Assembly: GCA_964016885.1 (NCBI GenBank) | Contig: OZ024754.1 | Coordinates: 40,548,001-40,612,000, forward strand | Reading direction: 5' to 3' | Length of the DNA stretch: 64,000 bases | From: Eledone cirrhosa | Taxonomy: Eukaryota | In this document: one piece after another, positions 1-64,000 of the stretch | How positions within the stretch are numbered: the stretch's first letter is position 1 | Layout: every line of letters starts with the position of its first letter | Made by a program: the position numbers and the translations under genes | The notes under the pieces: generated by a model | Told to the model about the DNA's origin: nothing | The model's input: only the letters and a program-made list of their open reading frames with translations | The model's database searches: none

Positions 1-376
1 TAGTATAAAAGTATAATACTTACAGTAATTAACAATTTGTACCATTGATCGCTAAAAAAAGAGAAAATAATATAATATAAAATCATGTTTGAAATATTTA
101 TAATACTTTAAATACCACAATATGTAAATACCACAATATGTAAATTAATTGAAACAAACATGAAGTGAGCAACTGATTATCAATGGAGTTGAATTTGATC
201 TGAAACTGTTTTGAAACTAAACTACTGTATATATATATATAATAATAATATTATTTATATTTATATCTACACTATATATAATTATAAACAGGAATGGTCA
301 GTAATTCATTACCACCTTATTACCAGTAAGAAAAATAGCTCAATGTAAAAACATCAGATGTTTTACAGAGCAGGAA

Positions 377-1084
377 TATAAATTACAGAATAATCAAAAC
401 TATGTTCAAAACATTTTATTGCTGACAATCATTTCTAACCAAACTTTCGTTTGGAAACATCGGAGCACTAGCAAAGTTTAGACATAATTAACCTCCTATT
501 CCACAGAATATTTAAAGAGTGAAGATGATGTGGTCAGTGGATGCGACAAAGATTATAAAAGAATAATACAACAATTATAGAGGAATTAAAGAAGAAAGTT
601 ACTCGTAAAACGAGGACCTTAGCAGTACATATGCAAATATATAGAAAGAGTGCAGATGTTTTAGGCATGTACAGAATAACCAGGTAAGAAACAAGCAATG
701 GTACTAAGCATATATATCACAGTATGGCAAAGGTATCACATAATACATGTGATATATATATGCTTAGTACCATTGCATATGTACTGCTAATGTCCTCATT
801 TTGCGAGTAACTTTCTTCTTTAATTCCTCTATAATTGTTGTATTATTCTTTTATAATCTTTGTCGCATCCACTGATACTGACCACATCATCTCCACTCTT
901 TAAATATGACACTGTTAATAACAACACTAACATCTACGTGTCTTTACATTGTTCTGTGGAATAGGAGGTTAATTATATGTCTAAACTTTGCTAGTGCTCC
1001 GATGTTTCCAAACGAAAGTTTGGAAGAAACGATTGTCAGCAATAAAATGTTTTGAACATAGTTTTGATTATTCTGTAATTTATA
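377..1084. repeat. ~700-bp imperfect inverted repeat (fold-back)
   Basis: 377-508 pairs with 951-1084, 508-637 with 773-907, 696-720 with 749-776. Confidence 0.9.
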
Positions 1085-1255
1085 TATATATATATATATA
1101 TGTTCAATTCTCAGACCGGGTGATGTGTTGTTTCCTTGAGCAAGACACTTTATTTCACATTGCTCCAGTTTACTCAGCTGTAGAAATGAGATGATAGGGA
1201 CTGGGGTCCCTATCATTCCACTGCAAAGTGGTCGTGGAGGTGCCACAGCAAAAAA

Positions 1256-1455
1256 NNNNNNNNNNNNNNNNNNNNNNNNNNNNNNNNNNNNNNNNNNNNN
1301 NNNNNNNNNNNNNNNNNNNNNNNNNNNNNNNNNNNNNNNNNNNNNNNNNNNNNNNNNNNNNNNNNNNNNNNNNNNNNNNNNNNNNNNNNNNNNNNNNNNN
1401 NNNNNNNNNNNNNNNNNNNNNNNNNNNNNNNNNNNNNNNNNNNNNNNNNNNNNNN
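1256..1455. other. Assembly gap (200 N)
   Basis: run of exactly 200 n. Confidence 1.
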
Positions 1456-1691
1456 TAAATTTTAACCCTTTAGCGTTTAAACCCATATCCGGCCAGAATT
1501 CTCTCACCTCTATCTGTTCAAACTGGCCTGTAACTACTCATACTGATGTTAAGGTATTGTTCTCGAAATAAATATCATCAAAATCTCATAGATTCAATAT
1601 TATGTGAGATAAATCCTTTTACTGTGAAATACAATAGTATATATAGAATAATGTGAATGCTAAGGGGTTAATATAAAGAGAGGCAAATTAC

Positions 1692-1805
1692 CAGTTTCTT
1701 GTTTTCAGGAGTATAGTAGTAAAATATCAGCTGGTGCTGGCTTTGGTTTGCCTGATTTGGTAAATTCTTTATAAACTGACCGAATAACCACTTCTCTTCT
1801 CCACC
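1692..1805 (-). CDS. MBD core exon (GWRREVVIRSVYKEFTKSGKPKPAPADI/YYYTPENKKL) with apparent +1 frameshift
   Basis: ttttcctatag acceptor, CTG|gtaatt donor; GWRRE and D-I-YYYxPxxKKL are MBD hallmarks; the frame is continuous only if one base of the A4 run at 1721-1724 is removed. Confidence 0.8.
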
Positions 1806-2534
1806 CTATAGGAAAACAACAGAGGGAAAAATAAAATGGGAAATTACGATTTCATGCATAACAGAAAAATAACTCCGACTGCTAAAATTAGCAGCCAATT
1901 CTCCAATGAATCATATCCTACTGTCATTACCATCAATATCATTGTTATATGTTTCTTATTCATGCTGGCATGGGTACGAACAGGTTGTCACGGTCTGAGA
2001 CCAAATGGGTTAGAACCAGGAAGTGTTCATACTTTCCATTTTGATATGATTTCTTAGGCTGGATGGCTTTTGCAGAGTGTACAGGGTGTATTTCATTGTG
2101 GTAGCAGTACTACCACTTTACAAAGTAACTGAGTATATTTTATCACAGCACCAGTACTACCATCTTACAGACTGTACTGGGCCCATTTTATCATTGCACC
2201 AGCTCTAACCCAGAGAAGACTGTATTGAGTGCATTTTATAGTAGCACTAGCACTTTACAGAGCGTACTAGGTGCATTTAATTGTGGAACCAGCTCTAACC
2301 CAAAGACTGTATTGGGTGCATTTTATAGTAACACTCACACTTTACAGAGCATTGAAGCAACTGGATGCTGTCTAATATATTGTGGGGTGTGCCTGGCTTC
2401 CCTAGGTGGCCTGAAATGGCACATTTACATACTGCTTAGGGCAAGTGATTGGGTGGGTGGTGTTTGTCATTTTGGGTTGTGCCTGGTTTTCCTAGAGAAT
2501 ATCTAAATAATAATATGAAAAGACAAGAACTTAC

Positions 2535-2591
2535 CTTGTTCAAAAGGAGCAAATAATTTTTCTGCATCAGCTTCTTTATATTTCTTTGCAG
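2535..2591 (-). CDS. MBD-domain protein, 57-nt exon (AAKKYKEADAEKLFAPFEQG)
   Basis: poly-T tract + tag acceptor, CAAG|gtaagt donor, phase 1-1; PFEQG|W matches the PLxxGW start of MBD domains. Confidence 0.85.
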
Positions 2592-2689
2592 CTAAAAAAA
2601 AAATAAATAAATAAAAAAAAAAAAAAAATAATAATAATAATAATAATAATAATAAAGAAAAGGAGAGGGGAAAAATTAAAAATTAACCA

Positions 2690-2940
2690 ATACCAGGATT
2701 TAAAGTGGGAGTTGAAAAGGATTTGGAACTGCCATGAGATCAAGGTCGTTCCGATTGTCATAGGAACACTAGGTACTATCTTAAAGAGTTTCCAAGGATG
2801 GTAAAAGAAGATTAGTCCAGCCCCGTTTTTTGGAACACTTCAAAAGGCATGCTTGCTAGGATCAGCAAGAACCCTCCGATACGTCCTGGATGTCTGAGGC
2901 TGCAGGTAGCAGCTTGATATTCATTTCAACAAACTTTCCA
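2690..2940 (+). mobile_element. R4/Dong-type (RLE) LINE 3' fragment
   Basis: YQDLKWELKRIWNCHEIKVVPIVIGTLG..LQKACLLGSARTLRYVL. Confidence 0.7.
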
Positions 2941-3299
2941 GTTAAATAACATCAATCTTTAAGTTAAATAACTCAAAGAACAATAATAATAATAATTTCA
3001 TTTATTGTCCACAAGGGCCTAATATAGTTTACATGAGACCTTGTGAAGTATACAGGCATAAACTTTAATCCAAATACACCCAGATCAATTTTTCCTGCCA
3101 TTCTTTTCTAAAACATTATTATGATCCTTAATTTGATATCTCAGTCATTGATGTTATTTAACCAGAAAATTTGACCTAATTACCCCTACTCCATCCTCCC
3201 ATTCTCACCAACACTACCCTTTCTCTGTAAAGTTATGTTGGTACCACAACATCCAGTCCAAACTAAAGAGGTTGTGTAGGTGTCACGACAAAAAAACAT

Positions 3300-3568
3300 G
3301 ATTTCTACAGCTGGATGCCCTTCCTAACACCAACCCCATTTATAGTGAGTGCTGGGTGCTTTTTTGCCGTGGCACCTCCACGACCACTTTGCAGTGGAAT
3401 GATAGGGACCCCAGTCCCTATCATCTCATTTCTACAGCTGAGTAAACTGGAGCAATGTGAAATAAAGTGTCTTGCTCAAGGAAACAACGCATCACCCGGC
3501 CTGAGAATTGAACTCACAACCTTTCGATTGCAAGGCCAATGCTCTAACCACTAAGCCATGTGCCTCCA
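3300..3568 (-). mobile_element. tRNA-derived SINE family A (tRNA head + conserved core + RTE-type tail)
   Basis: A box TGGCTTAGTGG, B box GAGTTCAATTC, core CCTTGAGCAAGACACTTTA, tail GGAAGGGCATCCAGCTGTAGAAA; other copies ~1101-1255(+), 20476-20788(-), 32725-33055(-), 45260-45440(+), 48820-49080(+), 52665-53004(-). Confidence 0.85.
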
Positions 3569-3601
3569 TAGAATATCTTTTAAAAAACAACCTGGACTTA
3601 C

Positions 3602-6600
3602 CTGGGCTTGAAGTTGTCATGGATGCTGCCGAAATATTTGATGCAAGTTTTAACATATCTTCAGTACTAATTTCTCCAGAAGAATCTGCATTTGAAAGTC
3701 GTTTAACCAATGATTTAGCTGCTTTGCCTTCAAATTCTATGTCAGAACCTGAACCAATGAGATCAAGAACATTAAACTTAATTTTTGGTTGTCTTTGAGA
3801 GCGCCTTGGTTCAGTCAATGAATAGCCAACTGTCCTAATGGGGGTGTCCCAGTCACTTTGTGTCATACTGCTGGAATCTCGTTTACCATCACTACTACTC
3901 ATTATACTTTTATCATTATATCCCTCATTTGGTGTAGTGTTGTTATAATTGCTCTCAACAGTGCTTACCATTGAAGAACTATCAGTATTTGGAGTAGTAA
4001 AGTCTTCGGCAATGAATTCTTGTTTGATCTGCTGTTGAAGTCCAACTTTATTTCCAACCAAGCTACTTGTTTCCTTTTCCACATCTACTTCCATAGAATC
4101 ATCTTTGGTCTTAGTCTCCGCCGATACGCCATCATTAGAAATATCTAACTGAGAACCATCAGAGAGTTCAACTTTTATGTTTTCCTTCAGTGAAGCAGTT
4201 TTTGACTGAACCTTGTCATCTTCAGCCACAGCTTGATCAAGACATATCTCTGTTGAACTGCATGTCTTACTTTCTGTAGGATTGGAATCTGTTTCTTTTA
4301 TAGTTGGATTCTGATTACTAGAATTACTAGAGCTAACAGCATTCACAGGATCATTTATGTTATCTACAGATAATTGGTTATCATTCTTCTTGTCATCTTC
4401 AGAGTTTTCCTTACTACTCATAATTCCTTGGCTTTTATTATCAGATTCATGCGAACTATTAGAAGCACTAACTGTTGTATTTTGAACAGCTTCGTTCTGC
4501 TTGACTGACTCACAAGAATTGCTGCATTCAACAACAGAATTAATATTAACATCATCATTATTATTGTTGTTGCTGTTGTTGTTATTTATATTGGTCTGAG
4601 ATTGTGAATTGTTTTTAGATTCCTTCTCAACATTAATGTCTTTTATAACATTTAATTCAGTTGATTGACTGATGCGCTGGGGACTGTCCCTGCCTTCAAC
4701 ATGTGCGACCTTATCTAAACATGTTGCTTCAGAAGTTGAAGGTAGTGGTACAGGGGCATCACCTGATGAAACCTCATGTTGAGATTTGTTAGAATCAAGT
4801 TCAGGAAGGGCAACACCTGAATTATTATCTGCTGAAGTAGATTGATCATCAGTTGATAAAGATTTTGTAGTTGATGTTAACAAAACGTCTCCACTTAACG
4901 AGCTCTCTTCAATTATCTTGTTTTCAGATGAAGAAGATACATTTCCGGCAGATGTTGTTGTTGTATCATTAGATGATGTCATCTTATCTTTTGACATTGA
5001 AGATTCATTACAACTGGATGGCAATTGTGGGTCTTTTTCTATAGATGCTGATGACTCCTCCGCTTTTGAAACTGGTGCTAATGCTACTGTCTTACCTGCT
5101 GTGGTTGTAGTATTATTGTGGGAAACAGATTTGACATCCGTGGTAGATGGCAGATTTACATTAGCAATGGAAGGAAAGGGTTGAGTATTATCTCCAACTA
5201 ACACAGTGGCCTTCTCACCTGACGTAGAAACAACCATAATACTTTCTTGTGACAAGGTTCTGTTACTGTCTGATGTCAAGTGAGGTGATTGAATTGGGGT
5301 GACATCTGATTTTGATAAAATAACATCCTTATTACAAGACAAGGTTGACTCACTAGGTACAACAATGAAATCCTTTCCTTCAGGTTTACTAACACTAGGG
5401 TATAAATCATCGTGAGCTGTTGCATCAATATCGCTCAACAAGCTACTTGTTGGTGTCATTGTAGAGGATTCACTGCATTCATTGTGTGCAGACATAGAAG
5501 TGCTGTGTAAGTATGCTACAGTTGAAGATTGTTTCATGAAGCTGCTATCAATTGTTGCATCACTCTGATCTGGCTTCAAGTTGTTGAAATTTGACAATAC
5601 AGAACTACTGGATATGGAAGGTAACTCCAGAGTATCTGGATTCATGGTTAAACTCGGAAGATTTGGTCCGATATTATTATTATTATTAGTAGTAGTAGTA
5701 ATAGTAGTATGGTCATTTGATACATATACACCAGAATAAGAAGCTGTAGTATTAGGATAATTTGAAAGAGAAGTAGCTTGAAATGGATTAGAGGTTGAAA
5801 TTGATGACAAACCCATGTGCTGCTGCTGCTGCTGGTAGCTATTTTGGGAGTGAATACCATTACCATCTGAAGAAATGGCAGGCAAGGGATTGTTTGAGGT
5901 ACTGGTGGTGTTATCTGAAGGATTTGATAAGGGGAGTTGAGAGACTGGCTGAACCTGAGGGTTATAGAAAATACTAGGAGTAGAAATAACTCCAGAAGTT
6001 CTTGGAATTGTCAAATGAATATCATGAGCAGCAAGGATATCACTTGCAGATGTTAGCAAGGGTGTTTGAGTTATGTATGGAGATATTTCTATTGGGCTAC
6101 CAGTTGATCGTGATGAGGCTGGAGATTGCTGCAGGGAACTGCTAGAACTGAGATTAACATTCAGTGACTGAGATGGAGATAACAGCGAACTAATGGGGAG
6201 CAATTTGTTGGAGGGTCTATTTAAGTTTCCTGAAAATGCTGACTGAGAGGTTAAATATTGTTGATTAGTAGATACCGGTACCGGGCCGCTGACAGTATTA
6301 ACTAAACTTATTGAACTATTGGCTGAACTAGCAGACATAGACACAACCTGGTTATCATTTAAACTGCCTGTAGGATAATTCAAAGACCTTAAACTAGCAG
6401 AAACAAGGTTTAAATCTTGTACTGTTGAATCTGCCAAGTTACTAGGATTAAAAGATGAAACAGGCTTATTAGGAAGATAACTTTCAACGTTGGTTTTATA
6501 AGGAAAATTAGATTCTCTCTGAAAACTTGGCTCAGCAGTAATAATGTTCTTGGTATTTTTATCGTCATTGTTTTCCGACTGACTCTTTGGAGACTGATAT

Positions 6601-6797
6601 AAGAAATTATCAGCAGTATTGGCTAATAAATGCATGTTGCATTCAGTAACTTGATTACCTGATGGTTTTGTATCCAACAGGGGAACTGTCTTGCTAATTT
6701 GCTCCATTGGTTCTTTATGTTCAGATTCTAATTCATTTCTACCTCCAGAATCGCAATGGTCAACTGTGTCCAAAACATTTTTGTTACAATTTTCCAT
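3602..6797 (-). CDS. MBD-domain protein, first coding exon (~1065 aa Ser/Thr/Asn-rich low-complexity region). Model: 6797-3602, 2591-2535, 1805-1692, 3' end not found in window
   Basis: 1121-codon ORF; acceptor ctatttcag|ATAG at 6818; ATG of MENCNKNV at 6797; donor CCAG|gtaagt at 3602/3601 (phase 1) splices in frame to the MBD exons. Confidence 0.85.
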
Positions 6798-7692
6798 GTT
6801 CAATTCATATACAGCTATCTGAAATAGGGTTAAAACATGGACATTCATTATCTTCATTTAACAACATCACATCATTAATTAAATAAATGATAAGCGCCTT
6901 TCATATGAAATGGAATAAAGAAGGAAAACTGTTGCTGTGTACTCAGAAAATATTGGGTATATTAAAACTGACAGAGATGTCAGACTGACAAACAAGCAGG
7001 ATTTCTCACATTTTCATTAGTAATTTGATATTTGAAACATTTCTTAAATAAATTATGATTAGGCTTTAATATAAGTTGAAGGAGGAAGATGTAGTTTGCT
7101 TGAAGCATTGTGTATGGTGTAGAAAAATATGAAATTTGAAGGCCACAACAATGTGAAATGGATGAACAATAAAATAAATAAGAACAGATAAATTAGTAAC
7201 ATCTTGCTTCTGTCCTTATTTTCTTGTTCATCCATTTCACATTGTCATGGCCTTCAAACTTCATATTTTTCTATAAGTAAGAACATTTTAAACTGCACTT
7301 CACCATGAGTGTGGTCCTTGAGCTAGTTTAGTCCTGGATAATGACAACCCATGACAACATGGAAAACACATCAGATGACAACAGTTTGGTCATGGTTAGC
7401 ATAGCACATCTTTGATCACAGGTCAGCTGAAACAGGACTGACCTGGGAGTAAACAAAAACGATTTTTAGATAGAAGACTGCCCTCTTTTCACTATTTTTT
7501 TTCTTTTATTCTTTTACCGGTTTCAGTCACTAGACTGTGGTTATGCTTGGGCACCACCTTAAAGGGATTTTTAAAAAAAACCTATCACCCCCAGTACTAA
7601 TTTCATTGATCTCTTTCAGTTGAATTGCTAAGTATCAAACACAAACGTGTGCATGTGTGTAAATATATATCTATATATACACACACATATAT

Positions 7693-7723
<31 letters not shown>

Positions 7724-7879
7724 CATATATAATGAATATGAAATATTCAAAAGAAATCAATCAAAGAAAGAGAAAGTAATATTGTTAAAGACTATGAATG
7801 AGAGGAGGGAAAGGATGAGGGTGATTAAATAATGAAAGAAATGGGGGAAGGTGAGAGGGTGACAGACTCTACACCTAAG

Positions 7880-8200
7880 TCAGAGCGGTGTTTCAGCTGC
7901 ACCCCACAGACAAAATGGCAAAGGCCTTGCTGCGGACACTGATCAGCAACACCTGCTATAACAGCCACCCCTTCTACGGGTCTCCTTCCTCAGACATTTT
8001 ACAGAGGAGGTCAGCTGTAGGGAGTCTGAGGAAACCTGAGGTCTCGATGGTGACTGGTGCAAAGAGAAAGCAGCTGGACAAGCCCCAGTATTTGCTCGTC
8101 TTCCTGTCCTCTGCATTGTGGGCCATGATACCGGGGTTTGTGGTAGAAGCAACTAGGTTGGAAGTGGAGAATGTGTTACAGCATGTTACGTCCTCAAATG
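7880..8200 (-). mobile_element. CRE-like (RLE) non-LTR retrotransposon fragment
   Basis: DVTCCNTFSTSNL..AHNAEDRKTSKY..LFAPVTIETSG. Confidence 0.6.
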
Positions 8201-10310
8201 GGAAAAAGACAATATATATGACGGGCTTCTGCAGTTTCCGTCTTCCAAATTTCACTCACAAAACAGTGACTATAGTAGCAGAGACTTCCTCAAAAGTTAC
8301 ATTCTGTGTGAGCAATCACAAAACATGTTTGCAAAACGAAACCCTTAATCACTCAGCCACACCTGGACCTATAACTGCATTCTCCCCCAACCCCATCACT
8401 TCTAACATACCTGTATTACTTCATTCTTATAAACGATGATTATATTAATGCATATACATACTTGCATGTATTTATAAACTCTGCATTAACCCTTTAACAT
8501 TTAAACAGGTCAAATCGGACCTAACTAACCACTCATACCAATGTTAAGGTATTGTTCTCAAAATAAATAATATCAAAATCTCATAGATTCGATATTATGT
8601 GAGGTTATATGTAAGATAAAGCCTTTACTGCGAAAATACAAAAGTGAATATAGAGTAATGTGAATGCTTAAAGGGTTAATTTAAATTTTAGTTGAAAACT
8701 AATTTTACAAACAATACGTTTTTACTAATTTTTGTTTTCATTCGTCCACTGCCAGGTAAAACCTACTGAAGCGTGAAGCAACTAGTCCTACTATAACACC
8801 TGCCTATTCTTTTTATTTTATCCGTCAAAGATAAAAAGCATAAATAAACAAATAAGAAAATAAAGGGATTTAAATTCTCCTTTTCCCACGTGGTGCAGAG
8901 CGGATATCATTTTTTTATATTTATTTCATTTTCTTTGTTTCACATTTCATAAAAAGTAATGATCGTTTTTTAATTGAGCAACAATACAAAGCCAGTAATT
9001 TGACTGGAAGAGGAGAGAGTCGATTAAGTCGACCCCAGTACGTTACTGGTACTTTATTTTATCAACCCCGTGAGGATGAAAAGCAAAGCTAATATTGGCG
9101 GGATTTGAACTCAGAAATAATAATAATGATTTCTATTATAGGCAGAAATAATAATACTAATAATACTGTTCTTTTATTATCCACAAAGGAGGTTGGAAAC
9201 AATGCAAGCACAATATACAGTAAAAAAAAAAACAGAAAAAAATGAGGGATTTACATCGACCCACTCACTCCCAAAACGACGGGTCAACAATAAAGACAAT
9301 AATAAATATCAATATAGAAAAAAAGACCCTCATAATGTGGGGACAAACACAGAGATTCGGTCCACTGCAAAACAATCCCAGATTCTCCAAATTCTTATCA
9401 CCGCCCTTAATACACAGCTAAAAGTAGCACCCATTAAGACACCAATGTCGTGTTACACACCCACTTTTTTTTTTTAATATTTATTAAAAGGGGACACACC
9501 TCCCTTTCTACAATTATTTTTACTCTTAAACTTGAAAGCTTGGGCCCTGAGAGGAAGAAAACCTGTCCTTAAACATTTCACTGCGATCTACCACCAGAAA
9601 ACTTTATCTCCCATATAAATACCCGAGGGAGACTACCCTATATTTTTTATGAAAGGTATGTCGGAAAGATTCGATCGATAGAAACGACCTGTCCCGCATA
9701 TAATATATATTATTGGCAATAATAATATTAACCGATCGATTTAGAAAGTAAAAATAATTTCCTTTATTACATTTTATGAAGAAATAATTCTAATAAACTT
9801 TATGAATAAAAGGGATGCAAACATTTTCAAAATATTGTTTTATTGTTCAGCAAAATTTGACGGGGGAACGTGTTAAAATACTTCATTGTGTTACCTTTTG
9901 TAATATTATAAACAAATTATACAGAATAGTGGTTAGGAATTAAGTCTTTTATCCTTCCAGGATCGCTAAAAAAAAGTATCAGTTAGTGTACTGGGATCGA
10001 TTTAATCGACTTTCCCCTTCCCTGCAAATTGTTGGCCTTGTATCAATGTCAGAATAAATATTATTATCAGTTCAAATCCCGCCAAGGTTAGCTTTACCTT
10101 TCATCCTTACGGAAGGGTCGATAAAATAAAGTACCAGTAATGCACTGAGGCAGATTAAACGACTTTCACCTTTCTCCTGCAATTTGCTGGTCTTGTATCA
10201 ATGTCAGAATTATTGTAACAATTACAACTACTATTTGAATACACTTAAGACATTTAGATACTAGACATACAAATAGCAATCGTGTTTTCTACTTAAAATT
10301 TGCTCAAGAC

Positions 10311-10354
<44 letters not shown>

Positions 10355-10609
10355 AATGCACCGTTATATATATATTATATATACACACACATAGATATAT
10401 ATATATATATATACACACACACATATATATATATATATATACACACAAATGCACCGTTATATATATATATTATATATACACACACATAGATATATATACA
10501 CATTATATATACACACACATATATATATATATATATATACACACACATATATATATATATATATACACAAATGCACCGTTATATATATATTATATATACA
10601 CACACATAG

Positions 10610-10654
<45 letters not shown>

Positions 10655-10972
10655 CACACACACATATATATATATGAGTGCATTTGTGAAAGGTAAAGAA
10701 TTAGCAAGAGAAAAAAAATCAATTTAGGGTCTTATGTATGAGCGCCATATAAGATGAGATGGTTGGCGGAGAAAGTGATGCGAGTCATCATTTCTCTTGT
10801 AAACAATAATAAAAGAAAGGATTAAATGAAGCAACTAATGTTTCGTGAATAAAACTAAATTATCATGTTAAAACCAAAACAAAGAAGCTATATATAAATA
10901 TATATAAGTTGAATAATGGTCTTACTGGTAATTTATAATAGTAACATTTTATCTATACGCAATCTCACCCAC

Positions 10973-11022
<50 letters not shown>

Positions 11023-11543
11023 ATGTGTGTGTGTGTGTGTATAATATATGGCGTACACGTTTGTTGTAATAAATTGTGTTAAATAATATTTTAGAAAGAA
11101 ATCTTCGAAAACAAGTGGTTTTTACAATGTTTATTATATCTATCTCTTTATAACACTCTCTCTAATTAACTAAATTAAAGTTTTAGAGGTGTTTTGTTAT
11201 ATTTTAATATAGAAATTAAGAAAGAGAAGACAAGAAAAGCCAGAGTTTCAAGCACTGCACCATTGTAAACAACAAGAAATGTGTCATCTATTGATGAAGA
11301 AGAAACGAGGTGAAGAAACAGCAATGTCAACGAGATAACAAATATGGATACGGGTAAAATTACGAGATGTTAATAAAAATAAAATATAAAACCAGATAAA
11401 ATAAGATACACCCCATGCCGGCTAACTAATGTTTTTTGGTCGATTGTTGTTGGAATTAACAGAAGCTATGTTAACAAGAATATCGTAGTGTAATCAGTTG
11501 AGGTATTAGTGTAAATAATAAGGTTGTGTATAGATATAATTAC

Positions 11544-11660
11544 CCCCGAATTGGATCTTCGAAGTATGTCGATGATATTAATGACAGTAACGTTAGAGAA
11601 ACATCATAAACAAAGGAAAATAACAATTTTCTGACACGCCATTATAATTCCGGTAAATCG
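11544..11660 (-). other. Putative non-coding first exon of the MBD gene, with a 12-codon uORF
   Basis: GGGG|gtaatt donor at 11544/11543; YY1-like AATGGCG at ~11637-11643; locally CpG-rich; uORF MACQKIVIFLCL*; 5' boundary approximate. Confidence 0.5.
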
Positions 11661-11690
11661 TAGTATCGTCCTGTCACGTGAGGCTCTGTC
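11637..11690. promoter_or_regulatory. Putative housekeeping-type promoter of the MBD gene (YY1-like CGCCATT, ETS-like TTCCGG, E-box GTCACGTGA)
   Basis: three recognisable motifs within ~50 bp in a CpG-richer patch. Confidence 0.45.
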
Positions 11691-11927
11691 ACGGTAGCAA
11701 TTACATACTATGGAATGCTAACAGTGATACAACATAATTTTTCTTTGTGAAATAAATTAACCTTACTTCTTTCTGATACCAAATCCGTCTGAAACCTCTC
11801 TCCCCCTGGTTCTACTTTTACGATACTCAGATATTCATTTTTTAATGTTTATATTTATCTATATAAATATCTCCTATCATAATTTTGTATTAGAACATTC
11901 ATTAAGTTATGTTCCAAACAACATTTT

Positions 11928-12320
11928 CGGGCTGCTAACTGCGAGATCCCTATCTTCACTGGCGGCTCGCCTAACAGAGGTAACTGGTGAAGTTCGTGAG
12001 GGCGCTTGGTTGTTCCAGCGCATCAGCCCCGCCATCACCTGATGCAACGCTGCAAGCGTGCTGGCTTGACTCGAAAATCATTAGAGAGGTTTCCCAGTGT
12101 TCCTTGCGATACTGTTATCTTTTACCCTAGTAGCAGCTCTGTTGTCCACCCCTTTCACCTGCTTTTTGTTGCATGTGGTCCCAGATGTGTGCTACCTGCT
12201 TATGTGTTTGTTGGTTTTCTCTTTGTTGGTTTCCCTTTCTTTTGTATATATTATATTTGTTTCTGTTTTCCTTCTGTAAGCATTATATTATTATATTTTT
12301 TTATACAACTGTGAATAAAA
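11928..12320 (+). mobile_element. CRE-like non-LTR 3' fragment in the divergent promoter region
   Basis: LAARLTEVTGEVREGAWLFQRISPAIT*CNAASVLA (cf. LFQRLSxAIQRGNAASVL), then a 3' UTR with AATAAA. Confidence 0.6.
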
Positions 12321-12534
12321 TAATTTCATTCATTTATCTAGCTTATGTTCCATATTTAGCATAGTTTCTACTAGATACCCACCTTAATGCCAACCACTTT
12401 ACAGAGTGTACTTGGTGCATTTTTTGTGACAACCTGCACTATCACTTTACAGCTTGGACTGGATGCATTTTGTTTTGGAACCAACACTAACACTTTACAA
12501 GATGTATTAAGTGCATTTTATCATTGCATCAGCC

Positions 12535-12812
12535 CTCGAGATGTTGTCACATGCTAGACCAGGCGAAAGAGTCCTCTCAAACCCTACAATATCTTTGGCA
12601 CCAACACTAGAGATGTTGTCACATGCTAGACCAGGCGAAAGAGTCCTCTAAAACCCTACAATATCTCTGACACCAGCCCCCAAGATGTTGTCACATGATA
12701 GACCAGACTGAAGAATCCTCTCAAACCCTACAATATCTCTGACACCAGCCCTCAAGATGTTGTTACACGCTAGACCAGACTAAAGAAGATTCATTTCAAA
12801 CCCTACAATATC
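12535..12812. repeat. ~72-bp tandem repeat, ~4 copies
   Basis: AGATGTTGTCACATGCTAGACCAG..AACCCTACAATATC recurring. Confidence 0.85.
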
Positions 12813-14093
12813 CCAGTTTAATTACCAAACCTTGTAGCCTCATAATATTCTGCTTGTCACAACTTGTGTTCAAATGTTACACTTTTAATAATACCAACTC
12901 TGAAATGAAATCAAAAACATAAGCGAAATCTTTATCATAAGTGGAAAAAGAAATAAGAACATTTTTTAAAAAATAAGGAATTTCCCTAGGTCCCATTAAT
13001 GATTATTTTGTGTGTAGCCCCCCCCCCCATAGACTGTTGCAGGGGAAATGATTCAAAAACTTTAGTAGCGCGCTAAAGGCTAAGACACTTCTTCTAAAGC
13101 ACTTCAGTCACAAATGAGTTCTAAACCACCCTAACCTTAACGAACCTATGGTACCCTACTCTATGAGCTATCACAAGTCATTGACGCCATGCTTTCCAGC
13201 ATAGTTACGTCCCTTTACGATTTGAGTTCAAATCCCGCCGAGGTTGACTTTGCCTTTCATCCTTATGGGGTCGATAAAATAAAGTACCAGTAATGCACTG
13301 GGTAATTTGCTGGCTTTGTGCCTAAAGTAGAAACAATTATTATAATCTCTACGTCAAATAGACTTTAAAAATATGAGATTCAGTAAGAAAAAATGGTGGT
13401 AGGCTGCTAGAGATATGGTAAGTGGTGTACAAGTGTTAGGCAGCAGGCAATTCCACTGTTTACCTCTTAGTGGTAAAGGTTCACATTTTATATTCAGGGA
13501 ACAAATCGACCCCTAGTTTTGGTTTCAAATGTCTTGTACGGTAATCAACTTCCCCCTCTTCACTTTCTTTTTCTTTGTTTGACTAAATATTACATTCTTT
13601 ATTACCAGTAATTATAACGGCAAATAAATTATAATCCTGTAAAAAAGAAAATGATGAAATAAAACCGACGCTCAGGTAATTCTGTAAATCCACCATCCTT
13701 TTAAATCTTCAGAACTGAATAAAAAAAAAATTTCTGAATCGAGGAATTTAATGCAGATTCGTGTTTGAAAACATTTATTGCGCGAATGGTATTCCGTAGT
13801 TGCTATTTATTTTTCTCCGACTTCTTTTCAAGAGAAATTTTATCTGAAACTTTCTATTTACACGTTTCTTGGCAATAGAAATTAATGCCAAAGACATTAA
13901 TTACATTCAGATTTCTAAAGCTACAATAAACTTGTCACTTATGGGTACTTTAATCGTTTTCCTAATTTTAAAGATTATTAAAAACACAGGCAAACGTGAT
14001 TATTTCTTTAGTAGTCAGTAACCTTTTCTCGACCTGAGATGTTTTGATTAGAAAACTAACGAAGACAGTTGGATATTTATTCGTTAAATCATC

Positions 14094-14337
14094 ATGTATC
14101 ATTGCCAGAGGTGCGCCAATTTCTGTTGGTTGAGTGCATCTGTAAAATCAGTGAATAATTTGAACTTTTATTATAGATTAAGAGGTTTTTTTCAGTGTAG
14201 CCACAACTTAACGAACGGTAAATTTAACCGATCTACAAATGAAAATAGCAACAAGGCAGACACGTTATATGAAAAATATGCTGAGCTGAAAACTAAAAAA
14301 ACATCTCCATCGTACATATTCAGAGAAGATGTTGCTG
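14094..14337 (+). CDS. TFB2M: Mitochondrial transcription factor B2 / dimethyladenosine transferase 2, exon 1. Model: 14094-14337, 16843-16911, 18084-18175, 18810-18960, 19718-19866, 21033-21128, 21641-21694, 22131-22297, 24983-25085, 26452-26562 (1236 nt, 411 aa)
   Basis: ATG 14094; basic/Ser-rich, acid-poor N-terminus (transit-peptide-like); GCTG|gtatgt donor; all ten exons are GT-AG, phase-compatible and stop-free. Confidence 0.8.
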
Positions 14338-15036
14338 GTATGTTGGTATATATATAATTTTCATCTTATTTCGTTCGATCATTCATAATAAATTCTGTTA
14401 CTAATCTTCAAATATGCTTATTTTTTAGACATTTCAGCCTGTAGCATTTCAACATATTCGTGGAATCTGGGCCGCTGGAAGCCAGTTTTTGTGATTGGTG
14501 GTGGTTCGGCCTTATTGAAGTATTATGTGATGCTCGTAAAAAGGTGCTTGGCTATTTCAGCGCCTTAGTCTCGCTATCACCCATGGAAATATTATAGTCT
14601 GTTTCAACAGTATTCATACATCTCCTGCCGATTTTTTTTCTTTCTTTCAATGCTTTTAAAAAGCTGATTAATTTCTACTTATTTGTTTTCTTTTACAAAT
14701 CATAAAAATTATATTATTTAATCGAAATTATAAATAAATATGTCAGATTATTTGTAAAATATATTTTTAAAATTTCTCAATCCTTCATATTTACAAACTA
14801 AAATATATAGAATACAATATAAACACGAATATCGTGTAATTTTCTAAAGAAACAATGATAAATGATCCCAGTATGTATATTTAATAATGTTTGCTTTCAA
14901 GTATATAATGTCTAATTATATATAATATATATATTTAACAAGGATAGTATTGTTTAGGATATCCCAGATTCTACAATACCAAAATAGAAACATTTCAAGG
15001 CGAATATTTGGGAAGTTCGATTTTATTTGAAGTTTA

Positions 15037-15068
15037 TGCGCATGCGCTAAAAATACGAGGCATGCGCA
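15037..15068. promoter_or_regulatory. Tandem NRF-1-type sites (TGCGCATGCGC, GGCATGCGCA) in TFB2M intron 1
   Basis: two near-consensus YGCGCAYGCGCR matches 22 bp apart in otherwise CpG-poor DNA. Confidence 0.5.
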
Positions 15069-15407
15069 TTGAAATTTCGACAGAAACGAGGACAAAAACT
15101 ATAATGATAATCTGTACTTGAAACATTATGCCAAGAATTGGCGAAATTGTTAAAGCATATCACAAAATGCTTTGTGGTGTTTATTCCAGGGTCTGTTTGC
15201 TTTGAATTCAAATTTGGTTGAGGTCAACCTTACCTTTCATTCTCTCAGGGTCAATAAAGTAAGGTACCTGATCAAGGTACCATATTAGGGAAATGTTTTA
15301 TTGTATTTGTTCTCGATCTTTGTGTCTGGAATTCAAATCTTGGTTGGTAGTTTTATTTGGTTTCCCTGTTTTAACACCACCATTTTGCCTTTCGGTGCTT
15401 TTAGCCC

Positions 15408-15636
15408 TTAACCCTTTAGCATTTAAACTGGCTGTATCCAGCTAGAATTCCCTCACCTCTTTCTGTTCAAACCGGTCATAACTGGTTGCTAATACTGATG
15501 TTAAGGTATTCTTCTCAAAATAAATAATATCAAAATCTCATAGATTCGATATTATATGAGATAATTATGTGAGGTAAAGCCTTTTATGTGAAAATACAAT
15601 AGTATATATAGAGCAATGTGAATGCTAACGGGTTAA
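15408..15636 (+). mobile_element. piggyBac-type MITE (TTAA-flanked, CCCTTTAGCATT TIRs), representative copy
   Basis: other copies: 1462-1671, 8486-8679, 42860-43060, 45988-46203, 62297-62487 (same orientation); ~16930-17149, 25150-25311, 26142-26375, 31302-31503, 36191-36416 (reverse). Confidence 0.8.
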
Positions 15637-16842
15637 GTTACCAAGCTGGCTAAAACCGGCTCTGGTACTGTGAAATAAAACCACCCATTTTAAAGGTTTC
15701 CAATTTAAATTCAAATCTTCCAATATAATTTTATATAAGAACCTTACATTAAGTTACAATCTTACTAATGAAATAATCAATAATTTTAGTGAATCCCTCA
15801 AAATTCTTCATCAACTAATTGAAATAGAGTGTATATCATTAGAAATATGGTGATGAAAGGGTTAGCAGAGTCCAGTTCATTGCAAGCATTCAAGCCAGGT
15901 CTCCAGTTTAAAGGTATTCCCTTTTTCCCCATCAGTCTTGGAGGCCATGAAAAGGACCTTCGACCCTGTGCTTTACTCCTAATTAAAGCATTAACAAAGG
16001 GAAAAGAAAAAACATCCATTGTTTGTTGCTTTACAAAATGTAATGATGTTTGTGTTCATATTTGGCAGGAAGGGCATTGTTTGATATAATCATCAGCATC
16101 ACCATTTAACGTCTGTTTTCCATGCTTGTTTAAGTTAGAGAGGCAGTCATGTTATCAGGTTAGACAGGGCAGGTGACCACATCTTGTTCGTATGCTCCAT
16201 TTTGGGCTTGAATTTCCAGGTTAGACAGGGCAGGTGACCACATCTTGTTCGTATGCTCCATTTTGGGCTTGAATTTCTATGGTTGGAACGGTTGCATTTT
16301 TAGTGGCTCCAGCACTACCACTTTACAGGGTGGACTGGATGCTTTTTTAGTGGCACCAACACTACCACTTTACAGGGTGGACTGGGTGTCTTTTTAGTGG
16401 CACCAGCACTATCATGATACAGGGTGGATTGGGTGCTTTTTTAGTGGTACCAGCACTACCAGATTACAGAGGGGGCTGGATGCTTTTTCTCATAGCACCA
16501 GCACTACTACATTTCATGGTGGATTGGATTCTTTTTTCATGGCACCAGCGCTACCACTATACAGAGTGGACTGGGTGCTTTTTGTCATGACACCAGTATG
16601 ACCACCTTACAGGGTGGACTGGGTGCTTTTTGTCATAGCACAAGCACTATCACCTTACAGGGTGGACAGGGTACCTCCTGTTGTAGTACCAGCACTTATA
16701 CAGTTATAATATCATAATGACAACAAGTAAAAAAAATGGTAGCTGGAGTTTTTTTCTGATATATTTGAGAAGAAATAGTTTTGTTATTAAGTGAAGATCA
16801 CTTTCTAATTTCCTTCAAAATAATATTTATTTCTATTTTCAG

Positions 16843-16911
16843 ATAGTATTGCTTTGAAAATTATGCAGTCACGCAAAGTCAAAAAGACTCCTATTATTGA
16901 ATATAATCCTG
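16843..16911 (+). CDS. TFB2M: TFB2M exon 2 (DSIALKIMQSRKVKKTPIIEYNPG)
   Basis: ttttcag acceptor, G|gtaagg donor; E-x-N-P-G SAM-binding motif I typical of mtTFB2. Confidence 0.88.
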
Positions 16912-17294
16912 GTAAGGAGTATTTTATAGTTAGCATTTACATTACTCTATATATATTATTATATTTTCACCATAAATACTTTATTTCACATAATTATCTC
17001 ACATAATATCAAATCTACCACATTTTGATATCATGTATTTTGAAAACAATACCTTAACATAAGTATAAGTAACTGGTTATGGCTGGTTTGCACAGAAAGA
17101 GGTGAGAGAATTCTAGCCGGATACAGCCGGTTTAAATGCTAAAGGTTTAAACTAATTTTGTTAATATATATGTGACTGTATAGTTAAGAAGATCATTTCA
17201 CAAATATATTGTCTTGGCTTCTATTCCATTGTGGCACCGTGGGCGGAGGTTCATTACCGGTTCTTTTGTCATCTTTGTGAGGTTCAACATCCGC

Positions 17295-17920
17295 AGATCA
17301 GCTTTCATCTCATCTGCTACTCCTACCATCCTCAGATCAACTTTCATCACCACATCTGCTACTCCTACCATCCTCAGATCAACTTTCATCACCACATCTG
17401 CTACTCCTACCATCCTCAGATCAACTTTCATCACCACATCTGCTACTCCTACCATCCTCAGATCAGCTTTCATCACATCTGCTACTCCTACCATCCTCAG
17501 ATCAACTTTCATCTCATCTGCTACTCCTACCATCCTCAGATCAACTTTCATCACCACATCTGCTACTCCTACCATCCTCAGATCAACTTTCATCACCACA
17601 TCTGCTACTCCTACCATCCTCAGATCAGCTTTCATCACATCTGCTACTCCTACCATCCTCAGATCAACTTTCATCTCATCTGCTACTCCTACCATCCTCA
17701 GATCAACTTTCATCTCATCTGCTACTCCTACCATCCTCAGATCAGCTTTCATCTCATCTGCTACTCCTACCATCCTCAGATCAACTTTCATCACCACATC
17801 TGCTACTCCTACCATCCTCAGATCAGCTTTCATCACATCTGCTACTCCTACCATCCTCAGATCAACTTTCATCTCATCTGCTACTCCTACCATCCTCAGC
17901 TCAGCTTTCATCTCATCTGC
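17295..17920. repeat. 39/42-bp minisatellite amplified from an RTE 3' fragment (minus strand VMKVDLRM)
   Basis: unit TCAGATCAACTTTCATC(ACCACA/TCA)TCTGCTACTCCTACCATCC; flanks continue as RTE sequence. Confidence 0.9.
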
Positions 17921-18083
17921 TCACATCATCCTTAGTCTACTCCTACTACATACTCCTTCCAGTTGCCACTCCTGGTACTTCTTTACTCAGCAATCTCCCA
18001 CCATAACTATTCTGTGTCGATATCAGCATCTTCTTCCATTCTTGCACACTGTGTACTGTATTAATTGTATCCTTATTTCTTAG

Positions 18084-18175
18084 GGCCATGTTTGCTTACC
18101 AAGAAGTTATTTGAAAGAGGTGCCAAATCTGTGATAGGAATTGAGTCGAAAACAAATTTTCAGCCATATTTAGAA
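18084..18175 (+). CDS. TFB2M: TFB2M exon 3 (PCLLTKKLFERGAKSVIGIESKTNFQPYLE)
   Basis: tttcttag / gtgagt; resembles mtTFB2 PGILTQALLEAGAKVVALESDKTFIPHLE (recalled). Confidence 0.9.
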
Positions 18176-18439
18176 GTGAGTTATTCTCAATAGTTTGTTG
18201 TTATTATTTTTGTTGTCTTTATTGTTGTTGTTGATACTGTTGATGTCATTGCTGCTGCTGATGATGTGGGTATTGTTGTTGTGGTTATTGATACTGTTGG
18301 TGTTGTTGGTATTGTTGTTGATGAGTGGACAAAAACAAGAGAACGACCAAGAGTGAGATGGAGAGACAACCTCATTTGTCATTTGGGGCCTAAGTGGCCA
18401 AGGCTGACAGAAAACCGACATCGCTGGAGACAGTCCAGG

Positions 18440-18681
18440 GTGATAATGTCCTGATGAAGAAGACAAATTCTTTATATTTGTCTCACAGAGTGATAATGTC
18501 CTGATAAAGAAGACAAATTCTTTATATTTGTCTCACAGAGTGATAATGTCCTGATAAAGAAGACAAATTCTTTATATTTGTCTCACAAAGTGATAATGTC
18601 CTGATGAAGAAAACAAATTCTTTATATTTGTCTCACAGAGTGATAATGTCCTGATAAAGAAGACAAATTCTTTATATTTGT
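18440..18681. repeat. 50-bp tandem repeat, ~5 copies
   Basis: TGATAATGTC recurs at 18441, 18491, 18541, 18591, 18641. Confidence 0.92.
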
Positions 18682-18809
18682 GATATTCTGTCTCAAGTTT
18701 TACTGAGAAGATTTCAGCTTGACTTTTTATTGATCTTGCACTTGTTGACATTTTTCATATTACAATTTTACCAACTTATTGTTGAATTCTATTATTTTTT
18801 TTATTTTAG

Positions 18810-18960
18810 GATACCCAATCTTTATTGGGAAACAAAAAATTTAGTTACCATTTTTGGGATCCATTCATGAATGTTCTGGTAGATTCTAAGAAGATGTCAC
18901 ATATAATTTCTAAAGAAAAAGAGAGTTTTAAACAAATAAAACCTCAACCTTGGTGTGGAG
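18810..18960 (+). CDS. TFB2M: TFB2M exon 4 (DTQSLLG...IKPQPWCG)
   Basis: ttttag / gtaatg, phase 0-1, open frame, conserved PW. Confidence 0.85.
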
Positions 18961-19244
18961 GTAATGTTATTTTCGCTCTTCCATATTTCTAATGATTCAC
19001 AAATAATTTGGCAGTTTTGTCCACATCCTAAACACTGCCCCACCCTATGTCCAGAGCTGTAGCCCAAGTGTCCTTGCTTTTCCTCTCATTTATGGCATTT
19101 ATAGTCCTTTCCTCTATTTTCCCATACAGTCAGATCTGCGCTTCTTTACCCCTTTCTCTTTTTTCTCATTAATTAATTTTGTTTTTATCTTTCTTTTCCA
19201 TATTTATGTAATTATCAATGTTTTCTCAAGCCAACTTCATGAGT

Positions 19245-19655
19245 TCCACCACATGTATGACTATGGTGTAATCCCACATGTATGATACTGACTATGGTGT
19301 AATCCCACATGTATGATACTGGCTATTATGTAACACCACATGTATAACACTGACTATGGTGTAATACCACATGTTTGAGACTGACTATGGTGTAATACAT
19401 GTATTGTGTATCACACAGACTATGGTGTAATACCACATGTATTATGTATGGCACTGGTGTAATACCACATGTAGTATGACACTATGGTTTAATACCACAT
19501 GTATGACACTACGGTGTAATACAACACGTATTATGTATGACACTATGGTATAATACCACATGTATGACACTATGGTATAATGCCACATTATGACACTACG
19601 GTATAATACCACATTATGACACTACGGTGTAATACCACATGTCTTATGTATGATC
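19245..19655. repeat. Irregular ~25-30-bp minisatellite (ACTATGGTGTAATACCACATGTATGAC)
   Basis: direct inspection. Confidence 0.8.
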
Positions 19656-19717
19656 ATTGTGTAACATCAACCACTGACATCAATGAAATGAAGTAATAAA
19701 TGTTTCCATTTATTTAG

Positions 19718-19866
19718 ATCCTTATGCCAGTATATTTGGAATCTTAACTCCAAATAAAGCCAGATACTTTATAGGTTTATTGATCAATTGTCTCGGTACT
19801 AAAGAAACTATATTTAGTTATGGACGTCCAGAACTATTTCTTTTGGTACCTGCCCGTCAATTTAAT
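19718..19866 (+). CDS. TFB2M: TFB2M exon 5 (DPYASIFGILTP...TIFSYGRPELFLLVPARQFN)
   Basis: tatttag / gtaagt; IFxYGRxEL motif of mtTFB proteins. Confidence 0.9.
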
Positions 19867-21032
19867 GTAAGTATGTTCACGTCAGTGTTGACATTTTAAC
19901 ATAGTTTTGTCTCTATGCTAGCTCTAAGAAAATATTTAACCTTTCTGTTTGTTATCTTCCATAATATATCTTGTGATGATTTACCTCAGCGATTAGAGAG
20001 TCACTCCAGGTAGAGCCACTACTTCTCTGAATTGAGAGATCACAGCTCTGATATTACAGACATGTGGTTAGAATGTCTCCAGAAAGAATTGCTGGACAGA
20101 TTTGTAGCTCAGAGATCAGAGAGTCGCTCCAGATAAAGCCGCTACTTCTCTGAATTGAGAGATCACAGCTCCGATACTATGGACATCTGGTTAGAATGTC
20201 TCCAGAAAGAATTGCTGGACAGATTTGTAGCTCAGAGATCAAATTCACTCCAGGTAGAGCTGTGTACTTTTCAAACACTCAATGCTTCGATAATTCTTAA
20301 GGTTTACAGCCTATAATTTTCAAATCATTTTGAAAATAATCAAGAATTTGGAGGAATTTAGTAATATAACCAACTTTGTCATTATTAAGTTGGTGTTTTA
20401 AGTTAAAATCCTGACTAGGTTAGTTTTGCCTTTTATTCTTACGGGGGTCAATAAAATAAAGTACCAGTAACACACATCATCATTTTACGTCCACTTTTCC
20501 CTGCTTGCAAGGGTGGGACGGGAACTGATTCTGGCTTGATTTCTACAGCTGGATGCCCTTCCTAACACCAACCTCATTTACAGTGTGGGCTGGGTGCTTT
20601 TTTGCTGTGGCACCTCCACGACCACTTTGCAGTGGAATGATAGGGACCCCAGTCCTATCATCTCATTTCTACAGTTGAGCAAACTGGAGCAATGTGAAAT
20701 AAAGTGTCTTGCTCAAGGAAACAACACATCACCCGGTCTGAGAATTGAACTCACAACCTTTCGAAACCACTAAGCCATGTGCCTCCACTGAATACAATTT
20801 AATCAACTTTCTCCTCACCCCAAAATTGTTGGCCTTGTGTCTAAACCAGAAACTATAATTAAGTTAGTGTTTGGAACATAACTTTAGAAAGGTTCCTACA
20901 TGAATCTACAAGGGAAGGTTTTGTATCATAAGACCTGGGGTATTCTCTAGTGTTTTGCTGCTAAGAGTGTTGGCTATCTTTTATAATGTTTAATATTCAT
21001 TTCTTTGAAATATTTTTCTATATTCCTTTCAG

Positions 21033-21128
21033 ACATTTAACGTCAAGTTTCCCCACACAAATTACCTTTCCTATCGCAAAACAAGTTCTATTTTAAATAT
21101 ATTTTTTGACATTGAAGTTCTAATGGAG
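21033..21128 (+). CDS. TFB2M: TFB2M exon 6 (TFNVKFPHTNYLSYRKTSSILNIFFDIEVLME)
   Basis: ctttcag / gtaaga, phase 0-0; Y-R-x-x-S motif. Confidence 0.88.
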
Positions 21129-21640
21129 GTAAGATAAATATTAGTCATATTTTTATAAACATTTTCTTTCCTGTTCTTGATTTAACATTTTACTCTTTCA
21201 TTAAATGAACTACATAAGATGGTAGTGCTGATCATGTGACAGGGGACAGCTTAGTGCTGATGATGTGACAGGGGACACCCAGTCCACTCTGTATCAGATG
21301 GTAGTGCTGGTGATGTGACAGGGGACATCCAGTCCACTCTGTATAGATGGTAGTGCTGTTGACACAACAATAAGAGCCCAGTCCACTTTGTAAGGTGGTT
21401 GTTCTGGTGACATGAGAAAAAAGCTCCTGGTCCACTCTGTAAGGTATTTGTAAGGTAATGTTGAAGAACAAAGGATCACTGAGAAGGTAATAAGATTAAG
21501 ATGAAAAAGAAGAAGGTTATCAAAAAACAAATAAAGAATATTAGTAAATTTAAAAATACAAATGTTTTGATTATGAAGTTACAACCCTATTGATGTTTGA
21601 TGATCTAAAAATAAAGTATTTTTCTTTTAAATATTTTCAG

Positions 21641-21694
21641 CTGAAAGTTTCCGACGTCTTTCCACATTTCACTGTTCCTAGAAAGTTTTATAAT
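21641..21694 (+). CDS. TFB2M: TFB2M exon 7 (LKVSDVFPHFTVPRKFYN)
   Basis: ttttcag / gtaagt, 54 nt, phase 0-0. Confidence 0.82.
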
Positions 21695-22130
21695 GTAAGT
21701 AGCATTATTATTATTATTATTTGACAGAAATCGGCGGTGGATTGGCAGTATCGGTAGAGGGTCGGACGCCATGCTTTGCAGCATAGAGTTATAGCCCTTT
21801 ACATTCTGAGTTCAAATCCTGCCAGGTTAACTTTGCCTTTCATCCTTACGGGGTCAATAAAATAAAGCACCAGTAATGTACTGGGGTCGATTTTATCCCC
21901 CCCCCCCCCCCCAAAAAAAAAAGTTGCTGGCCTTGTTCCTATAGTAGAAATCATTATTATGATTATTATCCATTTTAAAAATTTATATTTTGTGTTTCTG
22001 TGTGACAGTATGTTTTGGTGAACCAAGACATCCATGAGATCAATATGTTGGTTCATCAATAACCAATCAGTATTAAAAAATCAATAACCAATCACTCTTG
22101 TTTTTTTTTTTGTTTTTTTGTTTTTTTCAG

Positions 22131-22297
22131 AAATCAGGTTCATCTACAATAGTGGATAAACATTCAATATATTTCTTTAAGATCATCCCTAAACAAATCA
22201 AAGATTCAATATCAAACCCAGAAACTTACTCCAAGTTCCTCGTCTTCATGAGCCAAATTCTTCAAAAGAGAACCAATCGCTTGATACCAAAAATGGA
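22131..22297 (+). CDS. TFB2M: TFB2M exon 8 (KSGSSTIVDK...QKRTNRLIPKME)
   Basis: long polypyrimidine tract + cag, GA|gtgagt donor. Confidence 0.88.
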
Positions 22298-22786
22298 GTG
22301 AGTAACTTCTCATCTGTCTGTCCGTGGGTGTGTGTGTGTGCATGGGTATGTGTCTGTGGGTGTGTGTCAGTGTATGCATGTGTGTCTGTCTGTGTGTGTG
22401 TCTGTGGGTCTGTGTGTGTGTACATGGGTATGTGTGTGTCTTTGGGTGTGTATGTGTGTGTCTATGGGTGTGTATTTGCGAATGTGTGTGTGTGTGCATA
22501 TTTGGTTGTGTGTGTTGTGTCTATGTTTGTGTGTGTGTGTTTGTGTTGAGTGTGTGTGTGTTGTGTCTGTATGTTTTTGTATTGTGTGTGTGTGTGTGTG
22601 ATCATCAGAATTACTTTTACATCTGCTGACATTGGTTGGACAAGACATTGTTGATACAGTACTCAACGACTGCCCTTCCTGGTGTCACAACCCCCCTGGT
22701 ATAAGGTACAGAGTTCCACATGTTAAACTACTGACCTGCTGGTCATAATCAAACATCACACCACAATCGAATTCTTTTTATTCTTA

Positions 22787-23353
22787 AGTAATTTCCTTCT
22801 AAAATATGATAAATTACAAGTAATTTCCTTCTAAAATATGATATATTACAAGTAATTTCCTTCTAAAATATGATAAATTACAAGTAATTTCCTTCTAAAA
22901 TATGATAAATTACAAGTAATTTCATTTAAAGTATGATAAATTACAAGTAATTTCATTTAAAGTATGATAAATTACAAGTAATTTCATTTAAAGTATGATA
23001 AATTACAAGTAATTTCCTTCTAAAGTATGATAAATTACAAGTAATTTCCTTCTAAAATATGATATATTACAAGTAATTTCCTTCTAAAATATGATAAATT
23101 ACAAGTAATTTCATTTAAAGTATGATAAATTACAAGTAATTTCATTTAAAGTATGATAAATTACAAGTAATTTCATTTAAAGTATGATAAATTACAAGTA
23201 ATTTCCTTCTAAAGTATGATAAATTACAAGTAATTTCCTTCTAAAATATGATAAATTACAAGTAATTTCCTTCTAAAATATGATAAATTACAAGTAATTT
23301 CCTTCTAAAATATGATATATTACAAGTAATTTCATTTAAAGTATGATAAATTA
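22787..23353. repeat. 31/32-bp AT-rich minisatellite, ~18 copies, two interleaved variants
   Basis: AAGTAATTTCCTTCTAAAATATGATAAATTAC / AAGTAATTTCATTTAAAGTATGATAAATTAC. Confidence 0.92.
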
Positions 23354-24173
23354 AATGTAAAAAAAACGACCTAACACTTTGTCATCAACTTTCGTTGTCA
23401 TCAGTATTTTTAAAATACTTTGTTATTGTTTTTAATTTTATTTTACCATTTAGTTGTATGATGACAGATTCTTTCTGACAGCTTTTCATTTCCATGTTAT
23501 TATCACTTTTCATTGTAGGCCTAGAGTCAGTTTACTCTCTAATACTACCACCACATCTTTCATGTCCTCTGGCTTTCTGTGAAATCATTACTGTTTTATT
23601 ATGGTTTTATTTTTTAATAAGAGGCTGATAAAATATAATACCGGTCACATACTAGGGTTGATATAATCAACTTTGTCTTCTGCTGGATTTATGCTAAAAT
23701 TAGAAACCATTATTTAATAAGAGGAGGAAGGAAAGTGTCTTTGACTTTGACCATTTTTCCCAGAGTGATGAGTTAGATGTTATTGAAGGGCAGTTTAAAC
23801 TGCTCTACTTATTTATTTAAACTGCAAATGAGCCCTGATCAAGCAGACCTGATTAAAGACATTCTAGCTATGATGGTTCTATAATATTTTCTGGCATAAT
23901 TCATCTAGGACTACGTTATTCAATATATAGTACAACAAACATTTTAAGGCTATTCTCCCTTCTAAAGCAGGGTTTGTCCTTATAGCCTCCATGACAAGCT
24001 TCTCCATTTTACCTTACTATCTACATCCCATCCACCCTCACAAACCTTCTGCTTGTTGAAGAGGTGATTAAAAAGCTTGGTGCCTCTGATGAGTTGTAGT
24101 GCACCTGAGTACTGTACACAATATTCCGATTCCAACCCGCCCGTCCCCTCAATCTATCTTATTTCTCATTCTT

Positions 24174-24209
24174 TCTTCTGATGAAGGACTAGCGTCTGAA
24201 ATGTTAAGA
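24174..24209 (+). ncRNA. Minimal hammerhead-like motif of Penelope pLTR type
   Basis: TCTT-CTGATGA-A-GGAC tagc GTCT-GAAA-TGTT-AAGA; stem III essentially absent. Confidence 0.45.
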
Positions 24210-24323
24210 CCCTCTTCCTGCTATATCAAGCATTAAACTTATATATTCCTTCCATATACTGTACTGATTGTATTGTTATTTCTGTTTACCTTTTACATAC
24301 ATACACACAAATATATATATATA

Positions 24324-24793
24324 GAAGTTGATGGAAACCGCGGAGTGGGGAGACCCAAGATGACTTGGGATGAGGTGATAAAAGCCGACCTTACCCAACT
24401 ACACCTCTCAAAGTCAATGACACACGACCGTGACTTCTGGCGTCACGCAGTAATACAGGGTACCCGACCTCCCATGGGTACATGCTGAAGCATATAAACA
24501 ATATGCCCCCCCCCCCCACCGCAAGGTGGTCGTGGAGGTGCCACGGCAAAAAAGCACCCAGCCCACACTGTAAAGTGGACGTGTAGGCGCCACGAAAAAG
24601 CACCCAGCACTCACTGTAAATGAGGTTGGTGTTAGGAAGGGCATCCAGCTGTAGAAATCAAGCCAGATCAGTTCCTGTATGAGCAAGGCATGGTCAGCCG
24701 ACCAGACACTGCCCACAACAGGACAACCCGTCTAACCCATGCTAGCGTGGAAGAACGGACGTAAAACGGTGATGATGATGATGATGATGATGA
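24324..24793 (+). mobile_element. Non-autonomous RTE-derived element (EVDGNRGVGRPKMTWDEVIKADL + 3' tail + (GAT)n)
   Basis: RTE ORF2 C-terminal motif; near-identical copy at 51427-51835; diverged copies at 53380-53950, 28940-29145, 44190-44480(-). Confidence 0.8.
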
Positions 24794-24982
24794 TATATAT
24801 TATATCAATAATCTATTAGGATGTAGAAGAAGTAAGATGAAATGTCTTCAAGCTGTGAGACTTTAGATGAGAATTCCAAACAAATATTTTTAGTGTTGCT
24901 TCAACTATTTTGATACCAAACTGTCTGAAACTCTTTGGTTCTACAATATTAAACTGTTTATTTTATGTGTTTGTATTTTTAG

Positions 24983-25085
24983 AAGCTGGCTACCAGGTTC
25001 TGGAATCCATTTAATACGAATGGGATTTACAATGATACATTTGGTAGGAGAAGTAACCCCTGAACAATATTTAGAAATTTTTATG
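24983..25085 (+). CDS. TFB2M: TFB2M exon 9 (SWLPGSGIHLIRMGFTMIHLVGEVTPEQYLEIFM)
   Basis: ttttag / gtatgt, phase 2-0; WxPGxG motif of invertebrate mtTFB2. Confidence 0.88.
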
Positions 25086-26141
25086 GTATGTATTGTAGAA
25101 TTTGTAACTAGATCAGATTCCTGTTCATTTATATATATATTGGTATACCTTAACCCATTACTCTATATATACTATTGTGTTTTTGTGGTAAAAGTTTTAC
25201 CTCACATAATATCAAATCTATGAGATTGTGATATGTATTTTGAGATCAGTATGAGTGACCAGTTACAGAAAAAGGGGAGAGATTTGGCTGGTTTGAATGC
25301 TAAAGGGTTAACCCTTTTGATACCAAACCGCATGAAACTGCCCCTTGTTTTATGATACAATACCTTTTTTTTTTAGATTTAAACCTATCACCGGATTTTT
25401 ATGTAAGAACATTTTATGTATGAGAAATGGGCAAAAATCCAAACCCCGTTTATAAACTGAGGCAGCTAATCAACACATTAATTAGATGGCAAATATAAGT
25501 TGACCCTCGATTCCCCCCTCCCCATTTTACCATTGATTTTTTGGGTCATATATTCCTCTGCTAATGTTCAAGTATAAACGGTAAGTGATAAATGGTAACA
25601 CCTCTCACTATTTGGCAGGTTTTCTATGGCTGAATGACTTTCGTATGATCTTCCATCATAGTTTTACGTCAGGGTTGAGTGCAAAGCTGATTAAATTGAC
25701 CCTTGTGTAATGTTGGTATTTTCTGCTATCAATACTTGTAGGATTTAGAAGAATTGGATCTTAAACTAACGGAATACCATTGTATATCACTATCTACTCT
25801 TGAAAATCTACTTTTATTTACATATAAACACAACTTATATATATAAAAAATGTCTTTTTAATGGTCAAAACCAACTGGCAAGAGACCCAAGGATAGATCC
25901 TAAGCAAGATGGTTGGATAACATCCATGAGCTTGGCTGGTCTCGCTTGGGGATTCAGCTGGTCTCACTTAGAGACAGGACCTGCTGGAAGGAGTGTTTGA
26001 GGACTCTGTCCCCACAACCCTTTCAAAATAAGTGGGCATAGATGAAGAAAAAGATGTGAGAGAAGACATGCACATTGAATTTCATGTGAGAAGGGACACT
26101 GGAATTCCTTCATTGTATAGCAGTGGTTTTTAGTTGTGGGT

Positions 26142-26375
26142 TTAACCCTTTACCATTTACATTACTCTACTCTATATATACTATTGTATTTTCACAGTAA
26201 AGGCTTTATCTCACATGATTATCTCACATAATATCGAATCTACGAGATTTTGATATTGTTTATTTTGAGAACAATACCTTAACACCAGTATGAGTGGTAA
26301 GTTATGGCCAGTTTCAACAGAGAGAAGTGAGAGAATTCTGGCCAGTTACAGCCTGTTTAAATACTAAAGGGTTAA
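26142..26375 (-). mobile_element. piggyBac-type MITE copy
   Basis: TTAACCCTTT...AAAGGGTTAA; reverse complement of the 15408 copy. Confidence 0.78.
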
Positions 26376-26451
26376 GTGAAAAATTCCATTATGTCTGGCA
26401 TTATCTGAAGACATACCAGTGGCTTACAAAAATGATTTATTCTATTTTCAG

Positions 26452-26562
26452 GAATTACAGAACTGGCCAGAATATTCAGAATCAAGTCTGCAAGCAATTC
26501 TAACAAATACAGTTTCACAGTCAGAGAAAGAGGAAGCAACTGAAGAACCTCTCTCAACGTAA
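26452..26562 (+). CDS. TFB2M: TFB2M terminal exon (ELQNWPEYSESSL...EEPLST*)
   Basis: ttttcag acceptor; WPEY motif; TAA at 26560-26562. Confidence 0.85.
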   Translation, partial: ELQNWPEYSESSLQAILTNTVSQSEKEEATEEPLST

Positions 26563-27499
26563 TACGGCTACAATACTGATTCCAACAATTAATGGTACGG
26601 CACCATGTCACCTCTTTTAATTCAGACATCACTGAATTTGCTGTGATCCACCAATCATATATTAACTGGGTGGCAACAGAGGGCACTGTGTGTCATTTGT
26701 ATTGACCCCGTAAGGATGAAAGGCAAAGCTAACCTTGGCGGGATTTGAACTCAAATAATAATAATAATAATAATTTCTACTATAGGCACAAGGCCAGCAA
26801 TTTTGGGGAAGGGGAAAGTCGATTAAATCGACCCCAGTACATTACTAGTGCTTTATTTTATCGACCCCGTAAGGATGAAAGGCAAAGTCAACCTCGGCGG
26901 GATTTGAACTCAGATCGTTAATAATAATAATAATAATAATTTCATTTATTGGCCACAAGGGCTGACATATCTAAATATCGGCAACTGTTGAAGCTCCAAT
27001 GAGTTGTGGAAACTGTTCTCCTATTTTACATAGAATCATCCCTAGTTATGGCTGCCAAACACAGTCTAAGTGTCAAAACAATTACACTTTTATATTCTAA
27101 TAGTTAAGGTGTCTAACCCATACTAGCTTGGAAAAATGGATGTTAAATGATGATAATGATGATGGAGTAGGGAGAGTGTTTCTACCTTCATACAAAGGTG
27201 TGTTGGTTTTGTAGTAAAAACATTGTAAACAAGACAGCAGTTCTCTAAATATTTACACTGACTTATTACATGACCTTCTTTTAGTCCAGCAAAAGAGATA
27301 ATTCAGCACAAGTTTGGAATCAAAGGGGTTGGAAAATATGTTGAAATATATTGTGTAAAAAAAACATTACTTTCTCTTGTTTGTCATTCTTTGTCTTTTA
27401 TATTCCTACCTCATTGTAGCAGCTTTCTGAAGTCCTCGTCAGTCAATATGTATATATTTAGTGGGACTTTTTATCTTAGACACACTATGTAAGAAATTC

Positions 27500-28698
27500 C
27501 CTGACTTCCATACGGATCTATACTATGACAATGGTCTGGTACTATCAAGCCATAAAATGGCCATGACCTGACCATGTTTAGGAAAAAATCTGATAACTAC
27601 CTTTAACAACCTAGGACTAAAAATGTCCATCTCTACCAACTTCACAAATGTTAACTTAGATCTACAGATCCTTAAGGACTCTAACCATCCCACTGTAGTC
27701 TTTAAAAATCTCATTAATAATATCAGAAAGAGGATATCAAACCTCCATTCTAGCAAAGCTATCTTCAACAGGGCAACCCCTACTACAAATCAGCCTTAAA
27801 TAACAGCGGTTTCTCTGATCACCACCCTATATCTAGCAAGAGAAAATCTGGACATAAAGCCGCTGTATGGTCCATGCCATGCTCAATGTTAAGACTAATG
27901 CAGGTAAAACATTCCTAACACTTCTCTGTAGGCAATAAATACCAGCAAATATTCAACCGCCACAGTGAAAATAGGCGACTCTTGTCACAAAAACATAAAA
28001 TCCCACATCACCAACAAATGCAAAAGCCTTCCACCTTATGAATGCTCATGCAGAAGGGTAGAGGCATGGCCCAATAGGGCAGTGGTGATCCAACTAGAAC
28101 CACCAAACAGAAGCTTAGAGTTATGTAGGAATGTCTGAGAGCCGGTTCCTGAACCGCAAAACAACCTTCAGATATCTTGACAAAAAACATACCACTCAGC
28201 TCACAAAAAATGTATGGAACTTCAAAGATAATGGCACAGCATTCTCCATTAAATGAAGGATACTAGAAAGGTCCACTCCCTAAATCACTGGAGCAAAATT
28301 CTGTCAGCTGTGTAGCTTGGATAATTGGAATATACTCTCCAAGGAAATACTTCTTAAATATGTGGCTCAACTGTTTAAATCGTTTTTGATAGAGTTACCT
28401 CCCTTGTCCTTTACAAAATTTTAAGTTATTGGTCAAATTATATGAAACAGTCCTGAAGTCATTTCTACAGTAAAATGACTTGAGTGCCATTCAGAGTCGC
28501 TGCAAGAATAACACTGAATTGGCAGGCCTTCACAGAATCAAGACTATTCTCTGTTTGTGTTTTCTGTAATCCTGTTATTGATTAGCTAATTTTTGCAATA
28601 TACACCTGATGACTCCACCAAAGTCGTGATCTGATGTAATTAGACCACAGAAATATGTTATATAAGGAAAAAGGTAATAAAAGAAAACGCACCTTGTA
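27500..28698 (+). mobile_element. Degenerate Penelope-like element (RT C-terminus + GIY-YIG region + 3' terminus)
   Basis: frameshifted peptides SNHPTVVFKNLINNIRKRISNL, YYKSALNNSGF, LNVKTNAGKTFLTLL, VWNFKDNGTAFSIK*RILERSTP*ITGAKFCQLC; CTGATGA..GAAA..AATAAA at 28606-28681; ends in (TA)n. Confidence 0.7.
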
Positions 28699-29848
28699 TA
28701 TATATATATATATATATATAAAATTGTATCCCTTACTTTAGCAAGGACAGAAGTGACCCAAACCACACAGTCGAAAAACAATGAAAGTACAACTCAAAAA
28801 GGTGTTTATGAAAATGTAAAGAGAAAGCTTGCTAAACACCAACTTTCTGTACATGTTATAAAGTCCCCTTATTTTTATATATATATACATACAACGCGTG
28901 TTTCCTTTTATTATCATTTTCCTTATATATAATGGTGTAGGCACCACGGTAAAAAAGCACCCAGCACTCACTGTAAATGAGGTTGGTGTTAGGAAGGGCA
29001 TCCAGCTGTAGAACTCAAGCCAGAATCAGTTCTGTATGAGCAAGACATGGTCACCTGGCCTGGCATTGCCCACAACAGGACAACCAGTCTAACCCATGCT
29101 AGCATGGAAGAATGGACGTAAAACAGTGATGAGGATGATGATGATAATCATCACATTTGTTTTTTCTGCTAGCAGGGGTTTGGTAGAGCTACAGACCTCT
29201 TAGATAAGTCGGAGGGCCGCATTTCACTTTCATATGATCTCATGCTCTACGAAGTGTATTTTATGATGGCACCAGTACTAGGGAGGTTGTCATGTCTTTG
29301 GCACAGCTGTCCTCCTGACCCATAGTTTCACAGGTCTTCTTTCTATGGCTGGATGTTCTTCGTATCAGCAACCACTTCACAGAGTGTACTTGGTGTCTGA
29401 ATGAGTTTATCAGATGAATTGTATGGGAGAAAAAGAAAAGTCCTTCACTTTGATTTTTAAAAAAAATATAACCAAGGTTTATAAACGATTAGAATTTTTT
29501 TAGAAGAATTATTATCAGTTATAATATTGGCAGAATCACTGGAGCATCACACAAGAATAATAAGCCAAACAACAATATAACACGCACACACATATATATA
29601 TATATATACATATATATATATGCATATACTCTTTTATTTTTTTTTTTTAGTGATTTCAATCATTGAAATGTCTTTTGTGGGACCTGCTTATGAGGGTTTT
29701 AAAAAATTATATTGTCCTCAATATATAGTGTTTTGTTAGTTATTTTATCAAATGGTCCAAGTTCTCTGTTAGAGAATTACCTCCCTTCTGTGACGCAAAT
29801 ACCTCAAGGTATTTACACTGGTATAAACACATGCACAGAAACACATAT

Positions 29849-29888
<40 letters not shown>

Positions 29889-30207
29889 AGGCATTGATCA
29901 GCTCGAGGCTATGGTAGAAGACACTTGCCAAAGGTATTACCCACAATGAGGGTAGAACCTGAAACCAGTGGTTGCAAAATGAACTTCTTAACGACACTGT
30001 GATCATATATCTTGATTTTATATATAAATGACTTCTACAGGACTAGAACTGTTTCATTCGTATGAAATCATTAAGAAAGCTCTAGTCCTATAGGACTTAT
30101 TTTTATATAAAATAAAGATGCCTACACTCTACCAATGTATTGAGCACCTTTTTTAAGTGTGGTCACCTCCCAATATCATCGGGAGGTGACCACCCATTAC
30201 ACACACA

Positions 30208-30259
<52 letters not shown>

Positions 30260-30594
30260 TATAAACTTGAATTCACAGATTTTATAAATACTGTAACACT
30301 ATGAATGTATGTAGATACAAGAAGCAGGATATATTTGCAAATTGAAGTATGTAGATATGTACAAAACCTTACACACCCATACTCGTGCGTGTACACCCAC
30401 AAACACATACACATACACACACACACACACTTCCCTAGAAACATACATTTGTAAATATGGTGTACATATATATATGTATAGTTTATTTGGAATAATACTA
30501 AAGTTTTAGATTGTTGCTCTTGCTGTACTGAAGATGCGACAGCTTTTCATTGCATAGATCAACTGATGATCCCTGCTGAGTATCTGCTTCATAG

Positions 30595-31179
30595 TTAGGT
30601 TGAAGTAGGAGGTAGAAGTTCTGCGTAATAGGAAGGTCTATCAATTCCAAGAATTGAGAAAACCATCGGTATACCATAAGTTACGTTAATGGCGACAATC
30701 AAAAATGGCAAAAAACTATCAGTCAGCTCATAAATTTGCATCCTTTTGATCTTTGGGTCTTTTATATTAATTCCAAATATATGTTTGCAAACATTTCGGA
30801 TTATCATCCGCAGAAGTTCCGCCGTAATCAACATAATAGGGACACCTATGATCAACCTTATAAAACATAAAATCACTGAGGTGAGTGTTGGTATTTCCAG
30901 TGGCACTGGAATTGGATAACTGGATGTTGCAAAACCATGTTGGTATGACAGCCACGAGCCAACAGAAATACCAGCACCAACACCAATAAGTAAGGTTGTA
31001 TCCCTGCGTGCTGTGTTCCACTTGTCCACCGGTGGATATAGTAAGCAGAGTAGGAACGGTACCCCTATAGTAAAGAAGGGAGCGACAGGATGTGTTACTG
31101 AAAAATGATCCAAAACTTGAAGATATGGGTAGATTAGCGGCAGAATTATGCAGACATATAGAACTCCAACAATAATATC
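30595..31179 (-). CDS. SGPP1: SGPP exon 3 (DIIVGVLYV...ELLPPTST*)
   Basis: ttcttttccag acceptor; WNTARRDTTLLIGVGAG motif; TM segments; TAA at 30595; candidate AATAAA at 30482-30487. Confidence 0.92.
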   Translation of the reverse strand, partial: DIIVGVLYVCIILPLIYPYLQVLDHFSVTHPVAPFFTIGVPFLLCLLYPPVDKWNTARRDTTLLIGVGAGISVGSWLSYQHGFATSSYPIPVPLEIPTLTSVILCFIRLIIGVPIMLITAELLRMIIRNVCKHIFGINIKDPKIKRMQIYELTDSFLPFLIVAINVTYGIPMVFSILGIDRPSYYAELLPPTST

Positions 31180-33216
31180 CTGGAAAAGAAAGCAGAAAAA
31201 AAATTATCGGAAAAGTGTAAAATTACTCCGCAGCAAATTTTATATTTTTTTAACTGAAATCTTTGGGAATTTCTTTTCATGTAAAAATTGATTCAGCTCT
31301 TTTAACCCTTTAGCATTCACATTACTCTATATATACTATTATATTTTCATGGTAAAGGCATTACTTCGCATAATATCTCACATAATATCGAATCTATGAG
31401 ATTTTGAAAACAATACCTTAACATCAGTTTGAGCGACCAGTTACAGCCAGTTTCAACAGAAAGAGGTAGAGAATTCTGGACGGTTTGAACATTAAAGGGT
31501 TAATACAAAACTACTGGAAATATCTCCTTGTTCTATAACACAAAGCTGTTTATTTGAAAATGTTCATATTTATATCTAAAAGTAATACGACAGAGTGATT
31601 ATGGTGTCAAATTAAAAATATTTCAGTATTTGTTCTGGCCCACTATGCTCTGGTGACAAATTGGCAGCATCATTAGAATGTCAACTAGAATATTTTGGGG
31701 TATTTGTTCCAGTTCTCTGATCTCTGATTTCAAATCCTGCCAAGGTCAACTTTGACTTTCATCCATCTGAGGTTGAAAAAAGAAGTACCAGTCTAGTTCT
31801 GGGGTCGAATCATCCACTTTATCTCCTTTTTACTTCCTCTCTCTCTCTTTCTTTGGAAGAAACCTGCTGGGTTCAGACCTAGGTTCAGACCAGGGTTTTC
31901 AAAAAAAAAGCCCAACAAAAGCCATATGGCACTACAGTGCCCCCACGACTACATCAGGAGCACTATGCTCTGAGCTCAAATCCTGCCAAAGTCAACTACG
32001 CCTAACACCCTTTTAACATCAATAAATGAAGAACCAATTCTTTCCGTCTTTCTCTGGAAGAAATCGGTTGGTTCTGACCTGCAAATGTGTGGGCCTCACC
32101 AGCTTTAAAAAGCCCAAGACATGCTATCAAAACAGTGCCCCTATCACTTCCTCAAGAGTTAAGGGTTCTTTTGTTGTCTGCTGTATTCAAAGGTTAACCT
32201 TCCATCATAATTTTATGTAAGAACCTTTAAGTTATGTTCCAAACAGTGGCTTAATAGTGAGAAAGTTAGTTGTATAACTAAATCCCTCCAAATTCTTGAT
32301 TATTTTCGAAATTAATTTGGTATTCTAGGCAGTGCCTTTCATTAGAAATACGGTTGGCTAAAGGATACAGCTTTCTAGATAGCCAAATAATGTGTAGTAG
32401 ATTACAAATATAGATCTGGAGTTATCATACTTACAAAGATCAAATTCACTCCTTATTTCACACCTCAACTCCATTTTTAATCAATTTGGACTTTGGAGTT
32501 ATCTCCCTTCCCTTTCTTAATAAGAATTATCATTAATGCTAATCATTTTTCTTTTCATTAGGGATGTAATTTTGATTTTTTTAAATGTTTGGTTCCATAC
32601 ATTAAGCATGTTATCCCATACTTAACTAAATATATATAACAAAGAAAGTGAGGTAAGAGACGGAGCTCAGCCGTTGGGGGTCCTGACTCTTTTCCTATAT
32701 ATATATATATATATATCATTTTTTCATTTCATTTCATTTTACATCCGCTTTTCCCTGCTAGCAAGGGTGGGATGGGAACTGATTCTGGCTTGATTTCTAC
32801 AGCTGGATGCCCTTCCTAACACCAACCTCATTTACAGTAAGTGCTGGGTGCTTTTTTGCCATGGCACCTCCACAACCACTTTGCAATGGAATGATAGGGA
32901 CCCCAGTCCCTATCATCTCATTTCTACAGCTGAGTAAACTGGAGCAATGTGAAATAAAGTGTCTTGGTCAAGGAAACAACACATCACCCGGTCTGAGAAT
33001 TGAATTCACAACCTTTCGATTGCAAGGCCAATGCTCTAACCGCTAAGCCATGTGCTTTTTTACCGTGGCGCCTACACGACCACTTTAGAGTGTGGACTGG
33101 GCGCTTTTTTGTCGTGACACCTCCATATTGTCTATATGCTTCGGTTAGTTGCCGTGGGAAGTCGGGTTTTCTGTATTACTCCATGACGCCAGAGGTCACG
33201 TTCCTGTCTCATCACC

Positions 33217-33247
<31 letters not shown>

Positions 33248-33308
33248 CGTGTGTTTGTATGAGTGTGTGTGTGTGAAGAATATGAAAGAAAAATAAATGT
33301 ATACACAC

Positions 33309-33398
33309 CAAAACTGAATGCATTCCCAGGTAAATCCTGCTAAGTGATATTAATGTAGTCCAGGCTATAGCAAACATCAGGCCAATATTAAATGGAAA
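33309..33398 (-). CDS. SGPP1: SGPP exon 2 (FPFNIGLMFAIAWTTLISLSRIYLGMHSVL)
   Basis: cttttgacag acceptor, TTG|gtgtgt donor, 90 nt; C3 catalytic motif SRxYxGMH. Confidence 0.92.
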
Positions 33399-33759
33399 CT
33401 GTCAAAAGAAAAAACAAATATACATGTACAGATATGTATGTATATATATATATATATATACTTGGATATAAGCTAACTCCTTCTTGAAATCATATATATA
33501 TATATACATACATACACACGCACACATTATCATCATCATCATTTTACATCCACTTTTCCTTGCTTGCAAGGGTTGGACGGGTCCTATTCAGCACAGCATC
33601 TCTCCATTTGTCACGGTCCCTCATCATCTCCTCGGTGAGTTTCAGCGATCTGAGGTCAGCTCTCACCACCTCCACCCATGTTTTTCGTGGTCTTCCTCTA
33701 CTGCGTCTTCCCTCCACTTGGACTTCCTGGTACTTCTTCACCCATATACATATATATAC

Positions 33760-33804
<45 letters not shown>

Positions 33805-33858
33805 AATATTACCATATATATATATATATAAATATTACCATATATATATATATCTATA

Positions 33859-34381
33859 TCTATATATATAAAGCTGTGGTTGTCTGTCTGTCTATCGATT
33901 TTTGGCACACATCTCTTAGAATCTCTGACGGAATTGCACCGAAATTGCTATACTTGTACATTGAGCCCTAGCGAAGACATCGGAAAAAAAATATTTCAAA
34001 TTGACCCACCCTATGTGACGAAATCGAATCTAATGTATCGATTTTTGAGCGTAAGTGACGAGTTATTTCCCTTTGTTCTATTTACATTGAGCGTCTTACG
34101 TTGTTTTTCTCTGCGTTTCAGTGTTTACATTTTCGATCTTTGTTAATAAATAACCAGTGCAGTTTTTATCCCCAGCATCCTCTTTTGTTATAACATTCGG
34201 GTTATCGTTATGTTTTCTTAACTTCATAAGGCATATTGTTGGTTGAGGGAATATTAATCAAAAACACCACATGCAAGTCTGCACAGTAGACACTACAGTT
34301 TTTAAGCCAAAAAAGAAACTTAACATTGTAACTTTAACACAGCTACTGAGCGACCCCGAGCAACGCCGGGCTTTACTGCTA

Positions 34382-34382
<1 letters not shown>
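33859..34382 (+). mobile_element. Non-autonomous Helitron
   Basis: 5' TCTATATATATAAAG, 3' hairpin CCCGAGCAACGCCGGG then CTAG|T; no TSD; the same AATATTACC(AT)n microsatellite lies on both sides. Confidence 0.75.
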
Positions 34383-34432
<50 letters not shown>

Positions 34433-34435
34433 TTA

Positions 34436-34484
<49 letters not shown>

Positions 34485-34487
34485 TTA

Positions 34488-34534
<47 letters not shown>

Positions 34535-34540
34535 TTACCA

Positions 34541-34582
<42 letters not shown>

Positions 34583-35009
34583 TTACCATATTTATATATA
34601 TATATATAAATATTACCATATTTATATATATATATATAAATATTACCATATATATATATATAAATATTACCATATATATATATATAAATATTACCACATA
34701 TATATATATAAATATTACCATATATATATATATAAATATTACCATATATATATATATAAATATTACCATATATATATATATACACACACACACATATACA
34801 TACACACATACATATATATATATATGAAACTTTAGTAACAGAAAAAACAAGCATCTTGATTAACCCTTCCATTCAAATATTTCTAATGAAAGAAACTGAC
34901 TATGATCTTCAAATAATTTTGAAAACAATCAAGAATTTTAAGGAATTTAGTAACAAGAGGGTGTTTGGAGCATAACTTAAAGCCTTTTACATAAAATTGG
35001 GATGGAATG

Positions 35010-35250
35010 ATTTTAGATAAATATAGACACTTTAAAACCAACAGTTTTGAAGTGTAGAAGAGGGATGGTTTCCAGATAAATATAGACACTTTAAAACCAA
35101 CAGTTTTGAAGTGTAGAAGAGGGATGGTTTCCAGATAAATACAGACACTTTAAAACCAACAGTTTTGAAGTGTAGAAGAAGGGACGGTTTCCAGATAAAT
35201 ATAGACACTTTGACATAGTTTTGAAGAGTAGAAGCAGGGACGGTTACAAG
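35010..35250. repeat. 59-bp tandem repeat, ~4 copies
   Basis: AGATAAATATAGACACTTTAAAACCAACAGTTTTGAAG recurring. Confidence 0.85.
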
Positions 35251-37254
35251 CAATTTGGCATAAAAAGGGTTAAATCACTACATTTTCTCATTTAGGAAAA
35301 GCTCTTGTACCAACTATACATCATCATTAATGGGACATCTCTATGTTTTTATACAGGTTAGCTTCTAGATTTACCATTTTGATCAATTAATTGATTACCA
35401 GCTCTCCTCTTCATACATAATGTATAAATCTATATTTTATATAGATTTATACATTATGTATGAAGATCCTATGTATGAAGATCCTATCAATGAAATATTA
35501 GTATAAACTAATGTTGTTGTTCAATATTTATTTCACAGTATGTCACAGTAATTGTTCTCTGTCATTAATTTCTCCTTCAGAACTTTCAGAATATATTTTA
35601 CTGGTACTTTATTTTATCGACTTCCCTTCCTATCCCCAACCACATCACAGGAGTGTACATGGTGATCGTTTATCATGTGAATTATTATTTAAAACAAAAC
35701 CAAACAAACTATAATACAAATAAATTGTTTTGTGGACTGCTGTTTGATCTATCTATGAAACTTCTTTGAACAATCTGTGGAATGGATGATATATCCTGAG
35801 GAAGGAAATTCCATTCCTTATTCAGCTGAGTGTTCTCTATTATAACCCATACATTTGTAATGAAGGAGGCCATGATATAAATGTAGTTTTTCTTTCACTG
35901 GAAGTCGTGGTAGAGATAGACCAAGAAAGACGTAGGCAGATATGGTGAAATCACTGAGACTCACAGAGGAGATGACAAAGGATTGTGATGTGTGGAGAGA
36001 TGCTGTGCTGAGAGGGACCCATCCAACCCATGCAAGCATGGAAAAGTGAACATAAAAACAATGATGATGATGATTATGTCCATTATATAGAGAATGACTG
36101 TTAATCAGTAACCTTTTTCATACCAAACTGCCTGATATGGTTCTAAGTTATTTGTTTTAATATCATTATCATCATCATCATCATCATAGTTTAACCCTTT
36201 AACATTTACATTACTCTATATTTACAATTGTATTTTCGTGGTAAAGGCTTTATCTTACATAATTATCTCACATAGTATCGAATCTATGAGATTTTGATAT
36301 CTACTTTGAGAACAATACCTTAACATCAGTATAAGTGGCTGGTTACAGCCAGTTTGATCAGAAAGAAGTAAGAGAATTCTGGCTGGATACAGCCGGTTTA
36401 AATGCTAAAGGGTTAATGTCCATTTTTCCACACTGGCATAGGTTAGACGAGTTGTCCTGTTGTGAGAAATGTCATGGTCAGGTGACCATATCTTCAGAAC
36501 TGACTCTGGCTTGGTTTCTACAGACGAATGCCCTTCCTAACACCAACCACATTTACAGTGTATATATTCATATTATTTGTAACATTGGTTTTCAGCAAAC
36601 ATATAAATATAAATTTACTGTTATTTATTCTATAGTAGAAATCTACTGTAACTATGTAGACACCGTTAACAACATTCCAGACAGATAGATATGATGTATA
36701 TGAAAGATATTGTTTGTCAACTGCTGGGACTTGGATAAAGATATCTTCTGTCAACACTTTCCTTCCATTTCCAGATTATTTTAGGTAATAGTTTAAACAT
36801 TTCACAAAGAATAAATCACACCATGGAATGAACCAGAACCTCTATTGGTTTACATCATAAATATTACAGTTGTTTGATCAATGGGACAACCAACTCCCTC
36901 AAAATTGTCGGCCTTGTACCTAAATCAGAAATGTTTATTATTATCTTTGAAATGTTGGCAGATCTTCTACAGAATTTAAACTTTGGAACCTCAGGTTATA
37001 ACAAATGAACAGAGGTTTCAAATTTAAGTCTCTAAGATTTTCTCAAAACTCAAAATTCTTGCTGTTTCTAACAGGGCTGTCTTTTGTAATGTGTATGTTT
37101 TTATTTCTATTCTGAGGTTCCCAAACTAATCCCCTAATTTCCTTGACACCGTTCCAAGTCTTCCAACTACTACAGACAATATTTCTATCTTTGTCCCACC
37201 TGCTGGCCTCCCCACAGTCCCGGCGGACAATGGAGAAGGTAAATGTTCAGCTAT

Positions 37255-37450
37255 CTTGTTGACAATTACTATGTCTGACTTCCTTGCTTCAATCATATTG
37301 TCACATTATATCATATAATCCCACAATATTTAAACCATATAATGCCACTCTTTGGGGTATGTTCATACCATTTATTAATTCTCTCCAGGCAAACCTTCTC
37401 ACAAAACTTCCAGTGAACCATGTGTGTCATATTGTCATGCCTTCTCTTAA
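37255..37450 (-). mobile_element. R4/Dong-type LINE RLE-domain fragment
   Basis: KRRHDNMTHMVHWKFCEK..KWYEHTPKS..ILWDYMI*CDNMIEARKSDIVIVNK. Confidence 0.7.
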
Positions 37451-37469
37451 AAATGATAATAATAATGAA

Positions 37470-37905
37470 ATTATTGTGTACAGTACTCAGGTGCACTACA
37501 ACTCATCAAAGGTGCATGTATAGTACATAGAATAATGTACAAATGTCAGGAAAGTGAACAGTGTATGATTCATGATATACATGTGTGCGTGTGTATGGAG
37601 GGGGAATATTAGGTGTAGTGTTGGCGAATTTCAGGAAGCATGGAGGTTTCAAAAGATGCAGTGTCTCAACAGCTAACAACTGATGCAGGTAGTTTGTTCC
37701 ATGCTTCAGCAACTCTGAGCATGAAAAAATGTTTCCGAAAGTCATGGGAGCTGTGCTGTTTTCTGACTTTGTAGGCATGCCCACGTGTGTTAGACATGGA
37801 AATCAAAAAGGTGCTCAGGGTTGTTGTTGGTAAGATGGTTAATAATTTTGTGGGTGTTTACCAAGTCAGTTGCCAGACGTCGGTGTTTCAATGTATCCAT
37901 GCCCT
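37470..37905 (-). mobile_element. CR1-like LINE 3' fragment
   Basis: GMDTLKHRRLATDLVNTHKII..TRGHAYKVRK..RKHFFMLRVAEAWNKLP; tail GATGAGTTGTAGTGCACCTGAGTACTGTACACAAT also at ~24087-24122. Confidence 0.75.
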
Positions 37906-38772
37906 TATTATCAATATTATTATTAGAGAAACAAATCAATTATAGAACACAAACTCTTTGAAGTAATATTAATTGCTTTAATTATTTCCATTTTTATATC
38001 CTATGATAAACAAGTTATAAGATCAAAAGCTCCATATTTTTTATTAATATGATCTAAAAATTATAAATAGGACATTTTCTAGAAAAAACAATCAAACTGC
38101 CAACATCTGGATTAAAGTCCCCCATTAGGATATATGACTCAGTCTTAACTAGGACATATGTCTCAGTCTTAATTATATCTAACATTAGGACATATGTCTC
38201 AGTCTTAACTATATCTAACATTAGGATATATGACTCAGTCTTAACTAGGACATATGTCTCAGTCTTAACTAAGATATATGACTCAGTCTTAAGTGACTTC
38301 ATCAAGGAAAGATCTGTATTTAGACTCCCTGTTTGCTGCATAAACTTGTATCACCCAGAGATCTTTTTTTTTTCAGCCTAAGCTTCACGAGGCAGATCTT
38401 CCCTCCTAATGAGATCCAGTCCATAACATATTCTGGGGCTTGTATCACCACTCCTATGTTACAGCTTTAAAGAATGGATTATGATGATGATGGTGGTTGT
38501 TGTTGTTGTGGAGGAGAAGAAGAAGACAGAAGAAGAAGTGCCTACCATTATAACTAGAGATAATAGTGAAGAAAATTTAAATTCACCCAATCTTCTCAAC
38601 TATTATTTACAGCGATCGACTGTTATAACAGTTATTTTATACGTTTGGGACACTTACATTTTTTCAAACAATCCTATGTTGTAATATAAAGAATACCTAT
38701 GAAATATTCTACATAATATGTATTATATGTATGGAACAGTGATATATCTTACAGATCTGATTATATAAGAAT

Positions 38773-38774
<2 letters not shown>

Positions 38775-38870
<96 letters not shown>

Positions 38871-38966
38871 GGGGGGGGGGCATTAAACCTAACTTCACTG
38901 TGGAAACATGATAGAACAAAGAGAAAAAAACCCCAGCAGTTGCAGCAGTTGTTAAAAGGTTATATC

Positions 38967-39021
<55 letters not shown>

Positions 39022-39032
39022 GGGGGGGGGGG
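38775..39032. repeat. (AT)n(AG)n(G)n compound microsatellites
   Basis: direct inspection. Confidence 0.9.
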
Positions 39033-39157
39033 CGTAAAAAAAAAAACAATTGATAAAAAACCGAATGTTGTCATGTGTTAATTAGTTAAGCTTGTGACTA
39101 AAACTTTCAATTATAAGTGTCCTAGTTTATGGCATCATAGGAAAGTACTTGTATGGA

Positions 39158-39375
39158 AAGGGTAATATTATAACTTGTTGAGGGTCTAACTTTAGCTATC
39201 TGTATTCTATATACTTATTATATTTAAACAAAAGGGTAATATTATAACTTGTTGAGGGTCTAACTTTAGCTATCTGTATTCTATATACCTATTATATTTA
39301 AACAAAAGGGTAATAATATAACTTGTTGAGGGTCTAACTTTAGCTATCTGTATTCTATATACCTATTATTAATTT
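39158..39375. repeat. ~73-bp tandem repeat, 3 copies
   Basis: AAAGGGTAATATTATAACTTGTTGAGGGTC recurring. Confidence 0.88.
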
Positions 39376-39770
39376 TAAACAATATAAGGGTGGTGAATTG
39401 GCAGTATCGGTAGAGGGTCGGACATGCTTTCCAGCACAGTTACGTCCCTTTACGATCTGAGTTCAAATCCCGCCGAGGTTAAATTTGCCTTTCATCCATA
39501 CGGGGGTCGACAAAATAAAATACCAGTAATGCACTGGGTAATTGCTGGCCTTGTGCCAAAAAAAAGTAGAAACAATTAATCTTAAACAATATATGACCTG
39601 GGTAGAGGTGGTGAGAGCTGACCCCCAAATCACTGAGATTCTTCGCAGGCGAGATGATGAAGGAACACAACAGCGAGTGGAGAGATGCTGTACTGAGAAA
39701 GAGCCGTCTAATCCATACAAGCATGGAAAAACAGGCGTAAAAATGATGATGATGATATATATATACACAT

Positions 39771-39803
<33 letters not shown>

Positions 39804-40068
39804 CTTTGTTTTTCAATTTGTTTACCTAAAAACGTGTGTTGAGACAGATATTGTTATACTTTGGGAGGGTCATGCTACCAATAAAAACACATGTGTGTTT
39901 TTATTGGCAGCACGGCCCTCCCAAAGTATAACAATATATATATATATATATCATGATGGATTCAGTTTGAAACTAGTCAGACCATTACTCAACAGAGTAC
40001 TCAATACTTGGGGTAGTAGAGTATGGTTATATAAAGAGTCAGGACCCGTCGGCTGAGCTCTTGCCATT

Positions 40069-41265
40069 TCAACAGCTAGTCAACTGTTGAGACAGTATCA
40101 ACAGATGACCCTGTCTCAACAGTTGAGACAGTCTCAACAGATGACACTGTATCAACAGTTGAGACAGTATCAACAGTTGACACTGTATCAACAGATGACA
40201 CTGTATCAACAGATGACACTGTCTCAACAGTTGAGACAGTCTCAACAGATGACACTGTATCAACAGTTGACACTGTGTCAACGGATGATACTGTATCAAC
40301 AGTTGAGACAGTATCAACAGTTGACACTGTCTCAACTGTTGATACAGTGTCATCCGTTGACACAGTGTCAACTGTTGATACTGTCTCAACTGTTGATACT
40401 GTCTCAACTGTTGATACAGTGTCAACTGTTGATACTGTCTCAACTGTTGATACAGTGTCATCCGTTGACACAGTGTCAACTGTTGATACAGTGTCATCTG
40501 TTGATACAGTGTCAACTGTTGATACTGTCTCAACTGTTGATACAGTGTCAACTGTTGACACTGTATCAACAGTTGAGACTGTCTCAACAGATGACACTGT
40601 ATCAACAGTTGACACTGTGTCAACAGTTGAGACAGTATCAACAGTTGACACTGTATCAACAGTTGAGACAGTATCAACAGTTGACACTGTATCAACAGTT
40701 GAGACTGTATCAACAGTTGAGACTGTATCAACAGTTGAGACAGTATCAACAGTTGAGACAGTATCAACAGTTGAGACTGTCTCAACAGATGACACTGTAT
40801 CAACAGATGACACTGTATCAACAGTTGAGACAGTATCAACAGTTGACACTGTATCAACAGATGACACTGTATCAACAGTTGAGACAGTATCAACAGTTGA
40901 CACTGTATCAACAGTTGACACTGTATCAACAGTTGAGACTGTATCAACAGTTGACACTGTATCAACAGTTGAGACTGTCTCAACAGATGACACTGTATCA
41001 ACAGTTGACACTGTGTCAACAGTTGAGACAGTATCAACAGTTGACACTGTATCAACAGTTGAGACAGTATCAACAGTTGACACTGTATCAACAGTTGAGA
41101 CTGTATCAACAGTTGAGACAGTATCAACAGTTGAGACTGTCTCAACAGATGACACTGTATCAACAGATGACACTGTATCAACAGATGACACTGTATCAAC
41201 AGATGACACTGTCTCAACAGTTGAGACAGTCTCAACAGATGACACTGTCTTAACTATTGACACAG
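40069..41265. repeat. Self-complementary 9/18-bp satellite (GACACTGTATCAACAGTT variants) with an internal inversion at ~40326-40557
   Basis: alternating TCAAC-A-GTTGA and GANAC-T-GTNTC pseudo-dyads; open frames on both strands. Confidence 0.95.
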
Positions 41266-41407
41266 CATTGTCTGGAAGACTAGACTTCTCAGGAAATTGA
41301 CCAAACTCTGGTTCCCCTGAACAGTGTTCTATTGCTGGGATGTTGACTTTTTGAAAAAATGTTATCAAAGCAAGTTTTGATTCTGTTGATGATATGCTGA
41401 GAAGTCA

Positions 41408-41895
41408 GGTAGACCAGGTGTGTAATCAACAGTAAACCAGGTGTGTAAGCAGGAGCAGACAGGTGTGTAAGCAGCAGTAGACCAGGTGTGTAAGCAGCAG
41501 TAGACCAGGTGTGTAAGCAGCAGTAGACCAGGTTTACAAGCAGATGTAGACCAACTGTGTAAGCAGCAGTAGACCAGGTGTGTAAGCAGCAGTAGACCAG
41601 GTGTGTGAGCAGCAGTAGACCAGGTGTGTAAGCAGCAGTAGACCAACTCTGTAAGCAGCAGTAGACCAGGTGTGTAAGCAGCAGTAGACCAGGTGTGTGA
41701 GCAGCAGTAGACCAGGTGTGTAAGCAGGAGTAGACCAGGTGTGTAAGCAGGAGTAGACAGGTGTGTAAGCAGGAGTAGACAGGTGTGTAAGCAGCAGTAG
41801 ACCAGGTGTGTAAGCAGCAGTAGACCAGGTGTGTAAGCAGCAGTAGACTAGGTGTGTAAGCAGGAGTAGACAGGTGTGTAAGCAGCAGTAGACCA
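41408..41895. repeat. 23-bp minisatellite (AGTAGACCAGGTGTGTAAGCAGC), ~21 copies
   Basis: direct inspection. Confidence 0.92.
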
Positions 41896-44800
41896 GTATT
41901 GATCTGGTTATCAAAGAGGAAATCATGGCCTCAACACTTCAATTTCATCGTCATTCTACAAAGACTAGAAAGACTAAAACTTTAAAGTTCAAATAATTGC
42001 TATGATATCATTTCTGTTACTTTCATTTTTACTGTATTATTGTATATTGTATACTTTGGTTGAAGTCTGGTAGACAGCCATTTGCAATGAAAGCCTTCAG
42101 CCATTTGCAATGAAAGCCTTCAGCCATTTGCAATAAAAGTCGTCAGCCATTTGCAATAAATACAGACATATTCACACTTGTACTTTGAATTCGAAAGTTG
42201 AACCTTTTAACCAAATAAAACTATTTGATGCTTGACTACTGTTACTTATTTTATGATTCTGAAGAGATAAAAGCAAAGATGAACTCTGTAGAATTTGCAC
42301 TCAGAACATAAACAACCAAAACTGGATTCTTATTTTTTTCCACTGTACCATTCTAATTTGATCTGTAATTCTGACAATTGTCGTTGTCTAGTTAACTCTT
42401 AAAGTCTTGTACCACATGCAACCACATGAGTAAAACATTTTTGAAGAATACAAAACAACACTGTGACTACATGACATTAAAAAACTAAAGTGTTTTCTTT
42501 AATACTACAAATTTTCACAACGATTAAGTAACATTTGAATTAACAAAACCTCTTTTGAAATATTTGTAGTATTTTACTGAGTTAGTTTAAAATATTAAAT
42601 TACTGAATATTGTAAAGGATACACTAGTTACTGTAAAATGACTCCAACATATGAAGGTAGTTGTAAGAAAATGAATTTTACTTCTATCTACCATAGTGGT
42701 GGGTGAGGTGGGGATACTTTAATAGAAACCAGTCTGATTGTAATTTATATTTGTTTAAGTGAACATAACAAAGACACCTACTGTGAAATAAGACCAACAG
42801 ATAAAGTTGTATAATGCGGTTGTATGAATGTCTTTTGGTTTACACTTACAGAGTGTAGTTTAACCCTTTGAATTCTCTCACCTCTTTCTGTTCAAACCTG
42901 TTGCAACTGACCCCTTATACTGATGTTAAGCTATTGTTCTCAAAATAAATAATATCAAAATCTCATAGCTTTGATATTGTGTGAGATATTACGTGAAATA
43001 AAGCCTTTACTGTGAAAATAAAACAGTAAATATCGAGTAATGTAAATGGTAAAGGGTTAAAGCAAAGAGATGGAATATAGTCTGGAGTTGAACATGCTAA
43101 CACTGCAGGAGAAAGTTTTCAATGATGCTCTTAGAAAATAAATTTCAACACAAGAATAAGACTTTAGTAGTGTAAAATAAAACCAAATTAAGTAGGTAAA
43201 GATTATTTCTACATAAATTTTCTTATGTTGACAGAGGAGCAGAAATTTGTAGGGAAGAAAAAATTTTTCAACTGAATTAATTCAGTATAGAGTTAGTATT
43301 TATTTTAGTAACTCTTGGGAACTATACCCACCACCACACTCTCCTGAAACAGAACTGTATTTATATTATAACTTTCATTCCTTTATTCTTTTACTTGTTT
43401 TAGACTGTGGTCATGCTGGGGCACCACCTTCATTTAGCCAATCATGGTCTCTGTACTTATTTAAGTCTGGTACTTATTTTATAAATGTCTCTTTTGATAA
43501 ATTGATGCGTTAAAGACACAAACACCAACAGACACAAATATAAACATAGACACACACACATATGTACACATGTATGTATATATATATATATATATATGTT
43601 CCCTACATACAAAGTTAACCTACAGTCAGTAGGCATCTCTTAACCAAACATACACCCCAACTCCATCCTTCCACTCCCACCAACACCAACCTTTCTCTAT
43701 AAAGTTATGTTGGTACCACAGAACATCCAGTCCAAACTAAAGAGGTTGTGTAGGTGTCACGACAAAAAAAAAAAAGCACACAGTCCACACTGTAAGGTGG
43801 TTGGTGTTAGGAAGGACATCCGGTTGTAGAAAACCTGCCAGAGACACTTCCATACCAGTGAGACTACCACCTTACAAGATGGATTGGGTGCTTTTTATTA
43901 TCACACCAGTACTACTACCTCACATTTTATGTATGTATATATATAAGTATATATGTGCAAGTTAACTGCATCTGTAGGTGGTATGCCAAGTGAGCACCCG
44001 ATGCTCTTGTCAGAGTATGAATAGTATAAGAATAAAGGAACAAAGAATCAGTATTGCATCATAATATATTTAATAACATATTACATATGTTATTAAATAT
44101 GATATCGACACAGTGGACAGCACGGAAAAAGGAGGATGGGGTAGGGTGTGTGGGGTGGGGGTGTACATTGGGTTAAGAGGTGCCTACTGACTGTAGGTTT
44201 GTATGCAAGGGAAGGCAGGTTTTCTGTACAACTGCATGGCGCCAAAGATCTTGATCCAGTGACATTGTCTTAGAGAGGTGTACGCGTGCATGTTCAGTTT
44301 TTATCACCTCGTCCCAGGTTTTTCTTGGTCTACCCACTCCGTAGCTTCCATCAATTTTCATTGCCCTGCACTTGTTTTATGCAGCTGTCGTCCTTCATAC
44401 GCATCACATGGCCATACCAACGCAATCTCCTCTCCAGAACACAACATTTGATACCTCTTATGCTTAGTCTCTCTCTCAATTCGTTTATGCTTTGCTGTAT
44501 TTTCATAAAGAAATGATATGCAGGGAATTACTGAAGAGACCCCAGTATTTTTATAAAGAAATGATAGGGAGGGAATTACTGAAGGGATCCCAGTATTTTC
44601 ATAAAGAAATGATATGGATGGAATCACTGAAGGGACCCCAATCCCCCAGTATTTTCATAAAGAAATGATAGGGAGGGGACCACAGAGCAGATTGAGGTCA
44701 GAAAAGGAATGCTTTTGTGAAATTGTCACTGTGTATGTAGCACAGGTGTGAATAAGTGTCACACTGAACATGACTCTCTAACAATTACTTTTCTTTCTTT

Positions 44801-45987
44801 CTCCCTCACCCCACCGCTTTCACAAGTCTTGTTACTCCACATTATTGAAATAACACAGAATGAACATTTAACAAAAAAAAAAACAGGCATTTTATTGCAT
44901 GTCATATATGAGCGACCAGTTACAGCTGGTTTGAACAGTAAGAGGTAAGATAATTCTGGCAGGATATGGCCGGTTTAAATGCTAAAGGCTTAACATACCT
45001 TTTATCATTATCTTATAAGGTTGAGGGTGGTAAATAGGCAGTAATTAGTAGAGCGTCAGACACCCTGCTTCGTGGCACAGAGTTACGGCCCTTTATGTTC
45101 TGAGTTCAAATCCCGCCGAGGTTAGCTTTACCTTTCATCCTTACGGGGTCGATAAAACAAAGTACCAGTCACGCACTGGTGTCGATTTAATCGAATTTCC
45201 CCTCCCCTTCAAATTGCTGGCCTTGTGCCTAAAGTAGAAACCATCATTATCTTATAAGGTGTATGTAAAGGTGTATGGTTTAGTGGTTAGAGCATTGGGC
45301 TTGCAATCCTGAGGTTGTGAGTTCGATTCTTGGACGAGGTGATGGATTGTGTCCTTGAGCAAGACACTTTATTTTCATGTTGCTCCAGTTTACTCAGCTG
45401 TAGAAATGTGTTGCGATGTCACTGGTGCCAAGCTGTATTGGCTATTGGCAATATATAATAATTGTTTCTACTTTAGGCACAAGGCCAGCAATTACCCAGT
45501 GCATTACTGGTACTTTATTTTATCGACCCCGTAAGAATGAAAGGCAAAGTTAACCTCGGCGGAATTTGAACTCAGTCCGTAAAGGGACGTAACTGTGCTG
45601 CAAAGCATGGCGTCCGACCCTCTACCGATACTGGCAATCCACCAGGCACTTGGTCAGTTATTTCGGAGGGGAGGAGTCGATTAAATCAACCCCACTGTAT
45701 GACTGGTACTGTATTTTATTGAACCAGGAAGGAAAAAGGGCAAAGTAGACCATGACAGGAGTTGAACTCAAACCATTAAGAGCCAAAACAAATACCACAT
45801 AGCATTTTGTGTGATGTTCTAACATGACTAAGATAATAAAAAATTAATTAAGATAATAAAAAATTAATTATAAATCTGTTTATTGTAGCTGACATACCTA
45901 AGCTGTCACTAACAACAACAACTGAGAAACAATAAAAATGAATTTCCTATATTTTAATAACCAAGACTGTGTTGCTTAGTAGCATGT

Positions 45988-46203
45988 TTAACCCTTTAGT
46001 ATTTAAACTGACCGTACCCGGCTAGAATTCCTTCACCTCTTTCTGTTCAAACAAGTCATAACTGGCCACTAATACTGATATTAAGGTATTCTTCTCAAAA
46101 TAAATAATATCAAAATCTCATAGATTCGATATTATGCGACGTAAAGCCTTTTATGTGAAAATACAATAATATATATAGAGTAATGTGAATGCTAAAGGGT
46201 TAA
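45988..46203 (+). mobile_element. piggyBac-type MITE copy
   Basis: TTAACCCTTTAG...CTAAAGGGTTAA. Confidence 0.78.
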
Positions 46204-46429
46204 CAACATCACTCCACTGGTCATTGGGAGTGGTCATTAAGGACTATTGCTAGTGAACTCTCCACAATGAGTATAAGATTCCAACACTGTTGTGACAGTA
46301 AAAATATCATTCTTATTACCAAATAATGACTATTATATAATCACAGCTTACAAATGTTGGATTTGGTTCAAAGTAAATTAAAAGATGTTAAAACCAACTG
46401 AATATTAAATACATCGAAATATTATTATC

Positions 46430-46722
46430 TTCTCGCCTCACTGAAGTATCAGGTGATGCTTGTGAGGGTACTTGGCTGTTGCTGTACCTTAGCCTCGCTA
46501 TCTTTACACTTTACTCAAGTATCAGGTGATGCTTGTGAGGGTACTTGGCTGTTGCTGTACCTTAGCCTCGCTATCTTTACACTTTACTCAAGTATCAGGT
46601 GATGCTCATGAGGGTACTTCGCTCCTCCAGTACCTTAGCCTCGCTATCTTCTCGCCTCACTGAAGTATCAGGTGATGCTCATGAGGGTACTTGGCTGTTG
46701 CTGTACCTTAGCCTCGCTATAA
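46430..46722. repeat. ~72-bp tandem repeat of a dispersed repeat (related sequence at ~14525-14580 and 56160-56215)
   Basis: GTGATGCTTGTGAGGGTACTTGGCTGTTGCTGTACCTTAGCCTCGCTATC recurring. Confidence 0.8.
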
Positions 46723-48224
46723 CCTGCAGTAATACCACGAATGTCTTGATTTGTCTTAAAACCTTTTAGTGAGAAACACCAACATTCCCTGTGGTAACAT
46801 GTTATTCAATGTGTAGGCCTCCTCTCATTTTCTATAACTAATTTAATTTCTATTGATTTCTTTCTTTCACAAATAACATTTATTGTAGTAAAGATAAATG
46901 TCTCGTCTACTACGATGTAATTAAGAATATTCATTTTAGTTTTTTGGTTTATATACCACGAAAAATATGGGCGGAGGTGGTGAGAGCAGACCTCAGATCG
47001 CTGTAACTCACCGAGGAGACGACGAAGGAACGTGACGGGTGGAGAGATGCTGTGCTGTGCAAGCAGGGAAAAGCGGATGTAAAATGATGATGGTGATGAT
47101 ATGTAACTAATAGTAGTTTAGTACTATAAAAGAATAGTACAGTAACCATTATGTTATATGAAGCAGCACCTGGTGTAAAGAAGCAGGTAGTTAAGTCTAA
47201 TTTGACTAGCTGTTTTATATCGGGTATTCTATCTACTACTCCTCACCTTGCTGCCAGACAATTACAGGTGAGACAGTTAAAACCAGTATTGATTAATGAA
47301 TGACAGTATAAAGCTATTAATTACAGAGATTATTATAATCTCTGAACTTTGAACAAAACAATAAGACAGAGAAAATGAAGCTAATCCCCTCTTAAGCAAT
47401 ATTTTCTAATTTTATTGTGGCAATGTTCTTTTGGCACCTTTTCTGTTCCACTACTTCTTCCAATTGAAAGCCATTTACATCAACAGTGGAACAAATCTAA
47501 TTGGAAGATCAAATACTTACAGAAAGATTTTCATGAAAGTAGGCGGTTGTTTATAAACCAAAAGATTATATTTTCATTAAGGATCAGGTAAAAACTTTAG
47601 TTACCATATTCCTAATGAAAGAAACTGCTTAAATCTTTTTGAAAATAATTTAGAATTTAATCATAAACTAACATTCTTATTATATATTTTGGGTTTGAAA
47701 CACAACATAATAAAAGATCTTACACAGAATTAATGGTGAAAGGTTTTTAGATACATACAAACATTTTAAAATATGCAATTTAGCATTGTAGAACCTGAGG
47801 CAATTTCAGGCAAGTTTGGTGCCAAAAGAGTTTAACCCTTTTGTAACAATATTTCTAATGAAAGACACTGCTTCTGTTTTCCAAGTATTTTGAAAATAAT
47901 GTTAAGTTATATAACTAACTTTTTTATTATTAAACTGGTGTTTGGAACATAACTTAAAGTCTTTAACAGAAAATTATAACGGGACATTCTTAGATAAATA
48001 TAAACATTTTAGAACAGTTTTAAAACATAGAGTTATGAGAGGTGTCAAGTAGTTTGGTAGCAGAAGGGTTTGGGCATACATATCTGTGGAATACTCAACC
48101 ACTTATACAGTAATATCACAAGTATGTTGTAGTGGAATACTCAACCAGTTACTCAGTAATATTTCTCATGTAAACTAACAGAGGTTCGTTCTCTGTGACA
48201 TGTTCAAACTTTTACAAGTTAGCA

Positions 48225-48665
48225 AATGGCTACATAGGCTCAGGTATGACTGTGTGGTCAAGAAAGTGTTTACTAATGACTATACAGGCTCAGGTATGAC
48301 TGTGTGGTCAAGGAAGTGTTGACAAATGACTATACAAGCTCAGGTATGACTGTGTAGTCAAGAAAGTGTTAACTAATGACTATACAGGCTCAGGTATGAC
48401 TGTGTGGTCAAGGAAGTGTTGACTAATGACTATACAGGCTCAGGTATGACTGTGTGGTCAAGGAAGTGTTGACAAATGACTATACAAGCTCAGGTATGAC
48501 TGTGTGGTCAAGGAAGTGTTGACAAATGACTATACAAGCTCAGGTATGACTGTGTGGTCAAGGAAGTGTTGACAAATGACTATACAAGCTCAGGTATGAC
48601 TGTGTGGTCAAGGAAGTGTTGACAAATGACTATACAAGCTCAGGTATGACTGTGTGGTCAAGAAG
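48225..48665. repeat. 50-bp tandem repeat, ~9 copies
   Basis: CAGGTATGAC recurs every 50 nt from 48241 to 48641. Confidence 0.93.
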
Positions 48666-49419
48666 TTTACTTTGAAAAACCTGTGGTTCTGAGTTCAACC
48701 TCCATTAATCAAGAGTCTTCTACTATAGTCTCAGGCCAACCAATGTCTTGTGAGTGAATTTAGTGGACAGAAGCTGTATGGAAGCCTATTGTACACATAC
48801 ACATATATATATAAGTATATGTGATGTGTTGTTTTCTTGAGCAAGACACTTTATTTCACATTGCTCCAGTCTACTCAGCTGTAGAAATGAAATGATAGGA
48901 CTGGAGTCCCTATCATTCTACTGCAAAGTGGTCGTGTAGGCACCACGGAAAAAAAGCACCCAGCACTCACTGTAAATGAGGTTGGTGTTAGGAACGGCAT
49001 CCAGCTGCAGAAATCAAGCCAGAATCAGTTCCCATCCCACCCTTGCAAGCAGGGAAAAGCGAACGTAAAATGATGATGAATGATGATTATGATATATATT
49101 TGTTATTAAAGGTGACTATTCCAAGGTTTTCCAAATGTTACTGGCTTACCAGTTTTGATAACCCAATAACATTGGCATAACTTCAAAGTAGACACCTTTA
49201 ATGACTGGTCTTATATTATTCCCGCTAGATACTTCATATGAGTCTTTATTTAACTTGGCGTCCTTGAAATATGTATAATGAAATAAATATAGTTTCCATT
49301 TGTTAATATCGTATTTTTACTCCAAATATTTGTTGAGTGCTTTATATCAGTTATAAAAATATTTGCTTGTTGTATCCCAACAATTTAAATAGAACTTTTA
49401 CATATATATATATATATAT

Positions 49420-49960
49420 ATTTTGAGTATATGTTGGTTGTTTACCGACACCTCAGTATGCAGATTGGAGCACTCGACGAAGTACGCAGGTTAGTTTGGT
49501 TACTCCAGAGTAATGTAAAATAAAATAATTAAGTCAAATATTTAAAATTTGGCTTCGTTTATTAAAGGTGTACTGCTCTATATATTTCGGTGACAGCCAT
49601 CATTGGCTGTGACCTCTTCAGGCAGTCCGAATTGGTGTGGTAGAGACGGGTACACTTATTGTTGGGGTGTTTAACTCTGTCAATACTCCGATATGCCCAG
49701 TTCCTGGTTGGGTTGTTATTTCTCTGAAGAACTGGAATCATATGATATGGTGGTGATGATGGTGGTGGTGGTGGTAGTGGTGGTGGTGGTGTTGATGATG
49801 ATGGCGGCTTTTTAGTTTTAGGATGGTTAAATCTTTTAATTTAATACCTGTATGTATAACTTTTCAATTCCAATTACTTGCGCCAAGCTAACTTTGATAT
49901 GTAAAATTGTGGTAGGGTGCTGTGAATTCTAATTTTCTGGTGTTTGAGGGGGACCCCGCA
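49420..49960 (-). mobile_element. Probable Penelope-like 3' fragment containing the 49572-49626 hammerhead
   Basis: IEKLYIQVLN-like degenerate C-terminus upstream of HHR + AATAAA; ends at (TA)n. Confidence 0.4.
49572..49626 (-). ncRNA. Type-I hammerhead-like motif with a core substitution at U16.1
   Basis: ACTGC-CTGAAGA-GGTCACAGCCA atga TGGCTGTCACC-GAAA-TATATA-GA-GCAGT, then AATAAA. Confidence 0.55.
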
Positions 49961-52298
49961 AGGTCTAAATCTGGCAGTCCTGCGCGAGAAAACCCTTTTC
50001 AGTTACCAGGGATGAAATGTAAGTTAGTAATTACGTTGATTAACACTCAGCTATTGTTGTTCACTTTTACAGTTCTGTGAACTAAAGCAACATAAACCCT
50101 GAAGAAGGGACTTTTAGGTCCCGAAATAATTGGACAGATAAAAGGACAACAACAAAAAAAAAAAAAGATTACCCGGTAACTTCCTTTTCGTTATCTCACC
50201 TTACAGTACATTTTGCATTGTTTAGCCTCCTATCTCTTTCAACGTTAAATATCTAAACTATAATAAAGTAAGAAGTGCAGGACTGGACGGTTTATAATTT
50301 TGTATCCCCTTAGTAAAATAAGTTGGATTACTTTGAATAAATAATGAATGAATATTACATAATTTATCTACCAAATTTCGTGGCTGTTCATTAAATATAT
50401 TTTATTACTTATTTAAAGATTTACTTCTTTAAAATTTTCAAATGTCAACACTTCCGGTTAGCAACTGTTTAAATAAATATTCATATATTTCTGTCACTAA
50501 TTTTCTTCTAATGCAGTTTATATATAATATCGTCTTTTTTTTAATGTATCATGGATTACGTTACTGATTACATAAAACAGTGTAACGCAGTCTTCGTTCA
50601 ATTTCTGTGTATATATATACTTGCATATAAAATCAATATACACACTACACATTCTAGCAGAAAAACCACCCAAAGGCATGGTTTTTCTGCTAGTTATATA
50701 TAATGCTTCAAGCAAACTACAACATTTTATAAACATAAATAGTTATTTGTACAAGTTTCATTGTGTCAGCAATGAAAACTATGTCATCTATAGAGTCACG
50801 ATTTCTAGAAAGTATTTAGTGAACCATACACTGAGATCAGATCAAGAATTGTTTTACAACTTTTGCGCTTCTTTGAGAGTTTGTTATATCTATTTATAAA
50901 CTAAATGGGGTGGAGAGATATCATTTAGCCTACGGCTTCAAGCTATAAGCAGAGAAGGATGGACAGAGAAATGAACTCTCTTCTCTGAATGTATGTGAAA
51001 ATTAATTTTCTTCCCCTTTTCATTTTTATTATTATTATTATTATTATTATGGTCTGAGTTCAAATCCTGCCGAGGTTAACTTTGCCTTTCATCCTTACGG
51101 GGTCGATAAAATAAAGTACCAGTCACGCACTGGGGTTGATTTAATCAACTTTCCCCTCCCGCCAAATTACTGGCATTGTGCCTATATAAGAAACCATTAT
51201 TGTCACTATTTGTACAAATATGCAACTTAACAATATTCTGCATATCCACAATTGACAATGCATTTAATGGTGAAACTGGTATTGTAAATAAATAAATGTT
51301 TTGATATTTCACTGAAAAAAATCTCTTCAACATTTTCTACTAAAAGAATCTTTTTCCTTTCTACTATTTGTTTTTATATATATCAACTCATGTGTGTTAC
51401 TTTTCTACAGTCGATATATATATATAAAAGCCGACCTTCCCCAATTACACCTCTCAAAGGCGATGACACACGACCGTAACCTCTGGCATCACGCAGTAAT
51501 GCAGAGTACCTGACCCCCCATGGGTACAAGCTGAAGCATATAGACAATATGCCCCCACACCCCCCACTGCAAGGTGGTCGTGGAGGTGCCACGGCAAAAA
51601 AGCACCCAGCCCACACTGTAAAGTGGACGTGTAGGCGCCACGAAAAAGCACCCAGCACTCACTGTAAATGAGGTTGGTGTTAGGAAGGGCATCCAGCTGT
51701 AGAAATCAAGCCAAATCAGTTCCTGTATGAGCAAGGCATGGTCAGCCGACCAGACACTGCCCACAACAGGACAACCCGTCTAACCCATGCTAGCATGGAA
51801 GAACGGACGTAAAACGGTGATGATGATGATGATGATATATATATAGCTGTAAAAAACAGGAGGTTATATCTGTAGTTGATAGAGCACTCGGTCCAGAGTA
51901 CGAGTTTGGTATAAAGTTAGTTCCACAGCAACTTAGTAAACCATACTCAAGGGCACGTCTCGAGTATGGTTTGCTAATTTGTTGTGGAACAAACTTTTTT
52001 TCTCTCTCCCTCTCTCTGTATATATAGGGTTCTTATATATTTGATATATATTTATCCTTATCGAGCCCTCTTTGGATTTTAGTCTTCACATTTATTATTA
52101 TTACTATATATATATATATATATCATCACCGTTTTATGTTCGTTATTCCACGCTAGCATGGGTCAGACGGGTTATCCTGTTGTGAGCAGTGTCCAGTCGG
52201 CTAACCTTGTCTTGCTCAATTCTGGCTTGATTTCTACAGCTGGATGCTCTTCCTAACCCCAACCTCATTTACAGTGAATGCTGGGTGCTTTTTTCCAG

Positions 52299-52341
<43 letters not shown>

Positions 52342-52384
52342 AAGTATGGACCAGTGGTTTACACTTTCAATACGTTTATTTGTT

Positions 52385-52478
52385 GGTGACGCACGTTTCG
52401 CCACTGATCAGCTCACGGTTCGATCTGTATTGAGTATTGATCTAGCCTGACTCTGTAATCCGCAGCTCGTCAGACCCC
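52385..52478 (-). ncRNA. Type-I hammerhead ribozyme-like motif with complete core (Penelope/retrozyme type)
   Basis: minus strand GGT-CTGACGA-GCTGCGGATTA...TGATCAGTGGC-GAAAC-GTGC-GTC-ACC followed by AATAAA. Confidence 0.65.
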
Positions 52479-52611
52479 TTATAATGGTAATGAAAAAATG
52501 ATTAAATGATTATACATGGCTTATGAGAAAATCTGATGTTCCTATGGTGGCCAGTGAAATTTGTTTTGATTGGTGGGTTAATTCAGACGGATGTTTTTGC
52601 CTGTACTATCT

Positions 52612-52663
<52 letters not shown>

Positions 52664-52664
52664 T

Positions 52665-53004
52665 CATCATCATCATTTCATTTTACGTCCGCTTTTCCCT
52701 GCTTGCAAGGGTTGGACGGGAACTGATTTTGGCTTGATTTCTACAGCTGGATGCCCTTCCTAACACTAACCTCATTTACAGTGAGTGCTGGGTGCTTTTT
52801 TGCCATGGCACCTCCACAACCACTTTGCAGTGGAATGATAGGGACCCCAGTCCCTATCATCTCATTTCTACAGCTGAGTAAACTGGAGCAATGTGAAATA
52901 AAGTGTCTTGCTCAAGGAAACAACACATCACCCGGTCTGAGAATTGAACTCACAACCTTTCGATTGCAAGGCCACTGCTCTAACCACTAAGCCATGTGCC
53001 TCCA
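52665..53004 (-). mobile_element. tRNA-derived SINE family A, full-length copy between (AT)n tracts
   Basis: near-identical to the 3300 and 32725 copies; (GAT)n tail. Confidence 0.85.
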
Positions 53005-53964
53005 TATATATATATATATATATATATATGGAGCACAACAGCCAACTGTACAAACATCCTAGTCTCTCACAAAGTGGTAACACATACCAAATCTACAGGC
53101 ATTCCATCAAAGTCAACATTGACAAGTTTATCTCCCAACGAAGACAGATTTCAAAAATCAAAAAAAAAAAACCCATCTTGTTGTTAACATGTGTCGGGAT
53201 ATCAACTATTTATTCATTGTCGGAGGTTTTACATGTGAGGAATTTATCAAGGACTACAAGACCTTTCACCCTTAGCAGAAAGGAAATTACTATGTCATTA
53301 CTCTAGAATCTAGACTCTAATGGAAGGCATGAAAGAGTTAATTCAAAGGCCATGAGAATATATAAGAGGATTCAAATGTTGTGTACAAGAGAGGAGATTA
53401 CGTTGGTAAAGACATGTGATTCGTATGAAGGATGACAGCTGCCAAAAAAGAAGCAGAACGCTCAAAGTCGATGGAAGCCTTGAAGTGGGAAGACCCAGGA
53501 AGACTTGGGATGAGGTGATAAAAGCTAACCTTGCCCAATTGCACCTCTCAAAGGTGATGACACAGGACCGAGATCTCTGGCATTATGCAGTAATACAGAA
53601 GACCCAACTTCCCATGGGCACAGGTCGAAGCTGAAGCATATATACAGTATGCCCTGCCCCACTGTCACCCACCTCACCCTTCCACTGTATAGGGGTCATG
53701 TAAGTATGACAACAAAAAGTACCCAGTCCACAGTGTAAAGTGATCGTGTAGGTGTCACAACAAAAAGCACCCAGTACTCACTGTAAATGAGATTGGCATT
53801 AGGAAGGGCATCTAGCTATAGAAACCAAGTCAAAATCAGTTCAGTATAAGCAAAGCATGGTCACCTGATCTAGCATTGCCCATAACAGGACAACTCGTCT
53901 AACCCATTGCTAGCGTGGAAGAATGGATGTAAAATGGTAATGATGATGATATATACATATATAC

Positions 53965-54064
53965 GAAGGATTCAGGACCCCAATGGCTGAGCTCCTGCCA
54001 TTGCAACAGCTAGATCTAGCTGTTGCAATGGCAGGAGCTCAGCCATTGGGGTCCTGAATCCTTC
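53965..54064. repeat. Perfect 100-bp spacer-less palindrome
   Basis: GAAGGATTC...GCTAGA|TCTAGC...GAATCCTTC, centre 54014/54015. Confidence 0.95.
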
Positions 54065-54424
54065 ATATTACCCACTCTACTACCCCAAATATCAAGCACT
54101 CTAGTGAGTAATGGTCTAATATAAACACTGTAAAATAAACAGCTTTGTATGATAGAACCAGGAGAGAAAATCTCTTGCAGTGAACCAGAGACTGGTCCAT
54201 TGGAAAACTTATAACTAACAAATATATTGATCGGTAATTGTGATATAAAATAATTAAATGTAATCAGTTTGACAGCTGTTAAAATATTGTTTATAAAATC
54301 TGAAAATGGCCATCCTCAGTTAAAATATTGATTGTTAAAGTGTAAAATGTTACTGATTTTGATTGAGGATTTTCCTAGAAATTATTAATCAAACATTTGG
54401 CATGTAAAATTATTTTTAAAATCA

Positions 54425-55520
54425 TTCAGGTCCAAGTTAACAGGTGAACAGTGTGGTTTTCACCCTGGATGCAGTACAGCCAACCAAATATTCATACTGC
54501 GGTAGCTCTTTGAGAAATCTTGGGAGGACTGTCAAGAGGTGTATTCTTGCTTTGTAGACCTCAAAAAGACACATGACCCTGTTCTATGGGACCTGCTGTG
54601 GAAGATTCTGCAGGAGTATAAGATCGATGGACAGCTTCTATCGCCCTAACGTCTCAATACGAATGCCCGGGTATTTGTGTTCAGATAAATGGTGCTAAAT
54701 TGAAACCTTTGACATGTGCAGTCGGGTTAGAAGTGGTATCACGACAGGCAGGTCTAGGATCAGTTGGCTGGAACTTGCACACAACATGATGTTACTTAAC
54801 GTGTTAGAAAATGATCTCCGACATGCACTTGATAGTTTTGCTGCTGAGTGCTGCAAAGACTGAGATACTCCTCTTCTCAAGGAAGCTTGTGCAGTGCACG
54901 CTACATGTGAATGGAGTTCCACTGAAGCTGGTGGAATAGTTCAAGTATCTCAGGGCTGTGTTCATGAGTGATGGAAGGCAGGAGGCTGAATTGAGTGCAA
55001 GAATTGTAAAAACTGGTGCAGTAATGTACCAGCTTCAGCATTAGGTAATCAGAAGAAGGGAGGTAGGTGTAAAATCAAAATTCGTCATCTTCAATTCGGT
55101 ATTAGTGCCAACCCTTACCTAAGGTCATGAATCTTGGGTAATGGTTGAAAGAATATGATCGCGAATACAAGCAGCCAAAATGGGTTTCCTCCAAAGTGTC
55201 TTTGGAGTAATGTTACTTGATGGAGATCGGAGCATCACTCCAGGTAGAGCCGCTACTTCTCCAAATTGAGAGATCACAGCTCCGATACTATGGGTATGTG
55301 GTTAGAATGTCTCAGGAAAGAATCGCTGGACAGATTTTATGGGTAAAACCAACTGGCAGGAGACCCAGGGGTAGACTCCGAGCAAGATGGTTGGATAACA
55401 TCCCTGAGCTTGGCTGGTCTCGCTTGGGGATGGTTACTTTAGGACAGGACTCGCTGGAAGGAGTGTTTATGGACTCTGCCCCAATAACCCTCTCAGGAAT
55501 AAGAGGTTTCAGGAGTAAAA
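54425..55520 (+). mobile_element. Degenerate RTE-clade LINE (RT and C-terminal region)
   Basis: EQCGFHPGCSTANQIFILR..FEKSWE..CFVDLKK; LLLQIERSQLRYYGYVVRM..PTGRRPRGR..RWLDNI; stops and frameshifts; related fragments at 19985-20260 and 25870-26030. Confidence 0.85.
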
Positions 55521-56765
55521 AAGACATTTTGTAATTTATCAATTATGTTAAACCATTGTATATATAATTCATATAAAATGTCAATCCTCTGGAAAAGGGA
55601 TACACAATTATATTATATTGTGTGTATGATATATAACTATATTAAACCATTCTATATATATTGTGTGGGTGAGTATATGATATATAACTATATTAAACCA
55701 TTCTATATATATTATGTGGGTGTATATATGATATATAACTTACAAATAAAACCTATTTTTAATTAAACAGTGAAATTTCCACAGGGGCAGCTGGTTTATG
55801 ATCAAAACTAAAGGTGAGTCATCATCTTAACAAGATGATGCAGTATTTCCACAGTCAGCTAATATACAGGTGAGTCATCATCTTAGCAAGATGATGCAGT
55901 ATTTAATTCTCCGCTCTCAAATGGATGAAAGGAATGTTAAACTTAGCAGGGTTTGATAACCGAGATCATAAAGACTAGAGAAAAAGTTTATTCAATAAGA
56001 ATTTAATTTATAAAAGTGTATTAACAATAACCATAGCAATTTTAAATAAATTATAATGCTTAATTAAGGTTTCCAAAAGGAACAAATCAATGAAGGAGAT
56101 TGAAAGAAAAGAAAGAATAGAAAAAATGGGAGAAGACGTGGGCACACTCGACACAAATGTGAGTGATAGCAAGGCTAAGACACAAGAATAGCTAAGCACC
56201 TTCACGAGCATCACATCAAAGACTAGATTTTATACCTTTATTTCATCTTAATACCTTTTGTGTTTTTTAAAAATACAACATCTATTTAAAGTCCATGACT
56301 AAGTTATTAATATAAAATACTCAACAGTCAGAGAATGTGCGCTTGGACAAGATACTTAACTCGAAATATCTTACATGGGCTCCATAGTGCTTTGTTTACC
56401 AGGCTGTGATTGAATCGTCCTATATGTTTGTATTAGAACTCTTAAATATGTATTACTATACAATAGAATAATAATTTAGAAATATTTATCGTCATCTAGT
56501 TTTGTAAATAGTGATTTCTTTTGACAAAACAGAAAACAAATTTCCACAGGCAGAGACGGAATCTTTACCCTCAGCATATAGTTGGTACTTTGATCGACAC
56601 TGGGGGTGTTTGAACTGTGTTGTGTGGAGGGACGTGAGAAAATACTCTAAGGTATTTGATATAGTCTTTCTTGTCTTACATATATTTACGGGGTCGATAA
56701 AATAAAGTACCAGTAATACACTGTGGCTTTGAGCCTTAAACAAAGACCATTATTATGAAACTAAT

Positions 56766-56962
56766 GGGCGGTGAATTGGCAGTATCGGTAGAGGGTCGGA
56801 CGCCATGCTTTCCACCATAGAGTTACGTCCCTTTACGATTTGAGTTCAAATCCCGCCGAGGTTAACTTTGCCTTTCATCCTTACGGGGTCGATAAAATAA
56901 AGTACCAGTAATGCACTGGGATAATTGCTGGCCTCGTGCCAAAAAGTAGAAACAATTATTAT
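56766..56962 (+). mobile_element. SINE family B (octopus OK-like, recalled), representative copy
   Basis: GGCGGTGAATTGGCAG..GAGTTCAAATCCCGCCGAGG..GGGGTCGATAAAATAAAGTACCAG; related copies near 8970-9115, 9930-10210, 13180-13340, 21732-21960, 26703-26920, 39388-39580, 45025-45245, 45460-45645, 51052-51200, 59705-59950. Confidence 0.8.
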
Positions 56963-57177
56963 GAAACTAATAAAATGCAAATTCCGTGTTGTTGTTTTTT
57001 TAATAATAAATAAACAGAAGCCAAAAGTGATTTCTCTCTTTTATGCGTTTATATTTGCATTTTATCATCCAAATCCCACCGAGGTTGACTTTGCCTTTCA
57101 TCCTTAAATACCCCCCCCCCCCCACACACACACACAGCAAATATTGCTGGCCTTGTGCCTAAATCAGACACCATTAT

Positions 57178-57453
57178 ATTTGTAATGTTATCTATGTTGA
57201 TATTTAAAACGCATTTGTAATGTTATTTATATATATATTAAAAACATATTTGTAATGTTATTTATATATATATATATATTAAAAACATATTTGTAATGTT
57301 ATTTATATATATATATATATATTAAAAACATATTTGTAATGTTATTTATGTCTATATTTAAAACATATCTGTAATGTTGTTTATATATATATATATATAT
57401 ATGTAGGAGGTGAGTTTTATTGTAGTACAATAAAGCAATGCAGATATCGGATA

Positions 57454-57503
<50 letters not shown>

Positions 57504-57558
57504 AAATATATATATATATAAATGAAAAGTATAGAAATTGTTGTAGCGATTGTCCATA

Positions 57559-57589
<31 letters not shown>

Positions 57590-58020
57590 AAACATATTTG
57601 TAATGTTATATGTGTATATTTAAAACATATATGTAATGTTATTTATATATATATATTTAAAACATATTTGTAATATTATGTGTATATTTAAAACATATCT
57701 GTAATGTTATTTACATATATATATATATATATATTTAAAACATATTTGTAATGTTATATGTGTATATTTAAAACATATCTGTAATGTTATTTATATATAT
57801 ATATATATATATATAAAACATATATGTAATGTTATTTATATATATATATATATTTAAAACATATCTGTAATGTTATTTATATATATATATATATTTAAAA
57901 CATATTTGTAATATTATATGTGTATATTTAAAACATATATGTAATGTTATTTATATATATATATATTTAAAACATATTTGTAATGTTATTTATATATTTA
58001 AAACGTATTTGTAGTGTTAT
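57178..58020. repeat. Compound minisatellite TTAAAACATATTTGTAATGTTAT + variable (AT)n
   Basis: direct inspection. Confidence 0.8.
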
Positions 58021-58180
58021 ACAGCTGTGAAACAAGGAAGATTAACTACATGTTTATCAACTAAAACCAGAAATACACATGTTGGAATTAATAACTATAA
58101 ACAATGGTAAAAGGAATTGATGTCCCGTTCGTATTTTAAACCTGCTGAAAATTTAGGGAATAAAATAAATATTTACTTAC

Positions 58181-58888
58181 ATCGTATCTCTGGTGGAATA
58201 GATATAGCATAGAGAAAGGTATGCAAGTGCCAACCATAGCATGTGTTGAAGGCATTCCGTACTCCAGTTCATATCGAGCTTCCAACTTAATGACTGGGGG
58301 CGAAATAGGACGGGGTCTCTTCACGATGTCTTTAGTAGCTTGGCCTAAGTAAAGTGTAATCCACCACATCACTACAACTTTCCGGGAGACGAAAAAATCT
58401 AAGTTCCACACGATGAAAGGGAAAAAAGTAGTGTAAAACAATTCGTCGCCCAAAGCGGCACCAAAACTGAACAAGTAGTAGAGAGATTTGTATTGTATTT
58501 TGTAAGGGAGTTTGTTCGTTTTCTCGTCTAAATTAGAAGTGCTTTTAATGGGCTTGCCGCCGTTTTGGAAGTTAGATTGGCTCCCCGGATCCATTTCCGT
58601 GATTCCTGGTATTTTCGGCCCTTTTAAATTGCGACGGATACAGTTATCACTACTTTCATGTTCATCTGGAACCAACACCCCATTTTGATCATACTGACAG
58701 ACCTTTCGGGGATCATCTTCATCGCGAAAAACTATTGAAGAATTCTTTAATCCCGATTGAGAATACATAGTGCTGGATGATGTCGTTTTTGCGGAATTTT
58801 CGTTGTAGGACAATCCACAAAGACGTTGAAACCGAGCAACTAGATATGGGTCATCAAGATATAAAATAATACTGTGTAACATATCCAT
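58181..58888 (-). CDS. SGPP1: Sphingosine-1-phosphate phosphatase (SGPP1/2 family, PAP2 fold), exon 1. Model: 58888-58181, 33398-33309, 31179-30595 (1383 nt, 460 aa)
   Basis: [14 protein letters not shown]1 motif [17 protein letters not shown] (C2); GAT|gtaagt donor, phase 0; SGPP1 vs SGPP2 orthology cannot be resolved. Confidence 0.93.
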
Positions 58889-60143
58889 TATTTACAGAAA
58901 TCACCACTCCTTCAGAAAACTTGTTTGATGTAAAGATATGCTATCTACAAGAGAAACTCTCGACCATTAAACCGATCACTGTGTTAAGATTATTATATAA
59001 TAGATATTAAACACTTGTCTCGCATTCTAGAGAGAGAGAGGTCAAATATCTAAAGTTGTTTATGGAAATCTCTAAGTAGTGTTATTCAGCTGTGAGATCT
59101 TACAATAAACTAAATAGTTCGTTATGACAACATACAGCCAATGCTGGCTTTTCGTTCTTCTTTTCTCTTTCTTCTTGCTTGATAGAAACTCGTAGTAATT
59201 AACGGATAAACAGTGTGTACATCGGGAAATATATATATATATAAGAAACAATTGATTAATTTATATATATATATAGGTTGTTATATATGGCTGGTATTGT
59301 AAGCTAATGAACTGAATCTCCTCCATGCCTGGTGAAATGCGCCGTTGTTGTGAGGCGAAAGCCAGCTGAGAACACATGACATAATAGAGTCATGATGTTA
59401 CTGTAAGTGACACAGCTTTGGATTTACGGTGTCACCTAATAAACCGTCTCCTCTTTAAAATACACCTACTCACCTAGACTTTAATCTGATCAGCAGGTTT
59501 AGCCTTTGTTTATTATTAATAGTAGTAGTCCTAACTTTCACAAGATACTACACAAAATATTAAAAATAAGTACGTAGTCCAGAATTTTTTTTTTTCTTTT
59601 GTGAATGGTGTGTTATTTAAAAGATATCGGGGAAACTTAGGAGTTATTTTAATATATTAACATATTAGCCAAGTTATTAATAAAAAGTTATGATATTATT
59701 TTTATCCTGCCGAGGTTAGCTTTGCCTCATCTTTCCGGAGGTCGATAAAATAAAGTACCAGTAATTCACTCGGATCGATTTAATCGACTTTCCTCTTTTC
59801 CCAAAAATTGTTGACCTTGTGCCTAAATCAAAAACCAATATTATTATTATTAATAGAGTATTATTATTATTTACGGGGTCGATAAAATAAAGTACCAGTA
59901 ATGCACTGGATAATTGCTGGTCTTGTGTCTAAAGTAGAAACAATTATTATTATAATTAATAACATTATTAATTAATGTACACCCATCATATGACGGATAA
60001 TTTTAGGAGTATATATTTGCCCCAGTAGGTAATACTCAGTAATTAAAATCATACATTAATAAGAATTAACACGTATATATATATTTTATATATATATTTA
60101 TTAAAATAACAGATTAAAGTTTAAGCAAATTTATTATTATTAC

Positions 60144-60190
<47 letters not shown>

Positions 60191-60242
60191 ATATATATAT
60201 ATATGTGTGTATATAAAATATATATATAAAATATATATATAA

Positions 60243-60326
<84 letters not shown>

Positions 60327-60416
60327 TCTGATGAATGAAAGCAATTTTGGTTGCTTTCAAGAAACCACTGGTAAATGAAATAATTATCTTATGTTGTTTA
60401 TTACATAACTATATTT

Positions 60417-60490
<74 letters not shown>

Positions 60491-60502
60491 ATGATGATGA
60501 TG

Positions 60503-60534
<32 letters not shown>

Positions 60535-60586
60535 GTTTTATAAATAGTGACATACCCAGGAATCAGATCTTAACAGTTCAGGTTCC

Positions 60587-60664
<78 letters not shown>

Positions 60665-61076
60665 GGAACCTGAACTGTTGAGATCTGATTCTAGGATATG
60701 TAACTATTTATAAAACAATTTTTTTATTTTATCTAATGAGAGTGTACCAAAGTTTTGGTACCCTTGAAATATATATAATAGAATAAATATGGTTTTATAA
60801 ATATAGTTTCCATTTATTAATATCATTGATATATATTTGGCTAAAACGATTCAAACATTATAAAATATAGTATTAAATTAAAGAAAGCAGTTATTTGAGA
60901 AAAAGAGAAGAAAGGAAATTGAGGAAAGCAACGTGTATTTTCAAAAACGTTTATTCCATTCGTCTCAAAGAAGGGAGAATGAAAAGAAAATCTAGCTTCC
61001 TTCAAAAACTGTTAGCAGACGACACGTGTGTGTGTGTGTGTTATTGAACGAAACTTCTTCTTCTTCTTCTTCTTAA

Positions 61077-61272
61077 CCACACATTCACCACCACCACACA
61101 CCAACACCACCACCAATGCCACCACCCACCACCACCACCACAACACACACCACCCACCACCATTTCCAGAACCACCAGCAGCACCACCACCACCACCACT
61201 ACCACTACCACCACCACTACTACCACCATCACCAGCACCAGCACCAACACCACCACCACCACCACCACCACT
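61077..61272. repeat. (CCA)n-type microsatellite
   Basis: direct inspection. Confidence 0.9.
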
Positions 61273-63199
61273 ATAATATCACCTGATGTTGTTTTTTATT
61301 AAACAACTAAATTTGCCCGTCAACCATCAAGTAGATGGATGAATCTATATATGAGAACTAAACAAGTAAAACCGAAAACTGCCATCAAAACTGATATCAG
61401 ACCAATCCTTTATCTCTTGTTAGCAATCTCTACTATTGATGGACTTTGGATTCTGTACAGAAAATACATCTATCAACTTGACAAACTCTACACACTTAAC
61501 GTGCTTTTAGATTGGTGTCAATTGGCAAGACTTGGTCCTCAAACTTGAAATATTGGACAGACCTGGGATCACAAAATTTGAGGCAATCATCAGGATGTGG
61601 AATTTCAAGTTGATGAACCTTCATATGGCATTTTAATCCAGAAGTTGTCTTACATGGTATGATATAGTATAGTCCCATAACTCCTGATAGAGTTGTAAGG
61701 GCGCTATATTGACAAAGAGCGTTTCTTGAGTATTTTAAGCTTGACGGAGCCCATCCCTCTCCAGGACTGAGTATAGCAGATTTCTTCTTCGAGAGAGAGG
61801 AAGAATCGACCATAGTACTAGATTGATACTTTTTTTATTGACCTCGAAAGGATAAAAGGCAAAGTTGACCTTGGCGGGATTTGAACTCAGAAATCAGAGA
61901 GCTAGAATGAATACTGTAAAGTATTCTAGTTCTAACAACTCTGCCAATTTGCTGCCCATTTCTTACGTATTTTGATACAAATTGGAAAAATAGTCACATC
62001 TGGAGGTGCTGGAAGATTTGCAACATAGTCTACCTGTCATCTGTTCATGTGTTTTCATATGGTTTACAAAACTGGCTTTAGAGAGAAGGACATGGTGAAG
62101 AAATCACAATTCCAATAATCAGCATCTCACATATTCTTAGACCTGCTTTAGCTTTGTTTTTGTTTTGTTTTGTTGTTGTTTTTTGGCTTCATCCAACAGT
62201 TGACTCCCTGATTTAATTGCCCTTCTCCATGTATTACAATCAAGGGCTTGTTTCTCCCATTGATTTATATCTAAATCCAGACTTTTTATATTTTCCTTAA
62301 CCCTTTAGCATTTAAACCGGCCATATCCGGCCAGAATTTTCTCACCTCTTTCTGTTCAAACCAGCCATAACTGGCTGTTCATACTTATGTTAAGGTATTG
62401 TTCTCAAAATAAATACTATCAAAATCTTGTAGATTCAATATTATGTGAGATAATTATGTGGTAATTATGTAAATGCTAAAGGGTTAATATAATCTCATAG
62501 ATTCAATATTATGTGAGGTAAAGCCTTTACCATGAAAATACAATAGTATATATAGAGTAATGTAAATGTTATGTGAGATATTATGTGAGGTAAAGCCTTT
62601 ACCATGAAAATACAATAGTATATATAGAGCAATGTGAATACTAAAGAGTTAATATAATCTTTGTACCTTTTCTGATCTTTTTCCTGGTTCAAGTTCACCA
62701 TAAAAGATTCCCTTTGGAAGCCATACATCATTCATGCAAACAAGATGTCCTACTCAGTGCATTAATACCTAAGAACTGCCAAAGTCACTTAAGGTGGGAT
62801 CATTCAAATATCTTGAAATACCACAGGTGAGAGAGTGTTCCATGCTTCACACCCATAAAAGAAAACTGTTGTATGGGTGTGAACATACATACATACACAT
62901 ACACATACATACATTCGTACATACAGACACATATACATACACATACATGCATTCATACATATATACATGCATACATATATATATATATATAGTTTTCGAT
63001 TCAGTGAACTCTACTGGATATAATACATAAAATGACTAGGAAAAAACTAATTTCTGCATGACTAATTACGAGGGTGGGTATGGGAGGTCATACAGGTAAC
63101 CTAATAACCTAGAATTTGCATAGATTTACACAAAGGAATTTGTGATATGTATTGTAGTTAAAGTCATACCCCCCCCCCCCTCTCTCACTCTCTCTTTCA

Positions 63200-63474
63200 T
63201 CATCATCATTTTACGTCCCCTTTTCCCTGCTTGCAAGGGCGGGGTGGGTCCTATTCAGCACAGCATCTCTCCACTTGTCACAGTCCCTTGTCATCTCCTC
63301 TGTGAGCTTCAGCGATCTGAGGTCAGCTCTCACCACCTCCGCCCATGTTTTTCGTGGTCTTCCTCTACTCCGTCTCCCTTCTACTGGCATTTCTTGAACT
63401 TCTTTACCCAGCGGTCATCCTCCATGCGCATCACATGGCCATACCATCGCAGTCTTCTCTCCCGCACACTACAA

Positions 63475-63475
<1 letters not shown>
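63200..63475 (-). mobile_element. RTE-type 3' fragment (same family as 33530-33742 and 46950-47100)
   Basis: [44 protein letters not shown]. Confidence 0.75.
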
Positions 63476-63550
<75 letters not shown>

Positions 63551-63750
63551 TATATATATATATATATATTATATTATATATATATATATATATATAATAT
63601 AAGATCAAAAGATGGTTAAAAGAGTTCCATGTATTTTAATATGCGCATTTCAAAAACAAATATCATCATGCGATGACATTTGCGTTTTCGTCAAATAAAA
63701 TAGGGAGACATGATATGAAGGTTAAAAAACACTTGTGATTAGTGCAGTTT

Positions 63751-63844
<94 letters not shown>

Positions 63845-64000
63845 AAGAGAAAGAGAGATATATATATAGATATATAGTATGTGGTGGAGACACCACTAAT
63901 TGTGGGAGTACTCAATACATGGAGAGATACAGAGTGGGTATAGAGATATATAAAATACCAAATGTGGCACCAGGCAGTTTCGGCTTGTGACAAACAAACC

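What the first reader, a model, noticed from the sequence alone, without database searches (positions are those of the whole stretch)
39951..40095. The palindromic satellite grows out of the hairpin end of a Penelope-like terminal element
Seen: 39979-40080 (AGACCATTACTC..GGGGTAGTAGAGT..TCAGGACCC..GGCTGAGCTC.TGCCATT.CAACAGCTAG) is homologous to the reverse complement of 54015-54118 and to 32661-32692. It starts with a hammerhead-like remnant (ATGATGG..GAAACTAGTC, 39953-39978) beside (AT)n. At 54014 the CAACAGCTAG end is the axis of a perfect 100-bp palindrome. At 40069 the same end (TCAACAGCTAGTCAACTGTTGA) is the first unit of the array. Inference: this terminus self-primes, giving a palindrome after one round and the satellite after many. 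Penelope-like RTs are related to telomerase (established), so reiterative element-driven repeat synthesis is a testable and possibly undescribed satellite-birth mechanism.
Basis: partly seen in the sequence, partly recalled or inferred. Interest (0 to 1): 0.72.

Follow-up and report, generated by a model that had tools for sequence, protein, structure and literature searches.

The report
Penelope stub abutting a palindromic minisatellite
A short, decayed end of a very common Penelope-type jumping gene sits directly against a 1.2-kb tandem repeat found only here; the mirror-image ends of this family are a known pattern, and the repeat likely started as a patchy repair joint and then likely grew by ordinary DNA copying errors, not by telomerase-like synthesis.

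Summary
The coordinates and homologies hold. 39952-40080 is the 3' end (one-sided tail plus half a hammerhead) of a Hydra-clade Penelope-like element (PLE) on the MINUS strand; the family links to an RT plus GIY-YIG ORF. CAACAGCTAG is no terminus: it lies in hammerhead stem II, where copies break off; 20 of 173 sampled copies run on. The hammerhead named on the plus strand rests on private mutations. Inverted arms are common (87 of 173; genome-wide 347 of 1593 anchor matches), a published PLE pattern with self-priming already proposed; the scan noted it before on other DNA. Arrays are not in excess: a direct repeat of TCAACAG follows 7 of 1593 anchors and only this one is long; none of 173 other copies has an array made from this end. 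The 18-bp unit resembles the element end only weakly (p 0.06-0.13), has an internal inversion and a 396-bp duplication, which points to DNA-level growth. Weak local clues (zero gap, fold-back-like first unit, inverted-arm remnant at the far end, 2-3x reiterated junctions in sibling copies) favour seeding at the junction (about 55%). Telomerase-like array synthesis is unlikely (about 5%).

The parts
39934..39951 (.). (AT)n target microsatellite at the element's 3' end
   Evidence: same context in most copies
39952..40029 (-). about 80-90-nt one-sided 'tail' of the PLE; its inner part is homologous to the sequence that follows the hammerhead in intact tandem copies
   Evidence: (78% over 100 nt to the intact unit)
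40030..40080 (-). pLTR end with the 3' half of a type I hammerhead (stem II 3' strand 40070-40080, GAAA 40070-40067, stem III, cleavage triplet mutated GUC to GAC at 40050-40048, stem I 3' strand); 5'-truncated at 40080
40080..41263 (.). single-locus 18-bp minisatellite, 65.8 copies, unit of two quasi-palindromic 9-mers; intronic
40080..40097 (+). first unit, a variant seen once in 65 units; holds CTGTTGA, the reverse complement of TCAACAG at 40069-40075
40326..40557 (-). inverted block inside the array; 55-bp hairpin arms round a 13-nt loop at 40313
41265..41283 (+). possible 19-nt remnant of the element's inverted arm at the far end of the array (weak)
   Evidence: 0.5-2.5% of 1214 control windows score as high
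39837..39847 (+). 11-mer identical to array bases 40085-40095, in the tail of a neighbouring PLE-like copy where it departs from that family's usual letters; possible template for the seed (weak)
   Evidence: 0.9% of 2162 control windows
39804..39933 (.). neighbouring inverted-repeat-plus-tail copy of a second PLE-like family
53965..54118 (.). second copy of the family: perfect 100-bp palindrome (53965-54064), tail-less arm on the left at an AT run, tail on the right to 54118
32661..32692 (+). third, 32-bp fragment (stem III to pLTR end) next to (AT)n

Best explanation
This is an old, 5'-truncated copy of a Hydra-clade Penelope-like retroelement whose break point lies in stem II of its hammerhead, and the abutting 18-bp array likely began as a short patchwork insert at that break point and then likely expanded by DNA-level slippage, unequal exchange and template-switch inversion. 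Shown: identity, strand, ORF link, hammerhead fold, truncation hotspot, excess of inverted arms, absence of an excess of arrays, inversion and block duplication in the array. Inferred: the element's endonuclease nicks (AT)n; reverse transcription starts at one of two fixed RNA sites (with or without the tail); it stalls in the ribozyme's long stem II; the stalled 3' end is joined to a second, oppositely primed cDNA (inverted repeat) or to target DNA, sometimes with short templated inserts (snap-back, slip-back, jumps to nearby DNA). At this locus such an insert (TCAAC, TGTTGA, GACAG) would have given the first quasi-palindromic units. Confidence: element part about 0.95, junction seed about 0.55.
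For: Family and strand: L185 holds a decayed RT and GIY-YIG-linker ORF upstream of the same 3' end; intact 784-codon frames in 3531-bp tandems share hammerhead and tail. Hotspot: 101 of 115 copies stop matching within 21 nt beyond CTAG (sample chosen to reach CTAG). Inverted arms 87 of 173, exactly one tail in 82 of 87; 15 solo tail-less copies among 114. Two start sites and extension of both strands were shown in vitro for another PLE (PMC11167929, main text read). Seed clues: zero gap; unique first unit with the reverse complement of the element end; inverted-arm-like 19-mer at the far end (p 0.005-0.025); upstream 11-mer (p about 0.01); reiterated junctions in L227 (2.9 x 32 bp), L229, L230, L108, L112. 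DNA-level growth: 55-bp internal hairpin and inverted block, 170-bp exact repeat at 396-bp distance.
Against: The unit-to-element similarity is not significant (p 0.116, 0.126, 0.056, 0.063 under four scorings). The seed clues were picked after looking, and the remnant scores best with one of four reference copies. The inverted arm does not continue beyond 19 nt and no (AT)n follows it. The degenerate last unit has the same ACT-type half as the first, so both may simply be old edge units. Minisatellites are dense here without PLEs: 10 strict arrays in the 64 kb; the three families tested hit the flank of none of the other arrays. No orthologous or empty allele could be read. Asymmetric joints could also be later deletions.
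Confidence: 0.55

Rival explanations
1. The array is older than, or independent of, the insertion; the truncated PLE end was joined to its edge during integration or brought next to it by a later deletion.
For: Arrays are frequent (10 in this window; 0.06 array ends per kb in flanks of copies) and the family has thousands of copies (3248 candidates), so some abutments are expected. The two 9-bp halves differ at about half of their positions, which could mean an old unit. Unit-element similarity not significant. L026 shows an unrelated array 19 nt from a junction.
Against: Zero gap plus three weak local matches must all be chance; only 1 base of microhomology at the joint itself.
Confidence: 0.32
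2. One reading: the PLE reverse transcriptase self-primes at this end and reiterates it like telomerase, giving a palindrome after one round and the array after many.
For: Fold-backs are abundant at this position; self-priming of PLEs is proposed in PMC3846280 (passages); a few junctions show 2-3 reiterations.
Against: Not a terminus. Only 7 of 1593 anchors have a direct TCAACAG within 30 nt (about 3 expected from base composition, my estimate) and 1 has a long array. The unit shares at most 7 to 9 contiguous bases with the window copy of the element and aligns to the family's break region no better than chance allows. Units occur in both orientations with higher-order blocks. Simple fold-back of one cDNA predicts both or neither arm with tail, against exactly one in 82 of 87, and does not give copies whose tail-bearing arm lacks the sequence of the other arm (e.g. 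L130, L169, L317) without a later deletion.
Confidence: 0.05
3. The array is a repetitive coding exon (TVSTVD repeats) on the minus strand whose stop codon falls in the element's CTAG.
For: Open frame of 442 codons at 41404-40079 ending at TAG; most variable unit positions are third codon positions; 47 non-repetitive codons precede it.
Against: It lies in an intron of a PAP2-family (sphingosine-phosphate phosphatase-like) gene; four of six frames run through most of the array simply because the unit lacks stops; no homologue of its first 60 residues (lengths 243-774 only); the internal inversion argues against protein-level constraint (inference).
Confidence: 0.04
4. Junction, inversion or perfect palindrome are assembly artefacts.
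For: Palindromes and tandem arrays are error-prone in assembly (general knowledge); the left junction was not seen in independent contigs.
Against: The right edge 41236-41420 is present in short-read contigs of run X2, which may be the source sample; the 54014 palindrome ends at the family's usual tail-less boundary.
Confidence: 0.04

Closest known systems
Hydra clade of C-terminal EN+ PLEs (Craig et al. 2021, PMC8557442; section 11, passages and supplement search hits seen)
   Same: RT followed by GIY-YIG, DKT, CxCX5C linker, CxxC and CxH motifs, hammerhead, (TA)n target
   Different: RWR for RWK; unit 3.5 kb rather than under 3 kb; tail about 80-90 nt rather than 30-40; very high copy number; no tree built here
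Inverted pLTR plus one-sided tail with junction palindromes in EN+ PLEs (Arkhipova et al. 2013, PMC3846280, passages; PMC8557442 Fig. 2 legend)
   Same: head-to-head arms, tail on one side, palindromic or microhomology joints; self-priming proposed there
   Different: here the break points cluster within about 20 nt in hammerhead stem II, and some joints carry 2-3 reiterated pieces
Two-site internal initiation by the Anolis PLE PAc (Frangieh et al. 2024, PMC11167929; abstract, main text and start of methods read)
   Same: tail equals the stretch between two start sites; AT-rich target; uncleaved hammerhead RNA as template; both strands extended
   Different: different clade; inverted joints and arrays were not studied in the parts read
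PLE hammerheads (Cervera and de la Pena 2014, PMC4209133; first quarter read) and non-LTR retrozymes (bioRxiv 10.64898/2026.07.22.740005; first fifth read)
   Same: short stem I, long stem II with an unpaired 5' base, palindromic stem III loop, pairs on opposite strands
   Different: retrozyme arrays repeat a whole ribozyme-bearing unit; this 18-bp unit holds no ribozyme
Templated inverted insertions at DNA breaks (PMC11724301, search listing and abstract start only; polymerase-theta type joining recalled)
   Same: short fold-back and patchwork inserts of 5-34 bp at a joint
   Different: expansion of such an insert into a kilobase array is inferred here, not shown

Membership tests
EN+ Penelope-like element | single ORF with RT and GIY-YIG endonuclease linked to this end | tested here: met
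   L185 decayed ORF with same 3' end; intact L214-L216; motifs read by eye, Pfam gave no hit on the query but homologues carry PF26215 and the top hit PF01541
EN+ Penelope-like element | tandem or partial tandem copies forming pLTRs | tested here: met
   3531-bp tandem of 784-codon frames at C1:437.2 Mb, a younger sister family, 75-78% alike over the pLTR end
EN+ Penelope-like element | inverted 5'-truncated copy and one-sided tail | tested here: met
   87 of 173 inverted, 82 of 87 with exactly one tail
EN+ Penelope-like element | type I hammerhead in the pLTR, sense strand | tested here: met
   CUGAUGA and GAAA cores; 83% of cells paired against 23-52% for slid controls; RNAalifold alone did not find this fold; activity untested
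Hydra clade | RWK motif, DKT, CxCX5C linker, no CCHH, CxxC/CxH in EN | tested here: met
   RWR, SDKTG, CNCPDRSIC, CNLC, CKH in the L214 protein; RWR is a variant
Hydra clade | (TA)n insertion preference | tested here: met
Hydra clade | phylogenetic placement with reference Hydra proteins | not tested
   no reference sequences fetched
Terminal EN-minus PLE (Athena, Coprina) | no endonuclease, chromosome-end location, telomeric repeats | tested here: not met
   GIY-YIG present; copies dispersed, window at 40.5 of 46.3 Mb of C14
Telomerase-like reiterated repeat | unit is an exact copy of a short RNA template, one orientation | tested here: not met
Non-LTR retrozyme | each tandem unit carries a hammerhead | tested here: not met
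   18-bp unit; no hammerhead among the 150 listed Rfam matches on L001 and 14 other loci (43 lower rows not shown)
Satellite DNA family | several loci or long arrays | tested here: not met
   only this locus above 80% identity; other hits 66-79% are arrays with other units, none beside this element (40 of 50 candidates scored)

The most novel reading that the evidence does not exclude
The PLE reverse transcriptase, stalled in hammerhead stem II, slips and re-primes repeatedly on its own product, so PLE 5' junctions are a recurring source of short tandem seeds, and at this locus the enzyme itself wrote the first several units of a minisatellite: a telomerase-like side activity that founds new repeats.
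Probability: 0.1. Interest if true: 0.68.

Novelty: new member of a known kind. Interest (0 to 1): 0.27.

Why it matters
The element and its inverted ends are known biology. Two details have some value for specialists: thousands of copies break within about 20 nt inside the ribozyme's stem II, which suggests that RNA structure sets the truncation point and is testable with the intact ORFs in this genome; and rare reiterated junctions suggest a route by which retroelement joints could seed minisatellites. One locus cannot establish that route.

Tried and rejected
A guessed intact plus-strand hammerhead had 0 matches in the genome. The extension in L018 proved to be the 3' end of another repeat family (LINE-like, my reading), not the PLE. 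Other array hits have different units and no element beside them. The first fold-back classifier had false calls from (AT)n and was replaced (threshold 26, null 95th percentile 22, 99th 34). Read laying gave no orthologous allele: repeats swamped the left flank; X4, X5 and X7 had nothing on the right flank, which is no test. No RNA holder listed. The stretch 41236-41415 is single-copy. Pfam found nothing on PLE fragments or on the intact ORF. RNAalifold did not recover the hammerhead unaided. PMC9977147 (passages) gave no case of PLE-born satellites. Literature searches (listings and abstract starts only) showed no paper on reiterative repeat synthesis by PLEs; the library lacks most subscription papers, and bioRxiv supplements were not consulted. 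Rows dropped: L151 (near duplicate of L150), L322 (no exact anchor), L121-L124 (long regions, not in the tally).

Full report
Observation. The homologies, the 100-bp palindrome at 53965-54064 and the junction sequence at 40069-40090 are as described. The array proper runs 40080-41263, period 18, 65.8 copies. It lies in an intron of a minus-strand PAP2-family gene with coding stretches near 58139-58891, 33309-33398 and 30598-31203 (the name sphingosine-phosphate phosphatase is from recall). The genome is a 3.0-Gb animal assembly.

What the element is. A DNA search gave 3248 candidates, 40 scored; an exact 16-mer occurs 1593 times, some loci twice. The left end is fixed at (AT)n, the right end varies. 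Twenty of 173 sampled copies run 30 nt or more beyond CTAG (12 of 114, 8 of 59), some for over 600 nt, so CAACAGCTAG is internal. In L185 a decayed RT and linker/endonuclease frame lies upstream of this same end on the strand that equals the window's minus strand. A search with the RT fragment of L181 found many relatives at about 70% identity, among them intact 784-codon frames in a 3531-bp tandem whose hammerhead and downstream sequence match the window copy at 78% over 100 nt. The protein shows RWR, DKT, CxCX5C, a C-terminal GIY-YIG-type domain with CxxC and CxH, which fits the Hydra clade as defined in PMC8557442; no tree was built.

The hammerhead. On the sense (minus) strand longer copies read CCCC-CUGAUGA-U-stem II-GAAAC-GGC-loop-GCC-GUC-GGGG. 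The named fold pairs in 83% of cells against 23-52% for slid controls; unaided consensus folding missed it. The window copy keeps only the 3' half and has lost the GUC. CAACAGCTAG is the 3' strand of stem II. Among copies that reach it, 101 of 115 stop matching within 21 nt, so stem II is a truncation hotspot; a stall of reverse transcription at RNA structure is my inference.

Fold-backs. An inverted arm follows in 64 of 114 and 23 of 59 copies; exactly one arm has the tail in 60 of 64 and 22 of 23 (the 29 copies of set A were selected for a tail). Genome-wide, CTGTTGA follows the anchor within 30 nt in 347 matches. This is the inverted-pLTR-plus-tail pattern of PMC8557442 and PMC3846280, and the latter already proposes self-priming. 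The one-tail rule, 15 solo tail-less copies among 114, and copies whose tailed arm lacks the other arm's sequence fit two cDNAs primed at two fixed sites on both nicked strands, as shown in vitro for PAc; later deletions cannot be excluded. Arms normally decay independently: 310 differences in 2058 columns of 45 copies, 49 shared changes. The 54014 copy is an outlier, 0 differences in 48 columns with 8 shared departures from the majority, 2 of them subfamily marks; later homogenisation of a spacerless palindrome is the likely cause (inference).

Arrays. A direct TCAACAG within 30 nt follows 7 of 1593 anchors including the window. Of the six others, L227 has 2.9 copies of a 32-bp piece, L229 and L230 have patchwork joints, none has a long array. 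In 114 copies one strict array starts within 20 nt of CTAG (L026, unrelated 48-bp unit behind an AT run) and one at the end of a longer copy (L092, GT-rich 10-mer resembling the element's GT-rich stretch); in 59 more none starts within 100 nt. A GT-rich expansion inside L013, after which the element resumes, was removed by the microsatellite filter. The window array is single-locus. Its unit matches the element's break region no better than p 0.06-0.13. It holds an inverted block with a 55-bp hairpin boundary and a 170-bp exact repeat 396 bp apart: marks of DNA-level growth. The window has 10 strict arrays, and the PLE families tested lie beside none of the others.

Seed or neighbour. For a seed: no gap; a first unit seen once in 65 that holds the reverse complement of the element end; a 19-nt likeness to the inverted arm at 41265-41283 (p 0.005-0.025); an 11-mer at 39837-39847 identical to the array start (p about 0.01); reiterated joints in sibling copies. 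Against: each clue is weak and post hoc, the last unit has the same half type as the first, and chance abutment is expected a few times among thousands of copies. No empty or orthologous allele could be read. I give 0.55 to seeding with later DNA-level expansion, 0.32 to an independent array, 0.05 to reiterative synthesis of the array by the RT, 0.04 each to a coding exon and an artefact.

Verdict. New member of a known kind; the bold mechanism is not supported, a modest one stays open. Earlier notes of this scan describe the same inverted PLE pattern in this and other genomes; none covers this locus. Interest 0.27.

Noticed in passing
window 60510-60720: Inverted repeat with about 60-bp arms around a long (AT)n core; perfect over 60572-60679. 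Family not identified.
   Followed up: no
window 39804-39933: Second PLE-like family with the same tail, tail-less start and fold-back layout; 18 matches among loci held.
   Followed up: partly
window 53965-54064: Arms identical although diverged from the family, unlike 45 other inverted copies; probable homogenisation.
   Followed up: partly
L214-L215 (G000:C1:437198500-437218000), L216: Young intact Hydra-type PLE in 3531-bp tandems; its hammerhead core reads CUGAGAAG or UUGAGAAG rather than CUGAUGA.
   Followed up: partly
window 27458-28337 (+): Old fragments of another PLE ORF, 27-33% identical to the L214 protein.
   Followed up: no
window 3495-6857 (-): Open frame of 1121 codons, Ser/Asn-rich, probably a host exon.
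   Followed up: no
window 17288-17921 and 41409-41896: Further intronic minisatellites (39-bp and 23-bp units), the second 145 bp from the array studied.
   Followed up: no
L092 / L183: More than 2.4 kb of a GTGGCTGTGT-type array starting where a truncated copy reaches its GT-rich 3' UTR stretch; far end not seen.
   Followed up: partly
L232: Doubled inverted arm with a repeated junction.
   Followed up: no

What the first reader, a model, noticed from the sequence alone, without database searches (positions are those of the whole stretch)
40069..41265. 1.2-kb satellite of interlocking palindromes that reads almost the same on both strands
Seen: the 18-bp unit has two overlapping pseudo-dyads (TCAAC-A-GTTGA and GANAC-T-GTNTC), so there is a symmetry axis every 9 bp. 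Both strands therefore translate to (TVS-TVD/E)n in one frame and Q/L-rich repeats in another, each for 340-430 codons. Inference: the DNA could extrude cruciforms in almost any register, and the SGPP intron-1 pre-mRNA would fold into long, regularly mismatched dsRNA. Coleoid cephalopods are known for very high ADAR activity, so this would be a strong editing or small-RNA substrate. The architecture is what repeated hairpin self-priming synthesis would produce.
Basis: partly seen in the sequence, partly recalled or inferred. Interest (0 to 1): 0.75.

Follow-up and report, generated by a model that had tools for sequence, protein, structure and literature searches.

The report
Two-way minisatellite at a retrotransposon end
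This is a real, one-off 1.2-kb tandem repeat in an octopus gene intron that reads almost the same on both strands and begins exactly where a jumping-gene fragment breaks off, so it was likely born from fold-back copying errors at that break and is likely harmless filler rather than a functional element.

Summary
The array is real: 40080-41263, 18-bp unit x65.8, no indels, 83.5% identical to its own reverse complement. It is the most strand-symmetric of 156 minisatellites in 864 kb sampled. It is single-locus (92 of 92 pattern hits lie here), so not a satellite family. It lies in intron 1 of SGPP. The axis every 9 bp and the four open frames follow arithmetically from the unit; they are not separate evidence.

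(1) A 234-bp internal inverted block and both terminal dyads point the other way. (2) The array starts at the base where a 3' fragment of a Penelope-like (Hydra-type) retrotransposon ends; 15 of 29 sister copies fold back there, and none of the other 155 arrays abuts such an end. (3) A second fold-back family has 2-3-unit, two-dyad repeats with the same 11-mer at its apex.

Best reading: born by repeated fold-back at the insertion junction, then grown by slippage and block duplication; likely neutral. Main rival: an older array cut by the insertion. Long dsRNA is predicted but comes from the inverted block. Editing could not be tested.

The parts
40080..41265 (.). Single-locus 18-bp strand-symmetric minisatellite, about 66 units, 18 unit variants, no indels; last unit (41250-41265) decayed
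   Evidence: unique in genome
40080..40090 (.). First dyad, in the inverted orientation (T at the axis; 0 of 50 forward-block units have T there); its 3' seven bases are the reverse complement of the retrotransposon fragment's last stem bases
40320..40552 (-). Internal inverted block of about 13 units between two near-perfect fold-back centres at 40319 (2 mismatches per 54-bp arm) and 40553 (3 per 54); a rare unit variant is mirrored at 36 bp on both sides of 40319
40554..41119 (+). Higher-order duplication: 40554-40723 is identical to 40950-41119 (170 bp, spacing 396 = 22 units)
39950..40080 (-). 3' terminal (pLTR) fragment of a high-copy Penelope-like retrotransposon, truncated inside the likely hammerhead helix II; lacks the usual inverted arm and the second (TA)n flank
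39933..39951 (.). (TA)n target on the outer side of the retrotransposon fragment
   Evidence: same context in family copies
41266..41408 (.). Single-copy right flank; no retrotransposon remnant and no protein relative found
58177..58888 (-). SGPP (sphingosine-1-phosphate phosphatase) coding exon 1; the array lies in the intron that follows
   Evidence: 86% identity to the Octopus sinensis protein
33309..33397 (-). SGPP coding exon 2 (approximate ends)
30598..31179 (-). SGPP coding exon 3
53960..54120 (+). Second copy of the same retrotransposon end in this intron, with an ordinary single fold-back (52-bp helix predicted); internal control

Best explanation
It is a single-locus intronic minisatellite that was likely born when DNA synthesis at the truncated end of a Penelope-like retrotransposon insertion folded back on itself more than once, that then grew by slippage and block duplication, and that is likely neutral. 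SHOWN: the array abuts the truncation point; sister copies fold back at that point; the array holds four orientation switches and a 396-bp duplication. INFERRED: two fold-backs about centres 9 bp apart give a direct repeat of period 18 with a dyad every 9 bp; this seed then expanded, and a further pair of fold-back switches made the 234-bp inverted block. Any dsRNA and editing would be a by-product.
For: Left flank is a high-copy element (3,192 candidates, 40 scored). It is 78% identical to the pLTR of an intact 3,531-bp tandem element with an RT and C-terminal GIY-YIG-type frame. 15 of 29 sister copies fold back within -1 to +11 nt of the point where the array starts. Only 1 of 156 arrays abuts one of 38 family hits in 864 kb, and it is the most symmetric one. 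The first dyad has the orientation a snap-back copy predicts. The unit resembles the element's 160-nt end more than shuffled units do (3 of 250 symmetric shuffles reach it). A second (TA)n-flanked fold-back family shows two-dyad repeats of period 15-29 with the same 11-mer in 14 of 19 listed hits outside this chromosome; 7 of 7 fetched are fold-back elements. Neutral side: single locus, a dyad-breaking variant in 19 of 63 units, no protein relative.
Against: The flanking family itself showed no copy folded exactly at that dyad (0 hits) and no other three-arm short fold-back (3 hits: this locus and two in an unrelated 37-bp array). The second dyad has no clear source in the flank. The last unit is decayed (2 of 16 to 4 of 18 mismatches) and shares the first dyad's orientation, which also fits an older array. 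The same 11-mer occurs in five unrelated tandem repeats with no such element found beside them (L124-L128). The 29 sister copies were picked as best matches to this copy, so they are biased to reach this point. Mirror quality at the two centres is not exceptional for an inversion: 10% and 19% of in-register direct pairs match as well. No orthologous locus was available.
Confidence: 0.5

Rival explanations
1. An older quasi-palindromic minisatellite was already there. The retrotransposon inserted at, or a deletion ran into, its left end, perhaps helped by hairpin fragility and a few shared bases.
For: Sharp left end against a decayed right end; both terminal dyads share one orientation. The 11-mer occurs in unrelated minisatellites. 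The direct join shares only one base. No matching fold in the flanking family.
Against: The element ends at its family's usual truncation point. A 7-bp reverse complement of its end follows 8 nt later (about 1 in 1,000 by a rough estimate). None of 155 other arrays abuts such an end. The family normally targets (TA)n, not minisatellites.
Confidence: 0.35
2. The array is a kept structural element: an intronic dsRNA that recruits ADAR or yields small RNAs, or a cruciform-forming site that affects SGPP.
For: Predicted pre-mRNA helices of 69 and 65 bp, 89% of bases paired. Octopus has very high hyper-editing and palindromic repeats are edited in frog (PMC5625713 passages).
Against: Single locus. 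A dyad-breaking variant has spread to 19 of 63 units. Ordinary retrotransposon hairpins in the same intron fold as well per base. The long helices depend on one inversion.
Confidence: 0.08
3. The 442-codon minus-strand frame is a coding exon for a Thr/Val/Ser/Asp repeat.
For: The frame opens 54 codons before the array and stops right after it. Most variation is at third positions.
Against: Two other four-fold degenerate third positions never vary (0 of 65 each); the variable ones are the axis bases and the mispaired dyad position. No protein relative among 243-774-residue proteins or elsewhere in the genome. No in-phase acceptor with a good pyrimidine tract (8-11 of 19). The O. sinensis and Argonauta SGPP proteins map to three exons only.
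Confidence: 0.04
4. A fold-back read or assembly artefact.
For: Palindromes are prone to such errors (general knowledge). No record spans the whole array; the inner inversion junctions were not tested.
Against: Contigs of three runs of one sample hold the element-array join (40053-40109; 27 and 30 letters on the two sides, short of the tool's 31-letter bridging rule), and two runs hold the right end. These runs may be the assembly's source. The inverted block is not an exact mirror and has its own unit order.
Confidence: 0.03

Closest known systems
Single-locus minisatellites with interspersed variant units (recalled, general knowledge)
   Same: 18-bp unit, one locus, few variant units in mixed order, block duplication, decayed terminal unit
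   Different: Unit is nearly its own reverse complement, so inversions keep the register; holds an internal inverted block, which six of the next most symmetric arrays lack
Inverted, 5'-truncated ends of Penelope-like elements, Hydra clade (PMC8557442)
   Same: Flank has the pLTR end, a (TA)n target, a one-sided tail, and family-wide fold-back at the truncation point
   Different: Here the inverted arm is replaced by a 1.2-kb tandem array; the passages read describe no such array
Small inverted triplications, DUP/IN/DUP (PMC13334657), and foldback inverted insertions of about 5-34 bp at breaks (PMC11724301)
   Same: Direct-inverted-direct layout of similar scale (234 bp against about 160 bp); short snap-back copy at a junction
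   Different: Described in cancer and yeast mutants, not as the seed of a tandem array; no clean triplicated segment can be read here
Non-LTR retrozymes, tandem repeats derived from PLE termini (bioRxiv 10.64898/2026.07.22.740005)
   Same: Tandem repeat arising at a PLE terminal sequence by local amplification
   Different: Retrozyme units carry a type I hammerhead; this unit is 18 bp and carries none

Membership tests
Satellite DNA family | Many or very long arrays of the unit in the genome | tested here: not met
   54 of 54 and 92 of 92 exact pattern hits lie in this one array; no search with mismatches was run
Single-locus minisatellite | Unit of 10-100 bp, head to tail, kilobase scale, one locus, variant units | tested here: met
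Single-locus minisatellite | Copy-number variation between alleles | not testable with these tools
   Only contigs of one sample hold the locus
Penelope-like element (left flank) | pLTR homologous to an element with RT and GIY-YIG endonuclease, in tandem | tested here: met
   78% over 100 bp to both ends of a 3,531-bp tandem unit with a 784-codon frame; one copy is joined to an inverted RT piece. Domains were read by motif; Pfam and PDB gave no hit
Penelope-like element (left flank) | Inverted 5'-truncated copy and (TA)n target | tested here: met
   15 of 29 sister copies fold back; this copy has (TA)n on one side only
Penelope-like element (left flank) | Hammerhead ribozyme in the pLTR | tested here: inconclusive
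   Core and helix motifs visible in longer copies, one with the U3-A8 variant of PMC4209133; predicted folds do not give the active shape; no hammerhead among the 150 of 197 Rfam rows shown
Hydra clade of PLEs (intact relative L087) | RWK-type motif, DKT, CxCX5C linker, no CCHH, C-terminal endonuclease | tested here: met
   Motifs read in the translation (RWR in place of RWK) against the description in PMC8557442; no tree was built
Small inverted triplication | Direct-inverted-direct arrangement | tested here: met
Small inverted triplication | One segment present three times with defined breakpoints | tested here: inconclusive
   Unit order of the block matches the flanking blocks only in parts of 47-75 bp
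Non-LTR retrozyme | Tandem unit carries a type I hammerhead | tested here: not met
   18-bp unit has no ribozyme core
Protein-coding repeat exon | Splice signals, synonymous variation, protein relatives | tested here: not met

The most novel reading that the evidence does not exclude
Penelope-like retrotransposon insertions are birthplaces of strand-symmetric minisatellites. Repeated fold-back at the hammerhead helix where the cDNA stalls writes two dyads a few bases apart, and two reflections give a tandem unit twice as long as their spacing. Octopus genomes hold the series from single hairpin, through 2-3-unit seeds, to this 66-unit array.
Probability: 0.3. Interest if true: 0.55.

Novelty: new variant of a known kind. 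Interest (0 to 1): 0.3.

Why it matters
As an object it is one likely neutral intronic repeat. It matters only as a possible record of how a minisatellite is born. How tandem units first arise, and how Penelope-like elements make their inverted ends, are both incompletely understood (PMC8557442 calls the mechanism undefined). If the link holds, a genome with thousands of such insertions gives a countable series of intermediates. It would also show that strand-symmetric units let inversions accumulate without breaking register, which is what creates the long dsRNA here.

Tried and rejected
Satellite family: rejected. Remnant of the inverted retrotransposon arm at the right end (a 12-base match with a 2-base gap near 41270): rejected, 111 of 400 window controls score as high. 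Relation to a 31-bp array on the same chromosome and four other repeats with the same 11-mer: no shared flanks, symmetry 0.35-0.56 for the four measured. Rfam: only sub-threshold microRNA-hairpin matches among the rows shown. Pfam LED_rpt match to the 442-codon frame is below its cutoff (30.7 against 59 bits). Palindrome-perfecting alleles: three minority alleles would complete a base pair, but three other variants break symmetry and units are not independent, so this is only suggestive. Expression: no RNA holder listed, which is no evidence either way; a small run of unknown kind and a RAD run did not cover the right flank. Three searches could not be run: the profile search of protein representatives (so short or long relatives of the 54-residue flank frame remain unsearched) and both Atlas look-ups. 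Literature searches found no paper on this exact link; subscription journals are not covered and no supplements were opened. In one search the script counted 16 of 29; I dropped L048, whose hit is a (TA)n run 37 nt away.

Full report
OBSERVATION. The array is at 40080-41263: period 18, 65.8 copies, no indels. It has 18 unit variants, and every unit carries two odd-centred pseudo-dyads that overlap by two bases. It is 81-84% identical to its reverse complement in every 18-bp register. In a control of 864 kb (the window plus 80 stretches of 10 kb) it is the most symmetric of 156 non-redundant minisatellites (0.835; median 0.43; 2 reach 0.7). The second axis at 9 bp is forced by geometry once a tandem unit has one dyad. 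The four open frames (394-442 codons) exist because the unit's only stop triplet falls in the third frame on each strand. Two exact patterns gave 54 and 92 hits in the 3-Gb genome, all in this array. It is therefore a single-locus minisatellite.

SETTING. The host gene is SGPP on the minus strand, 86% identical in exon 1 to the Octopus sinensis protein. It has three coding exons, at 58888-58177, about 33397-33309 and 31179-30598. The array is in intron 1. Contigs from three runs of one sample hold the left join, with 27 and 30 letters on its two sides, just short of the tool's bridging rule. Two runs hold the right end, with a one-letter variant near 41251. These runs may be the assembly's source, and nothing spans the array.

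INTERNAL HISTORY. Orientation runs: first dyad inverted, 12 units forward, about 13 units inverted (40320-40552), 38 units forward, last unit inverted. The two inner switches are near-perfect hairpin centres, with 2 and 3 mismatches per 54-bp arm against about 11 elsewhere. A rare variant lies 36 bp on either side of 40319. Any inversion in a tandem array gives such centres: 10% and 19% of in-register direct pairs match as well. Only the mirrored variant points to fold-back in particular. A 170-bp block is repeated exactly 22 units later, which shows growth by block duplication. The inverted block is not an exact mirror of its neighbours, which argues against a read artefact.

THE LEFT FLANK. 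Bases 39950-40080 are a high-copy element (3,192 candidates, 40 scored) that sits in (TA)n. In 15 of 29 sister copies a fold-back arm starts within -1 to +11 nt of the point where the array starts (L048 dropped as a (TA)n hit; the copies were chosen as best matches). Longer copies run on into 3' non-coding sequence, and one joins an inverted RT fragment. An intact relative forms 3,531-bp tandem units with a 784-codon frame and carries a 78% match to the flank at each unit boundary. Its motifs fit the Hydra clade of Penelope-like elements as described in PMC8557442 (passages and Introduction read). Pfam and PDB gave no hit and no tree was built. The pLTR shows hammerhead core motifs by eye, one with the U3-A8 variant of PMC4209133 (first quarter read). 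Folding and Rfam did not confirm the ribozyme. The copies break off inside its likely helix II.

IS THE ARRAY TIED TO THE ELEMENT? For: the array is the only one of 156 that abuts any of 38 family hits. The reverse complement of the element's last stem heptamer follows 8 nt later. The first dyad has the axis base that a snap-back copy predicts, seen in 0 of 50 forward units. The doubled unit matches the element's end better than shuffled units (3 of 250 symmetric shuffles reach it; a test made after seeing the likeness). A second (TA)n-flanked fold-back family (4,805 exact 25-mer hits) makes the same 11-mer at its apex by fold-back. In 14 of 19 listed hits outside this chromosome it carries two such dyads, giving 2-3-unit repeats of period 15-29; 7 of 7 fetched were fold-back elements (84 rows were not listed). 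Its membership in the Penelope-like group was not established. Against: the flanking family shows no copy folded at that exact dyad and no other three-arm case. The second dyad has no clear source. The right end is decayed. Five unrelated repeats share the 11-mer. A suspected element remnant at the right end failed its control.

MECHANISM (inferred). Synthesis at the truncated end folded back about two centres 9 bp apart. Two reflections equal a translation of 18 bp, which gives a two-unit seed with a dyad every 9 bp. Slippage and unequal exchange expanded it. Because the unit is nearly self-complementary, later template switches inverted blocks without breaking register. Precedents: foldback insertions of about 5-34 bp at breaks (PMC11724301, abstract), small inverted triplications (PMC13334657, abstract and Discussion), and tandem repeats from PLE termini (bioRxiv 10.64898/2026.07.22.740005, passages and Discussion). 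I put the seeded origin at 0.5 and an older array cut by the insertion at 0.35.

FUNCTION. The pre-mRNA strand is predicted to form helices of 69 and 65 bp, but only 17 bp without the inverted block. An ordinary element hairpin in the same intron gives 52 bp and a lower energy per base. DNA hairpins are strong only at the two inner junctions. Octopus hyper-editing is high and tracks dsRNA (PMC5625713, passages), so bystander editing is plausible but untested. A dyad-breaking variant has spread to 19 of 63 units, which argues against selection on structure. Coding is unlikely: two four-fold degenerate positions never vary, no good in-phase acceptor exists, and no protein relative was found.

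VERDICT. A real and unusually symmetric single-locus minisatellite, likely neutral. Its interest lies in a possible birth record at a retrotransposon fold-back site. Six literature searches found no report of that exact link; supplements were not opened. Interest 0.3.

Noticed in passing
L087:685-770 (G000:C1, tandem 3,531-bp units): Intact Hydra-type Penelope-like element in tandem; its pLTR has a hammerhead-like motif with the U3-A8 core variant and an apparently long helix III. The RT piece has 22,489 candidates in the genome.
   Followed up: partly
L129-L135, L136-L165: Second (TA)n-flanked fold-back family with 4,805 exact 25-mer hits; apices often carry short templated patchworks and sometimes two dyads.
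   Followed up: partly
window 39848-39937: Near-perfect 90-bp hairpin between (TA)n runs, directly left of the retrotransposon fragment; part of the same sequence lies beside the copy in L045.
   Followed up: no
window 41409-41896: 23-bp minisatellite x21, 145 bp right of the array; not symmetric (0.34). Intron 1 holds many other minisatellites.
   Followed up: partly
window 3492-6857 (-): Stop-free frame of 1,121 codons, Ser/Asn/Thr-rich, with no Pfam hit; likely a large exon of another gene.
   Followed up: no
window 27458-28337 (+): Decayed Penelope-like RT and endonuclease fragments, 27-33% identical to the L087 frame.
   Followed up: no
window 39388-39580, 45459-45644, 56766-56972 and others: Abundant dispersed repeat of about 190 bp with SINE-like features (label recalled, not tested), in both orientations within intron 1; a further dsRNA source.
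   Followed up: no
L126:982-1314: 27-bp partly palindromic array (symmetry 0.56) with the same 11-mer, lying next to what looks like a LINE reverse-transcriptase fragment (read by eye).
   Followed up: no
window 1256-1455: Run of 200 N.
   Followed up: no
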